From Neoconidiobolus thromboides FSU 785 (taxonomy: Eukaryota; Fungi; Entomophthoromycota), in NCBI GenBank assembly GCA_025603075.1, contig MU626339.1, positions 26,843 through 90,842 on the forward strand: 64,000 nt of DNA, read 5' to 3'. The notes under the pieces were generated by a model. The model saw only the letters and a program-made list of their open reading frames with translations, was not told the origin of the DNA and searched no databases. Position numbers and translations under genes: made by a program. This document shows positions 1-64,000 of the stretch, in pieces (the first letter of the stretch is position 1; each line of letters opens with the position of its first letter).

Positions 1-1035
1 TACTTCCTAAAATGGATGCTGCGAAGCATAGATTAAATTTTTCAGCTCTAATTTAAATAGAAAACGATGGTATTATATCAAGAAGTGACTTATTATTTTA
101 ATATCAGCTTTTTAGATTTTAAACGTATCAATACTAATCATCATTTGACTAAATTTGTATTTTTGTCTATAAATAATTTCAAAACTCAACAAGGAATTGA
201 AAATTAACAATATTTAAACTAAACTCGATCAATAGGAATGACTAAATTAATATAAGTTAGCAAATATTTTTATTTTGGTAACTTTGCGTTTAAATTTAAA
301 AAGATTTTTTCACCCTTATACTATATTCTTACAAATGAACTTGAATTATGAATTACTTTACAGGCAATTAGACACAACTAGCTTATGCTTTAGTAAGTAA
401 TTAATGTACTATTAAAACATATAATTTTAAATTTACAGCTGAAGCGACCATTTTAGTTTTGATGTACTGTTGTTGATAACTTGCTATTGTTTAGCTTTTC
501 GAAAGTAACTTGGAAATAATAAGTTTCAGAAAACATGATAAATGATAATAGCACAAACGATAAACTAATACTTATAAATGAGAGAGTCAGAAAATTATTC
601 AAAATCATAAAGAATAAAGCAGCCCCAATAACAAATTGAAATCTCGACCAAAAATTTTATTTATTGGATTAACGAAGCTCAAATTCTCATATTCAAAGTC
701 TTGTCTAAAACTAATCAAAAAGACAGACAAGGTTCAACTTTGAATACCCAACTTAAATTAAGCTGCAATGTTTGCAAATTCAAATGGTGAGAATATCTTT
801 TAATGAGTATAAAACATTTTACACTAGATTTAAATTAAAATGCATATTGCCTTTTTACTCAAAATGCTGCTTTAAGATTACGTTGGTGTTAATATCAGTG
901 TCATATTACGTGTACGTTAGGGATGGTGATATAACCTTTGAGTCTTAAATTGAACACTAATATACATTTTATGAATCAAAAGTTGATGTAAAGAAACCTA
1001 TGAGTTTTGTTTTATTTTATTTTACTAAATGATAT

Positions 1036-1123
1036 AGGTGTTTTTTTTAGCTTCACTTTTTCTTCTTTTAATTGCTATTTGAGCAGAAAAATTGTTAAAA
1101 TTCCTAAACAAAAATACATCCAC
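1036..1123 (-). mobile_element. MITE copy (~100-bp family with TIR GGGGATGT..ACATCCCC), degraded
   Basis: Matches the family consensus in reverse orientation. Confidence 0.7.
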
Positions 1124-1204
1124 ATATCCTTTCTTTCTTTCTGCAAGTGTAATATAAATTAAATACTCAAAATGAAATTTTGCAAAAAATTTAAATTCTA
1201 TATA

Positions 1205-1303
1205 AGGTTGTATTTTTGTGTTTGAGAATTTTACTAACAAATTTTCCGCTCAAATAGCGCTTAAAAGGTAAAAAAAGTAATAAAGCTAAAGAAAACATCC
1301 ACC
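1205..1303 (+). mobile_element. MITE copy
   Basis: GAATTTTACTAAC..CCGCTCAAATAGCGCTTAAA core, ACATCCACC end. Confidence 0.75.
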
Positions 1304-1749
1304 ATATTGTTTTTATAAAATTAGATATGCTTAGCTTATAAGTTGGTAGATTTATGTACTATTAAAGTATTTGATTCTAAATTTATAAAATAGGAATTAA
1401 TACAATGCTTTATAAATAATATCTTATTGTTGTTAATTTAGTCTTTGCTTCAATAATTTAACTAAACTGACTATTTGAAAAATATGGGTAAATTTCATTA
1501 TAGTAGATAATATTATTTATAACAATTAAATCTTTATTAGTGCACTTTTTATAAAAAAAATTAAAAATTACAAATACTCGAATATTAAAGACTTATAACT
1601 TATTTTTGTTGAATTTTACTTTAAATAATGTGTTACTTAAGGAAGAAATCTCCTAGCTCATAATACCTCTTCGTCTTATTAGTAAAGACTGTAAAAAGTT
1701 TTTAAATAATCTTTGGTCTATTTAAAAACTATACTCAAAAAAACAAAAG

Positions 1750-1844
1750 AGCATGGTATTTTCTGTTTAAGATTTCTACTAACAATTTTCTATTTAACAG
1801 CGCTTAAAAAATGGAAAAGTAAATAAAACTAGAGAAGACATATT
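1750..1844 (+). mobile_element. MITE copy, strongly degraded
   Basis: TACTAACAATTTT..CAGCGCTTAAAAAATGGAAAAGTA core. Confidence 0.6.
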
Positions 1845-3177
1845 TACAAATCTGTTTAAAAGAGCCCAAAATATTTTTAAAAGTTCTAATGATTTAATTT
1901 TTAAAATTAGAAAATAATAACTATCGTGTTATTATTATGTAATTTGGAAACAAAACCTTTTAGTCTAATAACAAATCTGGCAATAAATCTATACACCAAT
2001 TTTTCTTATAAAAAACAGGAATTATATAAAAACCAAATACACAAACCAGCTATTTAGTTTTTTAATTTTCAAATATTTAATAAAATAAGTTCAAGTAGTA
2101 CTTTTCAAATTTTGAAACAAAAGTGGTTTCATTATAAACTTTAATAAGCTCCTTAATTTTAAATATGTACTTTTATAATACTTTGTTCTCGTTTAGAGCA
2201 CAATATAAAACAAATTAAAACTCAGTATTAAATGGTATTAGCATTATTAAAATACCATATACCTCATTTCATAACGTACACAATTTACCAAAGTACTTAG
2301 TTAATAATGATAATATCATAGATACGAATAAATACTCTAAAAAGGCTATTGCATGTAAATGTTATTTTTTACTTTCTATCTTCTTAAAAAATCCATTAAA
2401 ATCTACCTTTTTCTATACTATTCCATATCTGCTTTGCAATTGATTTGAATATCGTTGTAGGGTGCGAAAGAGTGCCAAATTAAGTATGTCTTAATCTTTA
2501 TGAATCATAATGAAAGAGCTTAGGAAGAGCTAGTGAATTAGCAACGTGAAAGTTTTAAATATTTTAAATTCCGTTGAATCCACAGCTATTTTCTCGGCAT
2601 TAACTATTGACAATTTTTATAGCATCTAAAAGATCTAACCCTTAAATGTTGATTCCGCTTGAAAACAAGATTTTCAATGATTTGTAAAATTTTAGCTTGG
2701 TTTTTTTACCCCAGTTTATGACTTAGAATTTGTAGGGTGAAATATAAAAAAGCTATAGCTGTTGGAGCTCTATTATAACCTAATTTGTAGAGATTTTTAG
2801 ATTCAGCTATTTTTCTGTTTGGTTTTTTAAGTACTTGATCCTTAGATTCCAACCAGATTTATCTAAATTTTACTCTTAAATAATAGTTAAATAGGTCACA
2901 ATAGAACTATAATAACTGTAAAACAAAACTAAAGAATAATAATGATTACAGTTTAAGAGTTTATAAACCAAGAAATTGAATAATAAGAACCTAGATATAG
3001 CCTTGGGTGGAGCTAAGCTAATCTATATTTAGACATGTTTTATTTATATCAGCAAATTTCAACCTTAATGTATAATGGTGCATAGTCAATATCTACACCT
3101 AATGCTAAGTCAAAGTGTATAAATACAATGGAAAGTTAACTATTAAGGTTAAATTTTAGTTGTAAATAAAAATAAAA

Positions 3178-3627
3178 ATGAATTTTATAGAAAGTAATAA
3201 CTATATTGCAAACGATCCGATTATATTATTTGGGAAATATAAAGAGAGTAAATTCGATCATGTTAGACAAGCTTTAAAAAATTTAAAGCATCAAGCTTCA
3301 GACGAGTATCTTTATAAAAGAGGATGTTTAATTTTTGTGCCAAGTACTACTCCAAATAAACGAATCATGCCTAAAAAAAGGCAGTCTATCATATCACAAA
3401 TTTCTATCGAATCTAAAGTTAGTAAAAAGGCAAGCTACTGTAATGATATTAAAGAGTCCAACCCCTTAATCAAAGGTTTCGATTCAAGGAAACAAGAATC
3501 TATTTCAGATTTTGATAAAATGATTAATCAGGGCTTTACTACTTCTTCAAATGAACCCCCTTGCTATACCCTTAAAATCACTTTAACTCCTCCCATTGCT
3601 AAAAATATTTGTGACTTCTCTCTTTAA
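3178..3627 (+). CDS. Hypothetical 149-aa ORF, no recognisable family
   Basis: ATG-initiated 450-nt ORF in very AT-rich sequence where long ORFs are rare; no motif recognised. Confidence 0.35.
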   Translation: MNFIESNNYIANDPIILFGKYKESKFDHVRQALKNLKHQASDEYLYKRGCLIFVPSTTPNKRIMPKKRQSIISQISIESKVSKKASYCNDIKESNPLIKGFDSRKQESISDFDKMINQGFTTSSNEPPCYTLKITLTPPIAKNICDFSL

Positions 3628-5172
3628 CTTTGGTATAGCTTATTTATTTGCTTTTAATCGTTAATAAAATTAATAATATAATAAAAATTCGATTTTTTTT
3701 ATGAAGCTATAATATCTATTTTGACATTAACACTGAATATTTTATTGTTTGGTATAGATTTTATTTAATCCCTGTTATTTCTTCCATCTACCGAATTTGC
3801 TGAACTTTGTTATAGCCAATAGTACTAAGTGACAGATATGTACAGAATGAAATTTCATTAAAGGGGGAAATATTTTTTTAAAAAGCAGGTATCAAACAAA
3901 ATAAAATTGTATCTCAATATTAAACTCAGTTCATTAAAATTTTACAATTTGAATTTCAAAAAATACATAAATTCTATCAAAACTACTACTTATCGAATAG
4001 GATAATAGTTATCATACTCAACCTTAATAATGCTCAAACTAGAAGATGAACTATAAAGTTCATCTGATCAAAAAACTTACTTATGCGATCGTTAAGAATT
4101 GCTCTTGCCGATTTAGCGATTACCATAGTTAGAGCTTTCCTTTGGTCTTATAAAAAACCTTAAAATCTACAAACTTTCCAAATTTCCTGCTAAACCTTAA
4201 CTAAAATAAAGCATCTATTCACCCTCCTTCCAGTTTAATCCTTAAAGTAATAAGCTTGCAAAATTTAAATTAGCAATAACTGTAATTTTGATTGGCTGGC
4301 TATTTTATCATTTTTAAATTTCTAATTTTCTAAATAGACTATTTCTAATTTTTCATTATAAATATTAGTATGATATTTAAATAGCATTATAAATGGTGGA
4401 AAATAAATACCTCTGTAATAATGGTATTTATACTATTTAATTAATGAATAGTATAGTAGTAGCTTTCTTGAGAAAAATAAAGAATACCAAACTTTACTAC
4501 ATTGACAAAATATTTTATTGTTTTTTCTATTTTTATAATTTAAGACTAAAGCCATTTAAAAAAAAAACCAATATTTAAAATTATTTATTGATAAGTGTTA
4601 TAGGACTACAAAATAATATTTTTACTCATATTTTTTTGTATAGAACTTTAAAAAATTGTAACAGTCTTTAATATACACATACAAAATTGAAAAATGATTA
4701 TTAAAAATGCTATAATTTCAATGAGTAATTGGCTAAGTGTCTACTTTTCGTTCATACTAATAAGAGTGCTTTAATAAACTAATTTTTTGTTTAAATTTGA
4801 TTTATTTTTTGAAACATCCTTTGTTTATTTTTTTAAAAGAACATGCCAAAAAAGTTGCATCTTAAATCATTAATAATGGTTTACTATAAATTATATTTAA
4901 TAATAACAAAAAAACAATTTATTCACTTAAACTTTTTAATATTTTTAATTTCATAGTTACTACAATTAACGAATAACCCTTTAATTTCTTGTACAAACAG
5001 TATGAATAAAATAGTAAATTGAGTATGAAGCCATTAGTACTCATGAAATAACATTACAAAACTAATTTTAATAAAGCCTAAAATAAGTCTATAGTAAAAA
5101 AAAACTAAAGAGGCTCAATTTAATCTTTTTATTCAAATATCGCTAGTTTCTATTCTATTTTTAAAAAAGAAA

Positions 5173-7566
5173 TTAGACTACTCGTACCTGTTGTGCTTCC
5201 ATTTTAATTTGTTTCATTTGTAAGCGCTCAACAAATTTATCTTCAGATTCAACTAAGGATTTAAGGGTTTGATTACTACTAATAAGACTATTAATTCTTG
5301 CTTGAACTATTTCATTTAATTCGTTATAGTGCGTCACGTTCTTTTTTAACTTATTGCTTTTAATAATTCCATTATTTGCATCAAAATCTGAATCATTAAT
5401 AAGTTCGTAATATTCTTCTGGATCGATTTCTTCCAATTCCTTATTTGTAATAAACTTAATGAAATAATAAAGATACCCATTTTCTATCTTTAGATTCTTA
5501 ATTTCATCTTGACACTCTTTGATAATAGCTTCGGTTGCCTTAATTGATTCAATCGCCTTCTTGGTTTCTACCTCACTTGATGCTTTGATATCTACCATAT
5601 TTTGCTTATCCTGTTTAATTCCTTTAATCAAAGCGACAAGCTCATCGATATTTACCTTATTTTGTGCATCCTTTTCATTTAATTGTTTACTAAGGCTTTC
5701 ATTAAACTCAGCTAAGCATTTATGTTCAAGCTTAACAATCGAAAGTTGATCTTCAATACCTTTAATTAAAACATGTACTGTAGCCAATGCGCGTTCTTTT
5801 TCCGCCATCTCTTTTTTGATATTTTGGATCTCAGTAATAAATGATATTTTTGATTTTTGCATAATCGTTTCCTTAATTGTAGTTTCTTTAAGCAGTTCCT
5901 CGATCTTTTGAAGTTCTTGAGAATTTGATTGTTCCAACTGTGCAATACTACGACGGAATTTTTTAAGTAATGCCAATTCTTCCTTTTTAAGTTTACGTGC
6001 ATCTGAAAGCTTTTGATCTAATATAGTATGTTGACGGATTATTTTAGCATAATCAAGGTGACTCTTAGGAGTCATGTTGGGTTCAGATACAATAGGCTTG
6101 GTAATAAGTTGCAGTGCTGAAGAACGAAATCCCATTACAGTCATGGTTATCTTATATGGTGTCCCAGGAACTAAACCAATAACAGAAACAGAGCTAGCAT
6201 CTTTACTTAAAACCCAATGTGGCCAAACAACCCCATTAATTCTAAAAGTTACCTCAATTGTGTTCATTACTTCAAAATTAGAAAGTGGGCATTCAATTTC
6301 TTCAAGCGCTTGTGAACGATTAGCGCAGTTTTTTTCTTGAGAACCTTGGTCATTTATAATGGATTCAGATTTTGACAAAAAATACAAAAAGTTTATAGGA
6401 ACAAACCATGATAACGTAAGAGTTGTAGGGGTAGAATCTAAAGAGCACAGCTCAAAAGAATCAACAATGTCACCAAAACATGGTCTTAATACAGTTTGTT
6501 CTTCAACTATATCTGAAGGTACTTTTGGACGAGGCGAAGTATTTTTTCGATTATTATTCTGCTTTTTACTTTTTACTTTTATATTGTTAGAGTCTTGCTT
6601 GGGGTCTGAATGAGGTGAAGAAACTTTTTCCAACTTGCCACTTAATTTAAGATACTGAAACTTATGAACTATTTCTGCTTTATCATAGCCAAATATTGGA
6701 TTTGAGAAATTTTGATTTCTTAACAAAATAGCTTGTACAACAACTTCACCAAGACCTAAAAATGCTGCGTGCCCAATTGCATGAACTGAAATAAAGAAAA
6801 ATATCCCTGATGGTATTAATTGGATTTCAAGTATGTGGTTGAAATAAGTAAACACAAGCGCATACAAAGTTGTCTGAATTGAAACTCCTCTCAAGCTTCC
6901 AACTGTATTTAAATAAGTAAACAAGTCTATAAAAACGCATAACCAAGAAGTATCAATGTTGGGGTAAAGATGAAAAATAGCAGTACCAACAGCAGCATCT
7001 AAAATAAGATGAAATAAAGTAAGCATAAAAAAATCAGAGATTGAAGAAGTATTGCGATAGAATGGAATAACTGATAAAATAGCTAACAAAATCCATTCTG
7101 AGCGGTAATCAACTCCGTTAAGAAGCCATAAGTTGATAAGAGTAAGAAAAATCCAACCAAAAATAACAGAAAGGTGTTCAGTAAAATTAAGTAATAAATG
7201 AATTTTCTTACTATCCTTTGGACCAAAAGAGCATATTGTTTTATCCCAAAAAGTTAAGTTAAAAGTTGTCTCTTCATAAGTTGAAACATTTTCATCAACT
7301 AAAAGATTTAAACCGTCAATTAATTGAGTTGGACTTTCTATTGTTGAATAATTCTTAGGAGATATTAGTGGCTTAATGGGAAGATTTGGACTATCCATGA
7401 ACTCGCAGTATTTGCTTTCTTTAGAATATGCTGATAACGAAGTCTTAACTAATGGATTACACTTGCACTCATTTAAACAATCTTGCCTATAGGACACTTC
7501 CTTCTCCATATTATCCAAAAATCTAGTATTGCAATTTATATTTTCGGATGCCTGCTTTAATGTCAT
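5173..7566 (-). CDS. Intronless multi-TM protein with fibronectin type III-like domain and long C-terminal coiled coil (AcrB-like fungal architecture)
   Basis: 797-aa ATG ORF; several hydrophobic segments in the N-terminal third; FN3-like motifs TPTTLTLSW and VIGLVPGTPYKITMTV; heptad-rich K/E/L C-terminal region. Confidence 0.75.
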   Translation of the reverse strand: MTLKQASENINCNTRFLDNMEKEVSYRQDCLNECKCNPLVKTSLSAYSKESKYCEFMDSPNLPIKPLISPKNYSTIESPTQLIDGLNLLVDENVSTYEETTFNLTFWDKTICSFGPKDSKKIHLLLNFTEHLSVIFGWIFLTLINLWLLNGVDYRSEWILLAILSVIPFYRNTSSISDFFMLTLFHLILDAAVGTAIFHLYPNIDTSWLCVFIDLFTYLNTVGSLRGVSIQTTLYALVFTYFNHILEIQLIPSGIFFFISVHAIGHAAFLGLGEVVVQAILLRNQNFSNPIFGYDKAEIVHKFQYLKLSGKLEKVSSPHSDPKQDSNNIKVKSKKQNNNRKNTSPRPKVPSDIVEEQTVLRPCFGDIVDSFELCSLDSTPTTLTLSWFVPINFLYFLSKSESIINDQGSQEKNCANRSQALEEIECPLSNFEVMNTIEVTFRINGVVWPHWVLSKDASSVSVIGLVPGTPYKITMTVMGFRSSALQLITKPIVSEPNMTPKSHLDYAKIIRQHTILDQKLSDARKLKKEELALLKKFRRSIAQLEQSNSQELQKIEELLKETTIKETIMQKSKISFITEIQNIKKEMAEKERALATVHVLIKGIEDQLSIVKLEHKCLAEFNESLSKQLNEKDAQNKVNIDELVALIKGIKQDKQNMVDIKASSEVETKKAIESIKATEAIIKECQDEIKNLKIENGYLYYFIKFITNKELEEIDPEEYYELINDSDFDANNGIIKSNKLKKNVTHYNELNEIVQARINSLISSNQTLKSLVESEDKFVERLQMKQIKMEAQQVRVV

Positions 7567-8344
7567 AAATTTAACTAAACATAAAAAAAGTTATTAATTC
7601 TAATGGACTATGATTTAAAATGGATTCATCGTTTATTTGCAATATGAAAGAACTTTATTGGTTCTTTTTCTATAAAAGTCACTTTAGGCATGATTTATTC
7701 ATTTATTAGTTTCTAATAATTTTGATTTGGTAAAATTAATTTTAACTTGAGCTTAAAATTTAAAAATTATTCTGAGGTTATAAATTTCCCTATGATGTTT
7801 GAATATTTAGCATATTCTAAGGCTTTCGTTTTTAGTAACTAAGGATTCAATATGACCTAAATTGAGCCAAAAAATAAACTTCTTGTCACATAAATTAATT
7901 TATTTCACTTACACTTTTATAATAGTTTTTGCTTTTAGACTTAAAAAATAGCTAATTTAACTTCAAAATAATTTATTCTAATTCTACACTTAAGATCATT
8001 TGGATTGCTGATATGATGTCAGTCAATAAGCAAGGAAGTGAAGCCCTGAGAAATTAGTCTATATTTGCTCTTTACTATTTTTTAGAATTTTTATTTACTA
8101 GCCAGTTACTTGAGATTCTCTCTTTTAATAATCCTTAATAAAAATTATATACTTTCCAAAATGGTTCTTATGTGCTTTTCTTTGATATTTTATAATAGCT
8201 CTGTTAATATTATATAACACTAATTCTTATATCACAGTAATTTTTAAGCTTCAATCACAAAAAGTTCTAGCTATTGTCATAAGCTAACAGAAATAGACAT
8301 CCATAAACAAAACTTTAATTTGCTTTTAGAAATAAAGGACTTTA

Positions 8345-8437
8345 AGGTTACATTCTTTTAAGAATTTTACTAACAATCTTTTCACTCAAATAGCATTTAA
8401 AAAATGAAAAAGTAATGAGATAAAAAAAAACATCCTC
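8345..8437 (+). mobile_element. MITE copy
   Basis: AAGAATTTTACTAACAATC..CTCAAATAGCATTTAA..ACATCCTC. Confidence 0.75.
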
Positions 8438-11330
8438 ATATACGGAACAAATAGCTTTCTCAACAGTATATAAACTAATAATTATAACATAATTATTGAA
8501 AAATAAACCAAAACAATGTGAATTTTGATATTTTTACAGAAGTTGTCATATATTATTAAAAGACCAAATAGCTTCTTAACAATGCTTTTGTATAATAATA
8601 GCACATTATAATATAGTCGCTGATTCTATTCTATGGCTATAACTATAGTTTTATACTTAAATAAAAAATACCTAATAAATTTACTAACTTATTTAATTGA
8701 CTCTGTTCATAACTTCTATCTTGTAGAGTTTGATTCACTAATAGTTTAGTGTCGAGATCATTTTATAGATAGGGATAAATATTTCTGCGTAGAAATTATT
8801 AAAGTTTAACAGGTTAAAAGAGTTTTCTAAGGACTGGATTGACAATCATATGCTTTAAAGTTTTTGTTTTTTCATTATTTTTATATGGTTTAAATGTGAT
8901 GGTCACTGTTATTTTGCTAATAATGCTCTAAATCAAAAAAATAATGTAATTACTTTGAATATCTTTATATTTTTTCAGCTCTTTACTCATTTTCATCGCT
9001 GCCAAATGGATATGTACTTCCAGCTTCCTTTCAAGTTTTTGTGTTGGGTATCTCAATGATACCTGTAATTTGACTTCAAGTGTTTTTTTCCTATGCATTA
9101 TCTTTAAGATGCGAAGGTATTTCTAACCATAATTCTATCGAACAAAATCTCTTAGATTATGGTTATAAATGATAAGATATCTATCATTAGTAGAGTTTAA
9201 GGCTTAAATTTTTAGATAAATATATCTTTGGAGAAAGTTAACTATTGCTAATCAAAAATCTTAAATTTGATAACAAAAAGAAGCACCTTAAATCAACATT
9301 CTTTTTGCTATGACTTTTTTTATAGATTTATTGTTATTAGGAAAACAAAAGATATGTCTGGTAGTAAAGAGAGTAAACTTGTTTTTTTTATTATAGCTTT
9401 TATAATCTTACTGGTGTTTTTTATAGTGAAAATTTTATTGTCTTCAACTAAACAGACTGATCAATGTGTACATTATGTTGTCATTTTTAGCTGAAAGATC
9501 AAGTACATTGGTTCTAACTGGTGAACATTTGGCAGGTATCATACCTCTAACGTGTATTTTTATTTTTTATTCTCTACCTTGAAGTGCAAAAAGAACATCT
9601 TTAAATAAACTTGCTAGTGAATGAACTTCATTCACTTTATACAATCCAATGAATGTGTACTCTTTATACCATTGTTTTTCATAATTAAAGCATTTCAAAA
9701 ATAAAGATAAAAACAAAGATAAAACTCATCGCTTTATCATTTCCTTATCACTCTTAATCTGCTTTTATGAATGAATTATACCATCCGCTTTGGATGAGGA
9801 ATCCAAAAAACAAAAATAATATAGTTTTGAATACTTGTTACTATTTTGTTTTTAATGTTAAAAGGATTGGGTCAATTTTTTTGGTAGATGAGTTATAGTA
9901 CGTAGCTCCTAACCTGCTGTATTAACATCAACTTGATGCTATCTTTTAAATTTATATTAAATATCTATTCGATAGTCTCTTTTAGTAACGTTAAATCTAT
10001 GAAATACTATTGGTCATTAAAACATCCCAATTATAATCTATTATTACATACCAACAAGGAGGCGCTCTAATAATAAATCAATGACACGATAAAATAAAAA
10101 GCCTATGATTAATGGTAAAAACAAAGCATTACTCGTAAATAAACAAGCATATATATTGTGTTCTGTATATGTATTATTTTATGACCTTTTTTGTAAATCA
10201 AATAGTATCCAAGAAATTTTCATATCTAGTGATCCTTAGTGTAAATAGCTATCAATACTTTTGTTGAATGCTAAGTTCAAAAAAAATACTATGCTGTTGT
10301 AGGTATAATGATTACTATATAATAAAGCATAGGTATGATATTGTACTTATAAAACAAAAGTAATTTTAAAGCAGTTCCACAACTTTTAAGATAAATTTCA
10401 ATAATAGCAATATAATAGAAATAACACAAAAATGATTTAATCATGTACAATTTATTGACTTGTTAAAAATCAAATTTAGCTATAAACAAAATAATGCTTA
10501 TAAAAATAATGGTCCAAAATCCTAAAGACTTTACCTTTTTGATGGCTTAATTTACTGTAATTTGTTTTATAAAAACTAGCAACTAAAAGCAGATTATTAT
10601 ATCTGCAATGTTTTTTATTAATATACAATAAATTTACAAGAAAATTCCTATTTATATTAATGGTAGTGAAACTATCATTAATATTAGATAGAAATTTCAA
10701 AACAGTGACATAATTCTTTAGCCATACTCGTAATAATAGCTATAAAATATTTAGCAAATACTTCACAACTTAAACATTCAGCTTAGTTTTAGCATCCTCG
10801 TAGGCTATCTTATACCTAACCTCAGTCAAGACATTTCATTGTAGAACTAAAATAAAGTTACTAATATGTTACTGAAACTAACAATTTTAAATAGTCTAGA
10901 AGCAACGATTCTTTTATTAATGGAAATATGAAATAAAGCAAACTTCAAGAAGAATTGAATCACTATTTAAAATTTGAAAAAATGAGTTAGCGATCTTGTC
11001 ATCTATGTTAAACTATTTATAGGTAGCAGAGAACAATGTTAATTTAAACGTAGTTGAAATTGAAGGAAGTATGAAGAATTGAATGTTTAGATAGTAAATT
11101 TTTGATAAAAAGATCCTATAAAGTTGATTTCGATTCGTAACTAAGGCTGTCTTTTATCAAGCATTGATTTGATATTCACAACTAAAAAGAAATTAATATG
11201 TTCAGTAAATTTTCTAGCTAATTTAGTAATCATTTAAATTCTGTTTATAAATTTACCTTCCAGAGAAGCCAATAATCAGTTAAATGATTCAAGATTCCCT
11301 GAAGTCAGTATGTAAAGTATTATTTATATA

Positions 11331-11427
11331 GAGATGTATTTTTGCGTCTAAGAATTTTACTAATAGTTTTTCCTCTCAAATAGTATTTAAAAGGTGGAAA
11401 AACTGATGAAGCCAAAAAAACATCCTT
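11331..11427 (+). mobile_element. MITE copy
   Basis: GAGATGTATTTTTG...AAACATCCTT. Confidence 0.8.
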
Positions 11428-11994
11428 ATGTTATTGTCCAGAAAATGAATTAAACAAAACATCTGAAACTTTATTAATTTCCATATATAAAGGATGATAT
11501 ATAGTATTAAAAGATACCTTTTTGGGAGTTGTTATCTTGTTTTGATTTTGAACAAGTCTTGTCAAGCCAAATATAACTTCGCTTAACTTACTATCCCATA
11601 CTAAATCAAATGACTATGGGTTTAAACATAATCCTTTAATTCATTACTTACCTTCTCTTCCTTTTAAGAATATAATTTAACTTTTAGCTTATATTTAAAC
11701 TCCTTTCATCAGTAAATAGTCGGAATTATAAGTCCTTAGTTTTATAAGAAAACAGTTTATAAAATACATAGCAATTGAAAAAAGTTAATATTCAATAAAC
11801 GTACTATTTATTTAAAGGAGAATAAATTTATTAAAATTCTTAAAAAGTGTGCATAAAGTTCTAGTGTTTTATTTGACAACTACTGTTGAGACTGATTTAT
11901 CAAATATAAAATGAGAAAGGCAAATAAAATATTATATATTTATTTGCACTATTATATAAAAACAAGAGCATCCCTATAATAAAAAATAATGTTT

Positions 11995-12088
11995 TGGGAT
12001 GTTTTTTTGATTTCATTATTTTTTCAATTTTTTAAGCGCTATTTGAACGGAAAGATTGTTAGTGAAATTTTTAAAAAAAATACATCCC
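11995..12088 (-). mobile_element. MITE copy
   Basis: GGGATGTTTTTTTG...ATACATCCC. Confidence 0.8.
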
Positions 12089-12970
12089 TATATGCAAGAA
12101 GCTGTTTAATTAAAAAAACTGAAAAATTAACCTTAACTTATCTTACAAAAATAACAGAAAATTTAAAGGTTTTGATGTTAACTAAGCAAGTATCTTATTA
12201 AATAATAGAAGTCAACTATTAAATGTTGATATTATTTAAGTTATTACTAGCTAAATTAATAAGTAGTTAAAAACCAAGTGATTATAATAATAATAATAAA
12301 CTATTACTACGCTGTTTATATTGTATAATGATGATTAATTATAGTTTTTGAGATCAACCACTCCCTTTCATGCAGCTATTTATTGACTTGATAATATATT
12401 AATAATGTAGCTGTAGCACTAAAACGATTTATTTTTTTGATAGTAAATCTACAATATCAGCTATAAAGCGGCTAACAATAACTATTTCTCAATGAAGTTT
12501 TATAAGAATATGTATTTATTTCTATACTATAACTTTAATTAATATGAGTATAAGATTATATTAGTAAAAGTCTTGGTAGCCTGGGAATTTCTATTAAATT
12601 TAGTACAAGTTCAACTAACAATATAAATTATAACAAAATAACTCAAAATTGTGTTAGGTATTTTATAAAATTTTAAATAAAGTTTTTGAAATATAAAATA
12701 TTAAAATTGAATAAAAAAATGAAACTAATTTGGATCTTCCCATATAGTATTTCAATTTATAAGTTTGTAATCTAGATTCAATTTATTATGAAGCTAATTT
12801 AATCCTTGATTAAGAACATTTCGGTCGATTTACACCCTGATTTATCACTAAGAAACTTTGACTTACCTTTTATATGCATACCATCTTTTATATATCTATA
12901 TCCCTTAATATTGCTACACTAGTTAAACTCTTACTCAAAATAGAAAGTACTTACCTAAACTAGCAATCAA

Positions 12971-13061
12971 GGGTGTTTTTTTTGGCTTCATTGTTTTTTC
13001 TATTAAGTGCTATTTGAGCGGAAAAATTGTTAGTCAAATTCTTAAACAAAAATACATCCCC
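12971..13061 (-). mobile_element. MITE copy
   Basis: GGGTGTTTTTTTTGGC...ATACATCCCC. Confidence 0.8.
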
Positions 13062-13326
13062 AATCAATAATTTGAGCTGAGCTATTTAATAACACTTATT
13101 TCCATAACAGTTGATGCCCAAGTAAATACAGTGAATGCAAATACCCTTATCACTATTGTACTACTTTCCAGTTACCTACTCCTATTTTAAATCAAACAGT
13201 ATAAATACTTCTTGATTTCCGTAATAAAGGTAATTAAAAAACTTAATTTGGGTTGGTTTAAGTAAACTCTGAAACTAATTCGGATATCTCTGGATATAGG
13301 CTGAAAGTTTCAAAAAGTGCAAAAAT

Positions 13327-14530
13327 ATGAAGCTAGTTTTAATAATTGCTTTCTTGGCAGCAATTTTAGTTGCAGAAGATAGATATGATCCTTTTTTTAG
13401 TAGTGGAAGATGTACTAAAATAAATAATAAGCTATATACATTTGGTGAAGAATTGATTACACTTAACCATTTTTGGCATCTTGACAACACAGGTTATAGT
13501 TTAGATTTGGACGCTACAATTAACCTTAGAAGCTCAAAAGCTCAACGGGAACATTTTTTTTATCAAAGGAGCCTAGTCCTAAATATCTAGTATACAGTGG
13601 TATTGGAAGTGATACAAATAAAATTGTTAATATATTTATAATACCAAAGGTGCCGGTGATATACAATTATGATATTAAAAATAAAAGCTGGGATGCCAAA
13701 GAAGACAGCTCAAAAGCACTCCGTCAAGCAACGAATAACTCAGAGAGTAATATTAGTATGCTTACTTTCTCTTCTTTAGTTGCTGTTACCCAAAATGATT
13801 CTAACTTAGATGAATACTTTTTATATTATAGTAAAGGCATACCGAAAGAGAACAATAATTCCGGTGGTGAATTATGAGTATATAATAAAAAAGAAAATTT
13901 GTAGAGACGCTTTAAAGATAGATTAGACTATATTGATATCCTAATAGTAGAAGTTTATAATAGGATACTTTATCTTATCAATGGAGAAATGGAACAAGAT
14001 AACAAAAGAGTATTTAAAATATCATTAATTAACCTCAAAGATGAATCGATAAATACCAAATTTATAAATAGTTCAACCCTATTACGTTTAGAAGAATGGA
14101 TAAAGCCTTATGCAAGAAATGCAAATTACATCTATTTTGTACAAGGAGAAGAATTTAACTTAGGTGTTTTTGATTTAGAAGAATTGAGTTGGCATTATAC
14201 TTTATGGTCTCCTAATATTAAAGTAAAGGTTCAACATATTGTGGTTTATAAAAAAGATTTGTTGTTTTCATTTGCAACTTATAATGATGGCGATAAATCT
14301 ACCCCAGTTATTTCATTAGAAAATAGGCAGTTAATTAATAGTGTACCCTTTCAAACTGTTTATAATGATACAAACAAAATAATTGGTGGGGTTATTGGTA
14401 GTCTATTGGGCCTATTACTTGTTTCTTTTGGATTTACGTCTATGTCAGAAAAAGAAATAATAAGCCTATTGTTCCAAGTTATTTTAGAAAAAATAAATAT
14501 AGCTTTGTAAATGATGCATTTCAAAGTTAA
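13327..14530 (+). pseudogene. Disrupted secreted Kelch/beta-propeller protein with C-terminal TM helix
   Basis: Signal peptide MKLVLIIAFLAAILVA; Kelch-like YDIKNKSW and GGEL*VYNKKENL*RRF with stops at Trp positions (13875, 13902); 1-nt frameshifts in T-runs near 13555 and 14434; TM IIGGVIGSLLGLLLVSFG followed, after frameshift correction, by basic YVYVRKRNNK. Confidence 0.75.
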
Positions 14531-16513
14531 TTAAAGCTATAAAATACCATTTTCTCCCTTTCAATTTCCTCTTCTCACACTAAAGTAATGTCCTATCATA
14601 TATCAACTCTCCTTGTAGGCCTTTACCCTAGGTAGGTGAACCTCATTTTAACTGAACTCAGACTTTCCATTACTAGGCTCACCCGGAACAAGAAAGCTAC
14701 AATCAAATCACTAACTCCCACCTTTTTGGCTATCCTCAATCGTGATATAGTAGAAGTATTTGCCAACTTTTGCAAAGCCCATGCCCTATTTGGTTTTATC
14801 CATCCTTAACCATAATTTTCATCTAAGTATTCTAAATTAATAAACATAAAGTCCTTCAGCTTTTGAATTTAAAAATAAAAACTCATAAAGTATATTAATT
14901 ATCAATAATGGCTTTCAATAAGTCCTAGTTTTGTTTTCTGATCTCCTAACCTATAAAATGTTCTACCCAGAAGATAGTGTCCAAATTCGGACTATGTCAT
15001 AAATCGACATTTTTCGATTTTTTTTCTTCCTAGTCATATTATCTGTTATTTCCCATAGATTGACATCACAAAGCCCTTCTATTCTTTGAAATTAAATAGG
15101 GCTTTTAGCTACATTCATGATTTTTATTGTCTATTCCTTTCATATTTGAGTTTTTCATAATAAAAGACATTTTTTAAATATTCGAATCTAAGTTTATTTA
15201 CGAAATTAGAGGGTTTTTCATAGCGGTTTATAAACAGCTATAGCTAAAACTGAGATAATGGTGAAGCCATAAAAGGCAATTTTAATATTTTATTTTACTT
15301 AAGGTTTTTATATTAAGTTTGTTAAAATCATAAATCATCAAAATCTATTAGCATTTTAACAAGATCAATGATTACTGTATTTAATAAAGTTGATTAATTT
15401 TCAGCTTAAAAATTATTAAAACTTAACTAATCTTTATTAAGCCAATATTCAAAAATGCCCTAAAAAAATTAGCTTTAAGATATTTAATATTCATTTTATT
15501 TATAGTTGAAGCTGTTCTTGTCAAATTTTGTAATAGATTTTTTACTTATTCATTAAAAGAATTTTTTATTGTTAAGACTAATTTAATCTAACATGATTCT
15601 TGGTTCTAGATTAAATACCATTCATGTGAAGATCCAGCTTTTTATTGTTGTTATAATATATAAAGTGGTTTAACTTCTGATACAAATAGTTTCTTTAAGA
15701 AGTTCTAGTTATCTTTTTTAATGCTTTTCTTTGTGGAGTATTATAATAACTTGCTCAAGTTTCACTTGTACTAATTCTAACATTTTATAACAATCTTCCT
15801 TGATCAAAAAGAGCTTTTTGTATTACTTTGTTGCATTTTTCTTTTAGTTATAGTTATAACTACCTACAAAGTTTTATAATAATCTCTAATCCTATTTTTA
15901 TTGACTTAATATTTTATAATACTTATATTGAGTATATATATAGTCGATGACAGTTTATTTTTATTAAATAGAATTTACCCTTGTTTACTAATAAATGGTT
16001 CAATAGAATGCTTTATTTAAATGTGTAAATACTTATTTCGTTAAAAAATCCCAAAAGTATTGTATAGAAATATTCGATTGTAGCACTCTATCTCGAAATT
16101 TATAGATCTATATTAAATGATGTAACTCAAAAATCTTTATTAGGAACTACTTTAAAGTGTGAAATTTATTAACCCTTAAGGTTTTTATTGATACATAAAA
16201 AAAGAGAACTGTTAAAAAAAAGAAGGCTATAAGAGTGGGCATGAATGACTAACAAGCTATAAAAAATACAAAGCCACACAAAAGATTCAGATTTGGTATA
16301 CAAATGGCATAAATCTATCATCATATGAATCAATGGTATTGAAGCACTAAGTATTATTGTTTGAAAATATTAAATCTAATCTCTATTCATTCAGTTTAAA
16401 ATAACCATAGTTACTTTACAATATCTTTAAATTGTTTAAAGTTAAAAGTCATAAATCCTTTTATAGGAATAGAAAGTAATGTTTTTGTAGCGAACCTAAT
16501 TAGCATAATGTAA

Positions 16514-17200
16514 TTGTTAAATTTTAAAAAGCATATTTTCTTTTCCTTTTTTAACATAATTAACGAAAACCCTTTGGCTTACTTATGTCGCATACTAGGC
16601 TTATTTAGTGTGATACTTAGTTCACTTTTAATAGCTATAGGAAGTGGGATACTCCATCTTAAGCCTGATATCAAATTGATTGTATCAGTTGCTATAACAG
16701 AATTATTAGCTTCATTTATAGTGTTAATTGATCCAATAGTGACAACAATCAGAGAAGATGATTCAACAAACGAACCATACTTTTATCAATTCTTTGGATT
16801 CTTCATTATGCTTTTATTTTTAGCTCAATTAATATTCTCGTTATTTTTAGCAATCCAACGCATATTTAATACTAATATTCAAATACAACTATTACTGATA
16901 TACTCCTAGCTTAGTTTCTTTATTAGCCCATCTTACTTTATCTATTATCTTAGCTACTAGATTAGAATTAATGCCACAAGCAGTTAAACTATTCTACTTA
17001 CTCCATCCCTCCAAGTTTTTACTATTTTCAATTGCGTTTCACTATAAAATGGTTTAATCAATAATTCATATTATTATTATCATTCATTGTTATACAAAAC
17101 TAGCCATGCTCACCAATGTCATTCTCGAATTTATCAATATGAACCTAAACAATTGTATCAACAACAGCAAGCCATCAATTAAAATCCATGGAGCAAGAAG
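16514..17200 (+). pseudogene. Decayed rhodopsin-like 7TM receptor gene (different family from the 36-64 kb GPCRs)
   Basis: TM1-TM3-like segments, SVAITELL (TM2-like), LAIQRI (DRY-like), TAG at the expected TM4 Trp (16907), then frameshift and stops. Confidence 0.5.
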
Positions 17201-17461
17201 ACGGTAGTCCCACGAATTTATGACTCACCTGTATTATATCCTACTTGCATGCTTTCTGGTTGTGTATTTTTTATTATAAATTCTTTTCTTGTGTAGAATA
17301 GTAGAAATGTTGACTTACAGTATGCCTTGGGCTCCATTTCATCCGTATTATTTCTCCTGGGATTATTTTTTAATTCTTTGTTATTTGTCACTAATCACGC
17401 TACTACCAATAAGAAAACTCTCAAAATTGGAAAAGAATTTTTCAAAATTTAGAATAATATA

Positions 17462-17559
17462 GGAGGATGTATTTTTGTGTTTAAGAATTTTAGTAACCAT
17501 TTTTCCACTCAAATAGCACTTAAAAGTTGGAAAAAGTGATGAAATCAAAAAACATCCCC
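17462..17559 (+). mobile_element. MITE copy
   Basis: GGAGGATGTATTTTTG...AACATCCCC. Confidence 0.85.
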
Positions 17560-17773
17560 ATAGCATTGTAATGTTTTGATATCACTGACTTTTCCTAAAA
17601 GAACGTCAGCCATAAAAATAAAATATTATTTAGTATAATCATAAAATTCAATCAGTTCAGGAAGTATCCAAATCATTATTTATTACTTTCTAAATTTAGT
17701 AAATCATGTAGAACTAAGTTTGAATAAATACTAGGTTACTATTTAGTGTTATCTAAGCTATTAAGATACATAT

Positions 17774-17864
17774 GGGAATGCATTTTCTAAGGATTTTACT
17801 AACAATCTTTCCACTCAAATAGTGCTTAAAAAATGGAAAAGTAATGAAGCCAAAAAACACCCCC
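17774..17864 (+). mobile_element. MITE copy
   Basis: GGGAATGCATTTT...AACACCCCC. Confidence 0.8.
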
Positions 17865-19303
17865 ACATCAAACTTTTCTAAATATATATACGGCTTAAAG
17901 TTATCAGCTTAACCAAAATGATATTAGTAATAAGTAGAAATATAAACAAAAGTAGTTTAGTAATTGTTGTTAGTATTAACATTAGTGCTATAGTTAACAT
18001 TAGGATTAGAAGTATGCCCAAAGCTAGAGAAAATTATTTTATTTTTTAGGTTGTGATTATTTTTAAAAAATAAAAATATCACATTTTATAACTTGCCTAC
18101 TCTGTTCGTAGCTTATAATAAACAAACAGTATTTTCAAAATAGTTCTTTATAAAGTTTATTAAGATTTTTATATTTTACTATTTATATAAGTCTTATGGA
18201 ACTTGGTAATAACATATAGTTTTATGACAAAAGTTTGAAAATTATAAGAAGGTTTAAATAATTTTTTTATTCACTGTAAACTATTGTAATTAACTTAGCT
18301 TCTTTCTATTGGTATATTTTTTAATCAAATAAAAGCAAGAGGTTTACATCTTATTTGTAATCATATAAAAACTCTGTAAAATAATCGGAGCTCATTGCTA
18401 TCTATAAAGTAATTTAATCTACATAATAACCAATTTCTTAACTTTTATCATACACACCTCTTATAATTTATCATATGACCTTTCCGATACTCTAGTAACA
18501 GCGTTTTCAATTTATGTGTATGGGAAGTTATTTCAGGACTATAATAGCTATCTTTAGCGTCCTATAGATCAATAGGTTTAGTAATCATACTTAGCGGTCT
18601 TCGTTTCCTTACTTTATGTTTATAGAATACAAATAATGTGACTAATGTTATTAAAACAATTTTACCTATATCATGAGTGAAATTAAAAGGCTTTAAATTC
18701 AACTTTTTTTAAACTTTAATTCTTGTAAATAAATAACATGTTGCTTTTAAAATAGCGATGTTGACACTGAAAGCATTGTGAGTATAAAATTCAATACCAC
18801 CATTATTAATAGAAATAATTACTAAAGTTTATAGTTTTATATAGGCTTCAATACAAAGAGCACAATCGAAATATAGTTGGAATAAAAACTCTGTCTATAA
18901 TTTTATCAATGTATCACGAATTACAAGTTATGGCTAAGAATGTTATTTATCTATGGAAACAATGGGTCAAAGTTTAATAAATATTTACAATCATTCATAA
19001 GCTTTTTACTATAGTTAATTTTAAACTAACTATAACAATTAAAATTTTAATCTGAAACTACAAAAACATTTAGCTTTTCGTAACATTCGCCCTCACTTAA
19101 AAATCACACTTAGGCCTAACAAAAAGGATAAATATTTATAGTAAAAGTTAATAAGCTTCAAAAAAAAAACTAAGGTCAAAAGAACGAAATCAAATTAAAA
19201 GATCATCACTATGAAAATCAAGTGAAAAAAATAAACAGAGAATATAAAACCAAAAGCAACCAAATATCTTCTTTATTTACTAAAATCAATAAATTTTGAA
19301 GAT

Positions 19304-19522
19304 ATGAAAATAAACTATAACTTACTATTATTGACTTTGTTAGTCATTACATGTTTAAGTATGGAATTGGTATCCAGTTTACCAGCTAAAGAAAGAGAGA
19401 ATGATTCTGAAGTGACCTCTGCTAAGCCCAAGAAATCAAGTGGTGTTATAAATTTAATCTTTTCTGCTCTTTACCAAGTGCCTTTATTCTCAAGATTTAT
19501 TAAAGCTACCTATTCGTCTTAA
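19304..19522 (+). CDS. Small secreted protein, 72 aa
   Basis: ATG at 19304; hydrophobic signal peptide ending VSS-LP; TATAAAA about 60 nt upstream (19243); clean stop. Confidence 0.7.
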   Translation: MKINYNLLLLTLLVITCLSMELVSSLPAKERENDSEVTSAKPKKSSGVINLIFSALYQVPLFSRFIKATYSS

Positions 19523-20649
19523 ACTTATATTACTGAAATAAACAAAATTTACTTTCTTTTAGATTATACGGTTTAAAGAATATTTGCTATAGGAAAGCTA
19601 TTATTTTATTCTAAATTATTGTTTTTACATGAGCTTTGGCCTTTAGAGATTGAATATTATATACTTAGACTAAATCTCAAAATGACCAAAAGCAATGTAC
19701 TTAATAATAAACCTTTATAATTAAATTATAATGGAATCTTAAGCCCTAAGATTGCATTCTACCAATATCTAGAGCAAAAAAAGATTTTAGGCTTATAATG
19801 ACAACCTATCGATTAAAGTTTATCGTCAACTTTATTTATCAAAATAAGATCAACTTCAAATAGTTGTTTACACGCTATTGTGTTGGTCAATGTTGTTAGT
19901 CAATAGCATTTAAAATTTAAAATATTATTATACTACGAATGCTTTTATATCATTTTTGTAAATTCTATTATTAAATCTTGATGTAATTTAAAAAATAAGT
20001 AACTTAACTTAAGAATTATAATTTTATAAATAGCAGTCCAACTTAAACAAAGCTAAGCCATTAAGATTCGATCGCAGTGAAATTCATTGGAATCCTTGTA
20101 TTGTTGTGATGACTAACATGTATTTTTTTATCAAAGTTTTAAATTATACTTACTATTGGAAAAATTTAGGTGCAACTTGTAAACTTTAAAGGTGATATAA
20201 ATAGTTTAAACCATATATTAATATAACACAATGTCAAGCTGTATTCTGTCAAGAGCTATATAGAATATAATAAAACTATAATATAAATAAACAATAGTGC
20301 TAATTGATAAAGTTTGATATGATAATTTGAAAAAAGCGGAGAAATCTAATTCTTACTGTTTTAGTAAAAGATATTATAAGATACTTATATAATTAATCAG
20401 ATGAATTCAATACTACCACAATCCTCTACTGATCGCTAATATAGTTGTTATACATCCATTATACTACTATCATTATCTCAATTTACCAAATAAAGTCATA
20501 TCAAAATTTACTTTTCTTACATCTTCATAAACTTAATTTAAACCTCATCAACCAATCAATTTTATTAAACTCATATTTGTTTTAAAATAAAAATAAAAAT
20601 TACAAGACCAATTTAATCTTTACAAAATCAACTATTTTAATTTTTACTA

Positions 20650-23600
20650 ATGAAAGGCAAAAGGGATAAAAAAGCCCCGGTCAAGCGATTAAAAGATGTA
20701 TTATATGGGCCTAAGGATAGCAATAGCTTTTTAGATGATGTTAATCGTGGGTTAGTTTTTCGTAGTAAGTTCGAAAATACAAGTCAGCTTGTACAAGAGG
20801 AGCCAGGTAGGTATTAAATTAAATAAAACATAATTTCCGTTGTTTAGATTAGATTTATTTATTTTTTAAAAATCACTATTTTTATATTATCATTTATTAA
20901 TGTTTTTATTCTAGCTGTTAAAAATCCACTTCCAGGAGTTCCATTTCATTTACAAGTAACCAATAAATTAATCTTTATCCCTATTTTATTGATTTTAATT
21001 TAGGATCATACTGTTATTGTAGATGCAGATGAGATAGCAAAAGCAAATGTTTATAAAAGAAGCCTATTTAGGGAGCCAACCAGTACCAAAGGGACACTAC
21101 AAAAAGAGAATACAATCAAAACTCAATACAATTTGAATAAAGTAAAAGCAAGAAGGAAAAAAAAAGAATTAAAGGATGTGATTTATAACAATCAACAAGA
21201 AAATCCTAACAATATTGTAAATAAAGCAGAGCTGAGTAAAAAAAATGATGGTTTTGAGGATAATGACCCAGAGAAAAGAGTTAAAGTAATAGAGGAAATT
21301 TTAAAAAGAAATAATGGATTCAATCCCATTAAGAATTTGAACCAAAATGAAAGCGAGGTTTTTGGGACTAAAGTAAACTCTTATATAACTAAGGAATCAC
21401 AATTATTTCAAAATAAAAATGTGGATAGGGATGTGAGAGAGACCGATAATACAAATAGGGCTATAAATAAGACCACGAATTTGACTTCTAATACAACAGC
21501 AAATCAGAAGAAAAAAGAAGATAAAGGAAAAAAAGGAAATCAAATTGAAGTGTTAAATATTTTTGATAGCGAAAATGAAGAAGAAAATTTGAACGCAAAA
21601 GGATCCGTTGCCTCACAAAATAATAGGAGTGGTATAAACTCAGATTTAATCAATACAAATGGTAATCAACATGAAATAGCTAATAATATGAACCAAGAAA
21701 TATCTACTTTTGACCAACAAAATGTTGGAGTTTTCAATAATCAAAACATGGAAGTTTATAACCCATCTAATAATCAACCTAATTATGAAAACAAAGAAGC
21801 AGTATATCGAGCGGATGAATTTTATTCGCTACCACCACGTAGACCGGATATCTGGTATAGTCCATTTCCAGTTGATCCACAAGCCAATTTGGGCGACTTT
21901 GATTTTGCACCTGGGGAAGAAGTGGATAATGAACATATATCTACAGATCAATATGATAATTTACAATCTGAAAATCCATATCAACAATCACCTGGTGATT
22001 TATTTAGTTTAGAACAACCTTATTTTAATACACCTACTCAGCATGATAATCATGCAGATTTGAGAGAAGTGAGATATCAGTACGATATTGAAGGAGGAAA
22101 CAAAGTTGGACACGCGGAAATAGGTAAATAGAATATACTATATAAGTATAGCAAATTAATTCAGACTAAATAGATGTGGCGAGAGAACACGTATATGATA
22201 GTGATTATCATCAGAATAATCGATATAATAAAGAACACATTAAAGTAAATGAAAAAAGTAAATTGGAACATTATAATAAAAGCATCAATATGAGTGATTT
22301 CATAAATTTTGATTATACTGAAGCTTCTTTAAAAAATATATCAAGAAATGGATCAAAACATAAACACATTTCTGGATCTAAAAAAGTAGATTATCGATCT
22401 ATGGATGAAAATAGCGGTAATATTTTGGAAGATATGGCAGGTGACTATAATATTAAAAAGAACCACGAAAAAAGTGTTGAAATTCCATCAAAGGGAAATG
22501 TTTATCAAGATAAAAATAAGCTTGAAGAAGACCATTTAAATTTTAACGTTAAAGAATGGGAAAGGTACAAAAATGATATACAATATGAAATTGAAGAGGA
22601 ATATCCACCAAATGACATGATACAGGTAAATCCTGAAGATAATAATAGTATTGATAGTGATGATGATGAACAAAAGATGAGTGCTATTGAGTGGAGGAAG
22701 TTTAAAGAGGATAATGAATATAGTTTAGATGAAATAGATGAAATAAAACAGAATGAAGAAGGTTCAATTATTAATAGTGACGAAAATCAAGATGAGTTGG
22801 ATGCTATTGAATGGGAAAAAGTTAAAAATGATTTATATGAAGAAGAAGAGGAAGTCGAATTGAATGAAAATCATGAGAATCAAAATCAAAATTGGGATGT
22901 TATGACAAGTGATAAAGAGATGATTGATGGCAATCGAATAACTGGAGTGAATGAAGTAAATGGTCTTGGAGAGATTCAACATAATCATGATACCAGTCTT
23001 AATGCCTCTAAAAGGAGGACAAGTGGTGTTATATCTAATAAAAGCCAAAGCTTAATAAGCCCAAGTAAAACTGGAATGCTTGTTTATGGTAAAAATTTTA
23101 GTAAAGAAAAGAGTAGTGATCTTGATAATTCTGAGAGTAACAAACTATCTAAACCTAGAAGTATAATTGAAGGAAATAGTAAATTATCTAATAAATTTGA
23201 TAAATCGATAGAGTACAATTCATCTAAAGAAATAAAAATGGATAACCATAATAATTCAAAAGATAAAAATAGATCAGCCAATAGCAGCCGTATCTCTGAG
23301 AGGAAAAGTTTATCTAATAATAGTGCTAGTTTTTCGAGAAGAGAAGGGAGTGAATTGGCTGATTTGATTCAAGATAATAATATAATTTTAGATGATGATA
23401 TGATAAATGAAGAGAGTTTGGAAAAGATAAGTGCCAAAATTAAAGATAAGATAACGGATAAAGGAAATGATAGGGGATCAGATCAAGAATCAGATGAATT
23501 TGAAAGTTGGATGAAATTCAAAGAAACGATTGATTATAATATTGAACAAGCAAATAGAGCAATTAATAAACCGGCTTATTTACCAAAAAAACCAGCAGTC

Positions 23601-25225
23601 AAAAACAACTCTATTAATAAAGAGACCTTATCCTCTAATAGAAAAGAAGACACTCTATCACAGCATAAAACTATCCTAGTTCCTTTAAAGGAATCTAATT
23701 TATATGATCATGATTTACAAGGTAGTCTTTATAATAATTCAATCAATATAAAATAAAATTATTTAGCTAATAACAAAGTAGAAGCACAAATGACAACGAA
23801 ACAAATTTATAATTATTTAGAACCTTCACCTTTGATCTATTCTACCAAATTATCTAAATTTTTAGGTTGCCGTGTATTATTAAAGATGGAAAATACATTG
23901 CCTGGTCAAACTCATAAAATACGTGGTCTTATGGACTGGGTAGTGGAATCAGCCAGGCTCAATGGAGCGCCATACAACATAGAACCTATTGAAATGGTAA
24001 TTTCTGGCTCACCAAATCGATGTCTTGCAGGTTTAGCTGCAGTAGAAATTTATAATGAAGGGGTGTTTCAAATGAATAAAAATATAGTGCCTCCACCGCT
24101 GAGTTTGACCGCTATCTTGCCACATTGTGCAAATCGAGATATCATTGAAAAATTAGAAGAAGGGGAAGTTAAAGTTATTAAGATTGGGGAAGTAAGTTTA
24201 ATATTTAATAAACGATGATAATAAGTAAAGAATTTTATAGAGTTGGGAAAATTCGGATTTAGCAGCTGAAAGATATGTAACTAAAATGAATACAGATGCT
24301 AAATGGAAACCAGATAGAAGTCCACAGACCCATACTATGATCCCATTTCCTCAAGCTTCTCACCCTTTAGTTACTAAAGGTTACAATGCTGTTGGTAAAG
24401 AAATCATAACCCAATTAAAAGGAAAGATACCAGATGCTATTTTATGTCCTGTTGGTACTGGGTCTTTATTGGCGGGTATAGTTGGTGGTATTAGTGAAGA
24501 TTCAAAGATGGGAGAAGGTAAATAGTATTTTTTAAATAAAAAATTAAGAAAGGTTAATATTTTTAGTGCCTATAATTGCAGTGGAAACAAATACTACGGA
24601 TACTTTACATTGTGCCATTCAAGCGGATAAATTATGTAAAAAAAAAGAAATGAATTTACCAAGAAGAAATAATGATAATTACGAATTTGATAATGTATTA
24701 TCATTAGCAGATCCTAATTTAAATCCATATGCTTTTAAAGCAGCTTTAAATCATCCAATTTTACCTTTGGTTATTTCAGAAGCTATGGCAGCTAATGCTG
24801 CTATTCGATTTAGTGAGGATCATTATACCTTAGTAGAAGCAGGTAATTTTTAGTTTATATATTTCAATTTATATTTATATTTATATTTTTTGGTAGCAAG
24901 CGCTTGCGCTTTAGCCCCCATCTATGATGAGTTATTACCAAAACTAATTCCTACACTTAAGCCAACATCTACAATAGTAATAGTAATTACGGGAGGTAAT
25001 TGTATTACATATAGTAAACTAAAACGATTAAAAAACAAATTTACCAAACATGTAATACAAGCTAAATCTGGTGAAGAATTTTTATTTGAATTACCTGAAT
25101 GTGAAGTTAAAATGAAAGAAAATAAGGGAGTGAATCTTAGTAATTTAAATGGAGATGATAAAAGAAAAAGAATATTAGTTATTAAAGAGATCGAAGCATT
25201 GGAATGTAAGAGAAAAGTTGGATAG
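20650..25225 (+). CDS. Predicted 8-exon gene (~1,385 aa): ~960-aa N/E/D/K-rich low-complexity region plus C-terminal PLP-dependent serine/threonine dehydratase-like (PALP) domain
   Basis: Exons 20650-20806, 20915-20955, 21004-22123, 22174-23721, 23782-24191, 24241-24517, 24567-24842, 24897-25225 join in frame via GT-AG introns; PALP motifs PSPLIYSTKLS, LKMENTLPGQTHKIRG, CPVGTGSLLAG, IIAVET, ITGGN. Confidence 0.75.
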
Positions 25226-25467
25226 TAGGAGTAATGGACTTTATTTATTGAGACTTTTAATGTGTTAATAGTTTTTAAATATTTAATTGTAAATCAAAGA
25301 GGTTAAGTGGAAGAATATTGATATTGGTTTGTGAAATCAAATCAAGCTAAAAAAATCCATATGCTATTAAATTGAATCTCAAAATGGATTACTTAATAGT
25401 TTAATATGAAAATAAATAATCAACTTTTACCTTGTTTAATTTCATTTTTATTTCTATATTTAGTCTA

Positions 25468-26831
25468 TTAATTTTTAATTTTTAAATCTTCCAAAGGCCA
25501 TTTAGGTATAAAATCAATAGAATATTCATCAAATAAACCTAATTGATATCTTTCTACACCAGCCCAAGCTATCATTACACCGTTATCTGTACATAATCTA
25601 GCGGGTGGACAAAATAACGGGATTTGATTTTCAGTAGCTATTTCATTTAAACTAAAAGTATTGATTAGATAAAAAAAGACATATAGTAATAAACAATTAC
25701 CCTTCTCTAACTTTTAAGTTGGAAGCAACACCACCTGAAGCAACCAAGGATTTAGGTCGAATATTTAATTTTTCACATTCTTTAAACCCTAATCTTAATT
25801 TTTGTTTTAAGTGCTCAACTACCGTAAATTGAAAAGAAGCGGCAATATCCGCTTTAAATTGTTCTTTATCATTATCTTCTATTTGATCCATTTTATTTTT
25901 GACAAAGGTAGATACCTGGGTTCTTAATCCCGAAAAACTAAAAGCGATGGAACTCCTTCGGTGCATATCATTCATAGGAATAGTAAATTGATATTTCTCC
26001 TTATTTCCATTTCTAGCTTTCATTTCTAAAGCTGGCCCTGGACCACCGCCAATAATATTTTCTTTGGCTAAAAAGCCTTCTTTTTCAATTGGTTGATTCC
26101 ATGGTAAACTTAATACTCTCGCTACTTTATCATATGCCTCTCCTATACTTTCATCTAATGTTTCCCCTAATAATTTATAATCTCCAACTCCCTTAACTAC
26201 TACTATTTGAGTGTGTCCTCCACTAATCAAAAAACAAAGATATGGAAATTCCACTTTTTCATATTCACTTAAACGTACCGTTAATGCATGAGCTTCCTAA
26301 TTATTATTAGCTATAACACGGTCAAAATTATTATCCTAATACCTACCATATGGTGTACTCCAATCAATGGTTTACTGTTATAAAAATAAATAAGTTAACT
26401 TTAAATTACTTAATTATTTTAAATAAAATAAAATATTAAATTTACTTCAAAGCAGCTGCTAAAGTTTTACTAGCATTTAACCCTACTGATAAAGAAGATG
26501 GTAAACCTGGCCCACGAGTAAAAGCAATAGCATCCATATCAGATATACTTTTATTGGCTTTTTTTAATACATCACTTACTACGTAAGGTAAGTTTTTGAT
26601 ATGATGCTTCAGTGCTAAATTGGGTACAATACCACCCATAGGTTCATGAACTTTGTATTGGGAAATGGTACTTTCAGCTAAGATAGCGGCATCCGAAGTT
26701 ACGATTGCACATGAAGTGTCATCACAGCTGGTCTCTATACCCAAGATAGTAAATCGTTTTTTTATTGTCGAAGTGGTTAGCCTTCGTCGAAATATGGATT
26801 TTGTCAATGCAAGATTGAGCCTTGGTGGCAT
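25468..26831 (-). CDS. QRI7: Mitochondrial tRNA N6-threonylcarbamoyltransferase (Qri7/OSGEPL1, Kae1/TsaD family), multi-exon
   Basis: Arg-rich presequence, LGIETSCDDT, GGIVP, TRGPG, HHMEAHAL region, LLISGGHT, DESIGEAYDK, FSFSGL, SGGVASN, DNGVMIAW, ending WPLEDL. Confidence 0.92.
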
Positions 26832-27265
26832 TTTTTTAAATGGGAATGAGTTTAAATTATAATAAAAGATAAATTTAGTAAAATTGGGGTTTAGATAATT
26901 TTTACTATGATAAGAATTTAATGAAAATATAGTTCAAATAAATTGCGTAGATATGATAGTTTATTCTTTCATAAAGAATTTTTAATAAATTTTTCAACAT
27001 AATAAGATAAATAAAATAGAATATATTAAGTTTATAATTACTTTATTTTTAATTTCCTTATGTTAAAATTTGAGTTTTTATATTTTCATTGTTTCATTAA
27101 CAATCTACACATTCAATTTTATTAGTCTTTCTTTGTATGCACTAATTCTTTTAATAGATTTTTAAAAAAAAAATTAAAACCTAAAATCAGCTGATTTCAC
27201 CAACTATCAATTTCAAATCTAAAAAAAAATTTGAACTCATTTTTACTTAATTTCATTCAATAAAT

Positions 27266-28957
27266 ATGTTCGCTCGACCCATTCGAAAAAAACGAGGTCA
27301 TGGTAGTAATTTTACTAGTTCCATTGGGGATAACTCTTCCAATAGTGGAATGTCTGAAGTGGACGTTCGAGATCGCCAAGAATTGATTACTACTTCAATC
27401 AACCGAGATGTATTAGCTCCTTTGCAAAATAGCCAACAACGCATCTTACGAAGAGCAAGCAGCAACACATCATTAAGACCGCCTATCACCTCGTTTACAC
27501 CAGATGGATTAGTTACCACCTTGTCACCTCAAATACATATCAATTTAGGTCAACGTCGTTCAATATCAGGTAACTATACTCCACCAAAAAATAATAAATA
27601 TAAAACAACATCCCAACAGCCAAATAAATTTCCACCACCTTCCTTTCCACAAAATTTAGCTCATATGAGAAGCAACAAAAGTTCATTAGCTTCTTACGCA
27701 CAAAATCAAAATTCAAGTGAAGAATTAAATAAAATATTAAATCGAGTACATGCTACCCCCGAATGTTTAGCTACTTCACTACAAGAATTAAGACTACATA
27801 TATTGAAATTTGGTATACCATTAGAAGATACTTCCATGGAATATCCACAGTCCAATTCACTTCGATGTCGTACATGGAAAGCTTTATTGGGAGTTTATTC
27901 TTTTTCAGCGGGAGAATATTTGCATTATATAGCTAAAGGGGCTAGCCCTATGTTTGATAAAGTTAAAAATGATACTTTTAGAACTTTAGCTACCGATAAA
28001 AAGTTTTTAGAAAGGGTCCAAGAGGTTATGTTAGTTCGAGTTTTAAACGCTATTGTTTGGAAAGCTCAAGCTGATGCTCCATTAGGCACCATTCCAACGA
28101 GATTTGATTATGTTCAAGGAATGAACGTTCTAGTAGCCCCATTCTTATTTGTTATGCCTGAAGTGGATGCCTTCTTTTCATCAAATGTATTGTTGAAAAA
28201 CTATTGTCCTACTTATGTTAAACCAACATTGATTGGGGTGCATTGTGGCTTAAAGGTAACTAATATTTTCAAGTTTTTAATAGAACTGAAGATGGTAATA
28301 TTTTTATTAATTTTTAGTTAATGGATAAATGTTTAGAAGTGTTAGATGCGGAATTGTATTTTTATTTAAAAAGTAAAGGCTTGACAGCTGAAATTTATGC
28401 ATTTGCTTGTAAGTTTTTATTTTATTTTATTGTCATATATTATTAATCATTAAATCCTTCCTTTTATTAGCTATATTAACTTTAAGTGCTTGTACACCAC
28501 CATTGGATGAATTATTAAAACTATGGGATTTTTTTTTTGCATTTGGAATTCATTTGAATGTAATTTGTACTATATCACAATTGATGTTAACGCGTAATCA
28601 ATTATTAATGAGTCCAAGGTAAAATTTAATAAATTTGAATATCGATGAGATATATTAACCTTTTTTATTTTTAGCCCAATTAAACTGTTACGTACCTTCC
28701 CTGATTTACAAGCTTATCCAGTAATTCAATTAACACGTCATTTGGTGAAACAATTATCAGCTCCACTTTATGAAGAATTAGCTACTCATCCATTTGATGA
28801 AGCCGTTTGTGAAAGGTATATTAATGGTCCAAATACTTCCAATTTCTCTTCTCCATTGCCTAATACTTCGTCATTCATGTCGTCAAGTAGAGACTCTCAT
28901 CTCTCACCTAATACACCAGGGTCCATGTCGTCCCATTCAGTTAGGAGCCGAAGTTAA
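27266..28957 (+). CDS. BUB2: Bub2/Cdc16 TBC-domain GAP of the mitotic exit / septation network, multi-exon
   Basis: RCRTWKALLG, KVKNDTFRTLATDKKF, YVQGMNVLVAPFLFVMPE, YCPTYV, GVHCG, ACTPPLDELLKLWDF. Confidence 0.9.
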
Positions 28958-29865
28958 ATTTGGTTATTATGGATTATGATTATTAGAAGTGGAGTTTATT
29001 TTGTATAGTTTAGTAGAAGATATTATTCATCTTTTGCCATTTTTAACAGTCTATTTTTTTTCAATTTTAAAGTTGAAACTTTAAATTTATCTTTTTATTA
29101 AATATAATATATTTTTGAATTTTCTATTAATTTTTTATTAATTTTTTAAATTGTTAATATAACTCAATAATAATTCATAGCATATTTTAATAAGTTTATT
29201 TAAACTGAATTATCAATTCATTTATCACATTTTTTAAAATTATATTAACCAACTTCAATTCCTAACTCTAATTCGTCTCCTTTTTTTAATTAGAGAAAGT
29301 TGATTGTAGTCTATAGTGTGGGATATTAGTATATATATTGATGAACAAATTATCTTTTAATATGACTCAAAGAAAAGGCTTTTATCTAGGAAGAGAGAAG
29401 TTTTGATTATCAATAATATTAAATGACAATGATGAGAAATGACTTGTTAGTTGAATTGTCTCATACTATTAATAAAAATCTAGTCATAAAAATAATCGAA
29501 TTAATATTATTTATCGTAGTAATATTTTAATAATCTCCATCCTCTACTATTTTAAATACAATTCTGTTATATTATTCATAAAACTTTCCATTTTTATTAT
29601 ATCATTTAAGATTATACATAATAATGAATTAACTAGCATTTAATTAAAACTAGAATCATCACTTACATGCTAGAATAATGAGAATGCTATCCCTAAATAA
29701 AGAACAATAAACTTAAGTATATCATTGATATTTCATTGGTTAATTTAGACCAAATGATTTCGATTTTAACCAAATATAGTAACATTTAAGTAAATTTAAT
29801 GATGTAGTAAAAAAAGTAAACCATAGCTTTTTTTAAAAATTATAATTGATAAAAAATCCAATATA

Positions 29866-32440
29866 ATGGAAATCCCAACAGCATTGAGTAGTAGTTTATT
29901 ACGAGGATTAGGTGATAAAATGTATGAACGACGTAAACAATCAGCGTTGGAAATCGAGAGGTAAAGTAACAATTTATTAAATATTATTATTAATAAGAAA
30001 GGATTATTAATTGATTATTTTATATTTTATTTTTAAATTAAAATAAATAAGTATTATTAAAGATTTATTTTCTCAAGATGAAGTGGAACAAATCAAAAAC
30101 ATAACCTCTTATTTAGTACGTGAATTTGCATTTTCTCAATTTACACACCAAAAAAATGGGGGTTTAATTGGATTAGCTGCTATTTCTATTGCTTTAGGAC
30201 CAGTAATCAATTTATAATTTCTTAGTTTATTTAATAACTTTATTGATTGTTTTTTATTAGCAAGTCGATGATTTTCTAGATGATATAATACCGCCAGTAT
30301 TAGCTTGTTTTTCAGATCAAGAAGCTAAAGTTCGATATTACGCTTGTGAGTCAATGTATAATATTGCTAAAGTAGCAAAAGGAGATGTATTAAGATTTTT
30401 TAATGAAATATTTGATGCTTTATCTAAATTAAGCTCAGACCCAGATACATCAACAAAGAATGGTGCCTTATTATTAGATAGATTAATGAAAGATATTATT
30501 AGTGAACAAAACAATGAATTAGATAATACAAATAATTTACAACAATTTAGTTTAACAAGATTTATACCATTATTAAGTGAAAGAATTAAAACAATTAATC
30601 CATTAACTCGTAGTTTTTTAATTAATTGGTTATCTGTATTAAATTCTATACCAGAAATTGAATTAATTAGTCATTTACCTAAATTTTTACATGGCTTATT
30701 AAGTTTCTTAGCAGATAATAATCCAGATGTAGTAACATCCACTCATATCTTATTTTTTGATTTCTTAAAAGACATTCGAGATTCAGCATTAAATCAAAAT
30801 ACAGAATTCAATTCAAGTTTAGGTCAAGGTAATGGACTTTGGTTACCAGGTCAAGGAGTTGTTATTGATTATAATGAGATATTAGAAATATTAATAAATA
30901 ATTTAAATAACAATAACGAACAAATTCAATCTATGGTATTAAAATGGATTAATGAATTTACTGAAATTAGTAAACAAACAATTATCTCTAAGATGACTAA
31001 ATTAATATTATCTTTATTACCTTCTTTAGCTAATTCTAAATTAAGTTTAAGTAATTCAGCTATGGAATTGAATTCGAATTTGTATTTTTTAATATCGGAT
31101 TGGGATAATGAAGATATTGAAATTGATTATCAAGGAATGGTAAATTCATTGACATTACAATTATTGAATGAAAATGAAATTACAAGGGTAGAATCATTAG
31201 AATGGCTGATTATGTTACATCGTAAATATCCAGAACATTTGTTTTTACCAGGGGATGGTATGTTTCCTGCTTTATTAAAAGTAATATCTGATATATCAGA
31301 AGAAGTTGTAAAAAGAGATTTACAATTATTAGCTCAAATTAGCTCTCATTTAGATAAAGACAACACACAAGATGATAATTTTTTTCATTCATTTATGATT
31401 CATTTATTATCTATGTTTTCAACAGATAGAAGATTATTAGATTTAAGAGGTGCATTAATTATTCGTCAATTATGCCTTGCATTATCACCTGAAAAAATAT
31501 ATATTACCATGGCTAATATATTAGAAAAAGATAAGGATATTGAATTTTCTTCAATTATGATTCAACATTTGAATTCCATATTATTAACGGCTAATGAGTT
31601 AATGGAATTAAGAAAAAAATTTAAAAATTTTCATCAGAATTTTAATTTATTCAAAACATTATATAAATCTTGGTGTCATTCCCCAATTTCTACTTTTTCT
31701 CTTTGTTTATTAGCTATGCAATATGAACATGCTTATTTATTATTATCATTATTGTAAGTCTTTTCTTATTATGATTAGTTATTATTTATATATTATTTTT
31801 TTATTTCATTAGTGCTGAGTTAGAAATTACGGTTAATATGTTAATTCAAATTGATCGTTTAATTCAAATGTTAGAATCTCCTGCTTTTACTTGTAAGTTA
31901 ATTAATTATAATAATATATAAATACCAATAATATTAATATTATTTTTAGATTTAAGATTACAGCTATTAGAACCTGAAAAATATCCTTATTTATTTAAAT
32001 GTTTATATGGATTACTAATGTTATTACCTCAATCAAATGCATTTAATACATTAAAAAATCGATTATCTTGTATTACTACAAATGGCTATTTAATGTTAAG
32101 TACATTAAAAATAAGGTAAGATTAATCTGTATTCACCCATAATAGTATCATATTAATACATTCTAGTAATAATAGTACTAATGATAGTACTAAGAGAATA
32201 GCAAATAGTAGTTTAAAAACAGAAAGTAATAATTCATTAAAATTACAAGAGTTATTGTCCCATTTTAAAAATGTACAAGCTCGACATGAAAAGGCAAGAT
32301 TAAATTCCCAACAATTACCAAAAAAAAATCATGAAAACAATAATAATAACAATAATGAAAAATTAAGTAAAAGAACAAGTATTTTACAATCAAATACTAA
32401 AAGAACCGATTCTCCACTTTCTTTTTTGAATAAAAAATAG
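29866..32440 (+). CDS. VAC14: Vac14 scaffold of the PIKfyve/Fab1 complex, multi-exon
   Basis: [96 protein letters not shown]. Confidence 0.95.
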
Positions 32441-32506
32441 GTGTTGCTTTTTTGTTATGCTTAAATAAAATTGATTTTTTTGGATTTATATTTAATATTT
32501 ATATTT

Positions 32507-32622
32507 GGGGATGTTTTTTTGGCTTCATTATTTTTTCTATCTTCTAAGTACTATTTAAGTGGAAAAATTCTTAATAAAATCGTTAAAAAATGGAAAAGTA
32601 ATGAAACCAAAAAGACATCCCC
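32507..32622. mobile_element. Rearranged MITE copy with the same end at both termini (palindromic, 116 bp)
   Basis: Left part is the reverse-oriented consensus; right part is the forward right end AAAAAATGGAAAAGTAATGAAACC..ACATCCCC. Confidence 0.8.
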
Positions 32623-32669
32623 ATTTATATTTATAAAATAAACGAATATATTTTTATTCATAATTTAAT

Positions 32670-33788
32670 TTAATTCCCAACTTTAGTCACAGTTCCATCT
32701 TGATTGCCAAAGTAGGCCACTGTTGCCATGTCACAAAATAAACCTACTTCTACAACACCAGTAATATGAATTAATTGATTTAATAATTCCTTTGGGTTTG
32801 AAATTAAGCCAAAATCTGCATCAATAACTAACATACCATTATCAGTTACTACAGGGCCTGCTTTACCTCCACCACTCATACGTAAAGTGGGTTTACCGCC
32901 TAATGAAGTGATTTTTTTAGTGACTAAGTTTAACGCGTAAGGAATGACTTCAATTGGTACTCCTTGTTTCCACTAAAAAAGAGTTAAGTATAAATTAAAA
33001 GAAAAGAAAAGAAAAGAATTAGCAACTATAAGACACTTACATTTTCACCTAATACTTTAGAATTTTTACGATAATCTATAATCAATTATATTAATAAAAC
33101 TCATCGAAAATTCATTAAAAGTTTGGTTTTGTTTTTATGAATGATTTAAAATTAATAATTATCTACTTACCAGCGATTAAGATGAATTTTTTGGAACTGC
33201 TAGCTACTATTTTTTCTTGTAGCTGACAGGCTCCCCCACCCTTAATGGCATTTAAATTAGAATCAACCTAGTAATGTTGATTTAATATAGTTGAGTTATT
33301 AGATAAAATAGATTTGAAACTAGTTGATTTCATAAAAAGAGGAGGAAATTAAAAATAGAATAATTACCTCATCAGCCCCATCAATAGCTACTTCAAGTTC
33401 ATTAATTCTATATAATTAAAAGATATATTAATTAATCAATATCTATATAACTCTTATATATTCCACATAATCCCACCACTTATCAATTCCATTTGATTGA
33501 TTTAATTAATTACAGTAATTTAAATTTAATAACTTACTCTTCCAAACTACCCAATGTAAATCCATTATTTAAAATTAATTGTTTAGATTGGAAACTAGTG
33601 GGCACTAACTTTACATCAATTAATTTATCTCTGATTTCAACTAATCGATCAATCACATAAACTATTGTAGAACCAGAGCCAATTCCTATAGCCAAAGGTT
33701 GATTATTAGATTTGTTGTCTAAGAGGGGTAAGACATATTCATTAACTGCTTGATAAGCAGCAAGTTTCTTAGAGGCTTCAATACTCAT
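32670..33788 (-). CDS. RKI1: Ribose-5-phosphate isomerase A, multi-exon
   Basis: [61 protein letters not shown]; ATG of MSIEASKK at 33788. Confidence 0.95.
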
Positions 33789-35012
33789 TGTTTGTTTTAT
33801 TTTAAAGAGCTGAGAAAAAGGAGTTGATAAAGTGAATGCTTTTCTGAAAAATTGATACAAAATAATTTATTAAAAAATTTTAACAAGTTTTTAGAGATGA
33901 CATGTTTTTAAATTAAGGGATTTTAGGCTAAAAAAAATTTGGGATAGAAAAATCGGAAGTTTCTATAAATTGGGTCATTTTCTCGCATTTATTTAAGCTA
34001 TTAAGGCTTAATATAAAATTAAACCAATATTAAAATAGTCCTTCTTTATTTAAGTAATATTCGAGATTTGTAATTAGTATTGAATGAACTATGTCAATAA
34101 TAAATATTGATAATATTATTTGTGTTCCAATTATTATAGTTTACTTCTTTATTATAAATTTCTTGTCATTGTTCTATATTGTTTTTAATTTCTAATAATT
34201 GTTTTAAATGCCCATAAGTAATGGAACAATTCAACTATTAGTATTTCATCCTATTAGTTGAGAACAATACCATTTAAAACTAATAAAGTTCGAAATTCAA
34301 TTATTAATTTTATACAGAAAAATAAACTAGGAAGATTCAAACACTAGAAATTCTCTATTAATATAGGTAACTAGATATAAATAATCAAGTAAAAGTAGAA
34401 ATAATTAACATGTTTTTATTTAAATATAATCAAAAACAGTTATACTTTTATTATATTTAAAAAGCATAGAGATAGATGTGATTAGTGGGAGATCAGAAAG
34501 GGAATAATTTTTGCAAAATAATTTAAATCTAAATATGACCTTTTACTTGAAATCTATTAAAAATTAAAAAACTAAAAAGCTAAAGGTAAAAATTATTATA
34601 AATTGTCAATTACAATAAAAATAACAGTCAAGTTTAATCAATCTTAAATACATCATTTTATAATTATTTTGACCTTTTTTTAAATAATTCAGAACAATTA
34701 ATTTATCATTGTTTTCTTAAATATAAATATAAATGATAGATAAACTAAGAAATAAGCTTAATACACTATTAATAATGCTAACAACTATTTTGTTTTTATT
34801 GTTATATATTATGAAATATCGCTTTGTCAGATTCATGATTGATTATAACATAACAATCACTTAAGTTGTTGTGTTCTCAAGTTTAGGCATAAATCAACTC
34901 AGAGGCCTTTACTTTGATTTACTGCGGTAATTTCTAGCTTTATTCCGAAGGAGATTATCCTCTTATTTCAATATCCATACTTGTTGGAGTATAAAAGAAA
35001 TTTTAGGATATA

Positions 35013-35106
35013 GGGATGTATTTCTGTATTTAAGAATTTTACTAACAATTTTTCCACCCAAATACCGCTTAAAAGATGGAAAAAGTGAAGCTAAAAAAAT
35101 ACCCCC
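35013..35106 (+). mobile_element. MITE copy
   Basis: GGGATGTATTTCTG...ATACCCCC. Confidence 0.8.
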
Positions 35107-35532
35107 AAATAATTAAAAGTTTTATAAAAAGTTTTTGTATAAAAATAAAAATATTGCTAAAAAAATAATATAAAAAGATAATATCTTTTATAATTAGATA
35201 GTAGAAATTCTTACAGTAAATCAAAATAAAAAACTCTGAGTTAATTATACCATATGAATTATAATTAATTATAAAGCTGATAAAGTGATATATTTATAAT
35301 GTTGAGATTTTATTAAAGTTATTGCTAGGTTTTAATAAGTATAAGTGCTTTTATGCTTATTTACAGATTTTAAGTAAAACAATACAACGCAACTTGATAT
35401 GATTATTTTTATTACATGAAACTTTATTGTTTAAGTATAAAATTATTATTATTACTTTGATTATTTTATTTTTCATTTTTTATTTTTTATTTCTTAATTA
35501 TGTTTACTAAATTATTGAAAGCTATAGTATAT

Positions 35533-35630
35533 GAGGATGTTTTTTTTGATTTCATCATTTTTCCATTTTTTAAGCACTGTTTGAGTAGAAAGATTGTTAC
35601 TAAAATTCTTAAACACAAAAAAACATCCCC
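35533..35630 (-). mobile_element. MITE copy
   Basis: ATAT-GAGGATGT...ACATCCCC-ATAT. Confidence 0.85.
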
Positions 35631-35670
35631 ATATAATATTACTAGATTGGTATAATTTTGTTAAATATTT

Positions 35671-35769
35671 GGGGATGTTTTTTTTTGGTTTCATTACTTT
35701 TTCCATTTTTAACTACTATTTGAGCGGAAAAATTCTTAGTAAAATCCTTAAACACAAAAATACATTCCC
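35671..35769 (-). mobile_element. MITE copy, tandem with 35533 copy
   Basis: GGGGATGTTTTTTTTGG...ATACATTCCC. Confidence 0.85.
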
Positions 35770-36254
35770 ATTTGTATATTTAAAATAATAAATTCATAAC
35801 TTTTTATTATACAAAGTAGTTATTTATACAATTTAGAAATATTTTGCAGTAGCTTAAATTCTATTTTACTTACAACACTCAAAATCATATAAATATTTAT
35901 AAATGTCATATTTTTAGCTCAAGCCTATACTTCTTAATATTGCCTAAAATATTATTAAAATATGCCATGTTTAAGTTAGTTTAAAAGCTTGGTTCAAGTT
36001 TTGTCCAATTTGATTTTTTAAAAAAGTCGCAAGTTAAGCACTAAATGCTACTAAAATAATTGGTCTTTTATTTAATTGAAATAGCTCATGCTGGGACGTT
36101 TTGTCCAATTTCAATATTTTGAAATATTTTATGCTATATAGGAAATGGACAAAAAAAAATGAACTTGCAAATTTTTTAATTTCAACAATTAAACTTGCCC
36201 ATTTAGAAAGGTTAATTCAAACAAAACAGGTATAAGAGTGATAAACTATTATCA

Positions 36255-36270
36255 ATATAAATAGTGCTCA
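36255..36270 (+). promoter_or_regulatory. TATA-containing motif ATATAAATAGTGCTCA upstream of GPCR A
   Basis: Identical 16-mer upstream of GPCR B and GPCR pseudogene E, about 45-60 nt before ATG. Confidence 0.65.
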
Positions 36271-36313
36271 TAGTCGAAGGTTTCAAGAATCTTTTGTTAA
36301 ATTTACAGAGTAA

Positions 36314-37450
36314 ATGGATGCAAGAGATTATTTAAAATATATAAGATACAATGTTTTCCCCGAAATATCAAAGGTTTCGTTATCGTTAGCAATTGTGGTT
36401 GTGTTAACTATGATAGCTTTCAGTAATAAATTATATATATTCATGTACGATTTCTAAATTTATTATATAGCCATATACGATCGTAAGTTAGTGAACAGAG
36501 TGACTCTTAGATTACAAACTGTTATTGCATGCTATGATATTTGGTCACATTCTTTTCCATTATGGGCCAGAGAAAATAGCAAAGAAGGGAATCCTTTATG
36601 TACAACTATTGCCTATCAAACATTTGCATTCCCTTTGTTTTATGCTTTCCTTAATGTTGCTATTGGGATCAACTTACAGTTGGTATTTATTCATGGTATT
36701 TTTATAACAAAAAAAATTGAAGTCGCATATTATATTGGATCTATTTTACTTACTCTGTTAATTACTATTCCACCACTTGGTATAGTGTCTTTGTGATTTT
36801 TAAGTTAGTATTAACATGTATTTATTTAGCACTTGGGTTGCTTGGCTATAGTGAATTTAATGGATGCTATCTAGCGTCAGATGATGAGTATTTCTCTAAA
36901 ATGTTTGATTTCTTTGCTAACGTCCTAGTGAATCTCATTTGTATGGCTTATTTATTGGTCATTGTAATTCTTATTTTAATAAAGCTATACCAAGGGCATA
37001 AAGTAACAAAAGAAAATCAAGTAGGAATTGATGTTAACAAATCATCTGAGACGCTTAAGAACATTCGATTACTTGCATCAAGAACGTGATATTATTTATG
37101 ATTTATAGAATATAGCTAATTTCTTTTAGTTTGTTATATCCAATAGTAATGATTGTAGCTAATATTGGAGTAGTTATAAGTCAAACAGCTTACGACCTTT
37201 TAAACATCGATTCTCCAGAATTATCGGTTTTAGCTTATATCACAGGTGGGCTATTGGGTACTCTTAATTTTGTTGCTTTCTTTTGTGACCCAACTATCCA
37301 TCAGGCACTTACAAGTGTATATTTTAGAACTATAAAGAAACAAAGCGAAGCAGACAGAATAAGTATAATTATTTAAGTAGGAATTATAATGCAAAGTGTT
37401 TTTAGATCATAATAACGATGTGTCGATCTAAATGATATGAGAAATGATAG
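36314..37450 (+). CDS. 7TM GPCR A (Git3/cAMP-receptor-like family); last exon frameshifted so C-tail is truncated
   Basis: MDARDYLKY start, seven hydrophobic helices over 4-5 exons, TM3 Cys (NPLC) and ECL2 Cys (NGCYL), TM6 RTLLYP, TM7 LGTLNFVAFFCDPT. Confidence 0.8.
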
Positions 37451-39398
37451 CTTCAAAGATGTTTGTAAAGCTATTGATGATAAAATAGAAGGTTAGATGC
37501 CTATTTGATATTTCAGATTTATTGAAAATTTATAGCATGTGCATAGTGTAATTAATAATTAAAGCCATATGCCTGAAGTTTTAAATGGTTTTTAATTGCA
37601 TTCTAATCTATACACTATTTAATAAAAATTATAGAGCTCAACAAATTGAATGGCCCAATATGGAATTACATATAGTCATTTAATAACTATTTTTTGTATT
37701 TTTTTTACTATTTTTTTAAACACATTAATCTAAAAGGAAAAGCAGTGAGGTTTGTTTGGAAAAAAGAACAAATAATTAGTGTTTAAGGAGTGCAGTATAT
37801 AGATTCTAGAAGTAAGTTTTTAGGAAACTGAAATAATGAGATTCTTTTGAAGATCTCTTAGCAATAGCCAGAGTGTGTTTACTTTTTCTTATAACCAAGG
37901 CTATCCTTTTTTTATAATTTTTTGTTTTAAATTTAAAATTTCGAAAACTTCAAAAAACCGAGTTCCTAGAACACTCCAATTTTGGAAATTTATTCAGTTT
38001 TTTGACTGACTCTATGCTTAACAGTTAGAAATACTACATTTGGTTTATTTGTATCCCTTAATTAAAATTTCAAAATAGCTAATTTATGTAATTGAGTTGT
38101 TAAAGTTATTTATTGGTTTTAAGATTTTTTAAAATAAGTTTTAGTTACTCAAAACATCAAATGCCTAAGTATTACCTAATATACTCGTTGACTTTTTGTA
38201 GCAGTTATATATAATACCTGCTATTGAATTTGCTATTTTAAATATTTACTTAATGCTTCATCTTTAGCGAGTATTACATTTGACCTATAAACGCAGTATT
38301 AAATAATATCCCAATAATTCAGTTTGATGTATCATATCTACATCAATTCTTATTTGACAGTTTTGTTGCAGTGGTATCACGTTGAGGTATATTTCATAAA
38401 GTATCACTTTATCAAAAACACTATTTTTAGTTAATGTATAAAGCCCTATCTTAAATTAATGTGGCTCATTTTTGTATTATAAAAGTAAATGGGCCGATTA
38501 TTTGTTGATTTATTCATGAAAATATATCTTATTACAGAAAATGATCCAAGTGATTCGTAAAATAGAATTCAATAGACATTAATGTGGTGCCATGGCGCAA
38601 AAAAAGTCAAATAAACACTATTCTAGAACGCAATTTCTTGAAATTAGCGTTACATTATATAAACAGTCAATGTGTAGTATTATTAACGCGGTAAGTAGCT
38701 TCTAAATTTGAAAAAGATAGAAAATACCGAGAAGTTGACATTTCTAGCGTTTATTAAGATAAAAGCCCTTAGTTGGCCTTATAAAGTATTCTTAAATTAA
38801 GAACCTATATGTAGATACATTTTGACTTCAGTGTTCAACTAACAGTTTTTTAATTTGATATTGTATATGTAGTGGTCAAAGGAATGAAGCACAAAGACAT
38901 TCTAGTCTTTTGATCCTAAAACCTTAAGCCAAGTGCTTGACCTTTAAAAATATAAGATAATTCCTAGCTATTACCTGATATACTTTTATGCAATGGTGAG
39001 AGGTAAAAATCAAAGTATTTTCCAATATAGGTTTAAGCAAGAAGCTTATTTTTGAGCTCTTAAAATGTTTCTATATTTAGGCATTTCACTTGCTTATTTT
39101 CAAAAAACATGATACTAGCTGTTATATCTACATATTTAACAAGCTTTTATCATCTTTAGGATGTTCAAGAACCATTGTGTATATTATACTTGGTTTGATT
39201 TCTATTATTGTGTACCTATTTAAATGTTAAGAGACATATACCTTTTTCGTTAGTATGTCATAAAATTTTGTGTCATATTTATACTCCACAGGAATATGAA
39301 TTATTCATATTAACTAAAATGTACATTTATACAGTTTAAAAGGATTTACAGCCTTTTTTATGTATTCTGTCATATTTAAGCACAATAACCAGTTACAT

Positions 39399-39497
39399 GG
39401 GGATGTATTTTTTTGTTTAGAAATTTTACTAACAATCTTTCCCCTCAAATAGCGCTTAAAAAATTGAAAAAGTAATGAAATCGAAAAAAATATCCTC
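39399..39497 (+). mobile_element. MITE copy 240 nt upstream of GPCR B
   Basis: GGGGATGTATTTTTTG...ATATCCTC. Confidence 0.85.
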
Positions 39498-39679
39498 AAA
39501 CCTTATACCAACTTGAACTTTCATATTAGCAATAGGTATTAAAATTATCTCAATATTAAGGAATAATATATTTTTAATTGTGGTTCATACCTCTTGACAT
39601 TATCGAAAATACTACTAGAATATATTTTAACTTTAGAAAAAATTAATGACCATAAAACAAGTATAATAAGCCATTAGCA

Positions 39680-39695
39680 ATATAAATAGTGCTCA
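39680..39695 (+). promoter_or_regulatory. TATA-containing motif ATATAAATAGTGCTCA upstream of GPCR B
   Basis: Same 16-mer as at 36255. Confidence 0.65.
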
Positions 39696-39736
39696 TGGTT
39701 TAAGTTATGGAAATTACAAGTTATCTATTTAATGAA

Positions 39737-40958
39737 ATGAATGCAATCGAATATAAAAATTATATAAGAGTTCAAGTTTTTCCAAAGATATCATTGCTTT
39801 CCTTAGTTTTAGCGATTATAGTTGTATTAACTATGATAGCTTTCAGTAATAAACTATTGATATTGTATGTAAGTTATTAACTTTATTCTATAGCCATTTA
39901 TGATCGTAAGTTAGTGAACAGAGTGACTCTTAGATTACAAACTGTTATTGCATGTTATGATATTTGGTCACATTCTTTTCCATTATGGGCTAGAGAAAAT
40001 AGCAAAGAAGGAAACCCTCTATGTCTAGCTATTGCTTATCAAGTGTTTGCATTTCCTTTGTTTTATTCCTTCCTTAATGTTGCTATTGGGATCAACTTAC
40101 AGTTGGTATTTATTCATGGTATTTTTATAACAAAAAAAATTGAAGCTGGATACTATATTGGATCTATTTTACTTACTCTGTTAATTACTATCCCTCCACT
40201 TGGTATGATGTTTTTAATATTTTAAATTAGCATTAATTAGTATTTATTTAGCACTTGGGCTGCTTGGTTATAGTGAATTCAATCAATGTTATCTTACATC
40301 GAATGATGAACATTTCTCAAAGATGTTTGATTTCTATGCTGTCAATTTAGTAACTATCATTTGTATGGTTTATTTGTTTGGCATTGTAATATCAACTGCA
40401 GTAAAACTAAATAGTCAGACACAAATAGTTCAAAACTTTAGATTGTTCCGTGGGGCAAGAGCTTCGATTGATGCTGCCAGGAGCGTAAAAATCATGGGGT
40501 TCAGAATGTAAAAAGGTTAATCATTTTTAGAGCCAAAGCTAATGCTTATTTAATTTAGTTTGCTGTATCCAATAGTAATGATTGTTTCTAATATTGGATC
40601 GCTTGTAGCTCAAACCGCTTATGATCTTGCAGACAATAAAGCACCAGAATTAAAGGTCTTCTCTTATATTACACGTAGTGTATTGGGTACCCTCAATTTC
40701 GCTGCTTTCTTTTGTGACCCAACTGTACATTCGGCGTTTAGAAAATTATATTTAAGATGCACCACTAAATTAGAGTACCATAATAGCTTAGGTGACAAAG
40801 GTACGTAGTTCCTGTGTTATACAATTTCACTAACTCTTTTAGATGGTAACAGGCTCACTTATTCTGATATAATTAAGATTGAAAGCTCAGGTACAGATTC
40901 TACTATGAGTGAAGAAGAATATGATAGACAGCTTGAAAAATTTATCCAAACTCTTTAA
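39737..40958 (+). CDS. 7TM GPCR B (same family), 5 exons, divergent ICL3 and C-tail
   Basis: MNAIEYKNY start; introns at homologous positions; ends EKFIQTL-stop. Confidence 0.85.
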
Positions 40959-41728
40959 TCCAAGTCTTTTGTAGCAATAAATTTTGTTGGATTGATTCCA
41001 ATGTTTGAGCTAATTAATAGTAATATCTGTAACAATTTCATAGAAGAAATCCAAATCAAATCATTTTAACTATTTTTTCAAAAACATTTTATTATGTTAT
41101 TCAAAATGTTCTGATGCAAGTTCATGTATATTATAAAACGGTTAATTATTGATTGCAACACTATTAAAGAATTTACAGAATAATTTCATTTTTACAAATG
41201 AAAAAAGCTTACTGTTGCAATCAAGAACTATAATTTTTTACACACATAAATTTATACTGGAACATTTTGAATTCAAATACTCTATGCTTATTTTTGTTTT
41301 TGTTATAACTGCTACATTTATGATGAATAGTGTGAAATTTAGCTAACTCTGATTTCATAAAGGCCTTATTCAGATAACTGTTGTTTTTTTGACACAAAGA
41401 GCCGCAGTTAAAGTATAGAACTATAACATCAAATTATCTTCACACTAAAAAGTATTTACTATTGCTATTATGAATATTTGGATTTTTGACTGAAACTTAC
41501 AATCACTTACCAATGTCCTTATTTATATTGTGTAAATAATTATTGTTAAAAAGTTTCGAGGCAATCCTTATTATAGCTAATGACAGAGTGATGATACTAA
41601 AAATAATACATGAAGGTTCTATAGTTTACAATATTTTATAAATGCAAGAGCATAGCATAACTGATATTTATATAATAGATGAAGCTTATTTCTATAAAAT
41701 AAAACATAGATGGATTAGCCTACATATT

Positions 41729-41822
41729 GGTATGTCATTTTTTGTTTAAGAATTTCACTAACAAGTTTTTCACTGAATAGAATCCAAAAATATATAGCTA
41801 AATGAAACTAGAAAATGTCCCT
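41729..41822 (+). mobile_element. MITE copy, strongly degraded
   Basis: TTTTTTGTTTAAGAATTTCACTAACAAG core, ATGTCCC end. Confidence 0.55.
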
Positions 41823-42453
41823 TATTTAGTTTTTTTGGGGAATTTTTATAAATTCATAAAGTGCAAATTATGAAAGTAAGCTCTAACTTACTTTCAAAAA
41901 AAGATTGTATAATTTTCTATATATTCAAACATAAAATTCTATAAATAATTTCAATCAAGGTTTTAAACTTGCCTTTATGATTTTTTGAGAAATTCTTTAA
42001 TTGGGCTATATGTAGTAATGGGCCACAATATCAATTTTCTAAAATTATAAATTTAGGCATGGTCACATTGTTTTACTCAATAAGTATTAAATATCTTTTA
42101 GTATGCTACCAACTTTCAATCTATATAGGACATATTCTTATACATTATCTAGGTTTACCAAGCCTAGATATTTACAGAAATGACAGTTATGCATACCAGT
42201 ATTATATTAATACGATGTAGAGATTTTGAAACTTTAAAATTTTAAAATCATCAAAAAAGCTGAATAATTTGTTTAACAGTAATATGAAATTATTTTCCAA
42301 TATTATTAAAACAGGTTTTAAAGAGCAAGATAACAGGAACATTTACATTAACAAAACAAAAGTAATGTAAAAATACTTAGGGGAGAATACTATATAATGA
42401 AGTATATGTAGATAAAAAATGATTATCAGTTTAAATCCAAACATATCAATAAG

Positions 42454-43681
42454 ATGGATGCAACTGAATATAAAAATTATATAAGAGTTCAAGTTTTTCC
42501 AAAGATATCATTGCTTTCCTTAGTTTTAGCGATTATAGTTGTATTAACTATGATAGCTTTCAGTAATAAACTATTGATATTGTATGTAAGTTATTAACTT
42601 TATTCTATAGCCATTTATGATCGTAAGTTAGTGAACAGAGTGACTCTTAGATTACAAACTGTTATTGCATGTTATGATATTTGGTCACATTCTTTTCCAT
42701 TATGGGCTAGAGAAAATAGCAAAGAAGGAAACCCTCTATGTCTAGCTATTGCTTATCAAGTGTTTGCATTTCCTTTGTTTTATGCCTTCCTTAATGTTGC
42801 TATTGGAATCAACTTACAGTTGGTATTTATTCATGGTATTGATATAACAAAAAAAATTGAAGCTGGATACTATATTGGATCTATTTTACTTACTCTGTTA
42901 ATTACTATCCCTCCACTTGGTATGATGTTTTTAATATTTTAAATTAGCATTAATTAGTATTTATTTAGCACTTGGGCTGCTTGGTTATAGTGAATTCAAT
43001 CAATGTTATCTTACATCGAATGATGAACATTTCTCAAAGATGTTTGATTTCTATGCTGTCAATTTAGTAACTATCATTTGTATGGTTTATTTGTTTGGCA
43101 TTGTAGGCTTAGTTTTAATAAAACTGTTCCGAGGACACAATTTAATAAAAGAAAACCAAGTAGCAATTGATGCTAACAGATCATCTGAGATCCTTAAAAA
43201 TATTCGATTACTTGCTTCAAGAACGTAATGCTGGTTTTTATTTCTATGTATTTGAGCTAATTTAATTTAGTTTGCTGTATCCAATAGTAATGATTGTTTC
43301 TAATATTGGATCGCTTGTAGCTCAAACCACTTATGATCTTGCAGACAATAAAGCACCAGAATTAAAGGTCTTCTCTTATATTACACGTAGTGTATTGGGT
43401 ACCCTTAATTTCGTTGCTTTCTTTTGTGACCCAACTGTTCACCAAGCACTTAGAACTGTATACTTCAGAGTTATAAAGAAGCAAAATGACTCAGATAAAA
43501 TAAGTACAGTTATTTTGTAGCAAATCTAAATATATTAACCATTTTATTAGATTTCAATGATGATGCATTTGATTTAAAGGATATAGAAGCTAGTGACTTT
43601 AAGGATACTTCTAGCACTATTAACGATGAGGGAGAAGGGAGAAAGCCTATTCATTATTCTAAATTTATTAAGAACTTATAA
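42454..43681 (+). CDS. 7TM GPCR C (same family), 5 exons
   Basis: MDATEYKNY start; near-identical to B through TM5; last exon FNDDAFDLKDIE...YSKFIKNL-stop. Confidence 0.85.
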
Positions 43682-43748
43682 AAAAATTATTTTAGCTATA
43701 TTCCTTATAGTTATATTAATTTTTAATTTTTAAGTGATTATCTATATA

Positions 43749-43843
43749 GAGATATTTTCGATTTCATTACTTTCTCCATTTTTTAAGTGCCATTTAAGCG
43801 GAAAATTTGTTAATAAAATTCTTAAACACAAAAATACATCCCC
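43749..43843 (-). mobile_element. MITE copy just downstream of GPCR C
   Basis: TTCATTACTTT..TAAGTGCCATTTAAGCGG..ATACATCCCC-ATAT. Confidence 0.85.
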
Positions 43844-44005
43844 ATATATACTTGTTAATATTTTCGATTTTTTCTACACTTTATTATTTATTACTATTTT
43901 ATTATTTTATTATTTCATTATTTATTATTTTTATCTTTTTATATTTTTCACTTTATTTACATTTTTATTCAACAAATCATTCAAAATAATTATTTTTTAT
44001 AATAT

Positions 44006-44103
44006 GGGAGTGTTTTTTTTGACTTCATTATTTTTTCCATTTTTTAAGTGGTATTTGAGCGGAAAATTTGTTAGTAAATTCTTAAATACAAAAGTACATC
44101 CCC
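44006..44103 (-). mobile_element. MITE copy
   Basis: ATAT-GGGAGTGT...ACATCCCC-ATAT. Confidence 0.85.
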
Positions 44104-44703
44104 ATATGAATAATAATCTAATAAATACTACTTAAATTACAATAATAAAAAACCAAAAAAATGAAACATTTAGACTATTCAAGGGTGCTTTTTAAATTTT
44201 CTTATAAATTGATTATTTTTATATAATATAAAAATAAAATTAAAACATTTTGACTATTTGACTTTGAAAGCTACTATTGATTCGATTTAAATGTAAATTG
44301 GGTATTTTCAGCTTTGTATCTGTAATTTTACCGTGGCAAAATTTTCTATTTTTGTATGAGTAATTATAAAACTAAAATGCCCAATCCATATTTAATTTGT
44401 ATCAGAGTCAATAGAAAACTTAAGTCAAAGATTTTTAAAAATTCAACCAAGTTTTTGAACTTTATTTAAAAAATGTAAAAATTAAGTTTATTATTAATAT
44501 AAGGAGTCATTAAATAAACATATGGTTCTATTTAATAACTTTATTAATAAATTTATTAAATAAAACAATTAGGCTATATAATATTAAAATGTTTGTACTT
44601 TCTATATTTTAGTAGTCCACTTCACTATAAAGTGGGTAAAAGCAACATATCAAAGAAAGCTAAGAAGCTAAAAAACCGTCAAACAGGCTAAATTAAAACG
44701 TAG

Positions 44704-44848
44704 CCAATGAAATTCTTCTGGCTAAAAATGAACCCTGTATGGCTTTCAAAGAAGAATGACTAATTATCATTTTCATTTAGAACGTGTGAAACATTTGAGT
44801 TAACCAATAGCTGATAGGGTTTAATTTTCATCTGCTTCATTTCATTGG
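44704..44848. promoter_or_regulatory. Three CCAAT boxes upstream of AAT (44704, 44804, reverse 44844)
   Basis: AGCCAATGA, AACCAATAG and reverse AACCAATGA within 230 nt of the ATG. Confidence 0.35.
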
Positions 44849-44924
44849 TTTTATTTAAGGTTACGTTGAATCATTTATTTTTTAATTCAGTTTTTTAATA
44901 AAAAATAAAAATAAAAATATAAAT

Positions 44925-46739
44925 ATGAGTAACAATAATACTACCCCTAACAATCGTTTAAACCAACTTTCAAATCAATTAAATAAAATGTCAAAAGAAT
45001 CAAGTAAGTATATTATTAATATCATAATAGAATAGAATAGGATACAAATATCTATATCACTATTCGTATACAAAGTCACATATCATAATAGAATACGCTC
45101 TTTTTGATATTTGAATACATCTTAAAACGACAATAGATTCTAATCATAAATCATTTCAATTTAGTTTTCGAAAACATTCCAACTGCTCCACCAGATGCAA
45201 TCTTTAATTTAGTCAATAGTTATAGAGCCGATACTGCTGATTTTAAAGTCAACTTATCCGTCGGAGCTTATCGTACTGATAAAGGTGAACCTTGGATTTT
45301 ACCTGTAGTTGCTAAAGTAAGTATTTGAAAAGAACAATAATCAGTAATAAGAAAAAGATATTAAACTATGGTTTTTTTTCTAATAGGCAGAAAAGGAAAT
45401 TATTAATGATCCAAAAAGCGATCATGAATATTTAGGTATTGAAGGTTTAGCCTCTTTTACTGAAGCTGCTGTACGTTTGCTCTTAGGTGATAATAGCCAA
45501 GCTATTAAAGATAAACGTGTAAGTTTATTGATTATTATTGTTTTAATGTTTTAATAATATTTTACCTATTGATAGTATGCTACTGTACAAACAGTTTCTG
45601 GTACTGGTGCTAATTCTACTTTTGCTGCTTTTTGTCAAACTTTTTATAAGAAATCAATTTTGGTTTCTTCTCCAACTTGGGGTAAGTCAAAGCCATTTAA
45701 TTTAACATTGTCAAACTAACATATTTCTTATTTAAAAAGGTAACCACCATAACATTTTTACTAGTGCTGGATTAGAAGTAGTCAACTATCCTTATTTTGA
45801 TAAAGAAACTAGAGGATTAGATTTCAATGGTATGACTAAAGCTATTGAATCAGCTCAAGATGGTTCTATTGTACTTTTACATGCATGTGCCCATAATCCA
45901 ACTGGTGTTGACCCAACTCGCCAACAATGGGAAAAAATTGCAAGTTTAATAGAAACTAAAAAGCATTTAACATTCTTCGATTGTGCTTATCAAGGATTTG
46001 CTAGTGGTGATGTTGAAAATGATGCTTGGGCTATTCAACATTTTGTTAATCGTGGTTTGGAAGTTTTCATTGCTCAATCTTTTGCTAAAAATTTTGGCTT
46101 ATATGGTAAGTACCAAGAAACATTTGTTAACAATGGTATATTAATTATTTGAAAGGTCAACGTTGTGGTGCTTTAACTGCTGTTACTAGAACTAGCTCAG
46201 CTGCTGATAAAGTATTATCTCAACTTAAAAAAATATCTAGAGCTACTATATCTAATCCACCTAAACATGGTGCTAGAATTGTATCTAAGGTATTAAATGA
46301 TCCAACCCTTAAAAAAGAATGGTAAGTTTTAAGTTATATATTGTATAAAGAACGAGTTTTATTAAGTTTTGGTATATAGGTTTGATAATCTTAAAGAAAT
46401 GTCAGGACGTATTGCTTTAATGCGTAAGGAAGTTTATGATAAATTAATTGAATTAAAAACACCAGGTACTTGGGAGCATATTATTAATCAAATTGGTATG
46501 TTTTCATTTACTGGATTGAATGGTAAGTCTCTTATTAATATTCTTAATAACATTTTTGTTGTATTAAATATTTGTTTAATTTATTAATTTAATTTATTAT
46601 AGCTAACCATGCCAAATATTTAAAAGAAAAATACCATATTTATTTAGCTGATAATGGACGTATCTCTATGGCTGGTTTAAATTCTTCTAATGTTGTTTAT
46701 TTTGCTAAAGCTATTGATGATGCTGTTCGTAATTGTTAA
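44925..46739 (+). CDS. AAT2: Aspartate aminotransferase (cytosolic type) with N-terminal PTS2-like extension, multi-exon
   Basis: [93 protein letters not shown]. Confidence 0.93.
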
Positions 46740-47416
46740 GTTATTAAACTTTTATAAATTTTTAGATTAATTTTATTGTTTTTGATTGTTTTTTTAACTT
46801 CAATTTTATTTAAAAATTAACTAACTTAAGATTACATAATTAATTTAAGAATGGCGTTATTGAATTCTGCTCAATTTTCAAAAGTGGTAAATTTAAAAAT
46901 ATTTAATTTATAATGAAATATAAAAAAATGATTAAATCTTGTTTATACTAATACTTCTGATTAATAAGTGAAATAAAGTATTGCTGTTATTATTATTGTT
47001 ATTATAATACAAAAGCATGATTGTTATGTTATTTTTTTACACTTTATAATAATTAATACTTTATATTAGTCAAACTTATAAATAGATCAATATCCTATTT
47101 TTACATCAAATTGTTATTATTGATATCTTTTTTGTTATAGTAATAATATATTGTCCTACTCATATCATAATTAAATAACCATAATACCTTTTCTTTTCAA
47201 TACATCTACTATATAAAACACTAATAATGACTCAACTCAATAGAAACTACGCGATTAACTAAAAGATCTAAATAGCCGAGCTGCGTAAAAAAAACAGCTA
47301 ATTTGAATTTTTTAAAAATTAATGTAACAAATCAAACCCACTTAACAAATCATCAGAAAATTCAGGGTAATAAACAAATCAAAATTTAGTATAAAACCCA
47401 ACCAATTTATTCTTTT

Positions 47417-50699
<3,283 letters not shown>

Positions 50700-50810
50700 A
50701 TAAACAAATATTATTTTATAAAGAAATAAAAAACAAAATATAAAATTGTAAGAAAATACGAAATAAGATTATGATTGATGTTAATTGTAGATTATTTATT
50801 TTGTTATATT

Positions 50811-52277
50811 TTATTCTAATTTTAATTGATCTAATTGGTGAATTATACTTTTGATTAGATTACTGTCTTCTTTATCATACCGTGATAATAATTCATTTAA
50901 TAAATCCATTCTTATATTGCTATCTTTATCATTTACTTTCAATATTATTTCTTTATCATTTGAATTTATTTGTTTGCTTTCATCATCTAAATTTACTTGT
51001 TCATTTTCATTTTTATCCTCCCTCAACTCATTCTGTTTATTTTCATTGATACCATCCTCTAAATCGTTTTGCTTACTTCCATTTATCTTCTCCTCAGCCT
51101 CTGTCTTCCTCTCTTTATTTTCAATTTCCTCCTTTTTTTCATTCCCATTGAAGTCCTTTTTCCTCAAATTAACATCTAAATCAAAAAAGATCTTTATTAG
51201 TTTTCATATCATATAATAACAATATAATTTTATTTACCTTCTAATTTTAATTTACATAAAAATTTAACTAATAAATACCTTACTTCGAAAGTTTTATCAT
51301 TAACTAATCGTGCTAAATTAGGTAAAAAAAACTGTTCAAAGATGGATTGATCAAAATAAACTTGTTGAATTTTCTCACATATAAGAATATATCTATTATA
51401 AAAATAATAAAATAAATTGACATCTTAAATAATAAAATAGTATAAGGATAGAAATAAAACTTACAATTGCCTATTATAATAACTTTTGGAATGTAACAAA
51501 TCATTTAAAAGATCAAAAAAATAAACCCATAAAGAAGATTCATTTTCTAAATTTAGATGCACTTTTTCATAAATGGATGGTATCTAAAATAACATAAAAA
51601 AATATTATTATACAATAAATTATAAATTCAACTACTAATATACTATCATTTATCATAGTATATTATTATTTTATTTAATTCTATATTATTAAAATTAATT
51701 ATTATAAAAACTTACTAATTCTACAATCCAATATCGAATTTCTTTAGGTTGTTTCAAACTGGCATTATTTAATAACATAGGTAATAACTGAAGTACCGTA
51801 AATTGATTCTTTAATAATGGGATAAATTGAGATAATTGTCTAGTTTAAAAAATAAAAGATAAGAAATAATTATATAATTATATTAATTACTATATTATTA
51901 TAGTATTAAGAATAAAAACTTACTTTATAATTTGTTTTTTAATTCTCCAATCTTTAATATAATCATTATCAACAGTTAAATAATAATTCATTAAATTAAT
52001 TATTAATTTTAAGATTCTTTCTTTTTCTTTTTCAGTAATTTTTTTATATAATTCAATACTATTTATCATTATTTTAAATTTTATCTATTTTAAACAAAAA
52101 CAATTTGTATTAATAAAGTATTATAACTGTATTAATATTCTTACCTCATCTTCATTATAATTAATTAATCTTTCAAAGATTGGTAATAAATCTTTATTCA
52201 CTTGTTCATTAGTTAATAATTTGACAATTTCATGAAATGAAGAAGCAAATATTGTTAATATTTGTAACTAAAAGTAG

Positions 52278-52315
<38 letters not shown>

Positions 52316-54164
52316 GATTCCTCTACTTACTTCTTTATCTTTTGATAAATATTGATAATAAGTTACTAATTTATCCCAATTTTTATTTCCCATTGATAAT
52401 AGTACAGCTAAATAAATAAATATTAACTTATAATAATATATTTATTATTTCAACTTACCAGGAAAATGAACGATAGAACCTAATCTTAATTCAAATTTAG
52501 AAGATTTACAATTTGATAGATATTTTTTAAGTAAACTTTCAGTTATCTAAATACATTAATAAATCTATAATAACATTATATTTGTATTTAGTAAACTTAC
52601 GTTATTTTGATTATTAAATAAATAAATAAATCGACCAATTAAATAATTGGCTTGATTATTGACTTTATTAGAATTATCTTTTAATAATAATTCAAATAAA
52701 TTAATCATTTTTAATGAATATCCTTCAATACCAATCATAGTTTCACTTATTTCAACTAATAAATCTAATGTTTCATAACGTACTTCATATACTTCATCTT
52801 TACATAATGACTCCAATAAAGGATACTAATTTATATTAATATTAATATTAACATTAATTTATATTATAATTTACAATTCTATGAATTAATATATCCATTT
52901 TTAATAATTTAAAAAAAGATTTTAAACTTATTGCTAACTCCTAATATTAAAATATTAATCAATTATTAATTATTATGTTTAATGAAATTACTTTTCTAAT
53001 TTCATAATTAGTTTCATGAATTAAATTTTCTAGTGTTGGTAATAAAACTTCAATTAAAGTTTGTAATTTAAATACAGAAAATAGAGGTGTTAAAATCTAA
53101 GATAAAGTAAAGATATTAACCTCATATTTCATTATACTAGATAATTCAAATTCTTACCTTCAATACTTTAATTTTAATAGTATTTTGACTACAATCGATA
53201 TACTGATTGAGATCAAATTTAAAATTACAAGCTAATAAATTAATTAATATAGGCAATAATTCCAATTCAAAACAATTTAAATCCATTAATTTTAGGAAAC
53301 TAGTAATTGCCAATTCACTTTTTTCACTCAAATTACTTTCCTGAGAAAATAATGTAACTCCTAATAATTGAACCATACTCTCTTCATCCATTTTTAATTT
53401 CTCACTGTTTTTAAACGGTATCTATTGAATAATCATATAAATTTATTAACTATTATCTAACTATTATCTACTACCTCATAAAAAAATAACAATATTTGAT
53501 CCAAACTTTCGATTAAACTTTCCCTTACTGCCAAGACTAAAATTGCTTTATTAACCTATAATCAAAATAATTCAATAAAAGACCCTTACTATCATCCTGA
53601 CATAATCTTAATGTTAACGGAAACACATAAGCAAATGCTTGTTCTAAAGTTAATTCATTTAACAACTTGGGTATCTGAGTACAAATCCAAATCCTCCTGT
53701 AAAAATTAAAATCTTTATTAACTTTTATTCATATAGAATAATTTGATAATAATAATAATTCACCTAGGCGCTGCGTTAGCACTAACACATAAAAATAATT
53801 TTTCCAAGGCTGGTAATTCAGCTAATGTTATAAATTCTAAATCTTCCGCTAAAAATATTGATTTGTTAGAATCCATCACATTTGCAACTTCAAACATTTC
53901 AAATAAATTTACCATATTTATACCGAATTCCAGTAGGAAATGTATCCAATTCAAACTCATTTGATGGTGGTAATGGGGGTAAGGATTTGTCTTCTGTTAT
54001 CACTGTTTTTTCTTCAATTTCACTATATTTAAATAAACAATCGCCTTCTTCTTCAATAATAGCTTCATCTTCATCTTCATAAAAGTTTAATCCCAAGTCT
54101 ATAGAAGATTAGTTGATGTTTGAACAAAAGAGCGGGTAAAATAAAAGAGCTTATTACCTGCCAT
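50811..54164 (-). CDS. HEAT-repeat protein similar to protein phosphatase 4 regulatory subunit 1 (PPP4R1-like), many exons
   Basis: Spliced start MADLGLNFYEDEDE; HEAT motifs LCKDEVYEVRYETL, HFPAVLLSMGNKIWDKL, SKDKEVSVR, ASSFHEIVKLL, LLPIFERL...EDEV; acidic/K-rich tail. Confidence 0.75.
52281..52312. repeat. (ATT)n microsatellite in an intron of the PPP4R1-like gene
   Basis: About 10 perfect ATT units. Confidence 0.9.
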
Positions 54165-55392
54165 GATTCCTTTTTATAAATTTTTAAGAAACTTTTGAAA
54201 ATAGAAAAGGGTCTTGGAAAATTTAATCAATTGAAAATATGTTCCGCTTTTTTCTAAGTTTTCGAAAATGGATAGAATTTAAGAACAGAAAATTTAATGT
54301 TTTTCTTTTTCTGGTTTATCATAATTAATAAAGTGTCATTTGATTGCCCATGGTTACTATGAAATATTAGTAGTTTAATTTTTAAATTGATACTTTTTGA
54401 ATTTTATGTGTTCGCGTATACTCTGAGTCTATTAAAATTAATATAAAAAATGAGACAATTTACTTATAAAGTATATACATTTTAACTAATAATTAAGTAT
54501 AACATTAGTTGTAGGTTTATTTTTTAAGAATTCATAAAAGGCTTGAACTTCGAAATACTTGACTTGACTAACAAATTAATAAAAAAGAAATTGAATAATC
54601 TCAAGCATATAATTGATAAGGATTTCCAATAAACAGTATATATTGTAAACTTTTAATAAGCTTATGATATCAAATAGAATTTATTCCTTCTATTTAATCA
54701 ATAATAATGTTATAATTGTCTTTAAGCCTTCATTTTCCATATCATTTAAATCAAATGCGTCATATTATAATCTAACAACTTCTACTCAATATATTTATAA
54801 ATACTATAAAACAGTGTTATCTATTTTATATAATTAACCTTGTCTATCGACTTTAAAGTATATACTTTTAAATGCTTGATGGATAGTCAGATTAGAAAAG
54901 AGGGCAGTGAAGTTAAGTATGCCTATTGAAATAACTGTAATACGAGAGAATTTTTAACTCTAGTGCTTGAATGTTTCCAAGATCGTAAGCCGATCGGCCT
55001 ATAGCTGCTCCAGTATTACCAATGATCCTTAGTATTGGATATAACAAGCTAAAAAAAAAGTTTAAATAAATGAAAATACAGTAATTATTATGTTCTTGAG
55101 GCAAGCAATTGAATATTCCTAAGCATTTTAGCTGATTTACTGACATCAATAGCTACTTGATTTTTTTATTATATTATGAATGTGGAGTAGTTCTGTTAAA
55201 GCTAGAGCTACAACAACCAATAAACAAGCTACAAAAATAATGTTTGCTAGCGACTAGCAAAAAAACCAAACATTTTAGAATAGTGCTCGTTATTCGATGT
55301 AAGATGATATCCCTGAAAATCACTATGTTCGAGTACCCCGTTTACTAAATGGACTTTTTTTAATATCAAGTTCATACATACAATAATAATAT

Positions 55393-55490
55393 GTGAATGT
55401 ATTTTTTCGTTTAAGAATTTTGCTGATGATCTTTCCACTCAAATAGTGCTTAAAAATGGAAAAAGTGATGAAGGCAAAAAAAACATCCCC
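55393..55490 (+). mobile_element. MITE copy inside GPCR D pseudogene
   Basis: ATAT-GTGAATGT...ACATCCCC-ATAT. Confidence 0.85.
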
Positions 55491-55550
55491 ATATACTAAG
55501 TGGTAGGATAGCAACTAAGAGAGTAAACAAAATAGACCCAATATAATATA

Positions 55551-55648
55551 AGGGTGTTGTTTCTGGCTTCATCACTTTTCCCATCTTTCAAGCGCTATTT
55601 AGATGGAGAAATTATTAGTAAAATTATTAGATACAAAAATACATCCCC
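55551..55648 (-). mobile_element. MITE copy inside GPCR D pseudogene
   Basis: AGGGTGTTG...ATACATCCCC-ATAT. Confidence 0.8.
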
Positions 55649-57422
55649 ATATATTATACCGTATTTACTATTGCTATTAATGTATTGATAGTTTCAAAAA
55701 ACTACACTCTAAAATGATACTTATTTTGCCTCCATTTTTCTACTATGACGCCACATAACTGAATGACTATACTTTATAAAATTCAATTGTATAGTAAATA
55801 TGCTATAGGTAAGATAATATTTGGTATATATAAGTTAGTCTAATAACGTTACAATAAAATTACCAAATAGGAATTGATATTATATTTTGCATAACATTTA
55901 ATTCATAAATTATTTAACTCTGCATTTACATATCAATTATGGTATTTAATAAAGATTAAATGATAGATAAATATTTTAAGGTAGTTTCATAATGTATGGT
56001 ATCACATACCATTAATAAAAAATAATGAAATTATAACTATTAATCAAAATGTTTGTTATTACTACTATATTATCAGGTCCAATTTTAATAAATTTAAAAT
56101 TATTATGCCTATTTTATACTTTATTTACATAAATCAATAATAATAGAAAGTTAGTTGAGCGATGCAATGGGCTTAAAGAAATATTCAGTTTCTTCAAATA
56201 TGAACAATTTTAACATTAGGTAAAACCAATAAATTAGAAAAATAGTTAAAAATATATACTTTGCTCTAAACATCTGATTATTATATAAGTGATAAGCCAT
56301 TATAAAGTCAGCAATATTGGAAATGTACTAGAGTCATAAAACAAAGATCCAAAATCAACGATATTTTACTTTAAAATGAAAATGAAAAACAAAATGGGAA
56401 GCTATAATTTATTTCTGAGAATATTCACTTATTTTCTAATGCAATTAGGATTATAGTTACCTGCCCATTAGATAGTCAAAAACATGAGCGTGTATGCTTT
56501 TGGCATCATAATTTATCATCAAATTAACTATTAAATTAGGAATTTGATATTACTATTAGATGTTCCTGAAATCAGCCAAAAGAAGCTATCGAGAAAAATT
56601 TAAAAAGAGACAATAGTAAAAATAAAGGTAAAACTTTTAATGGTTAATTTTAATTTATTTAGTAAGATATAAACTTTAGAAAAACTTACTTTATGATATA
56701 GTATCTTTATTGATTTGTTATTAAACTACAAATTTGAATTGAAAAATTAGTGTTCTTAAAAGCCAGTTCTACAAAAATAAGTTAAAGGTTATAGCAAAAT
56801 AAGAACAAACGCCTAGATGGAAATGTGAATCTAAAAAACAAGCTGAGTTGTAAATTCTAAAGTGTTTAGAGTTTGAGAAAGTAGCATCTGATGATAAAAC
56901 GTGATTAAAAAAGGAGCTTCCATGGCTTGAGGAAAAAGACAATTACATGCTAAAACTAGCGGATAACGAAAACACAAAACCCCAAAACAAATTAAAACTG
57001 CTAAGGTTATATTCGTAAGAAGTTGTAGCTAAATTTTATCTTCTATAGCTTAACTATGTAGTTGGTATGATTCTTAGTAATCAAATTTCAAAAAACTAAA
57101 AATAATATTTATAGGCATAAAGAATTTCAAATCTTACCTCAACCTATATAAAAAGTCAAACATAACTGACATTATTCTGTGTAAAACTCCAAATTATCTT
57201 ATAAGCCTCCATGATAGTGATCCCTTGTTGCCTCATATATTATTTAACAAATAATGTTTAGGTAATTTGAACTTTAAAGATGTTAATATACATATACAAA
57301 ATACAATAAATAAATACTTTAATTTTTTCTTGGGATAAAAGTGATATAAACCCATTATTTAATCTCATATCAATATTTCTATATAAATCGAAAAATAAGT
57401 TGAAAAAGCTAGATATATAATA

Positions 57423-57520
57423 GGGGATGTATTTTTTGTTTAAGAATTTTATTAACAATCTTTCCGCTCAGATAACACTTAAAAAATGGAAAAAGTGATG
57501 AAACCAAAAAAAACAATCTC
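57423..57520 (+). mobile_element. MITE copy
   Basis: GGGGATGTATTTTTTG...AACAATCTC. Confidence 0.85.
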
Positions 57521-58173
57521 ATATATTAATAATGATATTGTTGCATATTATACATTTACAAAGTTCTAATAATTCATAAAGAACATCAGAAATTTTTAAA
57601 AATTTTATTCATTTAAAAGCTTCAACGTATCTTAGTGATATTTTTTGATAACTCATCTAGATGGACGGTATAGTTCACCTAAAATGATAAAATTTTAGAA
57701 GGATGAGATGAGACAAAATGGAGAAGAGGTGGTTAGGAATGAGATTTACCTATAACAAAAATAATCAGGGCCCAATTTATGTCAAAAAATTTATTATGTT
57801 ATTTTAAGTAGCTTTTGGTCCTATGAGAGATAAAAAAGTTTTTATAAAAAAGCTGTTTTTATTCAGGTAGGAAGATTTTAAAACAATATAAAAAATTAAT
57901 ACTCTTGTAACGTAGGTTGTTATAATTTTGGTATTTCGTCTATACAGTACATGTCACAAAAAGAGTGCAAGCGAACTTTTCATTATTTGGGAATAGCCCT
58001 AGTACAAAGGAGAAATACGCTCTCAGCTAAGTAGGCTTGATAGTTGTTTTCGTCTAAGCCATATTTTGGATTGAAGCTTAGATGACAAAATAATCGTCCA
58101 TAATAGTCAAAGGGTTAAAAAATTAATATCGAATACACAATCATTTATAAGTTTTCAATGAGCGACATATATA

Positions 58174-59411
58174 TTACAAACTTTCAATAAATTTAGAATA
58201 TAGGATAAGGTTCTATTCTTATTCATTATCAATAACACTAAAACAATCCTTGTAATCACCAATCTCTATATGATTTAAATTAAATGTATCAACCTTATAA
58301 CCTACTAGTACATTTAACATATTAGAATTTACAATAAGATAACTCTGATTATTTTATCTAAATCATATTGTTTTTTTATAACTCCCATATATATGGTGTT
58401 GAGTGCTTGATGGATGGTTGAATCACAAAAAAAGGCAATAGAATTAAGGGAACTCTATAAATTAACTCTAGTATAAATAAAGATCATTAATTCCAGAGAT
58501 TCAATGTTTGCAAGATCGTAAACAGACTGATATATTAATAATTTTAAATTAGCAATAATCATTACTATTGAATACAATAAGCTAAAAAAATTAATTCATA
58601 CTAAATATAAAAACTAAATTACATTCTTGAGACAAGTAATCGTATGCTCTTAATCATTTCGTTTGAACTAATAGCATCAATGTATACTTGATGCCCTTTT
58701 ATTATACTATGGATTCTATATAGCTTTAATAAAACCAGAATTACAATGAAAGTTTGACAAGTCATACAAATAAGAGGTACTAAATTACTAGCAAAAAAGA
58801 ATCAAAAATTTCAGTGTAATGCCCATCATTTGACGTAAGACAACATCCACTAAATTTACTATAGATAAATTTACTATAGATAAATTTCCCGTTTGCCACA
58901 TAAATAGCAGTTCGACTAATTTTATAAATAAAGAACAAAACATCAAGTGGAAGAATAATGATTAATGGAATAAGTAGAATAGAGCCAACATAACGACCTG
59001 CTTCAATTTTTTATTTCATTTTAATACTATGAATAAATAGTAACTGTAAATTGATTTCAATAGTAACGTTGATAAAAGAATAAAGTAAAATAAATACTGG
59101 TATCATATAAACAATGATTGTGCACAAAGGAGAACCTTCGTAGTTATATCTACTATCCATAATAAAAAGGAGTGAGACCAAATACCGTAACAACAAATAA
59201 CTATTTGTAATCTTAAAATTACTCTATTCACTAACTTACTATCATATATAGCTGTTGAACTACATTAAAAATATGTTTATAAAAATGACTGTATATTATT
59301 ATTTAAATTATTCATAATTACTACAACAATCATAGTCAAATTTAATAAAATATCCGGTATCACCGAATGAACCTCTTGAATTATATACTTTGTATATGAG
59401 GTTACATTCAT
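58174..59411 (-). pseudogene. GPCR E pseudogene (same family)
   Basis: MNVTSYTKYI start, YEGSPLCTII, INLQLLFIH, FCDSTIHQAL, tail YSKFIESL; multiple stops and frameshifts. Confidence 0.8.
58851..58887. repeat. 15-bp tandem duplication (TAAATTTACTATAGA x2 plus partial) in GPCR E pseudogene
   Basis: Directly visible. Confidence 0.85.
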
Positions 59412-59457
59412 TTTGTTTTCTAAATTATATAATATCCTACTTCTAGACCTTGAACTG

Positions 59458-59473
59458 TGAGCACTATTTATAT
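59458..59473 (-). promoter_or_regulatory. ATATAAATAGTGCTCA motif upstream of GPCR E pseudogene
   Basis: Reverse complement of TGAGCACTATTTATAT equals the motif at 36255 and 39680. Confidence 0.6.
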
Positions 59474-62010
59474 AAGTAGCAATTTATTACTATTACACTT
59501 GCTCTATAAGTACTAAATTCTTTAAGCTATATATTATGTTTCAGGAATAAGTAAAGTAATATTAAGATCTATGGCATTGGATTAAGAATATCACGTCTCT
59601 TAGTTTTTGTGTAATTTCAGACAAATAATCAAAATAAAATCCAAATGTTAGGGAATTTGACTGATTATCACGTTTTCGTTTACCACAATATATTATAAAA
59701 TCATAAAGAGTTTTTAAATTATGTAGCTACTCATTTTACTCAATAAAGATCAATAGTTTTTTATTCCTATGATATATAATATTTGATGATGTTATGCTAT
59801 CCTAGAGATATTGAAGTTTACGTTTCTCAATATGTATATAGATATAATGAAAATTAATAAACTAATTACAGTGCTTGTAGTAGCATTTAAATTTACTAAA
59901 GTTAAAAAAAGCTTATACAATATAAGCAAATACAGCAAGTTATGGAATGTAATTTATTTTAAAACTTTACAAAGTACGAATATAAATCAAAATTTTAAAA
60001 GCAAATTTAAAGAAAAAAGTTAGTATTTCAAATCAAGTCTTTATCTCTTATCTTTATACAAAAATACATTAACAATAACTGATAACTGATCATTTGTGTT
60101 TAAAGACGGAATACTTGTTTTAAGATTCAGGAGTTTAAATACTAATTTGTCTTCTTTGTTTTATTAATCTTTCTACTGAATATATAACATAAAATTAAAA
60201 TGTTATATAAGACTAAATAAAAACTTTTTTTCAAAACACTCAAATATTGAGCTTTTATTTTCAAATACCAATTTTCCGCTACTTTTTATCTTTTTTGAAT
60301 TCAAGAATTGCTTGCCACATATGCAATAAAGCATAGCTTCCATTTATTTAATGTATAAAAGTTTTAGGAACTTATAGTGTATAATAATAGCTATTTTATC
60401 ATCTTTTTTTGTACCATGATGTCATATATCAATACTTTTTTAGCTGAATATCATGAATTATTTTGATCATTCTACTGTAGTACAAAGTTTTTAATAGAAT
60501 TTTAATGTTAAAACTTTATTTGTATTTATACAAAACTAATCCTGTTACTAAAGGATCATGATATGTGATATTAGATTATATGATATATGTATCGAAAGCG
60601 CCAGATTGTTTTATAAATTATAATTCAGCATAATGATTTTACAACAAAACCACCAATAAGAGTTGATAGAAATATTATATACTGCATTTGATTCTTCAAT
60701 AAATTATCAGATGTTGCATTTACAAATTGGATATAACAATTCTAAGGTTTATAAGATAATATGTATCTTGAAATACCAATTTAATAAGTAGCATTATATT
60801 TTAATAGTACAAAAAAATTTATAGAATTATTGTTTGTTATTTTAATTATAAAACGGGGCCAATAATTAGAATGAATGGTTGGAAGTTAGGAACTTTCTAT
60901 AAACATTTAATAGATATAGAAGTAATATGTAATTTATAGAATAAACAATATTAAGAAGCATTAAAGAATATAAACTTAAAGTTCGGAACCACCGACTTCT
61001 TATTGTAAAATGAAAGCGAAAAAATAAGATAAGTTACAATATAATTTTGAGAAAATTCTTTGTTTTCACATGTAAGCAAATATGCCATTTTGACTTTAGG
61101 GTTTATCATAATTAGTTAAAGATAAATTTTAATTTTTCTAATTGTTAATTAGTCTAGAATTCTGCAAAAGAAATTATATGAGCAAATTTTGAAAAAGAAA
61201 ATTGTACAAATAGTCAAAATAAAGATAATTTTGATGTTGGTTGTTTTATTAATTTACCACTGGACTATAGATATAGATGAGTTAAAATTAAAAAAACAAC
61301 CAAATGATTTTATTTTAAAACTGCTTCAAATTAAAATAAGAATAAACCTAAAATAAGAATCAGGGGTTAAATAAAAATAAGCTAAATAATAGCAAAAGAC
61401 TAATTTAAAAATGTGATTGGAAAAAGGGACTATCATGACTTGAGGAAATAGAACAACTATATGAACAAAATTAGTGAATAGCACTGATGTAAGTTTTGAT
61501 TAGTTTTGAGACTCCTAAGAATATATCGGTGGAAGTTGCAGTTAAAAGTTAATGTTCATAATTTTATTATGAAAATAAAAGTTTTTGTTTGTTTCAATTT
61601 TAATATTTGTAGCATGTTTGTTATATGATGGTTTATAAAACATCTAAGTTATAAGGCTTGTCTATAAACATATTACATAATCATCGATTTAAAGTTGCAA
61701 TAAACCAACATTAAAATAGTTATAAATTTAAGGAACTGGGATAAGATGAATAGATAATATTGCAAAGTTCGTTGATTCTAGCAATATTTAGTTTTAATAC
61801 TTACTTAAATTGAGTTTTTTTAAAGCTAATTTCATAAGATTTTAACTATACAATAACTACTATTTTAAAATATCAAGTCATAAAAGTAATATTGATGATA
61901 GTGATGATGATTTACTAGAAATCGAAATTAACTTTTAGGATTGCTATTTTAACTATATATTAAGCTTTCATATTTTATCATACTAGTATCCCTTCTAGTC
62001 TTAGCATATA

Positions 62011-62108
62011 GGAATGTATTTTCGTGTCTAACAATTTTACTAACAATTTTTTCACTCAAATAGCGCTTAAAAGATAGAAAAGGTGATGAAACCAAAAAAA
62101 ATATGCCC
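62011..62108 (+). mobile_element. MITE copy
   Basis: GGAATGTATTTT...CTCAAATAGCGCTTAAA...ATATGCCC. Confidence 0.8.
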
Positions 62109-62111
62109 ATA

Positions 62112-62207
62112 CGGATATTTTTTTTGCTTTCGGTATTTTTTCCATTTTTAAGCGTTATTGAATTGAAAAACTATTAGTAGAATTATTAAATGAAAAAAGA
62201 TATGTCC
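62112..62207 (-). mobile_element. MITE copy, degraded, inverted and abutting the 62011 copy
   Basis: GGATATTTTTTTT..TTCCATTTTTAAGCGTTATT..ATATGTCC. Confidence 0.65.
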
Positions 62208-62841
62208 ATATAAAGTATCAACAGTAACTAAAGACCAATATGAGATCTTTGATTTAGCGATAAAATAAAATTCAATGTCTTTCTACAACAACAGTTTAGC
62301 ACATACTTTTATGTTATAAATCATTTTCACTTTTCATGCCTTAATATCAATTAATTCTATTTCTGTTGATATTGAAAATCAGATTTTACCTTTAAAGTAC
62401 TGATGAAAATGAGCTGAGAAAATTTTACTAATAATTTTAATTATTTATTATAAATAAAAATACTAGGATTCATTTGAAACATAATTTAAAGTGTTACATT
62501 ATTTTTAAATACTACAATAAAATTAAGGGCTAGGCTAGGGTCATAATATTTAGAGCATACAATTTTTTTTGAATTCTTCTTGGTTAAGCTATTTTTATTG
62601 CCATAAAAGGCAAATTTTTGTTAAAGGTTACAATTCATCAATACTCTAAGGTTATAGCCGTTATTTTAAACTAATGTATAATAAAGTAATTGATTTTGAT
62701 TTTTAAATACTTTTAAACAGCTTGGGAGCTTTGGAGTAGCATTTTATTGGTGTAAAAGGATATAAAGAGTTATGGAAATGTATTAGAGTTAAAAATAAAG
62801 CTCAAGCATATAGTCTCAGTTTTTTTAATAAGTTTCGTATG

Positions 62842-64000
62842 TTATAAATTTTTGATATAGCTAGAATACTGAACTGGGATTTGTCCTTCTATTTCACTAT
62901 TAGTATCATTAACATAATCCTTAGAATCACTAGTTTTCATTTCATTCAAAGCAAACGCATCAACATTAGAATCTACCAATATATTAATATTTCACATTTT
63001 AGTTTAAACCATGTTACCTATTTTGTCTGAATCATTTTGTTTTTTTATAGTTCTCAAATATACTGTTTTAAGCGCTTGATGAATTGTTGGGTCGCAAAAG
63101 AAAGCAATAAAGTTAAGTGTACCTAGTAGACTGGCCGTAATGTTACCGAATAGTTTGAATTCTGTAGATGTAGTATTTGCAAGGTCATAAGCTGCTTGAT
63201 TTAGAACTATCCCAATATTAGAAACAATCATTGCTATCGGATATAGTAGACTAAGATAAATTAGTTCGTATAAATAGAAGTAAAAATCAACATTACATCC
63301 TTGAGGCAAGTAATCGAATATTTTTAATCATCTCAGCTGATTCACTAGCATCAACCACTACCTGATGGCCTTTTATTAAACTGTGACCTCGGTGTAGCTT
63401 CAACAAAACTATAGCTACGATAACCAACAGGTAAGCCATACAAACGAGGTTTACTAGACAGTTGGCATAAAAATCAAACATTTTAGAGTAATATTCATCA
63501 TTCGATGTAAGATAACATCCGTTGAATTCACTGTATCCAAGTGAACCATTTGCTAAATAAACTTTTTAGTATTAGTTATATATTTATAATAGTAATGTAC
63601 CAAGTGGCGGGATAGTAACTAAGAGAGTGAGTAAAATTGAGCAAACATAATACCCTGCTTCAATTTTTTTTGTTATTTCAACACCATGAATAAATACTAG
63701 CTGTAAATTGATTCCGATAGCAACGTTAAGAAGAGCATAAAAAAAGGGAAATGCTAATGATTGATATGCAATAGTTATACATAAAGGAGATCCTTCATAA
63801 TCATTATTTCTAACCCATAATAGAAAAGAGTGTGACCAAATGTCATAACATGAAATAACGGTTTGTAATCTAAGAGTCACTCTGTTTACCAACTTATAAT
63901 CATATATAGCTATTAAAATAAGTTAAAAATACACTTGAAATGATGTTTGTAATTTATTACTTAAAGCAATCATAACCACTACAACTATGGTAGCTAAAGT
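62842..64000 (-). CDS. 7TM GPCR F (same family), apparently intact, 5' end beyond window edge
   Basis: VNRVTLRLQ, YEGSPLC, IPPLG, NGCYLTS, RLLASRM, LLYPIAM, LGTLNFIAFFCDPT, tail YSSYIKNL-stop. Confidence 0.85.

Follow-up and report, generated by a model that had tools for sequence, protein, structure and literature searches.

Two neighbouring seven-transmembrane (7TM) receptor genes of the fungus Neoconidiobolus thromboides FSU 785, B and C, raise the question of how genes that are almost the same over most of their length came to differ so sharply in the segments encoding intracellular loop 3 (ICL3) and the C-terminal tail. Both lie in a window of 64,000 nt, the whole stretch of DNA analysed here, from contig MU626339.1 of assembly GCA_025603075.1 (coordinates below are window positions). 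A previous reading of the sequence alone had proposed that segmental gene conversion homogenises ligand recognition in B and C while distinct signalling outputs are preserved. The analysis presented here upholds the conversion, and leaves the part attributed to selection doubtful.

Gene models, predicted fold and gene family

Gene B (K502DRAFT_365596, protein model P0084, 353 aa) lies on the forward strand at 39707-40958, with exons at 39707/39737-39845, 39894-40202, 40252-40507, 40559-40800 and 40843-40958, and gene C (K502DRAFT_365597, P0082, 345 aa), on the same strand, at 42454-43681, with exons at 42454-42562, 42611-42919, 42969-43224, 43271-43503 and 43551-43681. Our own exon models were identical to the JGI protein models for both genes, and all four B introns were of the GT-AG type and 42-51 nt long. 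Two details of the sequence-only reading had to be corrected: the intron 1 donor, placed at 39869 (GTAAGT), is the A|GTAATA at 39846, and the final residue of the B loop, given as M, is an I created by splicing. The 39-aa B loop is in register with the family, the alignment of which is gapless there; an alignment of this loop to C with shifted RLFRG and IDA motifs, and hence indels, was ruled out by that gapless alignment and the conserved 39-aa loop. The B tail, encoded by exon 5, is acidic and S/T-rich, and its last residues, KFIQTL, retain the family-wide C-terminal (K/R)x(I/L)xxL end. With their open frame, GT-AG introns and conserved C-terminal motif, the B-specific blocks look functional.

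The AF2 models of B (pLDDT 87, pTM 0.83) and C (pLDDT 85, pTM 0.82) contained seven long helices followed by helix 8, with a beta hairpin in ECL2. When the model was compared with the PDB by Foldseek, the best 50 matches were all GPCRs (TM-score 0.5-0.72, E 1e-5 to 1e-4); for the B model, ranks 1-10 of the AFDB Swiss-Prot matches included GCR1, GPR157, cAR1, cAR3 and cAR4, and the ESM Atlas structure matches included GPR157 and cAR-like clusters. Cysteines C90 and C162 (B numbering; top of TM3 and ECL2) were invariant in 41 homologues and would be expected to form a disulfide. With high confidence, these models assign to both proteins a predicted GPCR fold of the cAR/GCR1/GPR157 type. Although the best structural matches of B are with that group, B, C and their close paralogues, unlike Dicty_CAR (PF05462) members, fall below the Pfam threshold: no Pfam match was obtained for B, C and eight other homologues at full length, nor for single exons, and Dicty_CAR was matched by 4 of 41 distant homologues (best E 3e-7).

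B and C are members of a lineage-specific, clustered family of GPCR-fold 7TM receptors in N. thromboides, of which the window and nine other contigs contained, by our count, some 20 copies or fragments. Gene A (K502DRAFT_365595, P0083, 306 aa; 36314-37376, forward strand) has a C-type ICL3 and a truncated tail. On the reverse strand lie D (54700-55600), E (58350-59411) and F (62845-64000), all three with a C-type ICL3. These had been taken as comparison genes, but D is a pseudogene that has acquired stops and a repeat insertion and lost splice sites, E is another with in-frame stops and lost GT/AG sites, and F, which also has a C-type tail, is intact as far as it is present, its exon 1 being cut by the end of MU626339.1. 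Many family copies sit at contig ends in this assembly, F at the window end among them, so that some copies may be missing from it.

Identity between B and C along the genes

MAFFT alignment of B and C with their flanks, with identities computed per segment, reproduced almost to the base the near-identity described earlier from the start to TM5, introns 1 and 2 included, and over TM6-ECL3-TM7. Tract 1 (B 39749-40388, C 42466-43105; 99.2% over 641 nt) starts at codon 5 and stops at the membrane end of TM5, with 100% identity in both intron 1 (48 nt) and intron 2 (49 nt). Tract 2 (B 40548-40726, C 43260-43438; 97.8% over about 179-181 nt) begins with the final 11 nt of intron 3 and continues through TM6-ECL3-TM7 as far as DPTV. 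Between them, B-specific block 1 (40389-40547; C counterpart 43106-43259) contains 119 nt of ICL3 and the first 40 nt of intron 3, and codes for the cytosolic ends of TM5 and TM6 (residues 196-234 of P0084). The abrupt divergence reported for these 119 nt and intron 3, and again for helix 8 and the tail, was found as described: the ICL3 coding block (40389-40507), equal in length in both genes, was 36% identical over 119 nt, and intron 3, its last 11 nt excepted, 49%. Beyond the DPTVH codons, in B-specific block 2 (40727-40958; C counterpart 43439-43681), the values were about 40-59% (helix 8, 59%; intron 4, 55%; exon 5, 41%), and the divergence runs on into the 3' flank. All four tract edges are sharp, without a zone of intermediate identity, and every edge is the point where B-C alignability ends.

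As had been noted, ICL3 and the tail of C resemble those of A, D, E and F: in ICL3, helix 8 and exon 5, C is 63-80% identical to them, whereas B reaches only 36-60%. The cores of B and C, which comprise the extracellular face, the TM bundle, ICL1 and all ICL2 residues but one, differ at five residues, including an F/D difference in ICL2 derived from A. In both AF2 models block 1 forms the cytosolic TM5/TM6 helical hairpin, and the placement of the divergent blocks in ICL3 and helix 8/C-tail was supported by these confident GPCR-fold models. The outcome, as it reads in the sequence, is two intact genes whose cores are nearly alike and whose TM5/TM6 cytosolic hairpin and tail surfaces are different.

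Gene conversion and its direction

The 5' flanks of B and C were unrelated (43%), and the flanks on both sides plus the intergenic DNA had in common only copies of a dispersed repeat of about 100 nt. Because its flanks are unrelated to those of C, B is not a simple fresh duplicate of that gene, and a recent tandem duplication as the source of the B-C identity was ruled out by the flanks and the intergenic DNA. What was found instead is identity at neutral sites (introns and synonymous positions) within non-homologous flanks, by which gene conversion is recognised. A GENECONV-style run-length permutation on the 651 sites that vary among A, B, C, F and G (2000 permutations) gave B-C runs of 140 and 116 sites in tract 1 and of 47 sites in tract 2, each with p<0.0005. 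Together with the identical introns and the unrelated flanks, these runs point to interlocus gene conversion, B and C not being fresh duplicates, and bear out the segmental conversion that had been proposed.

The same test, suggested earlier as a check, also detected a significant run between A and B inside tract 1 (40070-40141, forward strand; A about 36647-36718), where the two genes agree at 21 of 21 polymorphic sites (p<0.0005). This patch holds three of the four B-C differences of tract 1 (40090, 40124 and 40125; F to D in ICL2); gene F shares the state of C there, which gives the polarity. Outside the patch, differences amounted to 3/179 in tract 2 and 1/569 in tract 1 (Fisher p=0.045; p=0.18 with the patch included), and a difference in age between the tracts is marginal.

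In the core tree, (B,C) was nested within (A,F,(B,C)) at 100/98, and ICL3 plus helix 8 of C grouped with A, F, G and J. Since the core of C and its ICL3/helix 8 show the same grouping, C, unlike B, is congruent over its whole length. We infer that B was probably the recipient, both of the tracts from the C lineage and of the short patch from A.

Origin of the divergent blocks

Trees built separately for the cytosolic and TM parts were incongruent, as the sequence-only reading would have it. With the distant paralogue N (contig MU626331.1) in the set, the core tree joined B and C at 100/100, and AU tests on ICL3 plus helix 8, a tree of 57 columns and modest support, rejected a B-C grouping (p=0.026) and also a placement of B within the A/C/F/G clade (p=0.021). 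When N was left out, both B with C (p=0.068) and B inside the clade (p=0.17) were non-significant. A B+N grouping was not rejected for ICL3 plus helix 8 (AU p=0.35), but it was in the core (p=3e-7). N is the nearest relative of the B blocks: ICL3 identity was 33% for B-N against 13% for B-C (B-N about 55% at the DNA level), and B and N have in common the pattern FRG..AS..A..SVK....R and an identical DPTVHSA. The B branch is long (1.0 substitutions per site) and without a close relative. The AU tests, and the divergence of introns 3 and 4 as well, lend modest support to the claim that the intracellular parts of B come from another lineage; ICL3 and helix 8 of B would descend from outside the A/C/F/G clade.

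A region search with residues 190-240 of P0084 against 5.8 billion proteins returned B itself only, and B exon 3 as a short query yielded no donor candidate. Searches of the window and of ten loci with the two B blocks by blastn and tblastn, covering either strand, found the weak relative N and no donor. The B blocks are not inverted or shuffled C-type sequence either, this being ruled out by the lack of any reverse-strand match.

Proposed history and alternatives

We believe that the most plausible explanation, to which we give a probability of about 0.75, is that B is a chimera generated by interlocus gene conversion among tandem paralogues, with unconverted blocks from a deeper lineage. C-lineage sequence would have been copied into B in two stretches, one from the ATG through TM5, introns 1-2 included, and one from the end of intron 3 to TM7, and a patch of 36-72 nt would have passed from A into B in a later step. 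ICL3 with most of intron 3, on the one hand, and helix 8, intron 4, exon 5 and the 3' flank, on the other, would have escaped overwriting, as the heritage of another, deeper lineage of the family, with N as the closest relative known. Since homologous recombination needs pairing, these heterologous blocks would act as barriers to conversion, each tract ending at the point where the alignment of B with C breaks down. Such a homology barrier is the probable cause of the tract edges, and because these lie at the alignability limit, selection on signalling is unnecessary for the pattern.

The TM parts of a deep-lineage B would be too diverged (about 60% nt) to start conversion, and the order of events may therefore have involved a Lepore-type crossover, conversion in steps or the import of blocks into a C-like copy. 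Haemoglobin Lepore and the red/green opsin hybrids are hybrid genes arisen by unequal crossover of tandem paralogues, and B is like them in that its 5' and 3' parts come from different paralogues within a tandem array. Unlike them, B consists of four alternating segments (C-like, foreign, C-like, foreign), more than a single crossover can produce, so that at least one conversion patch must have been added.

The history could also have run in reverse, although we regard this as unlikely. B would then be a recent C-like (or A/C-like) local duplicate that was later given two deep-lineage blocks (one of ICL3 and intron 3, one running from helix 8 to the 3' end) by a donor now lost, unassembled or unannotated, or else an unequal crossover in TM5 between a local gene and such a family member would have been followed by a C-to-B patch over TM6-TM7. 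A 5' flank motif that B shares with no gene but the local A and E agrees with this, as do the four sharp edges with no intermediate identity; the relative excess of differences in tract 2 (Fisher p=0.045) hints at separate events, and with many family members at contig ends the donor copies may simply be missing. However, no donor was found among the 5.8 billion proteins or in the ten loci, the unrelated B and C flanks exclude a simple fresh duplicate, and import from a diverged donor requires flanking homology no less than the favoured history.

It is likewise doubtful that B and C represent an adaptive modular system, in which selection would keep the ligand-facing/TM modules alike and purge conversions that erase the ICL3/tail differences, giving one signal with two outputs. 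In GPCRs, the contacts with G proteins, kinases and arrestins are made by the cytosolic TM5/TM6 hairpin and by helix 8 and the tail. The B blocks coincide with these parts, and B and C may differ in coupling. Moreover, these blocks are old yet intact, with the family motifs kept, in a cluster where D and E are decayed pseudogenes and the tail of A is gone; as further indirect evidence, an RNA run contains 0.16-0.18 of the sampled words; the same mosaic is present in a second pair, H1/H2; and comparable selective readings have been proposed for CCR2/CCR5, EMR2/CD97 and TLR1/6 (PMC2720389). Against this, the edges lie exactly at the alignability limit, as neutral homology-limited conversion predicts, and the tracts, with 1-4 differences, are too recent to speak for long-term maintenance. 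Within A, C and F, ICL3 is no faster than the TM parts (A-C 80% vs 84% and 78%), so that nothing indicates diversifying selection on it, and the sole A-derived change lies in ICL2, another coupling surface, which means that an "output" is not confined to the two B blocks.

Extended to the whole family, this idea becomes rather improbable: conversion would be tolerated or favoured in the 7TM core and selectively excluded from ICL3 and the C-tail, and one sensing module would be combined with several interchangeable signalling modules. The H1/H2 pair (MU626377.1), with tracts of 93-97% that include TM6-TM7 and with diverged TM5-ICL3, intron 3 and tail, is a second, independent pair with the same mosaic as B/C, and under selective exclusion it would be another instance of such modules. 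Gene copies would then do what ICL3/tail splice isoforms do in animals. The D2 long/short, EP3 tail and PAC1 hip/hop cassette variants, each from one gene, combine a common ligand pocket with a different ICL3 or C-tail, and their coupling differences have been demonstrated. B and C are like them in having one core with alternative cytosolic segments at ICL3 and the C-terminal tail, and unlike them in being two genes, known from sequence and models.

That the pattern was created during assembly, by collapse, chimeric joining or over-polishing of paralogous reads, is very improbable. The locus was found in a single assembly, GCA_025603075.1, the contigs of which often end inside family members, including F. 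But the two copies have distinct flanks, ICL3s and tails and eight private differences, so that they do not represent a collapse, and a wrong join inside a shared tract could swap the ICL3/tail pairing, not create two ICL3s each flanked on both sides by near-identity. A sequencing run from the same organism, although possibly the source data, contains 0.91 of the sampled 31-mers, JGI annotated intact genes at both B and C, and the independent H1/H2 pair shows the same pattern. Finally, it is hardly credible that B is a true sister of C throughout whose ICL3 and tail evolved very fast in place, since, although the long branch (1.0 substitutions per site) without a close relative and the AU tests without N (p=0.068 and 0.17) would accommodate it, introns 3 (49%) and 4 (55%) diverged alongside the coding blocks and introns 1 and 2 kept full identity, which protein-level selection cannot explain, the AU tests with N reject both groupings (p=0.026 and 0.021), and identity drops from 100% to about 36% inside one codon.

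Comparison with known receptor mosaics

Gene-conversion mosaicism is already well documented for animal receptor pairs. CCR2/CCR5, the EMR2 (ADGRE2)/CD97/EMR3 chimera and TLR1/TLR6 are cases of mosaic concerted evolution by gene conversion, which has been proposed to preserve one function while another diverges (PMC2720389, PMC8877049). Like these, B and C are adjacent paralogues, near-identical in part and diverged elsewhere; unlike the mammalian pairs, they belong to an uncharacterised fungal 7TM family, and the converted part is approximately the whole 7TM core, with ICL3 and the tail spared. The upkeep of such boundaries over time is judged from orthologues, whereas B and C are known from one genome. 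Within this scope, B/C is a clean, unusually sharp case of gene-conversion mosaicism. If both receptors share a ligand and couple differently, they would constitute a natural chimera experiment separating recognition from coupling, in a GPCR family without a Pfam model or a studied member and in an early-diverging, insect-associated fungal lineage, and the family-wide pattern could reveal how clustered receptor genes diversify their outputs.

The motif in the promoter region of B mentioned above, ATAAATAGTGCTCA (39682-39695, forward strand), lies 42-55 nt upstream of the homologous ATG, and it occurs at the same distance in A (36257) and E (59458-59471, minus strand). It was absent upstream of C, G, H1 and H2. 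Its presence in B, A and E fits a local-clade backbone of B better than a deep-lineage one.

A receptor pair with alternating identity

In Neoconidiobolus thromboides FSU 785 (Zoopagomycota, Entomophthoromycotina; assembly GCA_025603075.1), the window is AT-rich (~25% GC), with short GT-AG introns, and carries six copies (A-F) of a family of GPCR-fold genes. A (K502DRAFT_365595, P0083, 306 aa), B (K502DRAFT_365596, P0084, 353 aa) and C (K502DRAFT_365597, P0082, 345 aa) form a tandem array on the plus strand, and the exon models drawn here agree with the deposited proteins. On the minus strand, D and E are pseudogenes, both with stops and lost splice sites, and F is interrupted by the end of contig MU626339.1 at window position 64000, the window covering positions 26843-90842 of that contig. 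The sequence-only reading had described B and C as near-identical through TM5, abruptly divergent for 119 nt at ICL3 and on into intron 3, near-identical again over TM6-ECL3-TM7 and divergent from helix 8 on. This is confirmed here by pairwise alignment and per-segment identities (B coordinates): 99.2% over 641 nt in exons 1-3a and introns 1-2 (39749-40388, both introns being identical), 36% over the 119 nt of the ICL3 coding block (40389-40507), 49% in most of intron 3 (40508-40547), 97.8% over 181 nt in the end of intron 3 plus TM6-ECL3-TM7 (40548-40726), and 59%, 55% and 41% in helix 8 (40729-40800), intron 4 and exon 5, respectively. The 5' flanks presented 43% identity. At the tract edges, identity dropped from 100% to about 36% inside one codon, with no intermediate zone. 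The likeness of C's ICL3 and tail to those of A, D, E and F was also borne out, the identities in ICL3, helix 8 and exon 5 being 63-80% for C and 36-60% for B.

Gene conversion and its probable direction

That segmental gene conversion had acted between B and C, as previously proposed, was supported by a GENECONV-style test on the 651 polymorphic sites of A, B, C, F and G (a paralogue on contig MU626777.1), in which B-C runs of 140, 116 and 47 polymorphic sites each exceeded all 2000 permutations. Recent duplication was ruled out as the source of identity, since the A-B spacer, the B-C spacer and the DNA 3' of C have nothing in common but copies of a ~100-nt dispersed repeat, and the identity is gene-internal, beginning a few codons past the ATG and stopping inside the gene. 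Purifying selection cannot account for the likeness, because it covers introns and synonymous sites.

While C is congruent with the A/F/G clade along its whole length, B is incongruent, which indicates that B is the recipient. In a short patch (40070-40141), B equals A at 21/21 polymorphic sites (p<0.0005, permutation test); this patch accounts for three of the four B-C differences in the first tract, and at those three sites C has the same state as F. The simplest reading of these sequences is that C-lineage sequence would have been copied into B and that the patch from A came afterwards. Each of the other B-C differences is a point change private to one gene: to B at 40067, 40694 and 40702, and to C at 40617.

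Had B belonged throughout to the deep lineage (an older family branch proposed as the source of its divergent blocks), its TM parts ought to have differed too much from those of C for homologous copying to start. In addition, its 5' flank has the 14-mer ATAAATAGTGCTCA, common only to the local genes A and E. On these grounds two alternative histories are live: a local-clade backbone that gained two deep-lineage blocks, or a gene produced by unequal crossover within TM5 and then patched once by conversion over TM6-TM7. Exact copies of ATAAATAGTGCTCA lie at 36257-36270 (A), 39682-39695 (B) and 59458-59471 on the minus strand (E), about 42-55 nt 5' of the start codons of these three genes only and missing 5' of C; it is probably a core-promoter element common to A, B and E.

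Predicted proteins, selection and homology barriers

The AlphaFold models of B (pLDDT 87, pTM 0.83) and C (pLDDT 85, pTM 0.82) displayed seven TM helices, an ECL2 beta hairpin and helix 8. All of the best 50 matches in a PDB structure search were GPCRs (50/50), and the best Swiss-Prot model matches were Arabidopsis GCR1, GPR157 and Dictyostelium cAMP receptors, in agreement with the ESM Atlas matches. Considering these structure matches, that Dicty_CAR was reached by 4 of 41 distant homologues, that two cysteines (one at the top of TM3, one in ECL2) are invariant and that no Pfam model matches B, C or close homologues, the models indicate that the family is a divergent cAR/GCR1/GPR157-like group of GPCR fold, with putative G-protein coupling. 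A full-library HMMER search with exon 2 yielded only 80 cluster representatives, the nearest from N. thromboides and the farther named ones from Glomeromycota (Ambispora, Entrophospora) and Umbelopsis. A GPCR expansion has been reported in the related Conidiobolus coronatus (PMC12387763).

In both models TM5 and TM6 (169-215 and 218-259 in B, 159-202 and 208-249 in C) extend ~20 residues beyond the membrane, forming a helical hairpin in the cytosol. The divergent blocks map, as first proposed, to ICL3 and helix 8/tail: the first, B residues 196-234, coincides exactly with the hairpin, and the second starts where helix 8 does. The ICL3 loop has 39 residues and aligns without gaps across N. thromboides paralogues, so that both versions are 119 nt long. 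B's blocks have an open frame, correct splicing in the gene model and a family-like sequence, which argues that their source was a real, constrained family member; B's tail retains the (K/R)x(I/L)xxL sequence that closes the C terminus across the family, along with an S/T-rich, acidic stretch. As predicted proteins, B and C are fairly described as having the same core and different cytosolic faces.

That conversion would be maintained for this combination is not demonstrated. Two observations speak for function: B's blocks have remained intact, whereas within the same cluster D and E have decayed and the tail of A is gone, and a second pair, H1/H2 on contig MU626377.1, has the same mosaic. Both, however, fit selection and homology barriers equally. 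Copying by homologous recombination depends on pairing, which divergence hinders, so that the heterologous blocks would act as barriers to copying between B and C; such neutral, homology-limited conversion predicts tract edges at the ends of alignability, and all four edges are points where B-C alignability ends. Within A, C and F, ICL3 is evolving no faster than the TM parts (A-C identity of 80% vs 84% and 78%), and the segment identities gave no sign of diversifying selection on ICL3. H1 (P0002, 10001-11230, plus strand) and the unannotated H2 (12557-11400, minus strand) lie tail to tail, with tracts of 93-97% identity at 10185-10320, 10515-10605 and 10825-10985 (TM6-TM7) and ~40-60% in TM1, TM5-ICL3, intron 3 and tail.

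Gene conversion is documented as a cause of mosaic concerted evolution in neighboring receptor paralogues, namely CCR2/CCR5, the EMR2/CD97/EMR3 chimera and TLR1/TLR6, for which a similar selective speculation has been offered (PMC2720389, PMC8877049). B/C resembles these in being such a mosaic of neighbors and differs from the animal pairs in belonging to an unstudied fungal 7TM family; it is a sharp new example of an already known kind of event.

Ancestry of the divergent blocks

In the core tree (205 columns), B is sister to C (100/100); the pair falls within (A,F,(B,C)) (100/98), and G and J, the latter another paralogue outside the window, branch next. In the ICL3 plus helix 8 tree (57 columns), A, C, F, G and J formed a clade without B, whose branch measured 1.0 substitutions per site. 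The sequence nearest to B there is N (contig MU626331.1, 10116-11013): ICL3 identity is 33% for B-N vs 13% for B-C, the two have FRG..AS..A..SVK....R in common, and DPTVHSA, where helix 8 starts, is the same in both. For ICL3 plus helix 8, AU tests rejected B with C (p-AU 0.026) and B inside A/B/C/F/G (0.021) but not B with N (0.35), a grouping that the core rejected (3e-7). Without N, the first two values were 0.068 and 0.17, neither significant; since significance was gained only once N was included, the trees give modest support to the placement of B's ICL3 and helix 8 outside the A/C/F/G clade, and thus to the earlier claim that its intracellular parts came from another lineage. Fast evolution of B's ICL3 and tail in place is argued against by introns 3 and 4, which diverged along with the coding blocks.

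N itself was ruled out as donor, its DNA identity to B in ICL3 being only ~55%, and no relative of the blocks closer than N was found in 5.8 billion proteins or in ten loci examined. N reads as a complete member of the family, of which the P0005 model (112 aa) spans only the start; the rest is unannotated, with intact exon 2-4 equivalents.

Assembly and gene models

B is present in one assembly only (GCA_025603075.1). Collapse of B/C was excluded on internal grounds, since the two copies have different flanks and private differences; a misjoin within a common tract could swap the ICL3-tail pairing and could not produce the mosaic itself. Contigs often end within family members, F among them, and P0001, a copy at a contig end, breaks off precisely where TM5 meets ICL3; assembly breaks seem to fall in this family.

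The exon 5 equivalent of A (37360-37545) has stops in the family frame, and its 306 aa JGI model is missing the usual tail. For B, the JGI start is an upstream in-frame ATG at 39707 (39707-39736) that adds ten residues (MEITSYLFNE); in A and C the initiator ATG is the homologue of the one at B 39737. The ~100-nt repeat resembles a MITE; dozens of copies, 75-90% identical, occur in the window (43755-43857, 44013-44107, 39386-39500, 41721-41777, 35528-35771, 55389-55657 and many more) and in all loci examined. They fill the spacers that surround the receptor genes, and pseudogene D also has the repeat as an insertion. On contig MU626318.1 (7025-7810), 2 kb 5' of the intron-bearing P0007, a family copy has its exon 2, 3 and 4 equivalents joined with no introns, which suggests intron loss or a processed copy.
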